DNA from: an uncultured Nitrososphaerales archaeon
Lineage (GTDB): Archaea > Thermoproteota > Nitrososphaeria > Nitrososphaerales > Nitrososphaeraceae
Length of the DNA: 64,000 bases
Assembly (NCBI GenBank): GCA_963713605.1
Contig: CAVQMO010000001.1
Span: forward strand, 1,088,001-1,152,000
Direction of reading: 5' to 3'
The notes below the pieces were generated by a model. It saw only the letters and a program-made list of their open reading frames with translations. It ran no database searches and was not told the origin of the DNA. This document shows, in pieces, positions 1-64,000 of the stretch. Position 1 is the stretch's first letter; every line of letters starts with the position of its first letter. The position numbers were made by a program, and so were the translations under genes.

Positions 1-3000
1 GCTTTCGACAGCGCATCGTGAAAACTTGACCCAAAACAGGCTACTTCCCCTGTAGATTGCATTTCGACACCAAGGACAATATCTGCACCCTCGAGCTGCC
101 ATAAAAGAAAATTGAGGAACTTTTATGCCGAAACCGGACTTTCTTAACCAACTGTCGCCACGATCGACAGGCAGTTTTCTTCCCATCACGGCTTGGGCCG
201 CCAGTGAAATTAGATTTATGCCTGTAAATTTTGATACGAATGGCATTGACCTAGAAGCCCGGATGTTGGCTTCTATCACGAACACCTGGCCTTCCTTTAC
301 CAAATACTGTATATTGAAAGGTCCTATTATTTTCATCGCCACTCCAATTCTTTTGCTGTATTCAGTGATCGTTTCTATAGTTTCTCTGTCTAACCTCCAA
401 GGAGGAATGCACATCATGGCGTCTCCCGAGTGTACACCAGCGTTGTCGATATGTTCGATAACTGATCCAATTACAACGCTTTGTCCGTCTCCCACTGCAT
501 CAACCTCCACTTCTGAAGCGTTTTCCAAAAACTTTGTCATAACAATTGGGTGATCAGGGCTTATGTTAGTAGCCTCAGTCAAGAATTTCTTCAATTGCTC
601 AGGGGTCCAGACAACTTTCATTGCAGCACCGCTAAGCACATAAGAAGGTCTAACGAGTAGAGGGTATTTCACTATTTCTGCAAATGATCGAGCTTTATTT
701 AAGCTCGTGAATTTTTTCCAAGCTGGCTGTTTTATACCCAAAGAATCAAGCAGGATTCCGAACTTAGATCGATCTTCAGCCTGGTCCACACTCGCGGCAG
801 ATGTTCCTATGATGTTGATATTCGCAGAAGCTAACCTTGGAGTTAGTATATTTGCAGTCTGGCCCCCAACGCAAGTCACTATCCCATCAGAATTTTCTCT
901 TTCGCAAATGTCCATTACTCTTTCAAATGTTAGTTCTTCGAAATACAAGCGGTCGCAAATATCGTAATCGGTGGAGACAGTCTCAGGGTTACAATTTATG
1001 ATTATGACTTCCTTGCAACCATTGTCTTTTAGGCCCCAAACCATATTAACAGTGCCCCAATCAAATTCTACACTGCTACCTATCCTGTATGGTCCTGCGC
1101 CTAGGACTATCACCTTTGAAGGCACACCCCTAGCTCGGGGCTCGCTAGCCTTCATATTAGGTATTAATGTCTTACCCTTTCTTTTTAAATCACAATGAAC
1201 GTCATCAAATTGACCGCCGTAAGTGAGATAAAGATAGTTGGTCCTTGCTGGCCATTCAGCAGCTAAAGTATCAATTTGTTTGGTAACAGGCAGGATCATC
1301 AACTTCTTTCTTAGTAATCTAACATCGATCTCGTCGATGTTCGAGCAATTGGCAATTTGGACGTCTGAGAATCCCATTTTCTTTGCTTCGAGTAATGTAT
1401 TCTTATCGAGACTTGAAGTTCTCAGCTTTTTCTCAGTCATGATTATTGTTTGTATCTTGTTTAGAAACCAAGGATCTATTGATGAAAGCGAGTTGACACG
1501 TTTCACTGACATGCCTATCTTCAATGCTCTAACCACATCAAAAAGGATCTCGTCTGTCGGATGCAATAGAGCTTGTTCGAGTGATTCAATCTCGTAATTT
1601 CCTATACTATTATTACTATCACTATTACTGTTACTATTACCACTATTACTATTGGTATTACTATTCTTAATACCAATTCCCATAGATGAAGATAAGTGCC
1701 CTAAAGAGGTAACTGGTTGGGAATTTACATCAGGACTAGGTAGATTACTCTTGTTTTCCGCCCAATTTGGATCCAAGGCATTATTCGAATCAATTCGCTC
1801 TCTCCGTTTTGACGTCAGAAGCGGCTTTCTCTGTTGCATTAGATTATTTGTCCCATAACTTTGATCATCGGTAACGAATGTAGAAAAATTATTACCGTCT
1901 GACCCATCATTATCATTCCTAGAATTGGAAACAAGGCCATGTTTTCCATTGTCGCACATTCTCACTGCCTTTTGAAGTACCTCTTCAAAACTCCTACCAA
2001 TCGCCATAACCTCTCCAACTGATTTCATTGTGCTGCCCAGTCTCTTTTTTACCAATTCAAATTTCTTGAAATCCCACCTAGGCATCTTCAGTACAATGTA
2101 GTCCAATGAAGGCTCAAAGCATGCTGTTGTAGCTTTCGTGACAGTGTTAACTAATTCAGGGAGTGAGTATCCTAAACTTACCCTTGCGGCCATGTATGCT
2201 AACGGATATCCGGTAGCCTTACTGGCCAATGCGGAGGATCTAGATAACCGCGCATTTACCTCGATAACACAATAGTTTTCTGAACTGGGGTCAAGCCCGA
2301 ACTGAATGTTGCACTCCCCAATGATATCACATTTCTTGGTGGCTTTCAGTGCGGCGCTGCGAAGTGTATGATATTCGTAGTTGTTTAGTGTCTGTGAAGG
2401 AGCCACGACTATGTTATCCCCCGTGTGAACCTTCATAGCTAAAACATTCTCCATATTACATACAATTACACTGTTTCCATGGTGGTCTCTCATCACTTCA
2501 TATTCAATCTGCTTCCAAGATCCTACATATTTTTCAATTAGAACCTGTCGAACTACGCTAAGAGCAAGTCCTCGCTGTACTATCTCCTGTAACTCATAAT
2601 CATTGTAGGCAACACCGCCGCCTCGTCCACCCAGTGTATATGCAACCCTTATGATTACCGGATATCCTATTCGCTCAGCAATTTGTTGGGACTCTTCAAT
2701 GGAGTTCGCTGATGAGCTTTCAAGAACTGGAAGCCCACATTCAACCATTCTATCTTTGAAAAGTTGTCTATCTTCGGTGGTTTGAATACCGTGAATTTGA
2801 GTGCCTAATACCTTTATTCCATATTTCTTGAGGATCCCATTCTTCTCCAACGCAACGCCACAGTTTAAGGCTGTCTGGCCTCCAAAGCTCAACATTATAG
2901 AATCTGGGCGTTCGAGTTCGATTATGCTAGTTACATATTCAAGGTTAACGGGCAAGAGATATACTCGATCCGCAAATCTGCTATCGGTTTGAATAGTCGC

Positions 3001-3181
3001 AATATTTGGATTGATTAATAGAGTGTTTATGTTATCTTCCCTTAACGCTTTGAGGCATTGAGAACCAGAGTAATCGAACTGGCGGTCTTCGTTTTACCGA
3101 ATGACTTTCGCCTGCTTCTCCGATCTTAATTGCCCCGCTACCAAGGACTAGAACTTTCTTGATATTTTCATGTTTTCCCAA
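1..3181 (-). CDS. carB: Carbamoyl-phosphate synthase large subunit; 3' end outside window; predicted join(3181..3107, 3078..<1) after removal of a 28-nt intron
   Basis: Manual translation from TTG at 3181 (GGAG just upstream): [57 protein letters not shown]. The second-half motif [21 protein letters not shown] lies at ~1040-1120. It is directly downstream of carA. It is missing from the ORF track because it is interrupted and runs off the window. Confidence 0.97.
3079..3106 (-). other. Putative bulge-helix-bulge(-like) mRNA intron in carB, 28 nt (AGUCAUUCGGUAAAACGAAGACCGCCAG)
   Basis: mRNA reads GCA-GGCG-AA^A-GUC-A-UUCG-GUAAAA-CGAA-GAC-CGCC-AG^U-UCGAU. This gives a 4-bp GGCG/CGCC helix with 3-nt bulges AAA and AGU. 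Cutting after the second nt of each bulge gives GGC GAA UUC GAU (G-E-F-D) in frame. Confidence 0.85.
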
Positions 3182-3513
3182 ATCTCCAATCCCCCGTAAA
3201 TCCCACTACATCCAAAAAAATATTATTCTGCTGCAGAGTGAATAAATCTTTAAGGATTGAAAGCTCTACATCCAGATTTTGATGCATTTCTCGAGTATTA
3301 GATCATGAATTGTTCCATATTATTGTATTCTTTTGTCTATAGTTGATCCAAACTATTTGCAGAACTGAATTGTACCAACAGATCTTCAGCATCTACATCA
3401 TTAACGCTACCTGCTGGTCTAGCAATTAACTATCCATTCCAATAATCTGGTTTAATTCCAGTATTCCGAGTAAAGTTATTGTTTTAGATAATGCAATTCC
3501 TATGATCATTGTC

Positions 3514-4905
3514 TCAATGAGTTGCTGTCAGATTGTAATAATTCTTGATAATGTCTCTGAATTTTTCAAAGACAAACATACAATCATATGGCCCTGGTGA
3601 AGCCTCAGGGTGAAATTGTACGCCGATGATAGGTTTGGTATTATGTTGAATGCCTTCTACGGTTTCGTCATCGGGATTATAAAACCAAGTAGTAAAATCT
3701 GTTTTCTGTAGGCTCAACGTATCTATTCCATAGCCATGATTTTGACTCGTTATGTAGGTAGTATTGTCGTTTTTGTCGATGCAGGGTTTATTTTGACCTC
3801 GATGGCCATATTTTAGCTTGTATGTTTTTGCCCCGGCCGCAAGTGCCAGAATCTGATTACCAAGACAGATACCTAAAGTTGGTATCGATTCTTCAATTAA
3901 TCTTTTGGCCGTGTTGATAGTTGCTGAGCAAATCTCTGGGTCGCCTGGTCCGTTGCTTATAACGACCCCAGCTGGATCATAAGCCTTAAGAGAATCATAT
4001 TTAGTGTCCCAAGGTAGCCTGACTACTGAGAATCCCAGCGATAAGATGTTACGGACTATACTAAATTTCGTTCCAGTATCTAGTAGAACTATTCTCTTAG
4101 TGCTGGAGCTTTTGATATCTTCGACAGCAGGATCATAAAACTTGACTGCTTCAGTCGAAACCTCGGGCATAAAGTTTACTCCCTCATAACTTGAACCTTC
4201 AAGACGCTCTTTAATCCTTGGCAAATTCAACCTGATCCCCCGGGCTGTTGCCCTTATTTCCCCGTCAACTGCAACAGGCTTTCGAGCCTTCTTTGGACTA
4301 CCTATTGCCTCGACGTTTATAGCACCCATCATCACTCCATGCGATCGAAGTCGTTTGGTTAATTCACGGGTATCAACTCCATATATCCCAGGTATCTTTT
4401 GATCGTATAGCCATTCATCAAGGGTCCTAATAGAACTCCAATGACTAGCACTAAATGAAAGATTCTGAACAATCAATCCTCTGACCTGAATGGACATAGA
4501 TTCGAAAAATCTAGGAAGTCCAAATTGATCTTTCAAGTTGAAATCAGGGACGCCATAATTTCCAATCAATGGATATGTTAAGCATAAGATTTGGCCTCTG
4601 TAAGAAGGATCCGTTAGTGTCTCAGTATATCCTACCATACCTGTGTTAAAAACTACTTCCCCTTCCATATACGTTGGGAACCCAAAGCCGATGCCTCTCA
4701 TCGTCAATCCATCCTTCAACACAAGGTATCCCGTAAGCTTAGAATCAGACCCTATCAGATTGGTGAAATTTGAACCCTTCAGCCAATTTGAATTGACGAG
4801 ATTTAAACTTTCTTGTTGAAAATGATTACCGTAGGCATTGCACGGGATTAAATAGCCAGTTTCTAACCATGGTTCTGTAGCTATCAGAGACCGAACCAAA
4901 CTCAC
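3514..4905 (-). CDS. carA: Carbamoyl-phosphate synthase small subunit (glutamine amidotransferase); true start may be downstream of 4905
   Basis: Motifs GEVVFNTGMVGY, LTDPSYRGQI, SNGPGDP, LGICLGNQ (catalytic Cys), GHRGQNKP and QFHPEASPGP. Confidence 0.97.
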   Translation of the reverse strand: MSLVRSLIATEPWLETGYLIPCNAYGNHFQQESLNLVNSNWLKGSNFTNLIGSDSKLTGYLVLKDGLTMRGIGFGFPTYMEGEVVFNTGMVGYTETLTDPSYRGQILCLTYPLIGNYGVPDFNLKDQFGLPRFFESMSIQVRGLIVQNLSFSASHWSSIRTLDEWLYDQKIPGIYGVDTRELTKRLRSHGVMMGAINVEAIGSPKKARKPVAVDGEIRATARGIRLNLPRIKERLEGSSYEGVNFMPEVSTEAVKFYDPAVEDIKSSSTKRIVLLDTGTKFSIVRNILSLGFSVVRLPWDTKYDSLKAYDPAGVVISNGPGDPEICSATINTAKRLIEESIPTLGICLGNQILALAAGAKTYKLKYGHRGQNKPCIDKNDNTTYITSQNHGYGIDTLSLQKTDFTTWFYNPDDETVEGIQHNTKPIIGVQFHPEASPGPYDCMFVFEKFRDIIKNYYNLTATH

Positions 4906-4952
4906 TTAAAAGTAGCGAACAGGTTAAATGGAGTATACATTACGTCTATAAT

Positions 4953-5912
4953 ATGAGAGGCAACCCTCCCCTATTCTATTCTCTACTTACCATTGTTATG
5001 ATGTTTGCTCTATTCCAAATAGGCATTGCAGGATCGGAATTCTTGTCTGAAGCTAATGGAGCAAATGATGCCTTTAGCGTACAAGAAGCAAATTCTACAA
5101 GTCACAAAAAAGATATCTTTGGTGTAACAGAAATATACCCTACTGTGAGCGGAGGAAGGGAATGGTTCGTGAATATGACTAATCCTGCAAATAGTACACA
5201 TTTTAGTGAAACAGGAGGTTTTGAGCTATTAAGACAGAATGACGGCTCTTGGAGAGCTAACTCAACCCACGTTAGGCTGGTCGTGGAGACTCCACAAAAT
5301 ATGACCGAGTGGAAGAATGTGGAAATCACTGGTTATGCGAAGTTGAGCCTACCGACCAACGTTAACTCGACCTCATCTATTGATTCAAATTCCATTAACT
5401 CTACGGCAAACAATAGCGAATCGGGAGAAATTGATGATTTGGCATTCATAGGCCGTAGTGGCAGACATAGCTCAGAAGTTCCTTGTGAAGGGACCGCCTA
5501 CGTAGGCGGCTTACACAATGAAGGATCAGTAGGATGGAAGAAGGAGATATGGCACACAGGCGGATATACTGATGAACGAGCAAAGAATATTGTTACTGAG
5601 CCATTATTAGATCGGTGGGTGGGATGGAAAGTGATAATTTATGACATTCAGGTGAATAACCAAACGGCAGTGAAATTAAAATCATATCTAGATGACCATA
5701 ATAATGACAGTTGGAAAAAGGTCACTGAAATAATTGACAACGGAGGTTGGTACTCAAGAAGCACAGATGAAGAGTTTTTTAAAGCGGATTGTGGGAAGGC
5801 GAGAGATCATATTATCGCCGAAGCAGGTCCTTTTGTAATATTTAGAACTGATAATCTTATTCTTGATTTTAAAAACTTAAGTGTAAGAGAGATTGATCCT
5901 CCATCGGCTTAA
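4953..5912 (+). CDS. Secreted hypothetical protein (Trp-rich beta domain, possibly carbohydrate-active)
   Basis: 319-aa ORF with N-terminal signal/TM segment, many NxS/T sequons and a Trp-rich C-terminal domain. Confidence 0.75.
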   Translation: MRGNPPLFYSLLTIVMMFALFQIGIAGSEFLSEANGANDAFSVQEANSTSHKKDIFGVTEIYPTVSGGREWFVNMTNPANSTHFSETGGFELLRQNDGSWRANSTHVRLVVETPQNMTEWKNVEITGYAKLSLPTNVNSTSSIDSNSINSTANNSESGEIDDLAFIGRSGRHSSEVPCEGTAYVGGLHNEGSVGWKKEIWHTGGYTDERAKNIVTEPLLDRWVGWKVIIYDIQVNNQTAVKLKSYLDDHNNDSWKKVTEIIDNGGWYSRSTDEEFFKADCGKARDHIIAEAGPFVIFRTDNLILDFKNLSVREIDPPSA

Positions 5913-6054
5913 ATGAATAGTGCAATATCGTCTGCGAATAGTTCGGTAAGTGCTTACAGAGGATTCATCCTATGTTGAATCCATGCGGTCTCACAAATGT
6001 AGTTCTTTTAATATTTTCGGCTGGAGATTAGATACTGCCGACAGGCCGACTACC

Positions 6055-6236
6055 TTAGTCTTTCTTGAGTTTTTTGGCAGCTTCCAGTATTATCTTTGCT
6101 ACATCACGCTCAATACCAAGTGAAGAGGCAAGATGATCAACATCAGATGATATAATAGAGTCGAACGTAAATCCCGACCTCGTCAACACTCTTTGAGCCC
6201 ATCAGGAATTTCTAGTTCCTGAATTGTATATTCCAT
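6055..6236 (-). CDS. Small helix-hairpin-helix-like protein, 1-nt frameshift near 6190
   Basis: Repaired manual translation MEYTIQELEIPDGLKE(x)LTRSGFTFDSIISSDVDHLASSLGIERDVAKIILEAAKKLKKD*. Confidence 0.55.
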
Positions 6237-6341
6237 AACAAAAGTAATTTTGGACATACTAATATACTCTTCTAGTAAATTTATATATAGATGATATGGG
6301 CATCACAGAAATATCTTTTGGCTTATGAGTAGTTTGTCATA

Positions 6342-6599
6342 TTGGCGCAGCGGTCATCGGTATTTGATAGCATAGACGATTGGAGTCTAATAATAAATTC
6401 TAGACGCGAGGCAAGTACCTCAGATCAAGCGTTGTGTGGTAGAGTGGTGGCAGAATTCAAAGATGCAATAGTTGTCTTAAATTTTGGTCGATACCAGACA
6501 AATAAATTTTTAGTTCCTAAATCAAAAGTGGATGGATTTGACGGAACACTTGTACACCTTAAAATTCCTCAAATGAATCTAATCTCGTTCTGCTACTAA
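6342..6599 (+). CDS. Small hypothetical protein (PRC-barrel-like)
   Basis: 85-aa ORF with pattern GRVVAE...KFLVPKSKVDGFDG and an AT-rich TATA-like sequence upstream. Confidence 0.55.
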   Translation: MAQRSSVFDSIDDWSLIINSRREASTSDQALCGRVVAEFKDAIVVLNFGRYQTNKFLVPKSKVDGFDGTLVHLKIPQMNLISFCY

Positions 6600-7057
6600 G
6601 ATACACCCACCATTCCCGTTGACATTGAACAAAAAGAGTAATATCGCCTTGAGTTAGCCTTGAAATAGTGCGCAATGCTTTCCAATGAAAATAGAAACGT
6701 ATTCATCCACGGTATAGATTTTTCACGACCTCTAAAACACATTGCTCATGGCACTACTTTCTCCTAAACACGCAGAATTTCTCTGCTGATACTTTCGTAT
6801 ACATTCAAAAAGAAAACGAAATGGTCAGCACACCGTTGGTGTGAGAAATAGTTGTTACCCTTTCAAACACCAATTTGGGTGGCAATGATATTGCTTAAGT
6901 AATTGCTTCCGAGCAATTTGAGCTTATTATCTTATTAGGGGGATACTTCAGCCAGACGTAAGTGCAGGATTCGCAATAAGATATTGTTCCATGACTTCTC
7001 TAACCAAGCTTTTTCAATACTTAACACAAGTTTAAGCTATGGCCTATAATCAATCTA

Positions 7058-9767
7058 TCAATCATGACGTATATATGAAATTACTAAAATTGTCCCAAAT
7101 GCGCCAATGTAAAACCCCATGCCCACCAACAGAGTATTGTTAAGCCCTACCACCATCGCCGAAATGACTGCAAGGACGGAACCTATCACTGAGGCAATAA
7201 TGTTAACACCCCAGATTAGTGTTACATTGTGATCTTCGGTTTCGTTGATCTCTTCCGACGCAGCTCTATTGGAATCAGCAGTTTTACTATTGGAGCCAAT
7301 TTGACTCTGTATAGCATCGGCATATTTTCTCTTGTATTTAGTCGATATGCGAATGATAGATGGAAATTGGAATCCCATTAGAAAACCCATTGGTGTAAGA
7401 AATATGACACTAAGGGTGATTCGTTCGTAGATTGATAGGACTATACTCTGATATATTACATCATTTATGAGGAAATAGTATGAAATGGTTACTACGATTA
7501 GGAATGGAATGGAAATAAGAATTGCTCTCTCAGGCCTAGCGGGGAATAACTTTCCACTGGCGAATGATCCTATTCCTGTAGCAACCAATATTGAGAAGAG
7601 AATGACTGTTAATGCCAAGACCGGGGTTCCCAGGATCAATAAGAATTTCTGGATCAAAGTGATTTCAAAGAACATGAAACCCAAACCAATACAAGTGGCG
7701 AAAACTAAATAGTACTTGTTTGATAACAGAACTGATACCATATCAATCTTATTTAATTTAGAATAGTAAATCAAAATAGTAAACAAAACCCCAGAAAGAA
7801 TAAGTACAGTGGTAAATAGTATTATTAGCTGTGATGGGATTCGTTCTCTTGCGAAGAAAAAGGGAGAATCATCTGTGGGAGGAGGAAGAGAAGAAAAGCT
7901 TGAATTTTCGTTCCCCCCAAGCGACCCAATTGGCCTTAAATTGTTAGTAAGTGCTTCTTCAAATTCAGTTCGCACGTAGTCAGTGGGTAATAGTATAGTT
8001 CTAGCATTTCTTTCAGAGACTCTTTGTTTGACTATTTCCAGTTCTTCTGTTGAAAAGGCGCTATCTTTAATCATCACTAATACGGGATAGATTGAGCCTT
8101 CACTTGAAGGCAAGAAGTAAAGGCCGGGTTTATTTTCTACTATGATTATCTTATTCAGAATGTCTTGGTTTTCGTCTAAGATACTAGCCGTTGATCCATT
8201 TCTTTGGCCAATCGATGATTCATAACTGTCTTCACGAAGAGATTCATAAATCAAAGGTATCAGCCTCGGCAATTCTATGTTCCATCGTATCATCACTAAC
8301 ATGCCATGATCTTCATTCAAATGTTCCAGATATTGTTTGAATGCTTCTACCGTGTATAGGTAATTCTCAGACAACGCATATCCACCGGCAAGTTGCGCTG
8401 CCCATGAATCCACAAGCTTAATCATAATCAGGTCGAAACTTGAATCTGTACCACTTAGGTATCTTCTCCCTTCATCAATTACCAATTCCACCTGATCTCG
8501 GTCATACAAGTTGCCAGCAGCCTGACCAAACTGTTTTGCTGCTTCAATGATTAACGGGTTTATTTCAACTGCGGTTACATTTTTTGATCCTCCTGCCAAG
8601 GATGTAAGAACATCTTCGCCTCCCCCACTACCAATTACTAAGGTTGAGTTAGTCTCTGAAATCTCATAAGGCAAGAAATCCATGTAACCCCTGATCCATT
8701 CCAGATCCTGTGATGTCCCATTCCAACGTATAACTGGTGTGTCAGCATCGGCATCTATCGCAATGGCAGCTAGGGCCCTTAACCTCCCTGAGGCATCTAA
8801 GCTTTGAGATTGAGTCGTATTGTGTATTTGGCGTGTCACATCAATCCTTGAAAATGAATTCCACTCTGTAAAAAGATGCTCAAAACCCTGTGGATTTGAA
8901 AGCTGATAATATAATCCTTTTTTCTCTCCTGGTTTAATTGAAATCAAATCTGCATGTGAGGAACTCAATGCCAGAATCACTGAAAGTATAATTACAAGAC
9001 CCAAGGAAATCAATAACAATCTAATTAATTGCGTCCTGGGCCCATGGCTAATAATGGTGTTACTATGATTTAGACCTTGTTCTGTATTTGAATACTGTCT
9101 ATTGCGTAGACTCAGATCTGCCCATCTGAAGACAGACTTTTTGAATATTAGTGTTCGTGGTACGTGAATAGAAAAGTAAGTATTATTTCCGCGCATGACA
9201 AATATTCCAAGCACACAAGTCACGGATACCAGCAGGGAAACAAAAACTAGGGTGTATTCGGCTCCAAAACCTCTAAGCAATGGGTCCAACAAAAGCGTGG
9301 CAGCTCGCAGATCCCATTAAGTCAAGAAAATAAAGCCTACTGATTTCTCTTGGTCTGGTATAAAAAATAAGAGCTATGGTAATACCTGCAAATAAGAATG
9401 GTAATGATGAGGCGAGGTAGAAAAGGTAAAGAAAATCCACACTAGGCGGAATGAAATAGCTCGTTACAATTAGGAAAACCCCAATAGATATCGCAAAACC
9501 CAAAGAAGATTTTAGCAAATAGATCGGAACTTTTTCCCTTCGCAGACGATTCTTAGCGATGTGAACAACGAGTGAACCTATACCAAGGCCAAAAAAAGCG
9601 ATTGATATGGCCATAAATGCATAGTCATACCAGAGAATTATTGAGAAGATTCTAGTGAGAGTGAGCTCTAAAAGTAATACACTCGATGATATTACTGCAA
9701 GAAGGATGGCGTAAAATAATACCAGCGAGGTGCCAACAATCAATCCATGTTGAAACACCAACCCCAT
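7058..9767 (-). CDS. Multi-pass membrane protein fused to a spermidine synthase-like SAM-dependent domain; split by a 1-nt insertion at ~9305
   Basis: LVIGSGGGED and AVEINP SAM-binding motifs, PPPTDDSPFFF and many TM helices. ORFs 9273-9767 and 7058-9292 join as DLMGSAAATLLLDPLL if one base is removed from GCGAGC. Confidence 0.85.
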
Positions 9768-9897
9768 CTAAATTTATTACTAAGTAAATTTACCCTTGAA
9801 ATAGAAGTTTATGATTAGGAAAAGATGACTTCTAACGTTGAGATAATTCTAGCCTGAACCTGATATCGTTCAATTTGATTGCGAATCCCTTGAAATG

Positions 9898-10050
9898 CTA
9901 AGGAATAAAGTACACAATGAAACTGGCGCCTATAATCGCAGTTACAATCAAGGCCGTGATTATTATCCCCTTCTTAGTAGTCTTTCGTCTCTTTAGCGGT
10001 CGATCTACCACTTTATCATCAATATTTCTCCGATTATTATCCTGTTCCAA
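9898..10050 (-). CDS. Small single-pass membrane protein (~50 aa)
   Basis: Manual translation from TTG: MEQDNNRRNIDDKVVDRPLKRRKTTKKGIIITALIVTAIIGASFIVYFIP*. Confidence 0.5.
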   Translation of the reverse strand: MEQDNNRRNIDDKVVDRPLKRRKTTKKGIIITALIVTAIIGASFIVYFIP

Positions 10051-10411
10051 ACAGTTTCATCACCTTACTGATATTTAATCTATATCAGAAACTGGCAATT
10101 ATAAACGTGACTATTAATTCATGTTGGATTTGACTTTCACTTGTAATACAGTGAGACACGAAATGTATGGATTCATTCAAGAATTCTACGATGTGCATCC
10201 TTCTCAGGCTCTTGCCATGTTTTCTCTGCAAATTAGCCTAAATCAAATGAATCATAGTAATAATGTTATCGCATTATGCCATAATGTTGCTTGCTCATTG
10301 TCTACTTTGGATTCAGGCAGCGACTGATAAGAAGATCAGCTTAATTTTTTCAATTAATTAGCCGCACTAAATTATCGTATTGAATTTTTAATTAATTAAC
10401 AAAGACACCTT

Positions 10412-10603
10412 GTGATGAGCGTGTCCTTCGTTACAGAATTAAGAGAAAGAATTGTTATCCTTCAGGAGGCTTTAGATTCAGAAAAAAACCTGCGGAAAAG
10501 GCTATATGATGAAAACCAGGTGCTAATTGATGAAAACCGAGAAATGGCTGATCAATTAGAGGCATTGAGAGCTCATTTGGAGGACATAGAGAAGTTAAGA
10601 TAG
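10412..10603 (+). CDS. Small coiled-coil protein
   Basis: Heptad-patterned, E/K/R/L-rich 63-aa ORF. Confidence 0.55.
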   Translation: MMSVSFVTELRERIVILQEALDSEKNLRKRLYDENQVLIDENREMADQLEALRAHLEDIEKLR

Positions 10604-11185
10604 GCATTGCGTCTTGACGAGAATTACTATTCTTAAGTTGCTTGAAAAGCGAGTACATGCGTCTATTCTAAAATCGCTCGTATGATCCTCCTGTGATTAT
10701 AAGATTCTATCCCAAGAACACGAGAAGGCGTCTTGTCCATATATTCCTCTATATTAGAAAGTCCTTCAAAATGATCGATTTTTTGACCTCGTACGCAAGA
10801 ATATCCTCACGTGAAACGGATTGGATTTACAACTAATTAGTATAACCGTGCTAGAAAATGCAGCTGAATTGCTTTGTCTTTAATCCTTTATTCCCGATCT
10901 CGAATATTGTGTCGACCTATGGGAGCAAGGTGGTCAAGTCTGAACACCCTCTGTGGAAGTTGGGAATCAGCTTCATAAGTATAATAAATTTCGTATTTGA
11001 CAATGACTTTCTGAATTCGTAAAACGCCGCTTTCAGTCATCTACATTTGAGAATGAGAACTGAACACTACGTACAACCTACGAATACAGTATCGGTGTGC
11101 ACGATATCATTGGAAATGCAGGGGTAGATGCGCGCGACCCGCAAATTAGAGTCACTTAAGTATATGGAATGCATATATATATCTT

Positions 11186-12100
11186 ATGTTAAGAAACAAG
11201 TTATTATGTAAGAATCATACAGATTACGAATTCACGATAACTGATCCCGATTCAGGTGAGACAATATGCACCAGTTGCGGAGTTGTTCTCGCAGATAGAG
11301 TGTCTCAGCAAAATGTCCAAGAACGCCGATCATTTGATGCATTACAGGACCGGGAGAGGAGCAGAGTAGGAATGCCAAGCACTCTAGCCAGACATGATAA
11401 AGGGCTGTATACCGTCATTGGCAAACCGAATAAGGACGCCAGCGGTCAGGCTATAGACAATTCCATGCGAGTCATGATGGAAAGATTAAGGACATGGGAT
11501 TATAGATTGCAAGCACGGTCTGCAACCGATAGGAATCTTAAAAGTGCCTTTGTGAAGCTTGAAGCAATGAAGGGAAAGCTATCTTTACCTCACGCCACGA
11601 TCGAAAAAGCCGCCTATATTTATAGGAAAGTTCAAGAAAAGGGAATGATAAAAGGCAGAACTATAAATGCTGCATTGGGTGCGTCGATTTACATTGCGTG
11701 TAGAGAGGCTAGCATTACAAGGACTTTGAATGACATAGCAGTCATTAGTAATACCTCATACAAAGAGCTAGCCCGCACATACAGACTGATAGTGTTGAAT
11801 TTGGATCTAAAAGTACCTATGATTGACCCAATTAAGTGTGTAGCAAAACTTGCCAACAAATTAGGAGTAAGTGAAATTACAAAGAGATACGCCATCGATT
11901 ATATGCGTGTAATCTCAAAAAGCGGAGTTTCGGCAGGAAAAGACCCTATGGGATTGGCAGGAGCTGTTATTTATCTTTCATGTAGAAATCACGACCAACC
12001 GAGGACTCAAATTGAGGTGGCCAATGCAGGAGGTGTAACGGAAGTAACACTGAGGAATAGAACCAAAGAGTTGTCTATTAAGATCCCTCAGCTCAACTAA
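11186..12100 (+). CDS. tfb: Transcription initiation factor IIB (TFB)
   Basis: N-terminal Zn ribbon (CKNH...GETICTSCG), RSRVG B-reader region, two cyclin repeats (GRTINA, GKDPMGLAGA) and the VTEVTLRNR HTH. Confidence 0.95.
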   Translation: MLRNKLLCKNHTDYEFTITDPDSGETICTSCGVVLADRVSQQNVQERRSFDALQDRERSRVGMPSTLARHDKGLYTVIGKPNKDASGQAIDNSMRVMMERLRTWDYRLQARSATDRNLKSAFVKLEAMKGKLSLPHATIEKAAYIYRKVQEKGMIKGRTINAALGASIYIACREASITRTLNDIAVISNTSYKELARTYRLIVLNLDLKVPMIDPIKCVAKLANKLGVSEITKRYAIDYMRVISKSGVSAGKDPMGLAGAVIYLSCRNHDQPRTQIEVANAGGVTEVTLRNRTKELSIKIPQLN

Positions 12101-12290
12101 CCAGTAATCCCGATTTGGTATTCCTATTACCATCTGGGTCTGGAGTCAACTAAAACCGGCAATATAAAACGGGGGTTATCCTCAACATATCGGCGACTTG
12201 GTCATCTTGAGGCGATATCACACATTTTGTAAGTTGTAAACCCGATATAAAAATAATTTCCAAAAAATGTATAAGTAGTTAGGTAAAAGA

Positions 12291-14502
12291 GTGTCTGTGC
12301 AGCCTGATATATTTTCACTGAAGATACTCGAAGCTTATACTAGAGACGTTGGCAGAGGAGTAGCACGTATTGATTATGACTCAATGGATTCACTCACCGC
12401 CTCAACAGGAGATGTAATCGAAATTAGGGGCGGAGAAAAGAGTAAGAGTCATAAGAGAACGGTTGCGAAGTGTTTGCCGCTATACCCTTCTGATGAAGGT
12501 AAGGGAATAATTCGTGTTGATGGTCTTGTACGAAATAATGCTGGTGTTGCTATAGGCGATACAGTAGTTGTAAGAAAGATAAAAGCAGTTCCAGCTGAAA
12601 AGGTAATTGTAGCACCGCTTGAAGCAATTCCACCTATTGATGAAAGGTATCTTGCAGATGCACTTGAAAGTGTACTTCTGATCAAAGGTGATAATGTCAT
12701 GGTTCCATATTTTGGTGGAAGACTTACTTTCCAAGTTATCGGGGTAAACCCTACTTCAAGTTCAAGTGAAGCTTCAATAGTAACTCAGAAAACCATGTTC
12801 ACAATTACGACCACTGATCATGCTTTGGCAGATAGAGTCGGACAGACTATCGCCTACGAGGATATAGGTGGCTTGAGGGACGAGATTCAAAAAGTACGTG
12901 AGATGATTGAGCTTCCTTTAAGACATCCAGAGATATTCGAGAAATTGGGAATTGAAGCTCCTAAAGGTGTGCTTCTATTTGGACCTCCTGGAACTGGTAA
13001 GACATTATTGGCAAAAGCTGTCGCGAATGAAAGTAACTCACATTTTATCAGTATATCAGGACCTGAAATAATGAGTAAATTCTATGGAGAATCTGAAGCA
13101 CGTTTAAGGGAGATCTTTAAGGAGGCAAGAGAGAAGGCACCTTCGATAATTTTCATTGATGAGATAGATTCAATCGCACCAAAGAGAGAAGAGGTAACTG
13201 GTGAGGTGGAACGACGAGTTGTATCTCAATTACTTTCATTGATGGATGGTTTAGAAGCTAGAGGAAAAGTTATAGTCATTGCTGCAACCAATAGACCAAA
13301 TGCCTTAGATCCAGCATTACGCAGACCAGGCAGATTTGACAGAGAAATTGAGATCAAAGTTCCTGATAAACGAGGTAGACTAGAGATATTACAGATTCAT
13401 GCCCGTAATATGCCTCTGGAAACTGATGTAGATCAAGATAAGATTGCTGCTGTAACTCACGGATTTGTAGGTGCAGATTTAGAATATCTGTGTAAAGAAG
13501 CTGCTATGAAGTGTTTGAGAAGGCTTCTACCTGAACTCAATATGGAGGATGAAAAACTTGCTCCCGAAACACTGGAAAAGCTCGTGATAAACATGAATGA
13601 TTTTGACTATGCTACAAGGGAGATAACCCCGTCTGCCATGAGAGAAGTCTACGTAGAACCTCCGGATGTTAAATGGGAGGATATTGGTGGACTAGACAAT
13701 GTCAAAAGGGAATTGCAAGAAGCTGTAGAATGGCCAATGCGATTTCCAGAAATGTACAAGCAGCTGGGACACGAGGTTCCTAAAGGAATACTTCTACACG
13801 GACCTTCAGGCACCGGAAAAACACTATTGGCGAAGGCAGTAGCCACTGAATCAGAGGCGAATTTCATCAGTGTTAAAGGTCCAGAATTAATGTCAAGATG
13901 GGTAGGCGAGTCTGAGAAAGGCATACGAGACATATTTAGGAAGGCAAGACAGGCGAGCACCTTGTGTTATATTCTTCGACGAGATAGATTCTATTGCACC
14001 TGTCAGAGGTTTAGAAGGTGTAGGGTACGCGAGTACGGAGAGAATGGTCTCACAATTACTTACAGAGATGGACGGCGTACAGGAAATTCATGACGTTGTA
14101 ATTATCGCGGCCACAAATAGAGTGGATATGATTGATCCTGCACTCTTACGGCCAGGGAGATTCGACAGAATTGTGTTCATATCAAATCCAGATAAATTCA
14201 CCAGGAAAAAAATCCTTGAGATAAATACCAAAGGCAAGCCAATAGGGCAGGACGTAGACCTAGAGAAGATTGCGACCATCACTGAAGGCTTTAGCGGCGC
14301 CGACATGGCGGCAATAGGCAACACCGCAATATCGCTGGTTCTCCACAATTATCTTCAAAAGTATCCAACACCAGAAGAGGCTCTCAAACATTCATCAGAA
14401 GCTCTTGTATCTATGCATCATTTTGAGGAAGCCACTAAGAAGGTTCGAAACCAGAAGGAAATGAAACCAGAGGAGAAACCAAATCTTTCACAGTACAGGT
14501 GA
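12291..14502 (+). CDS. cdc48: CDC48/VCP family AAA+ ATPase; 1-nt frameshift at ~13955 (likely sequencing error)
   Basis: N-domain [11 protein letters not shown] and two Walker A motifs ([16 protein letters not shown]). Removing one base restores [13 protein letters not shown] and joins to ORF 14044-14502. Confidence 0.95.
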
Positions 14503-14514
14503 TCAATAAACATA

Positions 14515-14552
14515 CTTTTCTTTTTCCCGTAAGCAATTTATTATATTTTTTT
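14515..14552 (+). terminator. Oligo-T archaeal terminator-like tract after cdc48
   Basis: T-runs (cttttctttttc...tttttttt) just downstream of the stop codon. Confidence 0.4.
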
Positions 14553-14863
14553 AATTATCTTGATGAGTTGAACTTCAGAGTTTGCATAGTGCTTTCGGAA
14601 TGTCAGCAACTTCTCTAAATGGTAGGATGTCGTTTCTCTATCAAGGCTTGAGTAATAAACTACAAATTGTGCAAGTTGTGCAATCGATAACTTGGCTGTA
14701 TAAAAATGGATGGAACGGCGCGAATGGGATAAGTTTGTAAATTTGCAGCCAGACTAGATGAGACCCGGAATATTCCTATTTCAAGAGCATTTAGAAAAAA
14801 TACAGGCAGTCCGGAGAAAGACCCTGTTTTGATAACTACACTTGGTTCTTTTCTAAAGATTGG

Positions 14864-15648
14864 CTACTTCTCTTTTGGTTTACGGCTATAGCTTCTCAAA
14901 GTTTCTACGACCCACTTCACGTCTTCTTTAGTCTTTGCTAAATTGGCAATCTTTACGCAATCCCTAATATCTCTAGACTTCAATTTTGTCCATACCACGT
15001 CAGCAACTTCCGCTGCTATATCTTCGGCAATTCCTTCACCGTGACACAACAGATGGATAGTGACTTCTTTGAAGCTACCGTATTTGTACGGTTTAAAGTA
15101 TAACACTAAAAATCTGGAGAGAAGTGGTGTAAGCATTCTCTCAGTAGCATTACTTGTGGCAAAGACCCAGGTCTTTAACTGTGTATTGCGAGCCTTCTGG
15201 AACTTGGTCTCAGCGATTATTCCTGTTTCCATAAGGCTGAGTAGAGCTGTTTGGTCCTTCAAAGGCATATGTTCGATTTCATCAATAATAAGGTACCTTG
15301 GACGTTTCTCAAACAGGTATTCTATCATGCCAGATTTAGTGCTATGACTTCCAAGCGTAAAGTAGGATCTTCAAGCTTCATACATTCTAACATAAAGAGG
15401 GTTTTTGCGGAAGCAGGAGGCCCCACCAGGAGAATATGTACTGGTCTCTCCTTAGAATATAGTGACAAATGGAACAATTTTTTTATGTCTTCATAACCCA
15501 CGATATTAGAAAAAAGCTCTTCCCCACCTTGAAACTGAGAGATCGTATCACCATCGACTGGTTCTGCCGCTTTATTATTTAGGGATACCACATTTTTTTC
15601 GTCACTTGAGTACACTCGACTATTGACGGCACTTTCGGATGCGTGCAT
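14864..15648 (-). CDS. Single-domain AAA+ ATPase; 1-nt deletion at ~15370
   Basis: IVGYEDIK, Walker A-like GPPASAKT and Walker B IIDEIE. Adding one A restores MKLERSYFTLGSHSTKSGMIEYLFE. Confidence 0.85.
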
Positions 15649-15847
15649 GCAAAGTAACTACTCTCATCGGTAATAAAGACATTTGAGCCAAATAATGGTG
15701 TCAATTTACTTGATAAATGTAGACAGGTGTAATGAATGACTTTGTAAGCTTTTCTTCTTTAAGCAGTAATTCGGAAAAATAAATGGTAACGCAACTGATA
15801 TCGCAACTCATACTGTAAATGTAAAGTTTCTTGTTGTACTTACCTTG

Positions 15848-16623
15848 TTATCTTTCTATTTTCAATGTATTGTAAAATCTGTTGTACCAATAAAAAGCTC
15901 CAATCAAAATAACTTAATCAGTCATGAAAAATAGATCCCATATCCACATCTCTTTGGTGCTGCCCTCTAGAAAGTGATGCACAAACCCGTCGTCAGCAAT
16001 CGCATTAATTAGAAGAGATAACTCTGATGGTCTAGGATAGGGTATGTTATTGAAAGGATTAAATCAATTAGGCCTGTTTTAGTCTCGCCTATCATTCTCC
16101 CTTCTTCATTCTCGTAAAAACCCCATGGAAGAATCAAATTATAAGCCACTACTGACCCGGAGACAACAATGACCGTAACAACGCTAAACGTATGAACCTG
16201 ATTGCGTCTCACAAGTCTGAGAGCAGTGAAGAGATGTAATGAAAAGAATACATAGCCGACTATCCAACATGGATCCGCAACAGACACAACTAACGACTGT
16301 TCTTCCTCCTTGTGTTGAACAAAATGACCGTACGCCAGTGACAAGTCTGCTATTAACCAGAACAAAATTCCCAGTGTGAGATATAGCAACGATTGACCGT
16401 GTGTACCAGTGATGCGATATCGATATATTGTAACGAAACCGTATATGGTTGCTAGACAGGCAGTAATGTTGAGAGCGGCAACCGTAGTCGAATAATGTTG
16501 ACTCGGAAAATGTAAAACAATGTTTATTATCAGCACATTAACAATGATGACGATTATTCCCATCGCGACGCAAAACCTAACTACTAGTTTTTGAAGTAAT
16601 TGAGGAGAAGCGTTATCATGCAT
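15848..16623 (-). pseudogene. Multi-pass membrane (sensor-type) protein, probably disrupted
   Basis: ORF breaks after YPILD. Another frame continues SLLINAIADDGFVHHF...WIWDLFFMTD*VILIGAFYWYNRF with an in-frame TAA, so it carries both a frameshift and a nonsense codon. Confidence 0.6.
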
Positions 16624-17389
16624 CGGGTACTTTGTCGCTTTGCTCCTCTAAATATAAACCAAACGTTATAGTGAGTTTTCCAAACAGAGGACAAATGACA
16701 GCTTGATTCAGTCGACCCCATTTTAAGATGCAACTTCCATATTTTCACTCAAATCACATTGAAGATAGTTTTTCTTTGATGCAGAGTAGGAAAAATGTCG
16801 AATACTCTGATAATAGTATTAACTACCGAAAATCAATATACAATTGTATAAACCTGTATACAATCAGTCAATCTTTGACCTACATACAGAATCCATATCC
16901 TCTTATTTCCTCCACATTGGTTTCCAGCCAGTACCTTTTCAGATTATTTAGTGCGATCGCAAAGAATTCACATGAACCGAACAGTAAGGTAAGTTACATC
17001 TATATTTCTTAGGAAGTAAGAAGATTAAGTATGAAGAATTGGTCGTCGTCTGGATGCAGTGGGCAATTTACAGATCCCAACTTAGAATATAGATTTTATG
17101 AATACCGGATTACCAGCAAACGATTGATACCATCACAGATATTATACCTCAAAAACTCATAATAATCACGTCCGTGCGACACGCCTCGAAATGAAAGAAG
17201 AACACAGCTTACGCACACACAGGAGCAAGCTATACATTTTGCTAGCAGGGGGTTCAAATTATCAATTCATATTCCTTATGTTTGCATTGTATTACCTTGT
17301 TTCGCTAAGATTTAAGCTTGGCTTAATTTCATGGTACATCGATGAATATTCTGTTCAAGAATATATTACGAGTCATGAGGAATTAGTCT

Positions 17390-17885
17390 ATGAGTTTCAC
17401 AGGCAACCACAGAATTCAAGATCCAAGAGTATTCCGGGTCATTTCATTTGTTTCACTTGGTCTAGTCTTTGCCGTTATTATTATTGGTGCTTTTCTGAGC
17501 GCGCGGGGTCAAGGACTTTCGTGTTCAGATTGGCCGTTGTGTCCAACTGGATTCAGTCTGTCACCTGAAGGAGAGTACTTCATAGAATACGTTCACAGGA
17601 TTGTTGCAGTGATCACTGCTGTATTCGTTTACGTCACCGCCTGCTACGCAATCAAAAGAGTGGCCAGGGCTAGAAGGGGCTGCTATCGCTACCGCCGTGG
17701 CAGTTTCGTTTCAAATTGCAATTGGCATGCTAGTTGTATTTTCAGAACTACAACCAATAATAGTCGCTATTCATACGGGAGTGGGTGTCATCTCTTTAGC
17801 ATCGGCTTTACTGACGTTTATCTTATCCTTCCCAGCCTTCACAGGTCATCCAGTCTCAAATAAAGCATCATCTGAAGTAAATTGA
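17390..17885 (+). CDS. COX15/CtaA family (heme A synthase-like) half-size membrane protein; 1-nt insertion at ~17677
   Basis: GLSCSDWPLC, EYVHR and a later IHTG motif. Removing one G restores RARRAAIATAVAVSFQ. Confidence 0.85.
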
Positions 17886-18133
17886 GGCAAATGTGATTGA
17901 TAGTGGCTTTTTGGATGGTACCCATGAACGTTAAAGATAGTTACTTCTTAACTCCAAGACGTAATTCAAAAATAACTTACTACATATGTGATATATCCTC
18001 AACCGTTAAACAGGTTTGTCGTTATATTCAAAAGGACTACCTACCGAATAGGATCTACAATTCTTGCGCTCAAAGGTTGATTCATGAAAACCGAGGATAA
18101 GGCCATCAAAAGGGCAGCAAAGATACATTTGAA

Positions 18134-18802
18134 TCAGATTTTTGTCCCTCCCAACTGACTATTGTCCTCACCGCTATGATCATTTACTGTCCATGGGAAC
18201 CGCTTACCGATTATTGAACTCCAATCGAGCCTTGTCACGAAGTAAATGAGGCATCCTACTAACGATATACTAACTATTGCGAATAAGGCCAAGTACAGAG
18301 GATCGGTAGTTCTTTTTAGTAATTGCTGGGCCAGTGGCATTCCCCAAAGTAGGAGTATCCATACCACTGCCAAATTGACTATGAGCTTTCCAAGGAAAGT
18401 TGTCACAACAAATTTCCATGGAGTAAATTTGGAGATACCAAGGAGAATAATAATAATATCATCAGGTGGAAATGGGGTTAACGCTGCTACAAACGAGCCT
18501 AATGAACCATATTTTGCGAGCAATAATTGCAATGGGGTCATCCTAGTCAATGTCTTCTTCTTGATAAGGCTCCTGCCGTGATAGCTGGCCAAAAAAATCG
18601 TTGTTCGTCCTAAGGTTACCCCGATGGCAGTAACTAATGCAAGCAAGTTCGGATCGAATCTACCGCTCAGCAGCGCGATAATCAACACAGGTATATAAGG
18701 GATCGGTACGAAGACGATTAGGCTTATGAGTGACGTTACTATCAAAACTCCAACATAACCTAGACTGCTACCTATCGAGAACATCTCCTCAAAAAGAGTC
18801 AT
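18134..18802 (-). CDS. DedA/VTT (SNARE-associated) family membrane protein
   Basis: VFVPIPY, GVTLGRTTIFLASYHGR, ALTPFPPDD and FLGKL motifs. Confidence 0.85.
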   Translation of the reverse strand: MTLFEEMFSIGSSLGYVGVLIVTSLISLIVFVPIPYIPVLIIALLSGRFDPNLLALVTAIGVTLGRTTIFLASYHGRSLIKKKTLTRMTPLQLLLAKYGSLGSFVAALTPFPPDDIIIILLGISKFTPWKFVVTTFLGKLIVNLAVVWILLLWGMPLAQQLLKRTTDPLYLALFAIVSISLVGCLIYFVTRLDWSSIIGKRFPWTVNDHSGEDNSQLGGTKI

Positions 18803-19076
18803 TAGCGAAACTATTCGAATTAAGCGGCTAGTTCAATATTTATGAATCGGATATTTGCTCTATGTTCTAATTGCAGATTTTTTGATCCGAATTCAAATGG
18901 TCTCACTCTTTCCTAAACTTAAGACATCTGAGACACTTAGTATCAAGTATATAGATACCAAATAAGTGATATAAGAAGTTGTAGCTATTTGGATATTTAT
19001 TGGCCAGTAACGAAGATATCCTTATTCGGAAGCCACGCGTCAGGTTAATTCCCTATAAAATGATAGCAGTTGATCT

Positions 19077-19481
19077 CTACCTGGATTTGGTTACTTGAAT
19101 ATCACCCTCGTTTGCAGTGACTGTTACCTTAGAGAAATTCAATTCTGTGCTCCCAGGGGGCGTAATCATGACGGATGCGAATGGTCCCATGGTCCCAATT
19201 TGTTGAATTTGATCTCGATCACCAAATTGCACAGATACATTCTTGAGGGTATCAAAATTGTTATTTGATATCCTGACACTTACTGTTTGCATAGTTCCCA
19301 TCACTTCACTACGCTCAACAATTTCTACATTCAATCCTGACCTTGGGATATAGACTGACAGTACCACTACTCCTACAATAACAAAGCCTGCGATTATGAT
19401 GTATTTTATAATTTTTACGTAGTTCCTCTTTCTGGAAAATCCTTCGTCGTCGGCGAAACGGTTATTCTCCCATCTTCCCAT
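19077..19481 (-). CDS. Membrane-anchored hypothetical protein
   Basis: 134-aa ORF with one TM helix followed by a beta-rich domain. Confidence 0.7.
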   Translation of the reverse strand: MGRWENNRFADDEGFSRKRNYVKIIKYIIIAGFVIVGVVVLSVYIPRSGLNVEIVERSEVMGTMQTVSVRISNNNFDTLKNVSVQFGDRDQIQQIGTMGPFASVMITPPGSTELNFSKVTVTANEGDIQVTKSR

Positions 19482-20182
19482 GAAGAAGAATATACATTTT
19501 AGTGTTATATTGTTATGGATTCTTATTGCATTTCTTGATTAGAACCAAACGATTCAGATATGCTTGTACAATGTAGAAGGAAAAGGTAAGTCAACTAAAA
19601 TATCAAAGCGTGTCAAATGGTTAGTAGATTGGGTAAGGGGAACTGAAATACTTTTATCATCATTAACTTTCCTTATCGCTATTCGGTTCTAATGGAAAAA
19701 GTTTTCGCATATTAAAGGAAGGGGACACGAATGCCAAATGACAGGTCAGCACATAGTCGAGTTCGATTCAGTCTGAGTTGACCAATATTTAGGTTATTTA
19801 TTGCCGGAGTTCAAAGTTAACGCCTTGGATTACTGCTACAAGGCATTATTTGAGTAATAACAAGACTCTTATCATGATTCTCGCAAGGAGAAGATTAAAG
19901 GACCAGTAGCAAGCAAATATTTTCACTAAAGCTCAAACGTGAACCGGTTATCACTATTAGTAGTTCATTATTAGTAGTCATTATACGTACAAATAATCTA
20001 GCAAAGAATTAATACTAAAATTCTAATATCTTTTTTAAGAGGCTAAAGGTTGATTATATTGAGAGTTCAATATCTAAAATATGTTCGTCAATCCTATTCT
20101 AGCATAACCATTACCTAGTGAGAAGTTGACTCGATATCTTTCTCAATTCAGATAAATCAATATTGGACATCTATTTATAATT

Positions 20183-20410
20183 ATGACAAGCCTCAGAATT
20201 TTAACTGTAACTATAGCATTGACAGGGCTGATCATTGGATCACTATTCATCGGTCAGGGTAACTCCTATGGAAAGGATTACCAAAAAAAATCCCTTGCTG
20301 TTTCACAGGCCAATTACTGCGGACAGGGAGAGGTCGGGATGAGTGTTCAATGCACTAATACTGTATCACAGACTCAAGGAAATGAAAACGGAGTAGCGGT
20401 AACAGACTAG
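20183..20410 (+). CDS. Small secreted two-Cys protein (SQANxCG...C...SQxQGxEN family)
   Basis: Signal peptide plus SQANYCGQGEVGMSVQCTNTVSQTQGNENGV. Paralogs lie at ~55.4 kb and ~60.7 kb. Confidence 0.75.
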   Translation: MTSLRILTVTIALTGLIIGSLFIGQGNSYGKDYQKKSLAVSQANYCGQGEVGMSVQCTNTVSQTQGNENGVAVTD

Positions 20411-20609
20411 GAATTATTTTTGAATTTCATTACCTACTCTGAATCCTTTAACTTTATTGAAGGATATTTCCTTCTAAAGATTCTTTCGTTGCCATAGCAT
20501 AGGATTCAAGTAGTATTGAGAATATGGGTTGCCGGCTGTTAAAAACAAAAATACGATGAACAGGAGCTGGTCGTCTTCTGATTGTCAACTTGAAGCAATA
20601 ATCATGATC

Positions 20610-22456
20610 TCACCTCCTAAAAAGAGGGTTACAAACGAATGGACCTAGTGTTTCTGTGAGCGATCATACAAGTCACTGAAGAAATCATCCTGACGATCAA
20701 TTGGTGGTTGTGTGGGAAAATTGTTACCATTGCCAGGTTGCAACTTTCCAAGTTCAGTCGACCCTACAATGACAGGGATTTTTAGGGGTTGACCATTACG
20801 CACTAAAATAACTTGGATAGTGTCGCCTATGCTCTTGTTCCTGATGAATTCATCGAAGGCATCAACATTAGGTATCATTGTATCGTCAATTCTTACAATT
20901 ACGTCTCCTCCTATCTCAACTGGGGTGCCACCTATATCTGCAAGAATAAATCCACCTCTAATCCCAGCTCTCTCAGCCGGTCCGTCTGCAAATACATCAA
21001 CCACAAGGACACCTTCTCGCCCACCATGTTGATCGTCAATTGATAGTTGTTCTTGTTCTTGTTGTTGTTGTTGTTGTTGTTGCGAACCTGTTAGGTTCAT
21101 TCTTGCCGCTATTTGTTCAGTCATGTTTATTGTATTGATGCCAAGGGTGGGATGCTGCTGTTGGCTCTGCTCAGTTTCTAGCAGTCGTTGTGTTGGTCTT
21201 TCTGCGACTGTCATGTTAATTTCTTGGATTTTTCCATCTCTTAACACACTAAGTATCACAGCATCACCTACAGATCTTTCTGATTGAAGGTACGAAAGTA
21301 GATCTTCAATCTTTCTGACGGTGACGTTTTCTACAGCAACAATTACATCCCCTCCTAATTCGATTTGTCTTCCATTAATATCCTTCAACACTCCTCCGCC
21401 TCTAATACCAGATCTTTCTGCTGGGCTTCCTGATGTAACCTCAGTAACCAAGAATCCTCTAGAATCATTCAAATCCATCTCACGCGCGATTTCTGGAGAC
21501 ATGTCTACGCCAGCTATTCCTATATACGGATGTCTATATATTCCAGTGGATATTAGCTCCGGTACTACTTTCCTAATAATATTTGATGGGATAGCAGATC
21601 CAACTCCTGCATATACCCCAACATTTGAGAAAATTTCTGTATTCATTCCAATAACTTCCCCTGCAATGTTAAGCAGTGGCCCACCGGAGTTGCCGGGAGT
21701 TATAGCAGCATCAGTTTGAACTAAGTTCGGTATCAAAAATAATGGAGTATCTTGTTGACGTAATAGAAGATCACCTTGAGGAACAGAGGATGGGAGGATT
21801 CTTCCAAAGCCACTCACTATCCCCTCGGTCATCGATCCCGAGAGTCCAAAGGGATTTCCTACCGCTAGCACAGGTTGTCCAATTCTGAGTTCGGATGAAT
21901 TACCTAGAGGTAATGGTATGAGGCTCTTTCCAGTTATGTTCTCTATTTTCATGACAGCCAACTCGGAGTAAAGATCTGCACCAATGACTCTGCCAATATA
22001 TGTCGTACCGTCTAGGAAAGTTATATGAAAATCTCTATCGCTTAGGTTTATTTCTTGGCTTTCCTGTGGATCAGCAACCACGTTGTAATTAGTGACAACA
22101 TGACCCAGATTATTATAGATAAAGCCGGAACCTTGTCTTGACCCAATAGAGGTGGCGGAAGCTTCGCTTATTTGAACTACTGATTGATCGACATCATTGA
22201 ACAATGTAGTGAGATTGCGTTCCATATTTGGATATGTTAACCTAGGTAGCTCTTGATCATTGGAGGAGACAATAGAGTTATTTGGTGACTCTAATTGGGC
22301 ATTTAGTTCAAAGGGACAGAATGTTACTAAGAAAATGAAGAAAATGACAACAGGGAGTAAACATAATCCAAATTGTTCGCATAATTTCATACGGTCACGT
22401 ATGAAATGCCTCTTTAAATGCGTTTTGGGTAGATTCGATTCCCATGTTTTTATCAT
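20610..22456 (-). CDS. HtrA/DegP-like trypsin-fold protein with two PDZ domains and a degenerate catalytic triad; 1-nt deletion near 20658
   Basis: GSGF, TNYNVV, GNPFG and QTDAAITPGNSGG, two GGDVIV PDZ domains and a polyQ linker. The repaired C-terminus is DRCTETLGPFVCNPLFRR*. Confidence 0.88.
21058..21082 (-). repeat. (CAA)n microsatellite encoding polyQ between the PDZ domains
   Basis: (ttg)n run on the + strand. Confidence 0.8.
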
Positions 22457-22764
22457 TTCGATTTGCCTTATAGTGACCTTTGTGCCACTTGGTGGCTAAA
22501 TACACATTTCCGAAGGCCAGGTATAGCCATTAGTAACGACAGTAATAATAATTCAGATATCAATTTAGAAGAACCTTGAAATTTAATAAATCCTAATTAT
22601 TAAATATCTACTGCATGGATTCTTATATCTTCACACGGCTCTGGTGTATATTACATGTCTTATATTTTTGCCTGAGGCATATGAATCGAGGCAATATAAC
22701 AAGCAATTAAAATCCTAAAAAAAACAGGGACGGTTTCCCGGTCTTTTAATTCCTGCTTTTGAAT

Positions 22765-23286
22765 CTATGAAACAGGAATTAAACTTGAATACTGCGCATG
22801 TACTTCGAGTCCTAAGGAGTCGGAGCTATCATCCTTACCCTCTACTATCCAGACATGTGGATCGTTGGGGTAGGGTCAGTCTGATTCGACAGTCACATCT
22901 GGGAAGCTACCTTGAAAACCCACATACTCGTAACACCTCCAGTAGAGTTTGTTCCTTCTGGACATATTGCAGCGTTCTCTTTTGTCTCTCCTGCCTCCGA
23001 ACTACTACAGTTTACCCATTGTTCTTGGGGAATACTACCACTCTTGGCCTGTTGGTCTTGCCGGTCCTTGAGGCTCTGGAGGACCTGGAGGGCAAACTCA
23101 TATGCAAATGCCATTTGGAAAAACCAGTGTTGCTTCGACCGTGTGGTCATCTTCAAGTCCTCGGCTCCCTGTCATCATCGGCATCGACTGTTTCTGATAC
23201 GTTGAAGTTTTGGACTTTGAAATGAAACCAGAAACGCTCCCATTGCTAATAATACTACAGCTAAACTCATACACGATATTTGCATC
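22765..23286 (-). pseudogene. Degraded secreted protein with a short Gly-Pro-rich segment
   Basis: Signal-like N-terminus, CPPGP-like and AICPEGT...TGG fragments spread across several frames with stops. Confidence 0.35.
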
Positions 23287-23797
23287 GTGTCATATATTTC
23301 ACCTAAAAATTCTGTTCCAGGTTAATATGGAATAGGAAGATTTCAATCCTCCTTAAATCTTATATCTTTTCTATATCTTTAACCCAAAAATGGTAAAAGA
23401 ATATAATCATTACATTTATTTGGGTTTCTTTTATCTAAATGACATATTTAAGGATCAAAACCAAATCAAACTGATACCAAAATAAGTCCTATTAACTTAG
23501 GCTATAGTCAATTTGGCAACATGCCATTTTTAAATCTGTAGTATGGATTACGGAAGATACTAAAAGTGTAAAGATAAAAATGAGTCGATCCCCAATTGAA
23601 GACAACTAGGATACATCCTGTTCATGAAGCGTTTTTTTTGAGTAAGTGATATCTATAAACATTTTCTGTACTAGTGATAGCGAAAGTATATGGATATTTT
23701 ATTAGCACATGCTAAAGCATAGATTCTTTACTAGAGACTAGTATTGTAACATTAAATGTTAAGGTTATTATAATCACTTGGGTAAAGATTTCCAACG

Positions 23798-24373
23798 TTG
23801 AAAACATCACAAGCCAGTATCAAATCGGTCTATCTGGTCCTATTTTTCTTTGTGGCCACAAGTTTAAGCATTCCGGAACTTCATAACTTTTATCCGTTTG
23901 ATGTTACCGCGACGCCTTCAGTTACTATAACACCAAGTGGCGCAGATGGGGAGGAATTTGATAACGGGGATGACAACAGAATTCAAGAGGAACAACATGG
24001 AGAAGCGATACAACCCTCACTGAATGCAGAAAAACCGGATACCAACGACCAGGATCGTAAAGGTGATTATCAAATTGTTATACCTGACGGCGCTGCATGG
24101 AAAGAAACAATATCAGAACGATTTTATCCCCCAGAAATAATCGTTCCAACAGGTTCGGACGTAACATGGATAAATGAGGATGATTTAACACATGCAATTT
24201 CTAGCGGTAAAAAGGCAGGCTATGGAATGTATGAATTTCTGCAGGATGGTATATTTAACTCTGGAGACCTAGATGGTGGAGAATCGTTCACATTTCATTT
24301 CGCCAAACCTGGCAGGTTCGAATATTTCTGCGTACCGCATCCGTGGATGAACGGACTTGTTACTGTACAATAA
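23798..24373 (+). CDS. Plastocyanin/azurin-family blue copper protein
   Basis: VTWINEDDLTH and YFCVPHPWM type-1 Cu ligands, with an N-terminal signal/TM segment. Confidence 0.92.
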   Translation: MKTSQASIKSVYLVLFFFVATSLSIPELHNFYPFDVTATPSVTITPSGADGEEFDNGDDNRIQEEQHGEAIQPSLNAEKPDTNDQDRKGDYQIVIPDGAAWKETISERFYPPEIIVPTGSDVTWINEDDLTHAISSGKKAGYGMYEFLQDGIFNSGDLDGGESFTFHFAKPGRFEYFCVPHPWMNGLVTVQ

Positions 24374-24722
24374 GTGATTTGGTTGCCATTTAGCTCACTT
24401 GCAAGAGGTTATTAAAGATAGCACAGTATTACAACTGTTATTCTCAGAATCATTCCAATTCATATGAATTATGTCATGAGATTGATGACAGTACCAGCAG
24501 TAATACAGCGAATTCAAATCACTTATGGTAGCATAAGGTTGGTTCTTCGATAGATTGTAATACCATTACGGGAATACCGTTTAGGATAGAGATAGGGTAA
24601 AAAAATTATAGGCGGATAGGATGACCCTTCTTTCGCAGGGGGAATGACCTGTATATTTATCAACTCCAAATAATTTTTTAGCGAATTTGTCTATATGTTC
24701 TTCAGCAATTCAACTGCAATCG

Positions 24723-26006
24723 CTATCTGCTGATTCTGTACACTGCTCCGTCTCTTAGCGAAGTAACATACAGCATCCCATCTGGACCTACCTCTAGATC
24801 GGTTGGAACTCCAAATCCTTCACCGAAGATAATACTTTGAAGCTCAGAGTCTGTATCAGCCACTTTGTCTGCTAACGTCCCGTTTAAGCGCAGTCCAGTT
24901 CTTTCCGAATCTGGCTCAAAATGATATATTCTGCCAAATGCATAATCTCCTACAAACAAATCATTTTTGTAAGAGGGTCCAAATCCATCACTATTGAGAA
25001 ACAAAAGTGCAGTAGGTGCTACAGTCTGATTCCACACAAATTTCGGATCACTATATTTTCCAGTTCCATTAAATGAAACCAATCCACTATAATTAAAGCC
25101 AGGGGGAGCAAATCCAGTTACGTCTTTCCAACCTCCATTAAACTCTGACTCTACTAGGTTAATCTCGTCATTTGTATGCACACCATTTTCGCTGAGCCAA
25201 AGTTTTCCCGTGATAGGATCAAAGTCTATACCAAAACTGTTTCTTATCCCGTACGCAAAGTAGGTTTCCATCTTGGCAGTAGGATCTAACATTCCAGACT
25301 CAACGATTTTACCATCTTGTGTAATTCTGTGGACGCCGCTAGTTCCGTCTGCATAGGGTCCTTTCTCAAAGTTTTGCGCCTTCGTTTCATGTCCCTGTTG
25401 ATTATCGTCCTGGATTTGACCTACTACTAAATAGACGTAATTGTCAGGCCCAACCATGACTGGACCTCCGTTATCCATCGAACCCTGCCCCGCAGGAAAA
25501 TCTAAAAGTAGCTTTGGGTTTATAAGACTACCGCTATCACCCGCTAATTCGTATCGATACAGTCGATTTCCACGTGGGTCACCTTCGTCATCATGTGACG
25601 TCGATGATTCCGAGTAGTACAAAAATACAAAGGTTCTGCTCCCATTTTGGTACGAATCTATACCTATCAACCCTCTAGAATCAGCCGTGGAAACATCTAG
25701 GTCTAATATGGTTTGAGTGATCTCTCCATCAATGACTCTCTTAACCATTCCTGTATCCTCCTCAATGACTAAAAAGTCATCAGGACCCAAAAAAGTTAAG
25801 CCAGTTGGTCTTAACAATCCGTCCACTATCTTCGCCAAGTGGAAATCAGGAGATTCTAGAATTGGTTCTGCTAAGGCCATGCTAACTTCATCGCCTGGTA
25901 ACAGCATCACATAGCAATATGAAACAACTACCACAGCGAAATAAGCAAAGTGGGTCATGAATGCTACCATATATAACAGCCTTATTAGTGCATTTGGTTC
26001 CATCAT
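24723..26006 (-). CDS. PQQ-dependent glucose/sorbosone dehydrogenase family beta-propeller
   Basis: RGLIG, GPDNYVY, AYGIRNSFGIDFDP, ENG..DEIN and DLEVGPDG motifs. Confidence 0.9.
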   Translation of the reverse strand: MMEPNALIRLLYMVAFMTHFAYFAVVVVSYCYVMLLPGDEVSMALAEPILESPDFHLAKIVDGLLRPTGLTFLGPDDFLVIEEDTGMVKRVIDGEITQTILDLDVSTADSRGLIGIDSYQNGSRTFVFLYYSESSTSHDDEGDPRGNRLYRYELAGDSGSLINPKLLLDFPAGQGSMDNGGPVMVGPDNYVYLVVGQIQDDNQQGHETKAQNFEKGPYADGTSGVHRITQDGKIVESGMLDPTAKMETYFAYGIRNSFGIDFDPITGKLWLSENGVHTNDEINLVESEFNGGWKDVTGFAPPGFNYSGLVSFNGTGKYSDPKFVWNQTVAPTALLFLNSDGFGPSYKNDLFVGDYAFGRIYHFEPDSERTGLRLNGTLADKVADTDSELQSIIFGEGFGVPTDLEVGPDGMLYVTSLRDGAVYRISR

Positions 26007-26498
26007 TTACCCCGATAGATTTCCAATTAGAGGCAGAATGGGCAAATAGGACGTAATTATCTGCTCGATCTGATCTTGCCATCTTTCAGAGAATCTGTGG
26101 ATTTCGTGTAATTTGCTTTTGACAAGGATTAACCGTAGCGTTGATGTAATCTCACTTAATGCAGCAAATTTTCTGGGGCCATAAGTGCGGAACGAACACC
26201 TCTATATTGCTAAAATACTCCAAATACCCGGTGGAAACTTTTGTAACTATCAGCTCCTATAATCTGTTTAGCTACTTTCCTCAATGTGAAAGTGGAGTAG
26301 ATATGAAATCCATCATGGGGATAATAAACGTGAAATGGAAACATAGAAATTATTGTATCCTGGCTAATTCTGAATCACGCATTCCAGCATGGTGCATATT
26401 ATTCTCAAAGAGTCTTAAGTGATAAGGAATAATCTTCATCTAATAGAACTAAAAATAGTATCCCATTTATTGATGGAAAGATCACATGTCATAGTCCA

Positions 26499-27041
26499 AT
26501 GACATTAAAATTATCAGTAACTGTTGGCGTCGGGATAAGTATCGTGGCATTGATGGACGTATTGATATTTAGTTCATTTAATGAAGAGCAAGCCGCGTTC
26601 GGACTCACACGTGGAACTCCATACGATGATCTTTTGAGCAGCTCCTTGACAGAAGATTCGAATCGGAATGAATTGACTTTTATGGAAACAAATACCACAG
26701 AGGCAGGACCATCTGCCAATAGCAACAGTACATTTATTTATGGTGATCTAGGTAACGATGAAATCAGAGGTTCTAATCAAAGCGACCATTTAGGTGGAGG
26801 GCCAGGAAGTGATGTGATTTATGGCTACAGTGGCGGTGATTACATTCAAGGAGGCCTAGGTATTGATTCTCTGTATGGCGGCGCAGGAGACGATGTCCTC
26901 TCTGGAAGCGAAGGCGCTGACTATTTTGATTGTGGCGAAGGAAGAGACAGCGTAGACGATTTCAAGCCCATGGAAGGAGATTTCTCAGTCGCGAACTGTG
27001 AAATCCTGGAAAACGAAGAAATGCCAGTAGCGATGCGCTGA
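26499..27041 (+). CDS. Calcium-binding RTX/hemolysin-type repeat protein
   Basis: Tandem GGxGxDxLx nonapeptides (GGPGSDVIY, GGLGIDSLY, GGAGDDVLS) and an N-terminal TM segment. Confidence 0.88.
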   Translation: MTLKLSVTVGVGISIVALMDVLIFSSFNEEQAAFGLTRGTPYDDLLSSSLTEDSNRNELTFMETNTTEAGPSANSNSTFIYGDLGNDEIRGSNQSDHLGGGPGSDVIYGYSGGDYIQGGLGIDSLYGGAGDDVLSGSEGADYFDCGEGRDSVDDFKPMEGDFSVANCEILENEEMPVAMR

Positions 27042-27141
27042 CGAGATGAGACTAACACCTCTCACTTCGCCTTGCACATGACGTACATACAATAAGCGAT
27101 TTAGTGATTCCTAAGTCACTTATTAGGATGAATTTACTGCA

Positions 27142-27193
27142 ATCGAGGTTTATTCCAATTCTGAAACAGGCATCGAGATTTATTCCAATTCTG
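27142..27193. repeat. 22-bp direct repeat, 30-bp period
   Basis: atcgaggtttattccaattctg and atcgagatttattccaattctg. Confidence 0.7.
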
Positions 27194-27424
27194 TAGAACA
27201 ACTAATATTCGTCTATGGACATGTTTGGGTGGCAAGTCTCGCATGTTCCGAAATTCCTGCTACTCGCAAGAGTAGCTTATCCTGCTAACCCAACATATCG
27301 TAATTCATGTTCCCCCGAACGATGTTACAAATGAAACTGAAAATATGCGCTACAGAAGAAGCTAAAATATAGTTCCTTTATTGGGCATTCTTTTCCAAGA
27401 GGGTTGCTGCTGCACTCTAAATAA

Positions 27425-28654
27425 TTATACGGTGACTGTATGTGCCTTTCTTCTCCCTACGACTTTGTGATATAACGCGATATGTTCCTTGGCAACTTGC
27501 TCCCAATTTATTTTCACCCTGAATTCATTAACCTTGTCGATATATTTATCATAATTCTTGTCCAGGTATACCATTGCATCCGAGAATTCTTTTGGATTCC
27601 GACCAACCGCGATGCCTAATCCTCGCGATGCGAATTCAACAAAGAATCCTAAACGTGAGGCGATAAAGGGCAGGCCGTACGACAATGCGTCGAACATGAT
27701 TCCAGATCCCGAGCTAACCTTGTAAGGTAAAATGACTGCATCTGCACATGAAAATAACTCACATAGCTGCTTTTCGTTCAGGTAATCTCTGTGTAAATCA
27801 ATCAAGTTCTTTTTACCCGCGCCAATAGTGTAGTCTTCATGGCTATATTCATTCTTAGAAGCATTGATGACAATAGTCCAACCTTGAGGTATGTCCATTT
27901 TTTCAATAACATCCCAACCTTTGGTCGCCGTCGCGTAACCGAGTGCCAAAGCAACTCGACCATCGACTGGGATAGAATATGACTTCCTCAGATCACACTT
28001 GTTTCGATTTGTTGTAAAATCTTGTTTTTCAGCGCCATGGAATATCACATTACATTCCTTCTTTCCTAGGGTCCAGCTAATGTAGTGAGAGAATGCTATT
28101 CCAGCGGCGCTCTGTTCGAGTTTCTTTTTGTTCAATTTCTGAAAAGATTGATAATTAGTTAATCTCACCCAGAAGCTGATCATCCGTTTTACCTTCTTAA
28201 CTAAGTAACTGTCATTTTGGCGTTCATAGCTCGGGATAGGCAGATTCATCCACTGCTTGAAAGGGTACGCTGAATGGAAAGTCGTTACTATCGGCACATT
28301 GCATGATTTGTAAAATGCGTCAATATTTGTACTGGTCCTCGCCGGATTAATCAAGTCAAGGCTCAAACCATATAACCCAGGCTCATACTGAACATGTACA
28401 ATATCAGGTTTTAATCGTTTGATTAGCGCTAATAATATTTCAGAATTCCTTGGATTGTGCTGAGCAATTCCAGTAAGCTCTCCATCTCCTCGCTTATCAC
28501 ACACAACCTGAACCATAAGTCCCATCTGAACCAATTTTTCTTTGAGATGAAAAGTATAACGACCTACACCGCCAGCCATAGGGGGGTACTCTGCCGAAAC
28601 AAGCAGAATTGATAAAGGTTGGTTCTCGTGACCAGGTTCGACGAGCATATCCAA
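27425..28654 (-). CDS. Glycosyltransferase family 4 (GT-B)
   Basis: EYPPMAGGVGRY, PDIVHVQYE, TTFHS and ADAVILPY..SGSGIMFDALSYGLPFIAS. Confidence 0.92.
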   Translation of the reverse strand: MDMLVEPGHENQPLSILLVSAEYPPMAGGVGRYTFHLKEKLVQMGLMVQVVCDKRGDGELTGIAQHNPRNSEILLALIKRLKPDIVHVQYEPGLYGLSLDLINPARTSTNIDAFYKSCNVPIVTTFHSAYPFKQWMNLPIPSYERQNDSYLVKKVKRMISFWVRLTNYQSFQKLNKKKLEQSAAGIAFSHYISWTLGKKECNVIFHGAEKQDFTTNRNKCDLRKSYSIPVDGRVALALGYATATKGWDVIEKMDIPQGWTIVINASKNEYSHEDYTIGAGKKNLIDLHRDYLNEKQLCELFSCADAVILPYKVSSGSGIMFDALSYGLPFIASRLGFFVEFASRGLGIAVGRNPKEFSDAMVYLDKNYDKYIDKVNEFRVKINWEQVAKEHIALYHKVVGRRKAHTVTV

Positions 28655-28763
28655 CTAGTATATATGTATCCCCATTATTATGCATATCTTAATTAGAACA
28701 TAATCGTCTATACATATTGAACATAAGTATTATATATAAAATAGTTTTTAGTGTCAGATTATA

Positions 28764-29039
28764 ATGCCAACAAAGTACATGACGACGCTCATGACGCTAG
28801 GTATGAGCTCGGTTAGCCTCATCGTAAATGGGTCCAATTTAGGCAAGGGACAGAGGCTGGAATTAATTGTGAGGGACGACGGAATATATATTCCACTGAC
28901 AGAGCAGGATCCACCAGCCAAAGCGTACAATCAGGCAGAAGTAACATGGAAGAAAAGTCATGGCTCATGTTTAGCGTTACCCTCATCATGGATATTCGGT
29001 AGTGAACTCTTATTTGATGGAATTCTATTAGTCTCGTGA
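28764..29039 (+). CDS. Small hypothetical protein, N-terminus AbrB/SpoVT-like
   Basis: Pattern LMTLG.SS...LGKGQRLELIVRDDGIYI and an upstream TATA-like tatataaa. Confidence 0.35.
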   Translation: MPTKYMTTLMTLGMSSVSLIVNGSNLGKGQRLELIVRDDGIYIPLTEQDPPAKAYNQAEVTWKKSHGSCLALPSSWIFGSELLFDGILLVS

Positions 29040-29338
29040 CAGCAGAGAAAGGAAAAGAAATTTGAAAACGTAGTAGTGAAGGTCACAAGGAAGCAAAAAC
29101 AGAAAGGATCGAGCCTTCGCTAAGTACAGATGGAGCCAGACAGTATTTGGGAGAAATATCGGCAGAAGTGAAAAAAACTAGGAGACAGTAAGGATCATCC
29201 TTAGGAACTACCCAAATTGGGATAAATTACCTATTTGCAATATCAAATTACAGAACCATCGATTTGCTATTTGTAACTTAAATTGAAGAGCACAAATCCA
29301 ACAGTCCTGAATTAATAGCAGTTGAAAAGACTGACCGG

Positions 29339-29512
29339 CTATTGAGGAGGCTTATTAAAATGGCCAATAATTTGCTTATTTCTCACCAAAACACAGCATA
29401 CACATCTTATTCGTTTACATGCCTTGGATTCTGTATGCTTACAGACTGAACAACTGCAACTTGTCCTTACTTCTGTGCCCAGCTTTGAGGAAAGTGTGTC
29501 ATCTTCGGACAA
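29339..29512 (-). CDS. Small Cys-rich, metallothionein-like/Zn-binding peptide
   Basis: From TTG at 29512: ...SCSCSVCKHTESKACKRIRCVCC...GH, with 7 Cys and 2 His. Confidence 0.6.
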   Translation of the reverse strand: MSEDDTLSSKLGTEVRTSCSCSVCKHTESKACKRIRCVCCVLVRNKQIIGHFNKPPQ

Positions 29513-29520
29513 GTGTCGAT

Positions 29521-29745
29521 TTACTCCCGAGACCTGACTACCCCGTATAACCAATATGTAAAAAGGGCCACGCCGGCAATTATTAGTGCCAGACTGAGTA
29601 AGGCGGAACGCAACGTCAATACCGTCGCACCTAATAAGAATAATGCAATACTCAGAACAAGAATCCAGCGTTGCTGAGTTGACGCGTCGGAACTCATTTC
29701 ATTTTCATCACTATTTAGTGCAGTAGCAGTCTTAAAGGTATTCAC
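29521..29745 (-). CDS. Small two-TM membrane protein
   Basis: Hydrophobic hairpin; its start overlaps the stop of the upstream regulator. Confidence 0.65.
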   Translation of the reverse strand: MNTFKTATALNSDENEMSSDASTQQRWILVLSIALFLLGATVLTLRSALLSLALIIAGVALFTYWLYGVVRSRE

Positions 29746-30095
29746 TTGTTTGCTGAATGAAAATCATCCAACGGCTTCATCTCTGCTTGCAATTCAGCGA
29801 ATAATCGTAGATATTGAAGACCTTTTTCTGTGATTGCGTAAAACTGATGTCCATCTGCTTGGATGGAATTTACCAGATTCAATCTTAGTAAAAGACTCCT
29901 GTACCTCTGGAACTGATGCCATGTTAGACAACAGTCATATACAATGTCTATTGGTTTGCACCTTTTTCGATTTCGATTTAGACTTGTGCTGGTATTAGGG
30001 GAAGAAACGAACTTAAGGATTTCGTTGATAATTTCATATTCACTCCTATGCGATTCTCTATGACCATGCCTCGTATGCTTTTGGATTACTTCCAC
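29742..30095 (-). CDS. Winged helix-turn-helix regulator (HTH_45-like)
   Basis: HRSEYEIINEIL...IVY...LTW.Q...Y...YAITEKGLQYL. Confidence 0.8.
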   Translation of the reverse strand: MEVIQKHTRHGHRESHRSEYEIINEILKFVSSPNTSTSLNRNRKRCKPIDIVYDCCLTWHQFQRYRSLLLRLNLVNSIQADGHQFYAITEKGLQYLRLFAELQAEMKPLDDFHSANK

Positions 30096-30575
30096 CGTAC
30101 TCCACAGTAGTATCTCTTTTCAGTATTTTACTTTAATTTAATTTACTTTTCTCACTGCAAAAAGTCTGACTCACTAGTGATTTGAAATTAACGCGCTTAA
30201 TTTCATTTTTTAGAGTAGCATTGAGAATTTCAGCGATAAATTCAGTCTTCGTTCTATGGCGAGAGAAGTGTCTCAACTTGTAACATTACTCTCAAACTTT
30301 TCATATATTTGATTAGGGATCAGGTCGGTGAATTTGCGACTGTGTCTGATGTCTAGGCTTACAACTTAAAGGCATTTGGTTTAGAGAAGGACTGAGGTGT
30401 CTGCCGATTGCGTTACTTAATGAGTTAATGTAATACAATGTAATCAAAGCGATTATAGGCGATTATTGGTAATAATAAAAGGACAAATGTCAATTGCTAA
30501 CTTTAAGTCGAATTTATATCTGATGACATTTTCAGATACAGATTCAATTAGTCTTCGTAAGGAATATGATAGTTT

Positions 30576-31415
30576 ATGGCATTAGTTAGCGGCAGAAGTA
30601 ATGGAGACGATAGAGATGGGAATTTTGAGAATGTAGTTAGCGATAAGAGAGGAAGAAATTACGTCTACATCGGGACCATCTTTACGATATTTGTGATGCT
30701 GGCGATGGCATACTTAGCTATCTCGACGTTCTTTGGATCGTTCTTACCATTTAAGGGATTAGATGGAATTACAGATCGTCTGCCTTTCTATGATAATACC
30801 TACAATGACGCGGAATTTGAGGGATATTCAGGTAGAGAAGTTATTCTTATATGTTGTTCATGGGGACAAGAACTCGCAGATGGAGATCTAACTTACTTCA
30901 TAGGAAATTATATGATTGACGAAGGTGGGTACGATAAAAGATTTGAGGTTGATGGGTCTTCAGTAGAAGCGGTAACTAAAGCATTTGAGGAATGGGATTC
31001 GAAGATAGAAGGGTTGACATTTACTGAAACTCCAACGAGGAGGGGTGCTGATATAGAAATATACATTCGAGAAGGCCAGAATGAAAAAGCCGGAATTACC
31101 AACAACTACTATGATTACTACGGCTTTATGACAAAATCCTATGTACTAATTTCAAGGGGTGCATTTGGATTTGCGTTCAGCGACAATCAGTTGGAGCAAA
31201 TAGCAAAACATGAGATTGGACATGTTCTCGGGTTGGGGCATGCAAATTTTGATGGCAATTTAATGGCAGCTCAGGTTAATCGCGGAACCGGCTCTGTTTC
31301 AGGCTGCGATGTCCAGGCTGTGCACACCGCAAACGAGTGGTGGTTTGAAAAACCTACAGGGAACCAACCGTTGTATATTAGACAGCCAACGACAGATCAC
31401 ATAGACTGCAGATAA
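30576..31415 (+). CDS. Membrane-anchored matrixin-like zinc metalloprotease (metzincin)
   Basis: HEIGHVLGLGH plus Met-turn (NLM), AFEEW and ADIEI motifs. Confidence 0.9.
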   Translation: MALVSGRSNGDDRDGNFENVVSDKRGRNYVYIGTIFTIFVMLAMAYLAISTFFGSFLPFKGLDGITDRLPFYDNTYNDAEFEGYSGREVILICCSWGQELADGDLTYFIGNYMIDEGGYDKRFEVDGSSVEAVTKAFEEWDSKIEGLTFTETPTRRGADIEIYIREGQNEKAGITNNYYDYYGFMTKSYVLISRGAFGFAFSDNQLEQIAKHEIGHVLGLGHANFDGNLMAAQVNRGTGSVSGCDVQAVHTANEWWFEKPTGNQPLYIRQPTTDHIDCR

Positions 31416-31696
31416 CCAGAGCATAAGAGAAATTTGTATCGGTACTCAATCAATCTTCATATCTAGAGAATAAATGGGTTGCAATGTAAAATTAATGGCT
31501 GAGCTATCTGGCAGCACTTCAATAATTCAAGGGAGGTTGATAGCAAACAAGAAGGAAGAATGTTAAAGATATGTAAATTCCTCTACTTTGAATTCAATAA
31601 TTGTGCACATCTATAATTATAATGTCAAAAATCAGACTCGTTTAACATTAATTTTGGTGAGACTCTTATCAAATTGCCTATCGGGATTTTCAATTT

Positions 31697-31963
31697 TCAG
31701 AGGCTCCTAGTCCCGCAACTGTAGCAATAGGCATCGTCATTGTTGATTGCAGAGTTGCACCTGGAGCAAACCTTTAAAATTTGAGAAGGAGGGACAACCA
31801 TGCCTCGCCAGCAATCTTGGCAGAATGTCCGAGAAGCTGGATTCTTTCTACCACAAAATCTACAATAAATATTGTTAGGACTCGTGTCGGAGTATTCCTT
31901 TTTCCCTACTTTACGATTGGTTATGAAATTACTAATTTTGCCAAGGAAGCTGGGCAATAACAA
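31697..31963 (-). CDS. Double zinc ribbon protein
   Basis: Four CxxC pairs (CRFC, CQDC, CSRC, CYSC). Confidence 0.75.
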   Translation of the reverse strand: MLLPSFLGKISNFITNRKVGKKEYSDTSPNNIYCRFCGRKNPASRTFCQDCWRGMVVPPSQILKVCSRCNSAINNDDAYCYSCGTRSL

Positions 31964-32481
31964 TATATAGAATTACCAGAAGATAAGGATACAATAATAA
32001 GATAAATGACGGTAAGTAAAGCACGAGGGCAGGACCAACTGGTTCTACTAAACTGCATAAGGGACAACCCCTTGGCGGCGCTTGCTAATTGGCTGAGCTA
32101 GTTGGTTAGCTACACATGTTTTATGATCTAACCATTAGATAGTGATGTAGAGTGGGTTCCCTTATCAGTATAGAATTGAATGATGCCCCATAGGGTTAAG
32201 GTTAGCTCAGAAGATTGTTATCTACAAAATACACCTAAATTACTAGCAATTGCGTATTGCGCTGGGTTCCTTATGCATATAACTAATACTAAATTTCAAC
32301 TGCGGAATTTATTATTCCCAATCGGATCCTTAATCTAAGGATCCGAACCATCCCAAATCAAGGTTTGACAGGATTTAGAATTAACAAATAACAAGCCTCG
32401 ACAAATAGGAAGACCAGACAATTTCTAATGAGGATTAATTAGGAAGCATATATAAGTTCTGCAAAGTACATTGTTAGTACT

Positions 32482-32961
32482 TTGAGAATCTCATTTAGAG
32501 TAACTAGCATATTGACTATTTACATAGTAGGTACAGTCCTGCTCATAGCACTCTCAGTAAATGACATCACCGGCATTGACATCAACATTTACGGTAACGA
32601 TATCTCGAACACTACTTCTTCAAAAACAGCTTCTAGTGAACTAAGGCCTGAGAACGGAGGCAGCAATGCATCTAGTCAGAGAACGCATAGCGATCTCATA
32701 AGAAGCTGTAGTACTTTTCGAGGGATACTTTCAACAGATATGGCATTCTCGTGCGATTACTCTATGCTGTATTACAAGGGACAATGCGAGCAATATTCTT
32801 CATTATTGAAGCAGAATGAAACTGAAGCCATGCTGGCGGCTAAGAATGACCTTTCGTTTTGCTCAGATCCGAGGATTGATATATATATACAAGAGCATGG
32901 CTTGACTGATGCTCCTCGATCTCCTACGTTGGTTCCCGGTTATGAGTCTCCAATTGCCTGA
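32482..32961 (+). CDS. Secreted/membrane-anchored hypothetical protein with 4 Cys
   Basis: N-terminal TM segment and an upstream TATA-like tatataag. Confidence 0.65.
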   Translation: MRISFRVTSILTIYIVGTVLLIALSVNDITGIDINIYGNDISNTTSSKTASSELRPENGGSNASSQRTHSDLIRSCSTFRGILSTDMAFSCDYSMLYYKGQCEQYSSLLKQNETEAMLAAKNDLSFCSDPRIDIYIQEHGLTDAPRSPTLVPGYESPIA

Positions 32962-33501
32962 ATTCTTATAGGGCGTCGCTTATAATATACTGTTCTTGCA
33001 CTCAGGATTGAAGAGAAAGATGACTCCAGGCTGCACCAATGAATGTGATGAATTTTAAGGCTGAGGCTGCAGTTAGGGATGCTTGCTTTACTGGAAATCT
33101 AAGACCATATACTTCTGAGCTCTTTTGCAATACAGGACTATCGGGACTTTACAATAAGATCGTCTAACCGTGTGGTCTAGATATTCTTATATACACGTAT
33201 GTAGAATAAACCAGGAAAGATGACTAAGATTGAAAGTGAAAATAGCAAATTAGTAGTCTTAAGAAATAAGACTAATGAAGGGTATTTCGTAAGGGATATC
33301 CCAGCTAATAGTATTTTGAATCATCATCATCATCATCATTTTCAGTTTCTTGTTATTTAGTTCGACTGAACTAGAAATATGGATTGTAATATTACAGTGT
33401 TAGGAGACCTAAAGTAAACAGGTAGTTGTTGGCGTCGAGTTCAAAGATGAATATGAGGAGTTAAATTGTAGTTTTGCAATTATGACAATAGGAAATTAGA
33501 A

Positions 33502-34008
33502 GTGGTCGCATCAGCTATATTTGCTTCACGGACCGTAGCATTGGCTGTGGCTATAATGATGATTACTTTAGTGCTAGTGTCGATGGTGCTGGTACAAACT
33601 TTTCCGGCTGTGAAAACATTTGCACAGGATCAATCGATGAATGAGCCTGAGGCCCTCCAAACTAATGGCCTTTTATTACAAGGAGTAAATGCAACTGCTC
33701 CAGCCGGAAGAGAGGAAGACATTTACAGCATACCTGCTGAAGGCGATATCTACCGTATCACGGGGGAGGTCTTAAATAATGATACCGTTCGTTTTAGCAG
33801 CGTGCGAGTATCAGCAGTACTACTTGATAGTAACGGTCAAACCATAGGTGAAGGTTCCGCGCATACCTCACCCTCAGGCATTCAACCAGGTGCAATGGTT
33901 TCATTTGAAATCAATGTTTTCAATACTTCAGTGAAAGGGGGCATCAGCGCGATTAGCGATTTTACATTGCACGTAAATGGTAATCGGCAAGCGCTGACAT
34001 TTCGATGA
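33502..34008 (+). CDS. FxLYD-domain secreted protein
   Basis: ITGEVLNN...VRVSAVLLDSNGQTIG...IQPGAMVSF. Confidence 0.8.
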   Translation: MVASAIFASRTVALAVAIMMITLVLVSMVLVQTFPAVKTFAQDQSMNEPEALQTNGLLLQGVNATAPAGREEDIYSIPAEGDIYRITGEVLNNDTVRFSSVRVSAVLLDSNGQTIGEGSAHTSPSGIQPGAMVSFEINVFNTSVKGGISAISDFTLHVNGNRQALTFR

Positions 34009-34449
34009 AGCCTTCAATAGATCATCAGCGTTTGAATACTGTTGTTGTACTACAACTAGATGGCTAGATTTTAGTTTAAAGAGGACCAGTTTAAGTAGTT
34101 CAACACAGTAAGTATAGCGTAGAGTACAAAAGAAGAAAAATGGTATTATAATCAGATAAGTAGTCAATCCAAATATGATAGTGTTCCAATGAATGGTATA
34201 CACTTTCTTGTGAGTGGTTGTTCTGTGATCATTCAATGTATTCTAACATCGACTACATCGTTGCCATATCTGTTCCTGAGCTTGCCCTGCCAAATCAAAG
34301 GCAAGCCTACTCGCATGATTTATCCATCCAACCCCAGGTATTTGACTATGGATTAAGCAGTTTGTTATCGGTCATATTTAAAATGTAAAAGGAGCAAATT
34401 GTATCGATTACTACCAGACTTTTACATATTCGAATAATACACTAAATGT

Positions 34450-34929
34450 TTACCCAACTTCGATATCTCCTCCAGGAATCACTGCATATCTGCTTACGAT
34501 TTCGTTGCCGAGATCCGATCTAACACTAAATGATGAATTTTCTCCCGGCGCCAATATAATGAATCTCGCATTTTCGGTAGAGGATGTGATCAATGTGTTA
34601 TTGTTATCATAAAATTGTACTGTTACTTCTGCGGAATTTATGGTATTATTGGATTTATTGATGAGAGTCCCATTTACGATGGTGAACAATACATCTTCAG
34701 AAAATGTGTGGTTAGTTATTTCCAAATATTTAGTATTAAGTGCATCTCCCGTGGGAGTACTTGTAATGTTAGATACTCCTGATGCTGGCAAGGTGGTTGA
34801 GTTACTGCTACTCAATACCATACCGATAGCGGAGAATTCAATTGAATATAGTAAAAAAATTGCCAAAGCAAAGATGATTGCTAGAGAACCCATTGCGCAA
34901 ACCGATTTTTCATTTGTTGACTGTTTCAC
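34450..34929 (-). CDS. FxLYD-domain secreted protein
   Basis: VNGTLIN...VTVQFYDNNNTLI...LAPGENSSF. Confidence 0.8.
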   Translation of the reverse strand: MKQSTNEKSVCAMGSLAIIFALAIFLLYSIEFSAIGMVLSSSNSTTLPASGVSNITSTPTGDALNTKYLEITNHTFSEDVLFTIVNGTLINKSNNTINSAEVTVQFYDNNNTLITSSTENARFIILAPGENSSFSVRSDLGNEIVSRYAVIPGGDIEVG

Positions 34930-35250
34930 AGCCCAGAATAGTCATCCTACTATATATGGATTTGATTGGGCAAACATAGTCGCAGGCTTTTTGAATTAAA
35001 CTATTGAAATTCTATCTCAAGATGCTTCTTGAGTCCACTGGGCTAGAAATGGATTGTCATAGCAGGTAATAACTGTCAATATGAAATGATTAGAGTAACA
35101 GTAGATAGAAAGATTTGTTTATAGCTACGAATTCTATGAGTGCTAACGTCATAAGGGGACGTCGTTGCCCTGGAGTTGAAATATTACATAGACCTGAAAC
35201 TGAAAAAATAGTTTGTATTATATCGGGGGACCAACTCCATTACAAGAGAG

Positions 35251-35700
35251 ATGACGTATACGCTCATATTTGGTAATAACTTCATTTCGGATAACCCCAA
35301 ATCTGTCACGTGCAATGGTACTACTCTTTTCAGTTTAGGCGAGGATACCGACGGACCTCATTTGACAGCAAAGTTGATTGACCTCTCTGCAAATAATGTG
35401 AAACTTAGTATCGATAAAAATCACTGTACCTTTTGTGCATATGATTTAATCTTAAAGAAGAATGCGCGTAGTCATATCCTCATTGACAATAAGGAGGGAG
35501 AAAATGTGATACAGTCAAGAATTCTCGATGCGTCAACGATCTTCGTTAGTGGAATGTTTGCTATAAAAAATTCGGTATTATTAGTGGTTACCCAAAATTA
35601 TATCATATCTCCAAGCGGGAAAAAAATCATGCATAGCAGAATTTGTGCGAGAAATGGCTCAATATCAATAACCAATAATGGGATCGTATCCGAGACCTAA
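35251..35700 (+). CDS. Hypothetical protein
   Basis: 149-aa beta-rich ORF with an upstream TATA-like element (ttatat). Confidence 0.6.
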   Translation: MTYTLIFGNNFISDNPKSVTCNGTTLFSLGEDTDGPHLTAKLIDLSANNVKLSIDKNHCTFCAYDLILKKNARSHILIDNKEGENVIQSRILDASTIFVSGMFAIKNSVLLVVTQNYIISPSGKKIMHSRICARNGSISITNNGIVSET

Positions 35701-36128
35701 ATGCTAGTTAACCTATACTTAATCTTAACGTCCCCTGTGCCTTGTCAAGGTCTTTTGGATTTTAAACTTGGGATATTCATCTAGCTCTAATTATAGACAC
35801 TAATTGTTGATCATGCTTAACTTTAAACCAAGACCCCTTGACCTTTCTTAGAGCAGGATTGCCTTTTCCCATGAGGCATTAACCACACGTCCGTTTTTGC
35901 TTGGAATTAATGAGAAGGGGGGAAAACATTAGCTTTATGCCAATAGAGGGAGGAAATCCTGGTGATCCAAAAAAATGGAAAAGTTTAGGCTTCATCCCTC
36001 AAAAAGGGCTCAGACCTTTGTATTTTGAATCATAGAGGGAATAATAATTTAAATATGGACATCATACAGTAATGTAATATAATAATGGTGTTTAATCATG
36101 ACCGGACCGTTATGGTGCTAAAAATGAA

Positions 36129-36527
36129 ATGATGCCTCTCTCAGATATCTTCTCTGTTCTTTCCGACAATGACTCTTTAAAGATAATTCAAATGATTGTC
36201 GATCACCGCGATCCCAAAATTACCGACTTTGACAGTCCTAAACGATATTACACCAGGCTCTCAAAACTAAAGAATGCACTTATTATTAAAAGGAAGGGGA
36301 AGTCCTTCGAGATTACGGCATTTGGATCGGTAATATATGACATGATCCAGACGGTTCAGCTCACTCATGATCTTCACTGGAAGCTGCAGGTTATAGATGC
36401 CATTGGTGATCGGGTCCCTGAGGTAGAGCGTCAGCAGATCATAGAGTCATTGATACCAGACAAGTCTATCAGAAAGACATTAATAGAAACAAGACTAGCA
36501 CCCTTGTCTCCGATGAAAGTTGACTGA
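36129..36527 (+). CDS. Winged-helix (ArsR-like) DNA-binding protein
   Basis: SPKRYYTRLSKLKNALIIKRKGKSFEITAFG. Confidence 0.75.
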   Translation: MMPLSDIFSVLSDNDSLKIIQMIVDHRDPKITDFDSPKRYYTRLSKLKNALIIKRKGKSFEITAFGSVIYDMIQTVQLTHDLHWKLQVIDAIGDRVPEVERQQIIESLIPDKSIRKTLIETRLAPLSPMKVD

Positions 36528-37137
36528 GGATTAATTGTTTGGCCGATTTATTGATTGATTGAATATCCTCCTCTCAGTTTTGAGTTCTATGAAGAATCTC
36601 AATTGCTATAGAAGATCTCATATAGATGATGAATAGACATCTAGCCCTGACTGGAAAAACAAATTCATGAACAGATTGACCAGAATCCATAAACAGATTG
36701 AACATTGTAGTCGCACAATCTAGATAAACGAGAACTTTAAATGCTCCTTCGGTGTACAGACATGACAGTAAGAATCCTGTTTGCAGTTTGACTGTTTTTA
36801 CTTCGTTTGATTGTTTGTCTTATTTTTTAACTACTATTAGGGTCCTATTCGCGCCATTTGTTGAACCCCAAAGAAGCTCATTCCCGATACCTATTTTTGC
36901 CAAAACCTAGGTGTTGCACATTATCTCACAACAAATGATTCACAAGGTGATGGATAATAATAACAATAGTTACAATTGTAAGGAGAGTTTTTCTTGTAGA
37001 ATGGACATTTCTAAGATCACAAATTTACCTGTGTTGCCTTAGCTAAATACCTTAATTAGATATATACCAACGTAACTTTCAGTAGTAACAGAAGGTTCAC
37101 ATAAATATCTAGTTTTCAAGTTCTGTTTGATTCTAAT

Positions 37138-37431
37138 ATGAAATACAGAAGTAGAACCGAAATTGCAGGCCTAATCCTAGAGGCAGCAAATGGAGGAGGA
37201 GCTACAAAAACAAAAATAATGTACAAAGCATTCCTATCATTCGCTCAGCTTAGAGAATATCTTACTACACTGCAGGACAACGGACTAGTTGAATACGAAG
37301 GTGGGATGCAAACATACAGAACTACTGAAAAGGGAATGAGATTGTTGGACATCTATGAAAAGATGAATGAATTGGCACCACCACTTACTACGACGGCAGA
37401 GAACAGATTCGTCCACATTGGAGGTCGCTAA
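37138..37431 (+). CDS. Winged helix-turn-helix regulator (HTH_45-like)
   Basis: MKYRSRTEIAGLILEAA...TKTKIMYKAFLSFAQLREYL...YRTTEKG. Confidence 0.9.
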   Translation: MKYRSRTEIAGLILEAANGGGATKTKIMYKAFLSFAQLREYLTTLQDNGLVEYEGGMQTYRTTEKGMRLLDIYEKMNELAPPLTTTAENRFVHIGGR

Positions 37432-37433
37432 GA

Positions 37434-38435
37434 ATGAATCAAACAAGTGCAACAAGATCGCTAATGTTTGCAATTCTTGCGATGGGAATAGTCTTCTCTG
37501 TAAGCGGACTGGTTGTCGGACATTTCGTACAATCAGCTGATGCAACACATCCAAAACATAGAGAATCCAATGGTCGCGATGGTAACAGTAACACCAGCAA
37601 CAACCCTTCAGCATCTCAGAATTTAGGGACTAGCCCAAATGGTAACACTGGAATTGGTGATCTTGGTGTGGGTACCGGTACCGGTAGCGGTGGCGGCAGT
37701 GGCGGTTTGGGATCTGAGATGACAGCACAACAGCTCACTACGCCAGTAGGAGGAGCACAAGCAGCATCAACAAACGCAGCATGTGGACAAGTGGTAAGCG
37801 GAGTAGTAAATCTAACTGCAAATCTTAACTGCAGTGGAGATGGTATCATAGTAGGTGGTCCAAACACAGTAATTAACATGAATGGATTCTCAATCACAGG
37901 ACCTGGACAGGACAGCTCTAAAGTTGGGATTATGGTACCAAATGTTGATAATGTAGTAGTAAATGGACCTGGTTCACTCAGCAACTTCCAAGCAGGAGTA
38001 CTTCTTACTGGAGCAAATGGATTTACGATTAATTCTGTCATACTATCTAACAACCAGATAGGTACATTTATGACAGGAGCTGAAAATGCACAAGTAAAAC
38101 AAAACATTATACAGGGTAATAGTATAGGTGTAGCATCTCACTCAAGTACAGGTGGTGCTATAGACTCAAACCTTATGAATGGCAACTTGCTAGCAGGAAT
38201 AACATTTGTCAACACACAACAGTCCAGTGTAGGAATGAACAATGTAGTTGGAAGTCAGAATGGAGTATTTCTAGATGGACAGAGCAAACAGAATACAATA
38301 TCAGCAAATAACGTACTTGAGAATGTAATTGACCTTAACAATGCAAACGGACTACCAACAAACATCAACGCAAATCAATATGTGGACAACAGCTGTCAGA
38401 CAAGTAATCCAAGTGGTCTGTGTATAGGAAGGTAG
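37434..38435 (+). CDS. Secreted right-handed parallel beta-helix (NosD/pectin lyase-like) protein
   Basis: Signal peptide, Gly/Ser linker, CGQVV...LNCSGDGI and Asn-ladder repeats. It starts 2 nt after the regulator stop. Confidence 0.85.
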   Translation: MNQTSATRSLMFAILAMGIVFSVSGLVVGHFVQSADATHPKHRESNGRDGNSNTSNNPSASQNLGTSPNGNTGIGDLGVGTGTGSGGGSGGLGSEMTAQQLTTPVGGAQAASTNAACGQVVSGVVNLTANLNCSGDGIIVGGPNTVINMNGFSITGPGQDSSKVGIMVPNVDNVVVNGPGSLSNFQAGVLLTGANGFTINSVILSNNQIGTFMTGAENAQVKQNIIQGNSIGVASHSSTGGAIDSNLMNGNLLAGITFVNTQQSSVGMNNVVGSQNGVFLDGQSKQNTISANNVLENVIDLNNANGLPTNINANQYVDNSCQTSNPSGLCIGR

Positions 38436-38458
38436 TAAAGAGACCCAAAAAAACATAC

Positions 38459-38475
38459 TTTTTTTCTTCTTTTTG
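38459..38475 (+). terminator. Oligo-T terminator-like tract
   Basis: tttttttcttcttttt just after the stop codon. Confidence 0.5.
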
Positions 38476-39006
38476 TCAAGTCGTCAGAATGCTTATTTGA
38501 TCAGGTCTTTAAAATTCCATCTCAATTATAAAGAACAATAGGACACTCAACGAGCAACACACAACAACAGTGTTACTAGTAAAACCATTGAATTCTTCTC
38601 AATTGATCTACTCTACTACTCATTAATTCAATTTGGGAATTACTCATTCACCATTTAAGAAGGTATTTCATGAATCCACAGGCATTTAGTACAACTCACC
38701 AAGTTCAGGTACATTCCAAATAGTGCTTGTAACAAAATAATATCAATTGAATTGAGTCTGACAGTATTGAAGTAAATTGGTAATATTTTTCGAGGAGATT
38801 TCTTTCGAGACACATTGCAAAATCCTAATTCAAATGAATACAACCAAATATCATCGAATGCTATTCAATATTGCATTTGTTAAATTAATTAGTGATTCTG
38901 AACAGATTATTTGATACATGTAAAGCGAACCATTATTCATGCTTCCATATGTAACGTAAGTTAAGGGGATCCTTTATATTCTTCTTCTGCCCATATTATA
39001 TCCTTT

Positions 39007-39957
39007 ATGCTTTCTGCCACGAAAAATGCAAACAAGTATGGTAGCAAGAATCGGAATGACCTATTGGTAAGCTTCAAGGGAGTTAAATATGGAGCTTTTG
39101 CTGGTTTTGTAGCAACCTGGTCTATTTCCTCAGTGATCGTCTTAACTGAATTATTACTGGGGCTGAATATAGGTGCATTCTACTCGGTCATGGGAATTAG
39201 TTTAGGTATAAATGATATTACGGCCGCAACTTCGATAGCTTTTGGTCTTCACCTCATAGTCGGGACCATAATAGGAGCAGTGTTTGGTGCAATAGGGATC
39301 AGGTGGAAAAAAATACGTATGCTCAATCCGTACAAATCCTCGTTAGTTGGCATGGGAGCAGGTATCATACTCTGGCTCGTTTTGTTTTTGCCAATAACTT
39401 TATTCCTGGTGCAACCAGCTATTAATTCCATTACTACCATATTGGCTATTGGATCGCAGCAGGCAGTATTTTCTGAAGACGTGAACCTGTCTATTAGAAA
39501 TATCTCATTAGTTGCACTTTCATTTCATCTAATATGGGGCGCTATTTTTGGAATCATAGTCAGCTCTTTACTAAGAATCAGAGTTTTCAAAATAAAACAG
39601 CATTATAACGATATTATTAACATAGATCCAAATATTAGGTTGGTTAACATTAGCGATTCGGAGGGTAAAACAATGTATTCTCGTCATGGTGAAGGTGTAA
39701 AAAATCTACTTACTGCAGATGAGAGCAAAAAATCCATTGAGATGGCTATGACCGGATGGAGAGTAAGGAGTGAGCTTTCCCACAAAATAGGAAGGGGAAG
39801 ATATGTCATCGCAGAGTATGAAAAAATCAAGCGAATCACCATGCCATTTGGAGAAGATTATCTTCTTTATCTAACCACAGAACCACAGGCCAATCATTTA
39901 AACATTATAAATAGAATTCGCAAATTAGAGGCAGGATTAAACTATTCCTTCGGCTGA
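39007..39957 (+). CDS. Membrane protein with a C-terminal roadblock-like soluble domain
   Basis: Several TM helices with His in GLHLIVG and SFHLIWG. The C-terminal part reads IDPNIRLVNISD...KIGRGRYVIAEYEKIKRITMP. Confidence 0.75.
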   Translation: MLSATKNANKYGSKNRNDLLVSFKGVKYGAFAGFVATWSISSVIVLTELLLGLNIGAFYSVMGISLGINDITAATSIAFGLHLIVGTIIGAVFGAIGIRWKKIRMLNPYKSSLVGMGAGIILWLVLFLPITLFLVQPAINSITTILAIGSQQAVFSEDVNLSIRNISLVALSFHLIWGAIFGIIVSSLLRIRVFKIKQHYNDIINIDPNIRLVNISDSEGKTMYSRHGEGVKNLLTADESKKSIEMAMTGWRVRSELSHKIGRGRYVIAEYEKIKRITMPFGEDYLLYLTTEPQANHLNIINRIRKLEAGLNYSFG

Positions 39958-40334
39958 CTAGTGAGCACTGATTTTTCGTGAACTGTGCTAATTATGCGCG
40001 CCAATAACAAAAGGGTAAAAAAAGTCTGTAGCAACTGTAGTAAGATATGATGGATATTTTAGCACATTCCATGAATGACTGAGAATTAGAAAAGGAAACA
40101 TTCCTGCGACTATTATTACAGCAAGGATCTTGCTAAACGAGAGTCGTACAAGTATTTCAGATGTAATGATAATACCATCATTTAAATCGGTTGGCGTGTG
40201 TGATCATCAATAGCATGCTAGAATCTTACTTAATATACTGTTTCAAGTAACATCAAGGAAAAGCTTCTAACAATACTCACACTTAGGATAAACAAAAAAT
40301 TTTTTTAGTGGTGATACTTGCTGAAGAAATTGTA

Positions 40335-40778
40335 CTATAGGAATCGAAAATCCTCTTTTACGGTGATAAGTCCCGTATGACTATTTGTTCTTTCAATAGC
40401 AGGAAGGGCTAACTCTCTTTTGACAAATTGGCTAAGTTCTTTGCGATTTCGAAATTTGGCTACAATTATCATATCTGTAAGTCCTGTGATGTCGTATACT
40501 GCGCACACGTTTGGTAATTTAGAAATTGCTTTTTCGACTTCCATTATTTTTCCTTTAAGTGCTGTAACTTCTATTATTGCTGTCAAATCGTAGCCTAATT
40601 TCTCATGGTCGACTATAGCAGAATAGGATTTGATTATTTGATGGTCTTGGAGTCTATTTATTCGAGAAAGCACAGTTGGTGCAGAAACCCCTATCTGATC
40701 GGCTATGTTTCTATACGAAAGTTTCGCATCAAGAAGAACTTTTTTTAATATCTTTGCGTCTGTCTCGTCAATATTCAA
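40335..40778 (-). CDS. Lrp/AsnC family transcriptional regulator
   Basis: IDETDAKIL...DAKLSYRNIA.QIGVS HTH and a VYDITG..D RAM domain. Confidence 0.93.
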   Translation of the reverse strand: MNIDETDAKILKKVLLDAKLSYRNIADQIGVSAPTVLSRINRLQDHQIIKSYSAIVDHEKLGYDLTAIIEVTALKGKIMEVEKAISKLPNVCAVYDITGLTDMIIVAKFRNRKELSQFVKRELALPAIERTNSHTGLITVKEDFRFL

Positions 40779-41069
40779 TTGATTTCCCTTAACTACTTTT
40801 CAAAATGGAAGTCTGTGATAAACCTTATTGTGTTCTTTTACTTTTGGCAGAAACATATTAACATAACCTTCAGTGGAACTGGCAATGGCATATATGCCAT
40901 ATTTCATCTATCTTAGCTTAGGATCAGTTTACAGATGCAAGAGGCAGTAAGTAGGTTCAAAGAGAGTAACCAGTCGACATTTTTCATCTTGATAATTCTT
41001 GATTCTCTGCAATTCAGAGCACCTAGGTCTCAAATTTATCCGTTTGGATAAGTTTTCAGATATACGTTA

Positions 41070-41285
41070 TCAAGAAACAGACTTAGTTTTGCTTAATAGT
41101 TTCCTTCTTAGCTTTGCATCGTGTGTTTTTATTCTTAAAGCCGTACCACAGCAGGGACATCTTGACCCATTATCCCATCTTATAAAAACCTCACATTCGG
41201 TACATCGTCTTACACCATTCTCATAGAATGAAGCGTGAAACGACTTCTTTGCCTTATACTCGATGCAAATATTTCTACAGGACAT
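41070..41285 (-). CDS. Small Cys-rich zinc-finger protein
   Basis: CRNIC...RRCTECEVF...RCPCCG..LR. Confidence 0.8.
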   Translation of the reverse strand: MSCRNICIEYKAKKSFHASFYENGVRRCTECEVFIRWDNGSRCPCCGTALRIKTHDAKLRRKLLSKTKSVS

Positions 41286-41524
41286 ACTATCTCAACCTAA
41301 ATCAATTCATCAACACAATTAGTTAATTTCCCAACCATATCGTACATCAAACTCATTTGCTGCAACATTTTGAATGTCATTTGGTTGACTAAAAGTTTCT
41401 CTCATTGATATAGATTCGGAATTTGTTTCTAATAATCTGCATGTTAACAATTTGATGTTTCCCATATTAAGAACAAAAGCTGGGGAATTGCTCATCTCTG
41501 ATTCTCACATGCTGGTTTGTCTAC

Positions 41525-41713
41525 CTAGACACTTCTGATGTTTGGAACGAGCACAGATTTAACTTGCTTGAACACGCATGGTGGTATTGACTTGTCTTTA
41601 ATCTTGCAGGCTGTAAAGTGCCATCCAACTTCAAGAGCTAAGTAGCTAACAGCAAAGCCAAGTCCTACATATACGAGCAAATTCAGATTTTCAAACATTT
41701 TATTCGTGTACAA
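41525..41713 (-). CDS. Small membrane protein
   Basis: One TM helix followed by LEVGWHFTACK; TATA-like tttatata upstream. Confidence 0.6.
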   Translation of the reverse strand: MYTNKMFENLNLLVYVGLGFAVSYLALEVGWHFTACKIKDKSIPPCVFKQVKSVLVPNIRSV

Positions 41714-41888
41714 CAGATTTGTATTATATAAAGGTCTTTCTTCCAGAATTTAACACTTGGCATGTAACACAATCTCATACTTAATACATGTTAAGATCTT
41801 CATTAAAATCATGGATGCCTCCTTATCGGTTGTAAAGAGGGACATTTTGTTGTTAGTACTAATAAATAATATCCTGGAACATCCCTAA

Positions 41889-41931
41889 AAAAATTTAATT
41901 GTTTAACCCTGGAAAAATTTAATTGTTTAAC
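41889..41931. repeat. 19-bp AT-rich direct repeat, 24-bp period
   Basis: aaaaatttaattgtttaac occurs twice just downstream of the cyclase gene. Confidence 0.65.
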
Positions 41932-41941
41932 TTAGTGCTCC

Positions 41942-42691
41942 CTAAACTCTTAAAAACTGATATACCTGATATTTGTGTTTAGCATCTGAGCGAGATGGAT
42001 ACTTCCATTTAATTAAATCTAATTTCACTTTGACAAATTTACACCTTTCTAAAAACTCTTTGGAGTCAACTGACGATAGTAAAATATTATGAATTTGCTC
42101 GCCTACTAAGACTTGGTTTGGTTTTGCGATAGAGGTTATCTTGGAGGCCATACTTATGCTTGAACCTACTATGTCCACATGTGATCTTATGAAACTCCTT
42201 CCATAAACCACCACAAGAGTCTTCCCATAACTTAATCCAACTTTTACCGTGATCTCAGGTAATCCAGACATTTTGAACGCTGGATTGATTACTTGAGTTA
42301 TAATTTCAAGTATCGCTGTTGAACAGTTTAACGCATTTCTGCACGCCAGCGCTTCATCGTACATGGCTGGAAACAAGATAATAACAGCATCACCTTCGTA
42401 CTTGAATACATAGCCATCATAACCAAATACGATATTACTTATCTCTTGAGCAAAAACCTGGACCATTAAGGCGAATTTATTATCTTCAAGAGACAAGCTC
42501 AACTCCGTTGAATTGTTGATATCAACAAACATTATGACAAGATTCGTTTTGGTATTGACTTGTCGCCTCAATAACTTCGCGCAGTCTTGAGTTGACATAT
42601 CAAGTTGAAGGCCGTCCTGAAGGGTTTTGGCCACTCTTGCACGAATTTCGGATAAATCTAGACTAGTGATATTAATTGAATTTTGAACCAT
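41942..42691 (-). CDS. Class III adenylate/guanylate cyclase domain protein
   Basis: MFVDINNST, KYEGDAV, VKVGLSYG, DIVG and AKPNQVLVGE. Confidence 0.9.
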   Translation of the reverse strand: MVQNSINITSLDLSEIRARVAKTLQDGLQLDMSTQDCAKLLRRQVNTKTNLVIMFVDINNSTELSLSLEDNKFALMVQVFAQEISNIVFGYDGYVFKYEGDAVIILFPAMYDEALACRNALNCSTAILEIITQVINPAFKMSGLPEITVKVGLSYGKTLVVVYGRSFIRSHVDIVGSSISMASKITSIAKPNQVLVGEQIHNILLSSVDSKEFLERCKFVKVKLDLIKWKYPSRSDAKHKYQVYQFLRV

Positions 42692-43056
42692 GATTCAATT
42701 CCATATGGTAAGTAATTAATAGGCTTTGATAGACCAATAGGATTACTGCACCAATATGAATTCGATCTCTGCGTTTTCAAATCTAACCTTATACTAGGCA
42801 ATTTAGTATACCTGCGTGATTTTTCTAGTAACCATGTCTGCTGCTACTACTACTATGTTTACAATTCTCGTCTCAATCTTTGATTCCAAATACAAAAATA
42901 TAATCTTATTGATAATATGATGTCGTTCTTTACATAAACCTATTATTCTTTGTATTTATTTCATGGAGTGATAATTCGGTTATGGGGAAGATAAATTAAA
43001 AATTCTCATTTACGTATTTGAATTATATAAAAAAAGGATTGGGGCGCGCAGTCGTC

Positions 43057-43758
43057 CTATTGCAATACTTCCACAGTACCTGTCATCCAGGGATGTAAAA
43101 CGCACAGATAATTATATGTGCCTGGCTTTTCAAAAGTCGCCGTAAACGTATTCCCTGTACCAGGATATTGTTTTTCTAACCCTTCAGGGAGGAACCATCC
43201 AGAATTAACATACATCTCATCTCCTGCAAAAGAGTAGTTTGCATTTGGATTCATAGATTGCACTCTGTCTTGCGAATCAATTGCAACCGGGTTATACGTT
43301 CTCGAGTTTATCGCCAAAAGTGTGTTCTTTCCACCTTCGCCTGGAATCAAAATTGGCCCATTGTTAGAGCCAGGTGGAATAGCATTAAATTCTGTCGTGT
43401 TAGAGACAGCAAGCGGAGAAACCACACCTGCAAACGTGCTGTTATCTAATACGAAAGTAACTGTGTGCGGTTCTGCCGCTCTTAAGGTCGGATTGTACCA
43501 GGCGACAGAATCTCCGGCATTGATCGATACCTTTTGAGGAAGGAACACAGTCCACGGAGCCGACGCATTTCCACCACCAGCTGCTACCTTGACTATTTTA
43601 TTTTGTGCTAAGGTTGCGTTAGAGGTCATGCCGCTCCTGACGGTAAACATTACAAGAGCCATCATACATCCCATACTAATTATGCCAAAAAACATTCGAT
43701 TACGAACCATTTGTTCTATTAGCAAGGTCAGTAAAATATAAACATCTCGAATCATCAC
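43057..43758 (-). CDS. Cupredoxin/blue copper protein with internal insertion
   Basis: EPHTVTF and YLCVLHPWMTG Cu ligands, with a signal/TM segment. Confidence 0.9.
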   Translation of the reverse strand: MMIRDVYILLTLLIEQMVRNRMFFGIISMGCMMALVMFTVRSGMTSNATLAQNKIVKVAAGGGNASAPWTVFLPQKVSINAGDSVAWYNPTLRAAEPHTVTFVLDNSTFAGVVSPLAVSNTTEFNAIPPGSNNGPILIPGEGGKNTLLAINSRTYNPVAIDSQDRVQSMNPNANYSFAGDEMYVNSGWFLPEGLEKQYPGTGNTFTATFEKPGTYNYLCVLHPWMTGTVEVLQ

Positions 43759-44009
43759 TGATTCGATTCAGGATACAAGATATGAAGTAGAAAATAATCA
43801 ATTCACGTCAGGTTTAGAACCCGCACTACGCTACTAAGGATTAGACTCAACAAACCATTCCAAAGTTAGAGGCGACCCAATTCTGTATGAAAGCTGCCTG
43901 ATCATGTCGTGCCAGAAAATTATCCCAATCTCCTCAACAAGAGTAATCGGTTACAAATGGTAAGTTAGAGGATGAACCAATTTGAACTATCTACATAGCT
44001 AGCTAGCCA

Positions 44010-45256
44010 TTATTGGGAAGAGAGGGAAGGCGGCGGTGGTCTTTCTCCCATCACAGCATCTAAATCAAGCTCAGTCCCATTTCTGAATACCTTTAGCACT
44101 ATTTTTTCTCCGGGCAAAGTATTCCTTTCAAGAAAAGACACTAATTGTTCAAATTCAGTAATCTTCTCTCCATTGATCCCTACTATTACATCGCCGCCAT
44201 GCTTTTTACCATACTGATCGGTTGTAGTTCCACGCAGACTTGCGTTATCAGAAGGCCCTCCTTTTGCAATTGTATTTACAACTACTCCCTTCACATCCGG
44301 TGTGATATTTTCTATATTTGTTGCTAGATCCGATGTAAGGGTGGTTCCAGTCAGTCCTAAATATGGATGGGTGTAGTTGCCTTTTTCAATTAACGTTGGC
44401 ACTATATGTTCAATTAGATTCATTGGTATCGCAAAACCTAGACCTTGCGACAGTGCACAAAGTTTACTCCTACTACCTCCCCTTGTGTATTCAGCAGAGG
44501 ACCACCAGAGTTGCCCGGATTTATAGCAGCATCTGTTTGGATCACGTCGGGAACAGAATACTGAACTTCAGGGGCTGGAACTAATCTACCTACCTGACTC
44601 ACTATTCCCGTTGTCATTGTGCCTGCGAGGCCATAGGGATTGCCTATAGCGATGACCTGGTCACCCACACTTAAGGTGGAAGAATTCCCTACTGGGAGGG
44701 GCTTTAGTTGCGATAGATCAATTGTATTATTTTGAGTTTTAATAATTTTCAAAACTGCCACATCAATATACGGATCCACGGCCGTCACATTTGCTCTCAA
44801 CCTGTCCCCATTTGTAAAAGTCACATCAACAATCTTGGCATCGCCAACTACATGCCTGTTAGTAATAATGTGTCCTTGGTTGTCAATTAGGAAGCCCGAA
44901 CCTAACGCAGTTCTATTTTCCTGCGATGGGTCAACTGCTATGCCGGTTTGTGGGACCGTCCTAGTTATCTGTACCACAGAGTCCTGTGTCTGTTTGAAGA
45001 TCTTGTTCAGCATATTTCCAGACGTTTCTGTTAAAGGCGGAACTACCAAGGAGGAATTGTTATCTATTGCTTGCAAGTTGGAACCGTTGTTCACAGTCCC
45101 ATTTTGTCCTGCAACCTGCATTTGCAATTTCATTGGTGTTGTTGTGTTCTGATACTCAGTAGAATAAACGGTGCTTGTTTTCTCAGAGTTGAAAGAAAAC
45201 AATAGTCCACAAGAAAATAAGACAATTCCTACTAACAGTAATATCGAGGGTATCAA
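44010..45256 (-). CDS. HtrA/DegP-like serine protease with one PDZ domain; 1-nt deletion at ~44457
   Basis: Intact triad TNRHVV / YIDVAV / PGNSGG. The repair gives GVNFAALSQGLGFAIPMNLIEHIV and joins ORF 44010-44423. Confidence 0.9.
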
Positions 45257-45605
45257 TTAGGCTTTCGTCAGTTCTTTTTTTCTGTGTCATATTTATTATC
45301 GTTGCCCTTCACGAGGCGGTTAGAATGTCGGCACATATCATTTGTTTGGTTAAGCTCTACTACTGTGTAAGTAAAGTTCAGCAATCAAGATGGAGTTTTC
45401 AGCAACAATGGTGACATTGTTGAGAGTGATTTTCTAGCCTGTGACTTCGATGGCTGCTAAATCATTTAGGTAATTTTCATTTCTAGTCATATCAACTTCA
45501 CTGTGGTATCTCTGTTACACTGGTCAAGAACTTGAGCATAAATCCCGCTTACATCAACCACTCCTTCCACATACAAATATAGCAAAGCCGTGCTACCTTG
45601 CACTT

Positions 45606-46322
45606 ATGGTTATGCGGGCTATTATTTTTGATATGGATGGTGTTTTGGTGGACACTATGCCGTCGCATTTTAAAGCCATGAGAGGAGCGGTCGCGGAGTT
45701 TACAGGAATTGATTTGGACGAGAGGACATTCTATTTACTTGAAGGAATGCCCATAAAGGAAATGGCACATAAAATACTTGAACGTAGGGGTTTTGAGGTC
45801 AAGAAAGAACAGACTAATTTGGCTGCTCTTGAAGAGATGATAGGCGCAAGAAAGAAGCAAAACTTTATGGAGATGAAGCAGATTCCTAAACCATTTATGG
45901 GCGTTCGAAAGTTAATACTACAAGGCCTAGAAAAAAGCTGTTTAAAGGCGGTTGTAACCGGTTCATCTAAGCAAGAGCTGGATATTATTTTGGATAAGAA
46001 CTTTGGAACGAATGTGTTCTCTGTTATGGTAAATGGCGACGAATTCGAAGGAAAAGGCAAACCTGATCCTGCCCCATACCTGACTGCTCTAAGCAGGCTC
46101 AAAGTGCCTGCTGCTAACGCTCTAATAATTGAGAATGCTCCCTTGGGGGTACAAGCAGCCAAGAGACTGGAGCGAAATGCATTGTTGGTACTGAACGCTT
46201 CACCACTCACAGTTGATGATTTCAGAGGATTAATTGATAACAAGAAGGACATATTTCGGGATATAAATGAAGCAAGCAGCTATCTGATGGATTGGTGTAC
46301 TGCTAGTACTAAGCAGTCCTGA
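45606..46322 (+). CDS. HAD-superfamily phosphatase (beta-phosphoglucomutase-like)
   Basis: IIFDMDGVLVDT, VVTGS, GKPDPAPY and IENAPLG motifs. Confidence 0.92.
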   Translation: MVMRAIIFDMDGVLVDTMPSHFKAMRGAVAEFTGIDLDERTFYLLEGMPIKEMAHKILERRGFEVKKEQTNLAALEEMIGARKKQNFMEMKQIPKPFMGVRKLILQGLEKSCLKAVVTGSSKQELDIILDKNFGTNVFSVMVNGDEFEGKGKPDPAPYLTALSRLKVPAANALIIENAPLGVQAAKRLERNALLVLNASPLTVDDFRGLIDNKKDIFRDINEASSYLMDWCTASTKQS

Positions 46323-46981
46323 GCAATGCAGTTTATTGGAAGATTCTTTGATAATGACAACAGGTCTTTGGGGCGGGTATTATAACTCCTTCTTCCACTG
46401 TTATCTTAAGGCCAATTAATGTTATTGTGTTCTAAAACAAATAACTGAAAGAGGACCAGCTCGTTCTGAGAGAGGGATCCAATTTGAGCTCGACTTTAAT
46501 CAGTGAGTCCTATCAAAAAGATTGATCATGTTAACGATCCAGATCGGATCGTCGGTGATGTGTCATCGGAATTTAGAACCACGGAACCATTCAAATGGGC
46601 CAAACCGATGATAGATAGATAATAGCCTAGGTGCTTGTTCGTAATAATTATGGGCTGACACCATAGAATCCTCTCCTTGAGTATACTAATTCGTTTGTAT
46701 GGGTTCGCTTATTTTCAGATCTGTCTGTGGACATTAATATTTCGTTTCCCATCATCAACCAGCGAGCCTAACACCTAGTTTTCCCAGGATTGTTATTTTT
46801 ATCCGACACCGTACCTTTTCGAGTACCGGCTACGTGAATATACTCCGCGAATCCTTGCAAAAGGATTCAGACTCGTGCGGATGACAAACAAAATCCACTA
46901 AGGTATCATCCGAGCATAGCGAAAAGCAATCTCCCCTTTTAATCAACTTTTTATAGTCGGCACTATAGGATGGGACTATAA

Positions 46982-47552
46982 ATGAATAAGAGTATATTCG
47001 TAGCGATGATTGTAGGAGTCATTATCGGGTACTCTGATAGACTCAACTGTAGTGGCAGGATATGCACAACCTTCCCTCCCTTCTGGAGAGCAGCTACGGC
47101 TAATCGAAGAATCTAGACCTTCACTGCCTTCAGGGGAGCAGGAAAGACTAATTGCGGAACTTGTTAAAGGAGGAAGCTTCCTAATGCCAATTGAGGATAC
47201 AAGAAAAGTGCTGGTGTCTTCAGAAGGTGCACCTATCGCTACTTCCGATGAGAATGTATACATTGCGTGGTGGATAAATGAGACAGGTAACGACGAAGTA
47301 ATGTTTAGATCGTCCAATAATGGAGGCTCAATATTTAGTGACAAAATGAACCTAAGCAACAGTACTGATACTGATTCACAAGATGTAGAAATAGATGCAG
47401 AAGGTGACAACGTAGCGGTAACATGGTGGGAACGCAATTCAACACAAAATGAACCTATGGCTAGAATGAGTACAGATAATGGTCAAACCTTTGGGTCTTT
47501 GCTGAATCTTGCTGCAAATGGAACTATTAGCAGTGGAGAACATACGCAATGA
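46982..47552 (+). CDS. Secreted protein with BNR/Asp-box (sialidase-like) C-terminal domain; frameshift in the signal peptide at ~47028
   Basis: ATG at 46982 (MNKSIFVAMIVGVIIG), a duplicated PSLPSGEQ, and SxDxGxTF-like motifs (SSNNGGSIF, STDNGQTF). Confidence 0.75.
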
Positions 47553-47610
47553 CTCGACATAACAAACAAGAATGCAATAGTAGTAGTATCACTATTGACC
47601 TATCGAGGCT

Positions 47611-49641
47611 ATGACATTTAAAGACATGATTCCCACTTTTAATGCGTCACGTTTAGCAACGGCAAAGAAATTTGAATCGATTCTGACGTATGTTTTCATA
47701 GGGATAACAATAGGAACATTAGGTCTGAGTACTATTCCCGCCAACAATTATTTGTTACAGGTGGCATACGCCTCATCTTCTTCAGGAGCTTCAACGGCAA
47801 CTGCAGCTGGCGACGCTGCGTCAGCGGCAGCAACTTCTGCAGGTGCTTCAGCTGCTGCTGCTGCAGCGGCTGATTCAGCTGCGTCAGCTGCAGCATCTGC
47901 AACTGGCGGAAGTGCTGCTCCAGTAGCAGCGGGACAGGCTGCTCGCCTCCGCAGCAGCAGCGGCAGGTGCTTCGGCAGCCGACAGCGCAGCCGCTGGGTC
48001 AGCAGCCGCAGCGCCGCGAGCAGGTGCTTCGGCAGACGCAGCTCGCAGCGCTGGGTAGCAACTGCTGCAGCGGTTGGAAATGATGATGACGACGAAGATG
48101 ATGTTGCTGCCGCAGCATCGGGTTGCAGCTAGTGAGAACGGAGCTTCGAGCAGCAGCAGCAGCAGCGGCAGGAAGCGGTGCAGCAGCCGGGGCAGCTGCC
48201 AGGATCAGCTGCAGCCGCAGGCCGCAACGGCTGGCGGCAGGCTCATCTGCGGTTGCCTCAGCATCCGCATCGGCAGCTGCTGCCGCTGCAGCTGGTAGTT
48301 CTGCCACAGCTGCTGCCGGAGCAGGCTCAGCCGCGGCTACCGCAGCTGCGGCTGGTGAAGATCCAGCAGCGGCAGCAGCGAGGCAGCAGCTAGTGAAGCT
48401 GGAGCGTCTTCAGCAGCAGCATCGGCGGGCTGGCGAAGCGAGCTAGTGCTGCGGCATCGGCAACATCTTCTGCAGAAAATGTTGGCGCATCTGCGGCTGC
48501 CGCAGCAGCGGCCGGAGCAGCAGCAGGCGCTGCTCGCATCCAGTGGAGGAAACGAGGAGGAAGCGGCTGACTCGGCTGCAAGTGGAGCACAATTGGCAGG
48601 TGAACCTCCTGACGCAGTTCCGCCAGAACCAGATGATAACCTGCCTGCTCAATGTCCAGAGGGTACTGTATTTAGTACCAAGGCCGGTGAATGTGTATCA
48701 GAGGGTCCGCAACCCATAGGACCACAGGAAGAAGCAGAACAAGGAGAACCACAAGCCGAGCAATGTCCTGAAGGTGCTGTATTCAACGCGGAGATAGATG
48801 CTTGTTCGTTCCCACTGGGACCAGCTGATGAGGCAGATCAACAAGGAGAACCACAAGTCGAGCAATGTCCAGAGGGTACTGTATTTAGTACCAAGGCCGG
48901 TGAATGTGTATCAGAGGGTCCGCAACCCATAGGACCACAGGAAGAAGCAGAACAAGGAGAACCACAAGTCGAGCAATGTCCTGAAGGTGCTGTATTCAAC
49001 GCGGAGATAGATGCTTGTTCGTTCCCACTGGGACCAGCTGATGAGGCAGATCAACAAGGAGAACCACAAGTCGAGCAATGTCCAGAGGGTACTGTATTGG
49101 TACCAAGGCCGGTGAATGTGTATCAGAGGGTCCGCAACCCATAGGACCACAAGAAGATGAAGGTGAGCAAGGATGTCCACCAGGTACTTCTTTTGTTAAA
49201 GAGGGTTGTGTTCCAGATTCACAACCAATAGGACCACAAGAAGATCAAGAAGAACCTCAAGGTGATGAAGGTGGAGGGGATGGGGGCTCTATCAGAGAAG
49301 ATCTACTGGGCGGACTCGACAAAAAAGCGCCCGTGACAATCTCCGGAAACCATGTCTTCGTAACTTGGTGGACTAACCAAACAGGTGACAATAATGAAGT
49401 AATGTTCAGAGCATCTGCAACCAACGGACAAACTTTCAGCGACAAAATAAACCTAAGTAATTCCACTGACGCAGATTCTCAGGATGCAAAGATAGAAGCA
49501 ACAGAAGGTGGTGACGTGATAATCACCTGGTGGGAGAGAAACCAGACAAGTGACGTACCCGTAGCAAGGATAAGTAACGATAATGGGACAACATTTGGAC
49601 CCATTCTGATACTTGGTTCAAATGGAACTCTGGGGGAATAA
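47611..49641 (+). CDS. Large secreted protein: poly-Ala/Ser/Gly block, Cys-containing acidic tandem repeats and a BNR/Asp-box C-terminal domain; multiple small indels
   Basis: Signal peptide ending AYA, then GCN-codon runs at 47780-48600 whose Ala frame shifts between ORFs. CPEGTVFSTKAGEC repeats follow, and the C-terminal domain is homologous to that of the upstream gene. Confidence 0.75.
48650..49160 (+). repeat. 213-bp coding tandem repeat (~2.4 copies)
   Basis: caatgtccagagggtactgta recurs at 48650, 48863 and 49076. Confidence 0.92.
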
Positions 49642-50086
49642 TTGGAAGGAGAATAATAGGGATTGGACTAAGAGCCGATCCGTTTCAGTTTCAGTAATAT
49701 ATGAAAGTATCAGAAGAGAACTAAGACTGACAGATCGAATCATGCAAATCAACCTGGTGTTTTTTTTATATAATGTTCCCTATCCCAGGCGAGAGGAGGC
49801 AAGAACAGGACACTCTTCTGGAAAAATTTGTTTATAACGATTATAATAATAACTTACTCCGTGTTCCTTTAGAGGGTTCCATTGCATTGTTCTCATTTAT
49901 CTGCTCGGGGATTACTTATTATATTCCTGCGAGATATATATGACATAGTCGAAGGCAGCTTCTAGAGGTCGACATTGCTCAATCCTCATAATCATTTTTG
50001 ACGGACTAATTGTTACTATATAAGGAAATTGTATAGGGAATAAATAAAAAACTGAGGAAAAGATGAGAAAAAAAATATTTATTTAT

Positions 50087-50686
50087 TTATCTATTTAATG
50101 GCTTGGCGACTGCATCTACCGTATATGCTACTGTGAACTTTGAGCCATCCAACGTATGAAAAGACAAAGCATCTCCTGCGAAATTTGCAGAACCAGATGG
50201 TAGTGATGTTCCGCTAGCTGTCTTGAGGAGAGTAAATGCAATTGTCCCATTATCGATCTTCGCTGTTACTGGCTTACCGTGTTCGGCATCTGCGACGATG
50301 CTGGAGTTGTAACTATGCCATAGCTCAAGTTCGACAGGCTTGCTGGAAGCCCAGGAAATAGTGCCTACCCAGACTTTGCCGTCATCCCTTGCAGGAAGTA
50401 CTTTAACTATTTGATGTGTCTCGTGTATAGGTAGCGTACCCGCATTTGAGACGGCGGTTTTCTGTGCCGTAAACTCGTCATCCATACTCGAATTAGTGGT
50501 TGTTGGCTGGGGGTTTACCGATGTCGATTGTGCATATGCCACATTTGCCGGCGCTCCAGCCGAAGCAGTATAATATACTCCTAAACCCACTTCTGCCGAT
50601 GCGAAGACTGTGACTGCGATGGCAATTACAATAGCCTCTTTTTTCTTGTACGCTTGTTCTCGTTGTAGAGAGATCATATTATCACT
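50087..50686 (-). CDS. Secreted hypothetical protein (paralog of 63002-63715); start uncertain
   Basis: TM segment plus the domain VLPARDDGKVWVGTISWASSKPVE...GSANFAGDALSFH...FTVAYTV. Confidence 0.7.
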   Translation of the reverse strand, partial: SDNMISLQREQAYKKKEAIVIAIAVTVFASAEVGLGVYYTASAGAPANVAYAQSTSVNPQPTTTNSSMDDEFTAQKTAVSNAGTLPIHETHQIVKVLPARDDGKVWVGTISWASSKPVELELWHSYNSSIVADAEHGKPVTAKIDNGTIAFTLLKTASGTSLPSGSANFAGDALSFHTLDGSKFTVAYTVDAVAKPLNR

Positions 50687-51518
50687 AATAGAAGTAACAG
50701 TAGATAATAGTATTGCTCCTGTTGGCGGTGATGCGGCCGCCGCCCTCTGCTTAGGTAATGCCCCCAAGTGTGCCGGGGTCTTATCTTCGATGTCCTCGGA
50801 AAGTCTCACTCACCAAATATTGTGGAAAAAGAATCCCAGGTATCATAGTAGGGTGCAGCATCTAAGAGGAAAACGCATATTTGTTAATTTATTTCGGGGG
50901 GGTGCTACCCTATATTCGTTGACGAATTTGCATGCATGATATTGCCCTCCATGGTAATTTGTCCTGGAAGCCTGTCCTTGGAACTTGCCTCAGGATTAAT
51001 CCTTCTGGATTGGGTGGGCACTTCCAATACTTTGTAGAAACCAGTACCTGTATCAAAGTGAATACTAGTCATATTATCAATAATTAATTTTAGGATACCT
51101 TCCAGAATTTATTAATACGACCGTATCGGTGCTATGCTGATCAGATTAGATGCAGTCCTCTTCTTGGTGAATATCTGCTACATTTGTGGAGTTTCTGTAC
51201 GTTTTTCTGTCATATATGTGACTGCTGTGGCCACGTATACATGTTGCTGGCTAAAGAACTGCGGCTGGTTGATTAAAAGGAATCAGGAACGCAAACACTA
51301 GCGAATTTAATCACTCTATCTATACAAAAAAAGTCGATGTATAGAATTCTTATAATCTCTATTATAAGTAGTAGCATCTTTTGATTGGAATGGTGGGGGT
51401 TGGGGCTGGCTATTGAGCCAGTCTTATTCTTATCAGAATCTGTGTCATTTATTATGCTGGTTGCTGTATCCAGAGATTGCGTGCATACATATATGAGTAA
51501 TAGGATCTCACTTAAGAT

Positions 51519-51845
51519 ATGTCTGAAAAATCGCCGGATACTAATAAAGAGACTACTGGGAACAGAGAAGATAATATCAAAAAATACGCTGAGCTTATCG
51601 AACGATATCTCAAGAATCAGACCCTCCCGCTCTCAGAAAACGATATTGTCAAAGAAGTTCTTAAAATCAACTTGGATACTGACGACGATATACCTTCCTC
51701 AGAACACGATCTTGAAAGGCTGGCAGAAGTTAGAGGGTCATTAAGAACTCTAGTATCCCAAGGAAAGGTGTTTCAGACATTAGTTCTGGATCCGCAAACC
51801 AAAGAACAAACACCCTACTACATATGGGAGAAAGACGAGAATTAA
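51519..51845 (+). CDS. Hypothetical protein (possible winged-helix)
   Basis: 108-aa charged ORF containing VRGSLRTLVSQGKV. Confidence 0.6.
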   Translation: MSEKSPDTNKETTGNREDNIKKYAELIERYLKNQTLPLSENDIVKEVLKINLDTDDDIPSSEHDLERLAEVRGSLRTLVSQGKVFQTLVLDPQTKEQTPYYIWEKDEN

Positions 51846-52319
51846 TGAGTAACTTGAAGGGACTAATGTAGCAAAGTTATGCCTCTCATTATCTTGGTTG
51901 TTCTCTTCCTCTGATGGCCCCTCTTTAAGAATACCTTCCTCTCCCCGAGGCATATCTTCCTCGATTTCCTGTTCGATAATACTATGCTTTTATATCCTCT
52001 GAATATTCTTTTACGTTATTTGGAGGGAGTTCCGGCTTTTAAAAAAAGTAAGCTGCATTTCAGAACAACAATACGCGGTATCGCAAATATTCCATCAAAT
52101 TTTTTCGATCGAAAATGAATTGAAAATGCCTACAAAATTACAATTCATATAAAGTAGTTTCTTCTGAAGATAAAGTCTAATCTAAAGGTCAAAATAGTGA
52201 GTGACGTTGGGATAATTTGAGAAGGAGAAGCCGGAACGAAACCAACTATATTGTCAGGGCAAAAAAAGAAAAGGCTCTAAAGGTTCGTATGTGCTGATGC
52301 TTTATTTGTTATTCCGTTA

Positions 52320-52979
52320 TTAGGGGAGTACGATGGTCTTGTCTGCCGGAGTTACGTTGTCCACACATACTGCTTTCAGATTTTGAGCGGATGGTAACGG
52401 CACTAGATCAAAGGCTACTGCTTGTCGGACATCATTTCCTGGTCTCAGCGTAATTGGGCCATCAGGATGCAGAGCATCTGGCGAGCGGAATTCCCTTGGA
52501 ATGTTTTGCATGAAAGCTAACTGATTGTCGACAGTAACTCGTCCCGGTTGGTTTAGGGTTATTTTGTCTACCTGGAAAGGTGCTCCTGCCTTTGCACATA
52601 GGGACCCTGGGGCTGGTGTTTTGAGGCTTACAAAATGATTGTGCCATACAGGATCAAACTTATCTTTCTGTACTGAGCTATCGAGAACACCTGCATGCGT
52701 TGTTGTCACTATTACAGCGGAGGTTTGTACCGATCCTCCTTTGGCAGTTAAGAGTCCATAGCCAAATGCACCCCCTTTTCCGTCCTTAGGTATTACACCG
52801 TGTGCGATAAGAGCAGCGTACAGTCCTTTTGGAGTTTTCAACACTAGTGCCCTGTCCAACTTTAGCAGGTCAGTTAGTGCTGATACCAATATCGGGGATA
52901 TAAGTATCATTGCGGCTAAGGCGGCAGCTATTAGAGAGCCATACAAGATTTTGGTGTTGCCAGCGATTGGGTTTCGCAT
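52320..52979 (-). CDS. Secreted hypothetical protein with His motifs
   Basis: Signal peptide, GAFGYG, TTHAGVLDS, WHNH and a Cys pair. Confidence 0.75.
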   Translation of the reverse strand: MRNPIAGNTKILYGSLIAAALAAMILISPILVSALTDLLKLDRALVLKTPKGLYAALIAHGVIPKDGKGGAFGYGLLTAKGGSVQTSAVIVTTTHAGVLDSSVQKDKFDPVWHNHFVSLKTPAPGSLCAKAGAPFQVDKITLNQPGRVTVDNQLAFMQNIPREFRSPDALHPDGPITLRPGNDVRQAVAFDLVPLPSAQNLKAVCVDNVTPADKTIVLP

Positions 52980-53743
52980 TTCAAGTCGATATTTGCGTTA
53001 TTGGTTTATTAGAAATAGGATCACTAGGACGATCACTTAAATCAGATAAAAGAGAGGGGAAATTGTTGGATAGCGACAATATTTCTATTATTGTCTATAA
53101 AGGGGGCTGTTTTATCCAGAATTACTCAAATCTTTCCTTCTTCCAAGAAATACCATTCCGATTCTTTGTTCTGCCATCGACCTCTGGGCCACTGGGTTAC
53201 TGAAGACAGTAATACTGCACATACTCTCAAGGAGGTATTGGTTCAGGACCAGGATTTTGGATTTCGAACATCCATCCTCTACCCTGTATACTTGTTCTAA
53301 CACAAATGCAGGATTTATCTCGCTGCTTTGCGCTACCGGGGGTTGGTTAACCACAAAGTATGTGCCTCAGGCCGCAATTTCATCTGCATCACAAAGTTCA
53401 AATAATAATATAGTGGAGTCTGTCCAAGGATTTATCTCATTCCCAATTGCTGATTTGGTTCCTGCTCCCCCTCTTTCTGGTCCTTCTGGACCGGCTGAAG
53501 CTTCCCTGTTAGTCTGTTAGGAACATTCTTTGCGCCTTGTTTATTGGGATTAATGTTTACAGCTTGAGACCTTCTGCGGGCCAGCTGTTTGCAAGTGAGG
53601 AGGAAGTTTCAAAGGTATTATCAAATGTTAATATCTAACGATTCTAGAGCCTTAGATTCGCAGATTATTAGTACTAAATGGCTCTGAAAAAAGAAAAAAA
53701 GGACGGAAAAAGGTCCGTCAGTTTGCTTTGCGCTAAACTAGGG

Positions 53744-54233
53744 CTAGTCGTCGCCGCTGCCGCTAGATGCTGCCTGCTGCCGCTGAAGAGCCGCCGTCAT
53801 CATCGCCGCCGCTAGATGCTGCCGCTGCTGCTGAAGAGCGCCGTCATCATCGCCGCCGCTAGATGCTGCCTGCTGCTGCTGAAGAGCCGCCGTCATCATC
53901 CTCGCCGTGGTCGCCGTGGTCGTCACCCCTATAATCGCCGTGGTGGTCGTCTCCATGGCGGTCGTCATCTTCTTCGTCGCCACTTGCTGCTGCCGCTGCT
54001 GCTGCAGATCCACCTGCCGCTGCTGCCGCTGCTGCCGAGTCACAGCTGAGCTGCTGCCGCCTGCTGCTCGCGTTACCTGCTGCCGCTGCCGCTGCCGCTG
54101 CTGAATCACAGTCGTCGTCATGATCATCGTGGTCGTCACCTGCAAAAACTGCCTGTGGAGTCACCGATACTCCGGAGACTAAAGCTCCTAACGTTAACAA
54201 CACTGCCAATGGTAGTACTAATTTTGATTCCAT
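53744..54233 (-). CDS. Secreted poly-Ala, Asp/His-rich low-complexity protein; small indels
   Basis: Signal peptide ending VFA, then GDDHDDHDDD, AAAAAAA blocks and DDHHGDYRGDDHGDH. Three copies of DDDGGSSAAAAASSG follow. Confidence 0.75.
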
Positions 54234-54635
54234 CTTCTTATAGAGGAAAATTATATAATATTTAAAGGTTCAGAACATCTGTAACTTAACATTAGCTGTT
54301 TTGGCCTAGAAATTTATATTAAGTTATGTTAAGGTATCTTTCTAACGTGGGTTGCAACAGGTCTTGTTTGCCCAATCGTGACGATTTAGTTTAGTTTATG
54401 AAGCCAAGGCAAACTCCTGTTGTTGAGTCATTATTTTCATTTCTCTTCCGGCCAATTTATCCGGTTTTTATCTATACAACCCACCCTAATTCGTAAGGAG
54501 ACTGGGCTATCCGTTCCCCTGTCGACATAAATGTCATATCAAAGGTCATAACAATAATGACTCTCTAGGCACTCCAACTTGCAAAAAATGGTCGTCATTC
54601 ATTTCAGGAAAATTGTTTGGGTCTTAGGAATAGTG

Positions 54636-54929
54636 TTATTGAAGATCCTTAATAATCTTCATTCCTTCCTCAGCACTAAAGGCTTTCAAGGTTTTGGTTC
54701 TCACATTCCCAGCCGACCCAACTTTGAGCATCAGAGACATTACCGATTCATCATTTGGTGCTTCTATGATGATTACTACATCATATTCTCCGAAAGTATA
54801 GTAACCTCCAACTAATTTTCCGCCTACTTTCTCGACCGATGTTTTAAAGGAATTATACCGGTCTGAAGACTCATTGATCTTGGCAATGCCTTGTTCTGTC
54901 CAATTTATGAGTAAGATATAGTGTGACAA
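54636..54929 (-). CDS. GYD domain-containing protein
   Basis: WTEQG...GGKL...YTFGEYDVVIIIEAP...GNVRTKTLKAF. Confidence 0.9.
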   Translation of the reverse strand: MSHYILLINWTEQGIAKINESSDRYNSFKTSVEKVGGKLVGGYYTFGEYDVVIIIEAPNDESVMSLMLKVGSAGNVRTKTLKAFSAEEGMKIIKDLQ

Positions 54930-55311
54930 GTGTAACAGACAGATACCTAGGCTACTATTTATATCTCACAGATGTAACTAGTTGCTATCGTTAGATTAAA
55001 TCACTATTCTCGCCCCAATTGCTGGCTTATTTGCTTGCTTTGAATATCATATAATTTTTCTCTCATCCCTTTCGCATTTAGTGCTGGCCAACCCATTTCG
55101 AGTAAGCAAACTTTGCATCACTGCATTCATTTAGCAACTTTAGGTGCCTTGGACTGGTGGTCTAATTTATTTATGGCTATCTGTAATGATCGAATATGAG
55201 AATGGAATCTAAGAGTATGCTAAATATTGTGTTGTATCTGTTCTATTAATTAGGAGTTTAAAGCACCGACATTCAAAGAATGAAAAAGAAAAGAGGAGCC
55301 GTAGTAGCTTT

Positions 55312-55552
55312 TACGGAGAGTCTTCGTTGACCCGCTATCCCTACGGCGTTCTCGTCGCCTTGTATTTGCGAGCCAAGGTTTTGACAGAATACATTCAATG
55401 GAAGTTCTCCATTTCCGCAGGCATTAGCCTGTGATGTTGCTTGATTGTACTCTCTTCTTGTCTGCAAAGGCACTGTCTGTTGTTGCAAGTGCGGTCGCTC
55501 CGATCAGCATCGCTGTCATTGCTGCCACAATTACAAAATATTTGGTGTTCAT
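55312..55552 (-). CDS. Small secreted two-Cys protein (SQANACGNGELPLN family); frameshift at ~55453, 3' end approximate
   Basis: ATG at 55552 gives MNTKYFVIVAAMTAMLIGATALATTDSAFA, then YNQATSQANACGNGELPLNVFCQNLGSQIQGDENAV. Confidence 0.75.
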
Positions 55553-55589
55553 GTTTCTATTAACTTGAATGGATCCTCGTTTATCTGGA

Positions 55590-55623
55590 TTAAGCAAATT
55601 CAGGCTCTTCCTTAAATCTGATA
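55590..55623 (-). promoter_or_regulatory. Conserved upstream element shared with the paralog at 60865-60898
   Basis: + strand TTAAGCAAATTC-N9-CTTAAATCTGATA, 38 nt from the ATG. Confidence 0.7.
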
Positions 55624-55991
55624 ATTTTTCTGTGAGAAATATTGAAAAATTAAAAGGACTTGCGCACAGCTAATTGTTTTACACTCCTAGATCATTAAAT
55701 CCGACTACCGTATTAGCCCTGCATAATAATGAGCTCTAATGCATAAAGATGCTTTAGCCTTCGCATCGCGAATATAGACCATCAAAACTATTAGACTACA
55801 CTATTGCTCGTCGCGTTAAGGAAGTCATCGATATGATAGTAGAGTTTGTTGGTGCATTATTTCTCTCACACTATGTATGAGATTGTAGAATCTGGCAGGC
55901 TTTGGGATTGTTCCTTTGACGATCATAATACTCTATTCTGGAATTAGGTTTGCTGCTCTACTCCTACCAACGTTACCAATGCCACATCACC

Positions 55992-56112
55992 ACGATAATT
56001 AAGTCTTATCGCGATAAGCCCTTGGCGTTTTCTTTGTCATGAGCAACCACATAACTACGATAATTAGGTCTTATCGCGATGAGCCCTTGCGTTTTCTTTG
56101 TCACGAGCAACC
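55992..56112. repeat. ~57-bp imperfect direct repeat (65-bp period) containing palindrome CTTATCGCGATAAG
   Basis: acgataattaagtcttatcgcgataagcccttggcgttttctttgtcatgagcaacc at 55992, with a near-copy at 56057. Confidence 0.85.
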
Positions 56113-56666
56113 CCCCAATCTTGGATTATCTTCAAAATATCAAGTTAACGATGTCTTAAGGCAGAAAGTATCTATTACAGATAGAAATCCCTACGGTTTC
56201 TAAGCTCCTCATTGACACAAGAAACTATATGAAATGCCATTGTTCCACTCTCTCCTAATCTTTTAACAATTTCTGCATAGAGATTTTCTCTTATCTCTTT
56301 AGCTCTTTGGAATTTACCGATTAACCATATTGGTGCGCGTTTTTCACTAATTCGCTATTGACATTCTCGTTTCCTTTCCTACCATGAAAGTCTATAAATC
56401 CACCTTCACGACTAAAATCCTCAAAACTGGATTAATTGCCCATTTCTATTATTTCTTTAGCCATTGCATATTTCACTGGATACTCAATATCTGGAATACT
56501 CTAGTAACAAGATCCAGGATCAATTTAGTGTAGAAAAAGGGGTTGATAATACCCTCTAAAATGTTATAACTGTTTATGATCGCTAAATCAGATCTATTTA
56601 TCCTATGGCTGTTTTGACGATTTGTCGTAAATAGTTTGTTTGCCCTGAAAATCTTAATCTATAGAT

Positions 56667-59031
56667 ATGATGCTCCCAAGTATAGGAATTAGGAACACTA
56701 CATTTCATCTAACGAAGAGGTTTACGTCGGTTGCAGCGTTCGTAATATTTGCATTTTTACTTTTTATGCAGACCGTAGGAGCTTCCTTGGAGCAGGCAGC
56801 AACCTCACAACAGCAACCTCCCTGATCTGGTCAGCTTCGTGCCGATTCCAATAGCCGTTCCTCTCAATACGGATTCTAATAAAGGAAACATAACTCCAAA
56901 TAGTGAGGGAAATTCAATACCAAATAATCCATCTATCACGCAAGCTGCCACCTGTCAAAAATTGGCAGTGCCTTCTGCAACAGCAAATGGTAACGACGGT
57001 AACGTACCATCGAACGCCTTAGACAACGACCTTAATACCAGATGGTCAAACAATGGTATTGGTTCATGGATTCAACTTGACTTGGGAGCAAAGAAAAGCA
57101 TATGCAGTGTAGACATTGCTTGGCATCGAGGCAGTGAAGGTAGAATAAATAATTTTATGATTCAATGGTCAAGTGATGGAGTTAATTTCTCACCTAAGAC
57201 CCCTCGAACAAGTAGCGGTACCACTTCCTCTTTAGAAAGATATGCAATGCCAGCAGGCACAGAGGCAAGATATATGAGAATTACAGTGAACGGAAATAAT
57301 GAGAATGACTGGGCCAGTATATCGGAGATTGCGGTTTTCGGGGGCAACCCCAGGTACCTGGAGGCAGTAGTGGGGGGATCCTCTACCATAAATGGCAGAA
57401 TATTCCAAGTAAGAGTAATATCTGGTCTGCATGGGTGAACATCGGAAGTGCCATAAATATACGAGGAGATCCGATAGTAGCTCAGAATTCTGGTGGAAGA
57501 CTAGAGGTATTTGCAGTAAATGCAGCAAATAACCAGCTGTACCACAAATGGCAGAATATTGCAAGTAATAGTGATAGCTGGTCAGCATGGGTGAACATTG
57601 GCAGTGGGATAACTATAAGAGGAACTCCTATAGTAGCCAAGAACCTTGATGGAAGATTAGAAGTATTTGCAGTAAATGCAGCAAATAACCAACTCTACCA
57701 CAAATGGCAGACCAAAGCTGGAGATAGCAATAGCTGGTCGGCGTGGGAGGTACTGGGTCTAAACGTCAAGAGCGGGACGAACCCTGTCATTGTTTCTAAC
57801 AAGGATGGAAGATTAGAGGTATTTGCAGTAAATGCAGCAAATAACCAACTCTACCACAAATGGCAGAACTCTCCGAACAGTAGGTACCAGCTGGTCTGCC
57901 TGGGTGAACATTGGCAGTGCAATAACCATAAGAGGAGATCCTGTAATAGCGATGAACTCCGATGGAAGATTAGAGGCCTTCGCAGTAAACCCAGAGGCCA
58001 GCGCAAATAAGCCTCCAACAGCAGACCCAAAATCTGTAACTACTAGCATGAATACAGCAAAAGACATTACACTCACTGGTAAGGATCCAGAGAACGGGCC
58101 ACTTACATTTGCAGTAGTCGATCCTCCAGATCATGGAGGGTTGACTAACGTCGCAGGGGAGCAAACATAAAGAAGTACACTCCTACTACTGGTTTTACAG
58201 GTCAGGATAGTTTTACCTATACAGCAAAGGATAACAAAGGAGCGTGAGTGCCAAAGCAACCGTAAGTGTTACTGTATTGAAGCCAGGAGGTCCTCCAACT
58301 CATACTGATTTTCCATACGCATTCGTTGGTTCACCTCAAGGTATGAAGGATGAAGGATGGGATACCAGGCACTACGCTTCAGGAAAACCTGACGACATAA
58401 CTCATGAATGGAGTGGAGAAACTTCTGCTCAAAATTACGCGATCATAATAGACATCACGATAACAAAGATCGATCATGATGATACTATAAGTTTCAAATT
58501 TGGAGGCACTCATATGGGAGCGGTTGGTACGACAATACTTACTCATTTAATTCAGGTCAGGCTTGTATTGGAAAAGAAGAAGATCATCCATCAACTGACC
58601 TATGTGTGGTTTCTGGAAAAAGTATCGGCAATCTTGTCAATACTCCTGTCAAATTAGCAGCCGTAAATATCGGGAAAGGCGAGAAGCTAGAGATGTATAG
58701 CAATCTAGGTTCAGGATGGACAAAAGACGTAGAGAGCTCAAATGGTGTTGACGGATTCAGACCACAGGTAGATGAGGATGAGGTTGTAATCCGGATTGAT
58801 GGTGCTCCAGGAATTGAGATGCGTTCAGCCCAGATAGTCGAGATAGATCCTGCTTCAGGCGGTATCACTACTGCTGTTCCCACTACTACACTTACGCCAA
58901 CTCCTCCTGGTAATATGGCCAGTACCGAAGATGACGGTTGGACTGAAGGTGACTATGAAGGAACTTCTGAGGAGAAAAATAAACTAGCACGACAAGATTG
59001 GGAAGGCGCTGGTAGACCAGGTGATAAGTAA
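56667..59031 (+). CDS. Large secreted multidomain lectin/adhesin: discoidin (F5/8C), Trp-rich beta-propeller lectin repeats, Ig-like domain and C-terminal domain; several frameshifts
   Basis: Signal peptide from ATG 56667 and discoidin NALDNDLNTRWS...WIQLDLG...SISEI. Repeats GRLEVFAVNAANNQLYHKWQ...WSAW and an Ig-like NKPPTA...YTP.TGFTGQDSFTY follow. Confidence 0.8.
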
Positions 59032-59329
59032 GATGGTGATGATGAAGACCGATACTCGGGCCTACCAACTCCATCATAAGCTGGAGAAACAGGGATTGTA
59101 GATCGTGATAGCGGAGGTTTGTTAATCCTCAAGAACCTTGTCCAGACAACGAAGAAAAGCCAGTCATGATTCTCTGTCCGGGTGGAGTGACAGCACGTCG
59201 AATTTGTAACAGAACTTGAAATAGATAAAACCATATATTATGAAATCGCAGAAACTATGTTGAGATGCGCGCTTGATCATCGTTGTCAACTCATAATAAT
59301 ATTTCTTCTTTGATGCTTTGAACGATAAT

Positions 59330-59490
59330 ATTGTAAATTTTTCTGCAAGTTCCCTCATGACTATGAATCTTTTTGCTGCGATGCAATTTTGGCCAGTATT
59401 TAACAATCTCGCATAAGCTGCTTGAGTCACGGTATGATTTAGATCTGCATCTTCTAAGACAATAAAGGGGTCACTTCCTCCCAACTCTTT
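59330..59490 (-). pseudogene. Aldehyde dehydrogenase (succinate-semialdehyde dehydrogenase-like) fragment
   Basis: Isolated [16 protein letters not shown]...[15 protein letters not shown] with no flanking ALDH sequence. Confidence 0.8.
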
Positions 59491-60024
59491 GTGTTAGAGA
59501 TCTAATTCTTCAAAATCTTAGTAGCTGCCTAAAGGCTGTTGTTACAGGATCTTCCAAGCAAGAATTAGATACTATAAGAGGGTACTATTTTGGGATTGAT
59601 CTGTTTAAAGTCGCGGTAAATGGAGACGAATTTGAAGGAAGAGGTACACCTCACCCTGCCGAATTTAGTTGCCCTGAGTCGGTTTGGAGTTCCGTTTCCT
59701 GACGAATTGATAGTGGAGAATGCTGACCTTGGGTGTACGAGCCTGCGAAGAGAGGCAGCAGGAGTAGAATGCATAGCGGGACTTAAATCCTCACTATTAG
59801 CTGTTACGAGTTCCAAAGATTTGATAGACGACATAATAAAATAAAATATTTTGCGACATGAATGCTGCCAGAGGCAATTAAGACACGGAAGGAACTATAA
59901 TTATCCAGTTAACTCCCAAATTTTATAGTATAGTTTTGATAGTAATCAGAGATAGATTATATTTCTCATACCACATCCTTGATGCCTTAATACAATTCTG
60001 AAAATATCTGTAAAAGAAAAAGAG

Positions 60025-60228
60025 TTAGCGCAAGGCTAGTCGTTCATCATGAGACCATGTGCGTTTAGATGGCATAATCTTCTTCTCGGTAGATGACACG
60101 TTCCACCACGCAACAAGACCTGTACACCTGCGGCATCGAAGCTTTATTGTAGAAGCTTCTATCTTGAATTCAAACATGTTGGGATCGGTTATATCGTGGT
60201 TACATTTGCAAATTTTATTTCGTGGCAT
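60025..60228 (-). CDS. Small Cys-rich zinc-ribbon-like protein
   Basis: CKCNH...LRCRRC. Confidence 0.55.
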   Translation of the reverse strand: MPRNKICKCNHDITDPNMFEFKIEASTIKLRCRRCTGLVAWWNVSSTEKKIMPSKRTWSHDERLALR

Positions 60229-60555
60229 ATTTTTTATTAATTGTATATTCTCAAAAAAGAGGTAATACGTGATCGGATAAATTTGGCTGTCAAAATACTA
60301 TATACTTAACTTCTTGTGGCCTATGGTTGCCTAATGTAATAGCACGGATATGGGTATCTCTTCAACTATCAGGTCCTTTGCTCTAAGTCGAGCGCACGAC
60401 GGTAGGGTCTTTCATTAGCTGGATAATCCCTAGCTGCTCTACGCTTATTTGATATTAAATAGAAGGTTAACCGCATCATTTATAATGATATAGATTTAGT
60501 TAGAAAAAATAAAAAAAGAAGTTACTTTCGGTGTTTCGGAGAATTCTATAATATG

Positions 60556-60826
60556 TTACTTAGCATCGTTACCATCGTTGCCGAGCGATGGAAATGCTTG
60601 AGCTGCTCCTAACGACACTACGTTCTCCTCACCTTGAACCTGTGAATCAACATTCTGACATCCAACGTTCAAAGGTAGCTCACCATTTCCACAAGCATTT
60701 GCTTGTGAGATTGCTTGGTTCTTACCCTTGTATTTGGTTGCTAACGCACTGTCGGCTGTTATTGTTGTTGCTCCCACTAACGTGGCTCGCTATTACTGCT
60801 ACCATTGCGATATATTTGAAGTTCAT
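60556..60826 (-). CDS. Small secreted two-Cys protein (SQANACGNGELPLN family); 1-nt insertion at ~60788
   Basis: ATG at 60826 gives MNFKYIAMVAVIAATLVGATTITADSALA...NQAISQANACGNGELPLNVGCQNVDSQVQGEENVV after removing one base from GCGAGC. Confidence 0.8.
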
Positions 60827-60864
60827 GTTTCTGTTACTTAGAAGGCATGTGATGCTTATGTGAG

Positions 60865-60898
60865 TTAAGCAAATTCGAACACTTACTTAAATCTGATA
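60865..60898 (-). promoter_or_regulatory. Conserved upstream element shared with the paralog at 55590-55623
   Basis: + strand TTAAGCAAATTC-N9-CTTAAATCTGATA, 39 nt from the ATG. Confidence 0.7.
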
Positions 60899-61484
60899 TT
60901 TATTCTATTAGAACGATATCAGACGTTGGTCGAAAGATTCTCGTACTATACACAGGTGCTGGATTACAGGCTATGTCAAATATGTTAGAACCTAGTTTAT
61001 GCTTACCACGAAACCATTAGGAAAAGGCGCTACAAAGTTTTCTACGAATACGAAGGACGTAGCTAAAAAGTGTAGAACCTAAGTCTAGATTTTCAGAGAG
61101 TTACCACACTATCAGGATTCCATCCTAGGGCGTTGCTTGCTGAGTTATATGTCAGAAGTAACCCTTTTCATAAAATTCTCATTTGGTTTTGTTGATGTAA
61201 TGCTATTATCTGCTCAGACATTCAGAAAATAGTTGATAATACATTTGTTCTTTCAAGAATAATTAAATATTCTAAATCCAATATTAGGATTTGAATTAAG
61301 TTCTAGTTTCGCTGTCATAGCGGAAGCAATTGATTATATCTCAATAAACAAGTAAGCTCAAAAAAGAAAAATACTGCGGTTAATAAAGGTTGAACTAATC
61401 ATAAAGAAGTGGCTCCAATGAAACTTACATAATATGAGTAAAATGCCAAAACCGTAATATTATCTAAATTATCGTACCACTGTG

Positions 61485-61993
61485 TCAGGGGAACGGAATC
61501 AATGAGGGTCCATCGGAGGAATCGTCTCCCCCATTATCCGAATCCACAGTATCACTCTCTTCTCCATCATCAGAGTCTTGCACCAGGCTATCACTATTCT
61601 CATTCTCATCATTATTGTTACTATATCACTGTCACTTTCTCCTGAACTAGTCGTAGCGGGGTTATCATTCGGAACCGTGCCGCCGAGATCCTCTTCCGTT
61701 GGGGAGATATCTGGGAGCATTAACGGGGTCCCGGAGTTCTCTGTAACTGAATCACCAGTCGATTCAGTGTCAGTGGAGGGTGAGGAAGATGATGAGGAAG
61801 ATGATAGTTTTGATGGCCCTGTTGTAACTTCGCAATCACTCGCATTGTCAAAGCGGTCGCACAATAGGGTGCTAGCATACAGCTGACCTGTCATCAGGCT
61901 TGTGACCAAAAGCAAAGTAAAAACGGAAAACAGGCTAAAGGCTAACAGAATTCTAGTAAGAGAGCCTTCCTTATAGCCAGGAAAATAGCGCAT
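61485..61993 (-). CDS. Secreted Ser/Asp/Glu-rich low-complexity protein; frameshift near 61620
   Basis: Signal/TM segment, a Cys pair and a Ser run. An acidic tail continues in another frame to DGPSLIPFP*. Confidence 0.65.
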
Positions 61994-62153
61994 ATCCTTT
62001 CATTTGTTTACGTTGACTTGGGATATATGGGTTTATGTGAAAGAATGCCAGAAAATCCCACCTTGGTGACACTCACACTACGACTTACTCTAGGCGGTAA
62101 ATATCTGACTGCACCAATTTTCAATTAGGCATATTGCGCAAAAGTGCGGTTTA

Positions 62154-62753
62154 TTATTCTATTATTTGTCCAACCCTGAGATTTACAGTGACGGGATTAG
62201 ATATGGACACTAATTTTCCTGGTCCGGTAATTGTTGTCGTTGCAGTTACGTCCTTGATCTTCTCATCGAGAAATGTCGTTGCAAGTTGTATTGTACCGCT
62301 CTTATTGGCTATCAGTGGTTCCGAAAAAGAAGATATCTTAAGCAGTGATTGGTTCGCACTATGAACTTCCATTACTGCATTTATAGGTTTGTTGATAAGA
62401 GATGGATCATTCACCGTATAATTCAAAAGTAATTTAACTTGATTTCCAGGGCTGTTCGTCAGTGGAATAAAGTGCGCATAGTCTAGTTCTTGAGAAATTC
62501 TTTTGGAGGCTGAAGATGTCTGTTGTGCTGGTACCTCTTCAGGCGTAACTTCAGGCTCTTCTTCGGTCTCAGTCTCAGGTCCTACTTGCGCATCCTCATC
62601 CGTTCCTGGGCTGATAGTTACTTGTGCATTAATTTGGCGTTCTGAGTAAGCTGCAAGCAACAAAATGAATACAAAGGATATGAAAGTAACTGGAAATAAT
62701 GAATTTCTCGATTTGTTACTTATTGATGACAAGATGACCCGTATTAGGTTCAT
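62154..62753 (-). CDS. Secreted hypothetical protein
   Basis: TM segment, acidic linker and a beta-rich domain (FIPLTNSPGNQVKLLLNY). Confidence 0.7.
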   Translation of the reverse strand: MNLIRVILSSISNKSRNSLFPVTFISFVFILLLAAYSERQINAQVTISPGTDEDAQVGPETETEEEPEVTPEEVPAQQTSSASKRISQELDYAHFIPLTNSPGNQVKLLLNYTVNDPSLINKPINAVMEVHSANQSLLKISSFSEPLIANKSGTIQLATTFLDEKIKDVTATTTITGPGKLVSISNPVTVNLRVGQIIE

Positions 62754-63001
62754 TAAGCGTTAAATAGATTGCTCTTTTCTTTTGAATGCAAAACAAAATT
62801 AGAGAACACACAGGTCAAATTAGGATCATAAAATACAACTCCTCACCATTTGATCTCCTGACCTAAACTTCAAGCGAATTTGTAATGAACCGTGTCAATC
62901 TTCTCAAAAGACTAGCTCTCCTGTATTCGTCGTTATGAAAGCAAGTTCTATATTTTGTTGGCATAAAAGGTTATTAGATATTATGAAGCTCCTATACGAA
63001 G

Positions 63002-63715
63002 ATGACAAAAACTAGTAAAATGTATCAACGTTTAACAAAGTGCAGGACTTTTTTCAGTGTCGTATTGCTCTCAGTGATTTTCCTGGGATTCATAGCACCC
63101 AATCTGGTAGCTGCGCAACAGCAAACTACAGTTGGACCGGGTAACGGGACAACTACAGGAAACACTACGTCAGGTCTTACTTCACAGTCCCCGTCTCAAA
63201 CACTGGGACAAGCACAGCCTGGTAACGATAGTACTCCAATTGAGACTAAGTTGGAACCTAATGTGGATCAGCCTTTTGTCTGGAGAGGCCTTATTACGTC
63301 AAAGATAGACGGTTTGCCATCGCCTGAAAATGATGTACAGTCGGCTGTTATTCTTCCGTTACGTGACGATAATGGCATATACGCTGGAACACTGACTTAT
63401 CAGGCTAATTCGCCAGTTGACGTAACCGTTTGGAACGATGTAGCACCAGGAATCTCAACAGCTATTCCGGAGGATTTGGGAGAAATTGAAGATATAGGGG
63501 TCGTAGAAAATAAGACGGTTATTCCGACAGTTGTAACTTCCGGAACTTCAGGTTCTGTTCCATTTCTAGGAAATGCACTAGAATTACGTGGGGATGATGA
63601 GACGCCATTTGTTGCAACATACGCTATTAGCGCCAATGCAGCAAATCCAGAGCGAATTAGTAATTTGACAAACACAGGCAATGTGACGGGTGAGGTTGAA
63701 GAACAGGATGAGTAA
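63002..63715 (+). CDS. Secreted hypothetical protein (paralog of 50087-50686)
   Basis: Signal peptide plus ILPLRDDNGIYAGTLTYQANSPVDV...GSVPFLGNALEL...FVATYAI. Confidence 0.75.
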   Translation: MTKTSKMYQRLTKCRTFFSVVLLSVIFLGFIAPNLVAAQQQTTVGPGNGTTTGNTTSGLTSQSPSQTLGQAQPGNDSTPIETKLEPNVDQPFVWRGLITSKIDGLPSPENDVQSAVILPLRDDNGIYAGTLTYQANSPVDVTVWNDVAPGISTAIPEDLGEIEDIGVVENKTVIPTVVTSGTSGSVPFLGNALELRGDDETPFVATYAISANAANPERISNLTNTGNVTGEVEEQDE

Positions 63716-63886
63716 TAGTGGGCGGTAGTTCACCCTCTTAACCCTTAGTTAGAATTCAAACTAATTAAAATTTTTATCATCATTTGTTTATTACATGGTA
63801 TTTAAATCACTTGGACTGACTTCCCCTAAGAATATCGCGTACCGGACTTTAATAAGAGTTAAATTAAGCGATGAAGGGTTTGAGTG

Positions 63887-64000
63887 ATGATGGAAGACTT
63901 TAGAAGGATCAAAGTCCTTGTTATGGGTTCATGTGTCATATTGTGCCTCGCATTTGCAGTTTTTGGTACTCTCCCCGTTCAAAATCCACTCGAGGTGGTA
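63887..64000 (+). CDS. Partial secreted/membrane protein (runs off the window)
   Basis: MMEDFRRIKVLVMGSCVILCLAFAVFG..., open to the window end. Confidence 0.45.
   Translation, partial: MMEDFRRIKVLVMGSCVILCLAFAVFGTLPVQNPLEVV

What the first reader, a model, noticed from the sequence alone, without database searches (positions are those of the whole stretch)
3079..3106. Candidate bulge-helix-bulge intron in the carB mRNA (splicing of a protein-coding gene)
Seen in sequence: CarB reads IKIGEAGE, then 28 extra nt, then FDYSGSQ in a different frame. Unspliced, translation stops at TAA 3034-3032 after 49 aa, and the insert also carries a TAA (3096-3094) in the downstream frame. The RNA folds as a central 4-bp helix GGCG/CGCC with a 3-nt bulge AAA and an inner stem GUC/GAC plus UUCG/CGAA closing loop GUAAAA. 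On the other strand is a 3-nt bulge AGU, closed by one A-U pair and then a looser outer stem (AUCGGAG/CUCUGGU possible), so that side is relaxed (BHL-like). Cutting after the second nucleotide of each bulge removes exactly these 28 nt and gives GGC-GAA-UUC-GAU (G-E-F-D). The duplicated second half of CarB has contiguous VEFDW at the equivalent site. Established knowledge: archaeal EndA cleaves BHB motifs at those positions, RtcB ligates, and heteromeric EndA tolerates relaxed motifs. The well-documented archaeal mRNA intron is in crenarchaeal cbf5. Inference: arginine/pyrimidine biosynthesis here depends on mRNA splicing by the tRNA machinery, a possible post-transcriptional control point. I am not aware of a description for carB but cannot search the literature.
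Basis: partly seen in the sequence, partly recalled or inferred. Interest (0 to 1): 0.95.

Follow-up and report, generated by a model that had tools for sequence, protein, structure and literature searches.

The report
tRNA-type intron splitting archaeal carB
The only gene for the large subunit of carbamoyl-phosphate synthase in this archaeon, and in many other ammonia-oxidising archaea, is broken by a tiny intron of the kind archaea normally cut out of tRNAs, so making arginine and pyrimidines most likely depends on splicing a messenger RNA.

Summary
The 28-nt insert (window 3106-3079, minus strand) is real. It splits the genome's only carB between Glu and Phe of the IGEAGE|FDYSG motif. It is not an assembly slip: 14 of 14 genus genomes and 225 of 401 order genomes carry an insert at this site. 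Inserts span 17-52 nt in all three phases, block the frame in 89 of 89 parsed cases and keep a covarying 4-bp helix. Exon synonymous sites beside the junction are frozen only where the intron is present. Two RNA-library contigs lack exactly these 28 nt, but they are short, shallow and from one study. The 3' side is a loop, not a strict bulge (BHL-type). The genome encodes a two-subunit EndA. Best reading: an EndA/RtcB-spliced mRNA intron, about 0.93; cleavage and regulation are untested. Ten literature searches showed only cbf5 as a spliced archaeal coding sequence. This scan noted the same carB intron earlier in another genome (e1-6508612). As assembled, this carB and rtcB each also carry a one-base frameshift absent from relatives.

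The parts
3107..3181 (-). carB exon 1 (25 codons from TTG 3181, ending IKIGEAGE)
   Evidence: the same start region (LGKHE/LGKDE) in 8 of 8 genus genomes shown
3079..3106 (-). 28-nt BHL/BHB-type intron: inner stem 3105-3103 with 3087-3085, hairpin, 3' strand of the central helix 3084-3081, in-frame TAA 3096-3094
   Evidence: left out in two RNA-library contigs
3109..3112 (-). 5' strand of the 4-bp central helix (exon 1), followed by the 3-nt bulge 3108-3106 that holds the 5' splice site
   Evidence: pair probability 0.99-1.0; covariation
3118..3124 (-). 5' arm of the exon-exon outer stem (Ile-Gly-Glu codons)
   Evidence: synonymous-site constraint
3064..3070 (-). 3' arm of the exon-exon outer stem (Tyr-Ser-Gly codons)
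   Evidence: synonymous-site constraint
1..3078 (-). carB exon 2; begins at the residue matching E. coli CarB 26 and runs off the window
99..100 (-). one extra base in carB exon 2 of this assembly, frameshifting the C-terminal ~185 codons; probably an assembly error
   Evidence: absent in 5 of 5 genus relatives; position counted from the ORF
3514..4905 (-). carA (small subunit), directly upstream on the same strand
   Evidence: carA motif hit

Best explanation
carB is transcribed with a short intron. Exon 1's last Gly-Glu codons pair with the intron's 3' end to form a 4-bp helix. A 3-nt bulge holds the 5' splice site, an internal loop holds the 3' splice site, and an exon-exon stem brings the two exons together. 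The two-subunit splicing endonuclease cuts at 3107/3106 and 3079/3078, RtcB joins the exons, and full-length CarB is translated. Unspliced mRNA gives only a 49-aa peptide. Shown: the insert, its conservation, the structure's covariation, exon synonymous constraint, RNA-library contigs lacking exactly the insert (thin), and the presence of the enzyme genes. Inferred: that EndA and RtcB do the cutting and joining, that splicing is largely constitutive, and that the intron is old within Nitrososphaerales and was lost precisely several times.
For: Single carB in G000. Inserts at the identical codon boundary in 14 of 14 genus genomes, 225 of 401 order genomes and 3 of 257 genomes outside the order. 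In 89 of 89 parsed intron-bearing genomes the frame is blocked, including 38 of 38 in-frame-length inserts that carry their own stop; all 89 keep at least 3 of 4 central pairs and at least 3 inner pairs at a fixed register. In 20 chosen sequences 93.6% of cells pair and 5 of 14 pairs change on both sides; 0 of 500 shuffles reach this and slid controls give 25-52%. Outside the order an exon Gly-to-Ala change alters two helix positions and the intron changes to match. Major-codon frequency at 11 junction codons is 0.79 in 37 intron-bearing genera against 0.47 in 16 intron-less ones; at 15 distant codons it is 0.49 against 0.49. Exon 1 and the 41 codons before the first downstream start show 174 synonymous against 22 non-synonymous codon differences across 13 genus genomes. 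28 letters are left out at 3079 in contigs of runs X1 and X2. The catalytic EndA subunit aligns over residues 22-198 to PDB 3p1z_B (E 3e-44) and a second subunit is present. Heteromeric crenarchaeal EndAs cut tRNA-free mini-BHL substrates (PMC2724299, passages).
Against: RNA evidence is thin: contigs only, depth 2-3, seen in 2 of 4 runs laid, both from one study. The exon-1 side is only 24 and 28 nt, under the tool's 31-nt bridging rule; there is no strand information and DNA can be in those libraries. Intron-less alleles do exist in DNA: 5 of 5 checked genomes of genus g29 in the same family, and 1 of 12 metagenome loci of unstated molecule type (L203). The 3' bulge is not canonical. One 48-nt insert (G168) keeps only 2 inner pairs at the fixed register. 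In this assembly rtcB and the carB C-terminus each have a one-base frameshift. Kin are not independent, so the covariation and codon counts overstate significance. No circular-intron joint was listed.
Confidence: 0.93

Rival explanations
1. The insert is skipped by the ribosome (programmed frameshift or a hop as in phage T4 gene 60), not spliced from the RNA.
For: A hairpin and a nearby stop codon follow the take-off codon in many alleles.
Against: Inserts occur in all three phases and 17-52 nt lengths, which no single frameshift fixes. In the 29 inserts printed the last triplet never matches the Glu take-off codon; matched codons are a gene-60 requirement (recalled). RNA-library contigs lack the insert.
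Confidence: 0.02
2. carB is a pseudogene or a split gene in these archaea; a truncated CarB starts at a downstream codon.
For: A 985+ codon ORF starts at TTG 2955. This assembly has a further frameshift near window 100. 10 of 136 parsed genomes have an early stop in exon 2.
Against: Only one carB is present. Exon 1 and the 41 codons upstream of that start are under purifying selection. The first downstream start codon is scattered from codon 8 to 61 (one at 258) across 89 genomes. Five of 5 genus relatives have an intact exon 2. Early stops also occur in intron-less genomes (G229, G077).
Confidence: 0.02
3. The intron is real in DNA, but the RNA contigs lacking it are reverse-transcriptase skips across the hairpin or DNA from an intron-less strain. 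This would remove the direct evidence for splicing without changing the comparative case.
For: Low depth, one study, short exon-1 overhangs; intron-less alleles exist in the family and one intron-less metagenome locus has intron-type flanks (L203).
Against: The gap is placed exactly at the predicted cut sites, where the sequence shows no direct repeat across the two junctions. The X1 contig differs from the window at 1 of 151 letters, and all 14 genus genomes plus all 9 genus-like metagenome loci carry the intron. A more distant organism appears without the insert in X2 and with it in X8, judged by a shared upstream loose end.
Confidence: 0.1
4. Assembly artefact in this genome.
For: The assembly has scattered one-base errors.
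Against: The same insert occurs in hundreds of independently assembled genomes.
Confidence: 0.003

Closest known systems
cbf5 pre-mRNA intron of Desulfurococcales and Sulfolobales (Yokobori et al. 2009, PMC2738675: passages and the second half of Results and discussion read; Watanabe 2002 and Yoshinari 2006 seen only as references)
   Same: Short intron (cbf5 16-44 bp; here 17-52 nt) inside a conserved motif of a coding sequence, often with a relaxed cleavage motif, in archaea with heteromeric EndA; too short to encode a nuclease; secondary losses in some lineages.
   Different: Host gene is a central biosynthetic enzyme, not an RNA-modification enzyme; hosts are mainly ammonia-oxidising archaea and relatives; the intron lies between two codons rather than inside the catalytic codon. 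This genome's own cbf5 motif is uninterrupted. Cleavage was shown biochemically for cbf5 (recalled from the cited titles) but not here.
BHB intron in the 5' UTR of Haloferax volcanii HVO_1309 (Schwarz et al. 2020, PMC7714728: passages read)
   Same: EndA substrate in an mRNA; 46 nt removed.
   Different: Lies in the untranslated leader, so the reading frame does not depend on it; found as a circular RNA and cleaved in vitro.
Archaeal tRNA introns with BHB/BHL motifs (PMC12397907 and PMC2724299: passages read)
   Same: Same helix-and-bulge geometry and cut positions; same enzymes inferred.
   Different: No tRNA body; the outer stem is built from coding exons and constrains their synonymous sites.
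IRE1/RtcB splicing of XBP1/HAC1 mRNA (named in PMC13149111, passages; mechanism details recalled)
   Same: Non-spliceosomal removal of a short frame-changing intron from an mRNA by an endonuclease and a ligase.
   Different: Different nuclease and eukaryotic; stress-regulated, whereas regulation is untested here.

Membership tests
Archaeal EndA-spliced (BHB/BHL) mRNA intron | Interrupts a coding sequence whose frame and conserved motif are restored by exact removal | tested here: met
Archaeal EndA-spliced (BHB/BHL) mRNA intron | 4-bp central helix between exon 1 and the intron's 3' end | tested here: met
   probability 0.99-1.0 in G000; 76 of 89 genomes 4 of 4 pairs, 13 of 89 3 of 4; both-side changes at 2 of 4 pairs
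Archaeal EndA-spliced (BHB/BHL) mRNA intron | 3-nt bulge at the 5' site, cut after its second base, closed by an intron stem | tested here: met
   at least 3 inner pairs in 89 of 89; one exception with 2 in a later set (G168)
Strict canonical BHB motif | Second 3-nt bulge closed directly by an outer helix | tested here: not met
   closing pair probability 0.0 in G000; C-U at that place in 26 of 76 junctions
Relaxed BHL motif | 3' site in an internal loop closed by a more distant exon-exon stem | tested here: met
   outer stem mean probability above 0.5 in 91% of 88 distinct junctions; 89.3% of cells paired
Archaeal EndA-spliced (BHB/BHL) mRNA intron | Spliced RNA with the junction at the predicted sites | tested here: inconclusive
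   exact 28-nt gap in contigs of 2 of 4 runs, one study, overhangs 24 and 28 nt, below the tool's 31-nt rule; supportive but thin
Archaeal EndA-spliced (BHB/BHL) mRNA intron | Host encodes a heteromeric EndA and RtcB | tested here: met
   two EndA-family genes, one aligning to 3p1z_B including the GIDH stretch; rtcB has one extra base in this assembly but is intact in 5 of 5 genus relatives
Archaeal EndA-spliced (BHB/BHL) mRNA intron | Cleavage by EndA and ligation by RtcB | not testable with these tools
   needs biochemistry
Archaeal EndA-spliced (BHB/BHL) mRNA intron | Excised intron seen as a linear or circular RNA | not testable with these tools
   only contigs were available; no joints listed
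Group I / group II self-splicing intron | Catalytic RNA core of hundreds of bases (recalled) | tested here: not met
   inserts are 17-52 nt; Rfam was not searched
Translational bypass (T4 gene 60 type) | Matched take-off and landing codons (recalled) | tested here: not met
   last triplet of the 29 inserts is never a Glu codon
Homing-endonuclease-driven mobile intron | Nuclease gene inside or beside the intron | tested here: inconclusive
   no insert over 52 nt within a 380-nt search; the upstream ORF is carA in 7 of 8 loci and unidentified in G016; downstream flanks and the rest of the genomes not searched

The most novel reading that the evidence does not exclude
Splicing of carB is conditional: ammonia-oxidising archaea use tRNA-endonuclease activity as a switch that ties carbamoyl-phosphate supply (arginine and pyrimidines) to growth or nitrogen state, an archaeal counterpart of regulated non-spliceosomal mRNA splicing. 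The same site is occupied in archaea outside the order by an intron whose helix fits a different exon sequence, so the site may have been invaded more than once.
Probability: 0.15. Interest if true: 0.95.

Novelty: new member of a known kind. Interest (0 to 1): 0.82.

Why it matters
A 2020 paper states that cbf5 was the only other reported archaeal mRNA with such an intron besides a 5' UTR case (PMC7714728). A spliced carB would extend mRNA splicing to a core biosynthetic gene in a widespread archaeal group: the intron is in genomes labelled Nitrososphaera, Nitrosocosmicus, Nitrosopolaris, Nitrosotalea, Nitrosotenuis, Nitrosarchaeum, Cenarchaeum and some Nitrosopumilus. It gives a testable system with natural controls, since intron-bearing and intron-less alleles coexist within one genus. 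That allows study of intron loss, splicing cost and possible regulation. It also means gene callers that do not model such introns will clip CarB in these genomes (inference; public annotations were not checked).

Tried and rejected
Genome-wide scan of G000 for other such introns: 1452 raw hits, 264 after filters, carB ranked 4th; none of the top 40 printed was a convincing second intron and none was tested in relatives, so the scan is unspecific and other introns are not excluded. The rtcB break looked like a candidate intron but has no good motif and is one extra base. The cbf5, rnhB, gatE and radA motifs are uninterrupted in G000; the pcm and pyrB motif patterns found nothing. Long, nuclease-bearing inserts were sought in 10 genomes that missed the DNA patterns: none found; 5 were intron-less by parsing, G028 by inspection, G168 had 48 nt, G207 lacked the N-terminal match and 2 had no carB match. 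Direction of change on the tree (loss versus regain) was not tested with a topology test. A role for the junction Glu in the carbamate tunnel is recalled; the search (listing only) did not confirm it, so it is not used. Look-ups of earlier findings by sequence and by place returned nothing. Two rows of the first alignment had wrong coordinates and were dropped.

Full report
Observation. On the minus strand, carB starts at TTG 3181 and reads 25 codons to IKIGEAGE; 28 extra bases (3106-3079) follow; FDYSGSQC resumes at 3078 in another frame. Exon 2 aligns from its first residue to residue 26 of E. coli CarB (1bxr_A, E 5e-127). tblastn finds one carB in the genome; other hits are its own internal duplication and weak matches of about 24% identity. 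The genome is 87.5% complete, so a missing second copy cannot be strictly excluded. The junction folds better than 200 of 200 shuffles. The central helix and inner stem have pair probability 0.99-1.0, and 46 of 200,000 shuffled inserts pass the same test.

Correction to the structure. The single A-U pair proposed to close the 3' bulge has probability 0.0. Across 76 distinct junctions that position is A-U in 47, G-U in 3 and C-U in 26. What is conserved is a stem further out, between the Ile-Gly-Glu codons of exon 1 and the Tyr-Ser-Gly codons of exon 2 (above 0.5 in 91% of 88 junctions). The motif is therefore bulge-helix-loop, not strict BHB.

Distribution. Of 30 loci from the first search, 29 parsed and all 29 had an insert at the same codon boundary, including 14 of 14 genomes of the genus; the 30th (G016) was later shown to have 23 nt. 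In 401 genomes of the order, 309 matched the motif with a gap of 0-30 nt and 225 matched a slightly shorter motif with a gap of 10-40 nt: 98 of 111 in the own family, 71 of 112 in f13, 40 of 97 in f10, 9 of 9 in f4, and 0 in f7 (13), f9 (11), f12 (10), f15 (15) and f19 (6). Non-matches include incomplete genomes and motif variants. Outside the order, 3 of 257 sampled genomes have an insert at the same site; how many of the 257 have a matching carB was not counted. Among 80 named loci, 44 have an insert, 33 have none and 3 did not parse (one of the three is intron-less). Inserts are in records labelled Nitrososphaera, Nitrosocosmicus, Nitrosopolaris, Nitrosotalea, Nitrosotenuis, Nitrosarchaeum, Cenarchaeum, and some Nitrosopumilus and Nitrosopelagicus; none in the Nitrosocaldus record or the Bathyarchaeia-labelled records of that set. 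The tallies include the unpublished genomes G013 and G286; no conclusion depends on them.

Selection on the structure. Of 136 genomes whose loci I fetched and parsed (a chosen subset, not a random sample), 89 carry inserts of 17-32 nt in all three phases. All 89 block the frame; all 38 of in-frame length contain their own stop. All 89 keep at least 3 of 4 central pairs and 3 inner pairs at a fixed register. Longer inserts of 38, 48 and 52 nt add an A/T-rich loop; the 48-nt one keeps only 2 inner pairs at that register. On 20 hand-picked diverse sequences, 93.6% of cells pair and 5 of 14 pairs show changes on both sides, against 0 of 500 shuffles and 25-52% for slid partners. The tool warns that relatedness alone can beat shuffles, and the structure was derived from these sequences. 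The clearest single events are a synonymous Gly codon change matched by the intron in two families (G025, G026) and, outside the order, a Gly-to-Ala exon change that alters two helix positions with the intron changed to match (G542, G572, G578). Taking one genome per genus and state, the commonest synonymous codon has mean frequency 0.79 at 11 junction codons in 37 intron-bearing genera against 0.47 in 16 intron-less ones; at 15 distant codons both are 0.49. Within genus g39, 8 of 8 intron-bearing alleles use the helix-forming Gly codon and 0 of 12 intron-less ones do; in g29, 5 of 5 intron-less alleles keep it. Exon 1 and the 41 codons that precede the first downstream start differ from G000 by 174 synonymous and 22 non-synonymous codons summed over 13 genus genomes, so both are translated as CarB.

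RNA. Four of 23 listed runs were laid, all as contigs. In X1 a 151-nt contig (one other letter) and in X2 a 175-nt contig (three other letters) lack 28 letters at 3079, the register predicted by the motif; the two other frame-restoring 28-nt registers would give a different Glu codon. Both are shallow (depth 3 and 2.3), come from one study, and have only 24 and 28 nt on the exon-1 side, below the tool's 31-nt bridging rule. A more distant organism appears in X2 running from exon 1 straight into exon-2 sequence, and in X8, with the same upstream loose end, carrying an intron. X9 does not cover the junction. DNA can be present in such libraries. Against an intron-less strain as the source: 14 of 14 genus genomes and all 9 genus-like loci among 12 metagenome loci carry the intron. 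One of the 12 (L203, about 84% like genus g2) lacks it; its molecule type is not given, so it may be a spliced transcript or a recent loss.

Machinery. Two EndA-family genes are present. One aligns over residues 22-198 to PDB 3p1z_B and 3ajv_B, including the GIDH stretch and the loop-bearing N-terminal segment; the other lacks that His stretch and fits a structural subunit (subunit roles from my own knowledge). Heteromeric crenarchaeal enzymes cut tRNA-free mini-BHL RNA, whereas homomeric euryarchaeal ones do not (PMC2724299, passages). rtcB has one extra base in this assembly but is intact in 5 of 5 genus relatives. carB itself has one extra base near window 99-100 that 5 of 5 relatives lack. 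I read both as assembly errors; raw reads were not available.

History. On a quick tree of 125 of 139 exon-2 proteins (14 left out for short open frames), presence needs at least 13 changes. Intron-less rows nest inside intron-bearing clades in f10, f9, f1 g29 and f13. Repeated exact loss is the simplest reading, as proposed for cbf5 (PMC2738675), but regain by recombination was not excluded; several branches are weak and one row is partly frameshifted. No nuclease-bearing version was found.

Comparison with print. Ten searches turned up no description of a carB intron, which combine the enzyme or taxon with intron terms, returned no papers. Schwarz 2020 (passages) names cbf5 as the only earlier mRNA case and adds a 5' UTR intron. 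Yokobori 2009 notes unconfirmed predictions in a rudivirus and in Sulfolobus genomes, whose sources I could not read. PMC12397907, PMC3082918, PMC13149111 and PMC12558985 were seen as passages only and none of those passages mentions a carB intron. Subscription journals are largely absent from the library, and I read no supplements; genome or proteome tables of cultured strains could mention this. The scan's own notes list the same carB intron in another genome and similar candidates in other genes; these are unchecked notes and did not enter the scores as support.

Verdict. It works like, and on the tested features fits, the relaxed (BHL) form of the cbf5-type mRNA intron; it fails the strict BHB test, and enzyme cleavage is untested. 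It is a new member of a kind that, in the literature I could search, had one coding-sequence member. Regulation is an open possibility (about 0.15). Interest 0.82.

Noticed in passing
window 99-100 (minus strand, carB exon 2): One extra base frameshifts the last ~185 codons of carB in this assembly; absent in 5 of 5 genus relatives.
   Followed up: yes
G000:C1:154230-154240 (L063/L064): rtcB has one extra base; intact in 5 of 5 genus relatives.
   Followed up: yes
G000:C1:843294-843312 (minus): A frame break in what reads like ribosomal protein S4 (label recalled, no search); probably another one-base error.
   Followed up: no
window about 1580-1970 (minus strand, inside carB exon 2): CarB carries an Asn/Ser-rich low-complexity stretch of about 130 residues; genus relatives have exon 2 of 1145-1176 aa, so its length probably varies.
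   Followed up: partly
L165, L166, L167 (G542, G572, G578): Archaea outside the order have 19-28-nt inserts at the same carB site with a helix adapted to a Gln-Ala-Ala-Glu exon; an independent insertion or an old shared intron.
   Followed up: partly
G000:C10:721897-721913 (minus) and C1:865166-865182 (minus): Two 17-nt BHB-shaped candidates from the genome-wide scan; host genes not identified, not tested in relatives.
   Followed up: no
L242: A 2.5-kb contig labelled Heimdallarchaeota carries a carB junction and 21-nt intron identical to those of Nitrosopumilaceae; likely misbinned.
   Followed up: no
G000 C2, C12, C13: The same radA-like motif and 355-aa frame appear on three contigs, suggesting duplicated or contaminating segments.
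   Followed up: no
L203: Intron-less junction with intron-type synonymous flanks in a metagenome-collection contig; spliced transcript or recent loss.
   Followed up: partly
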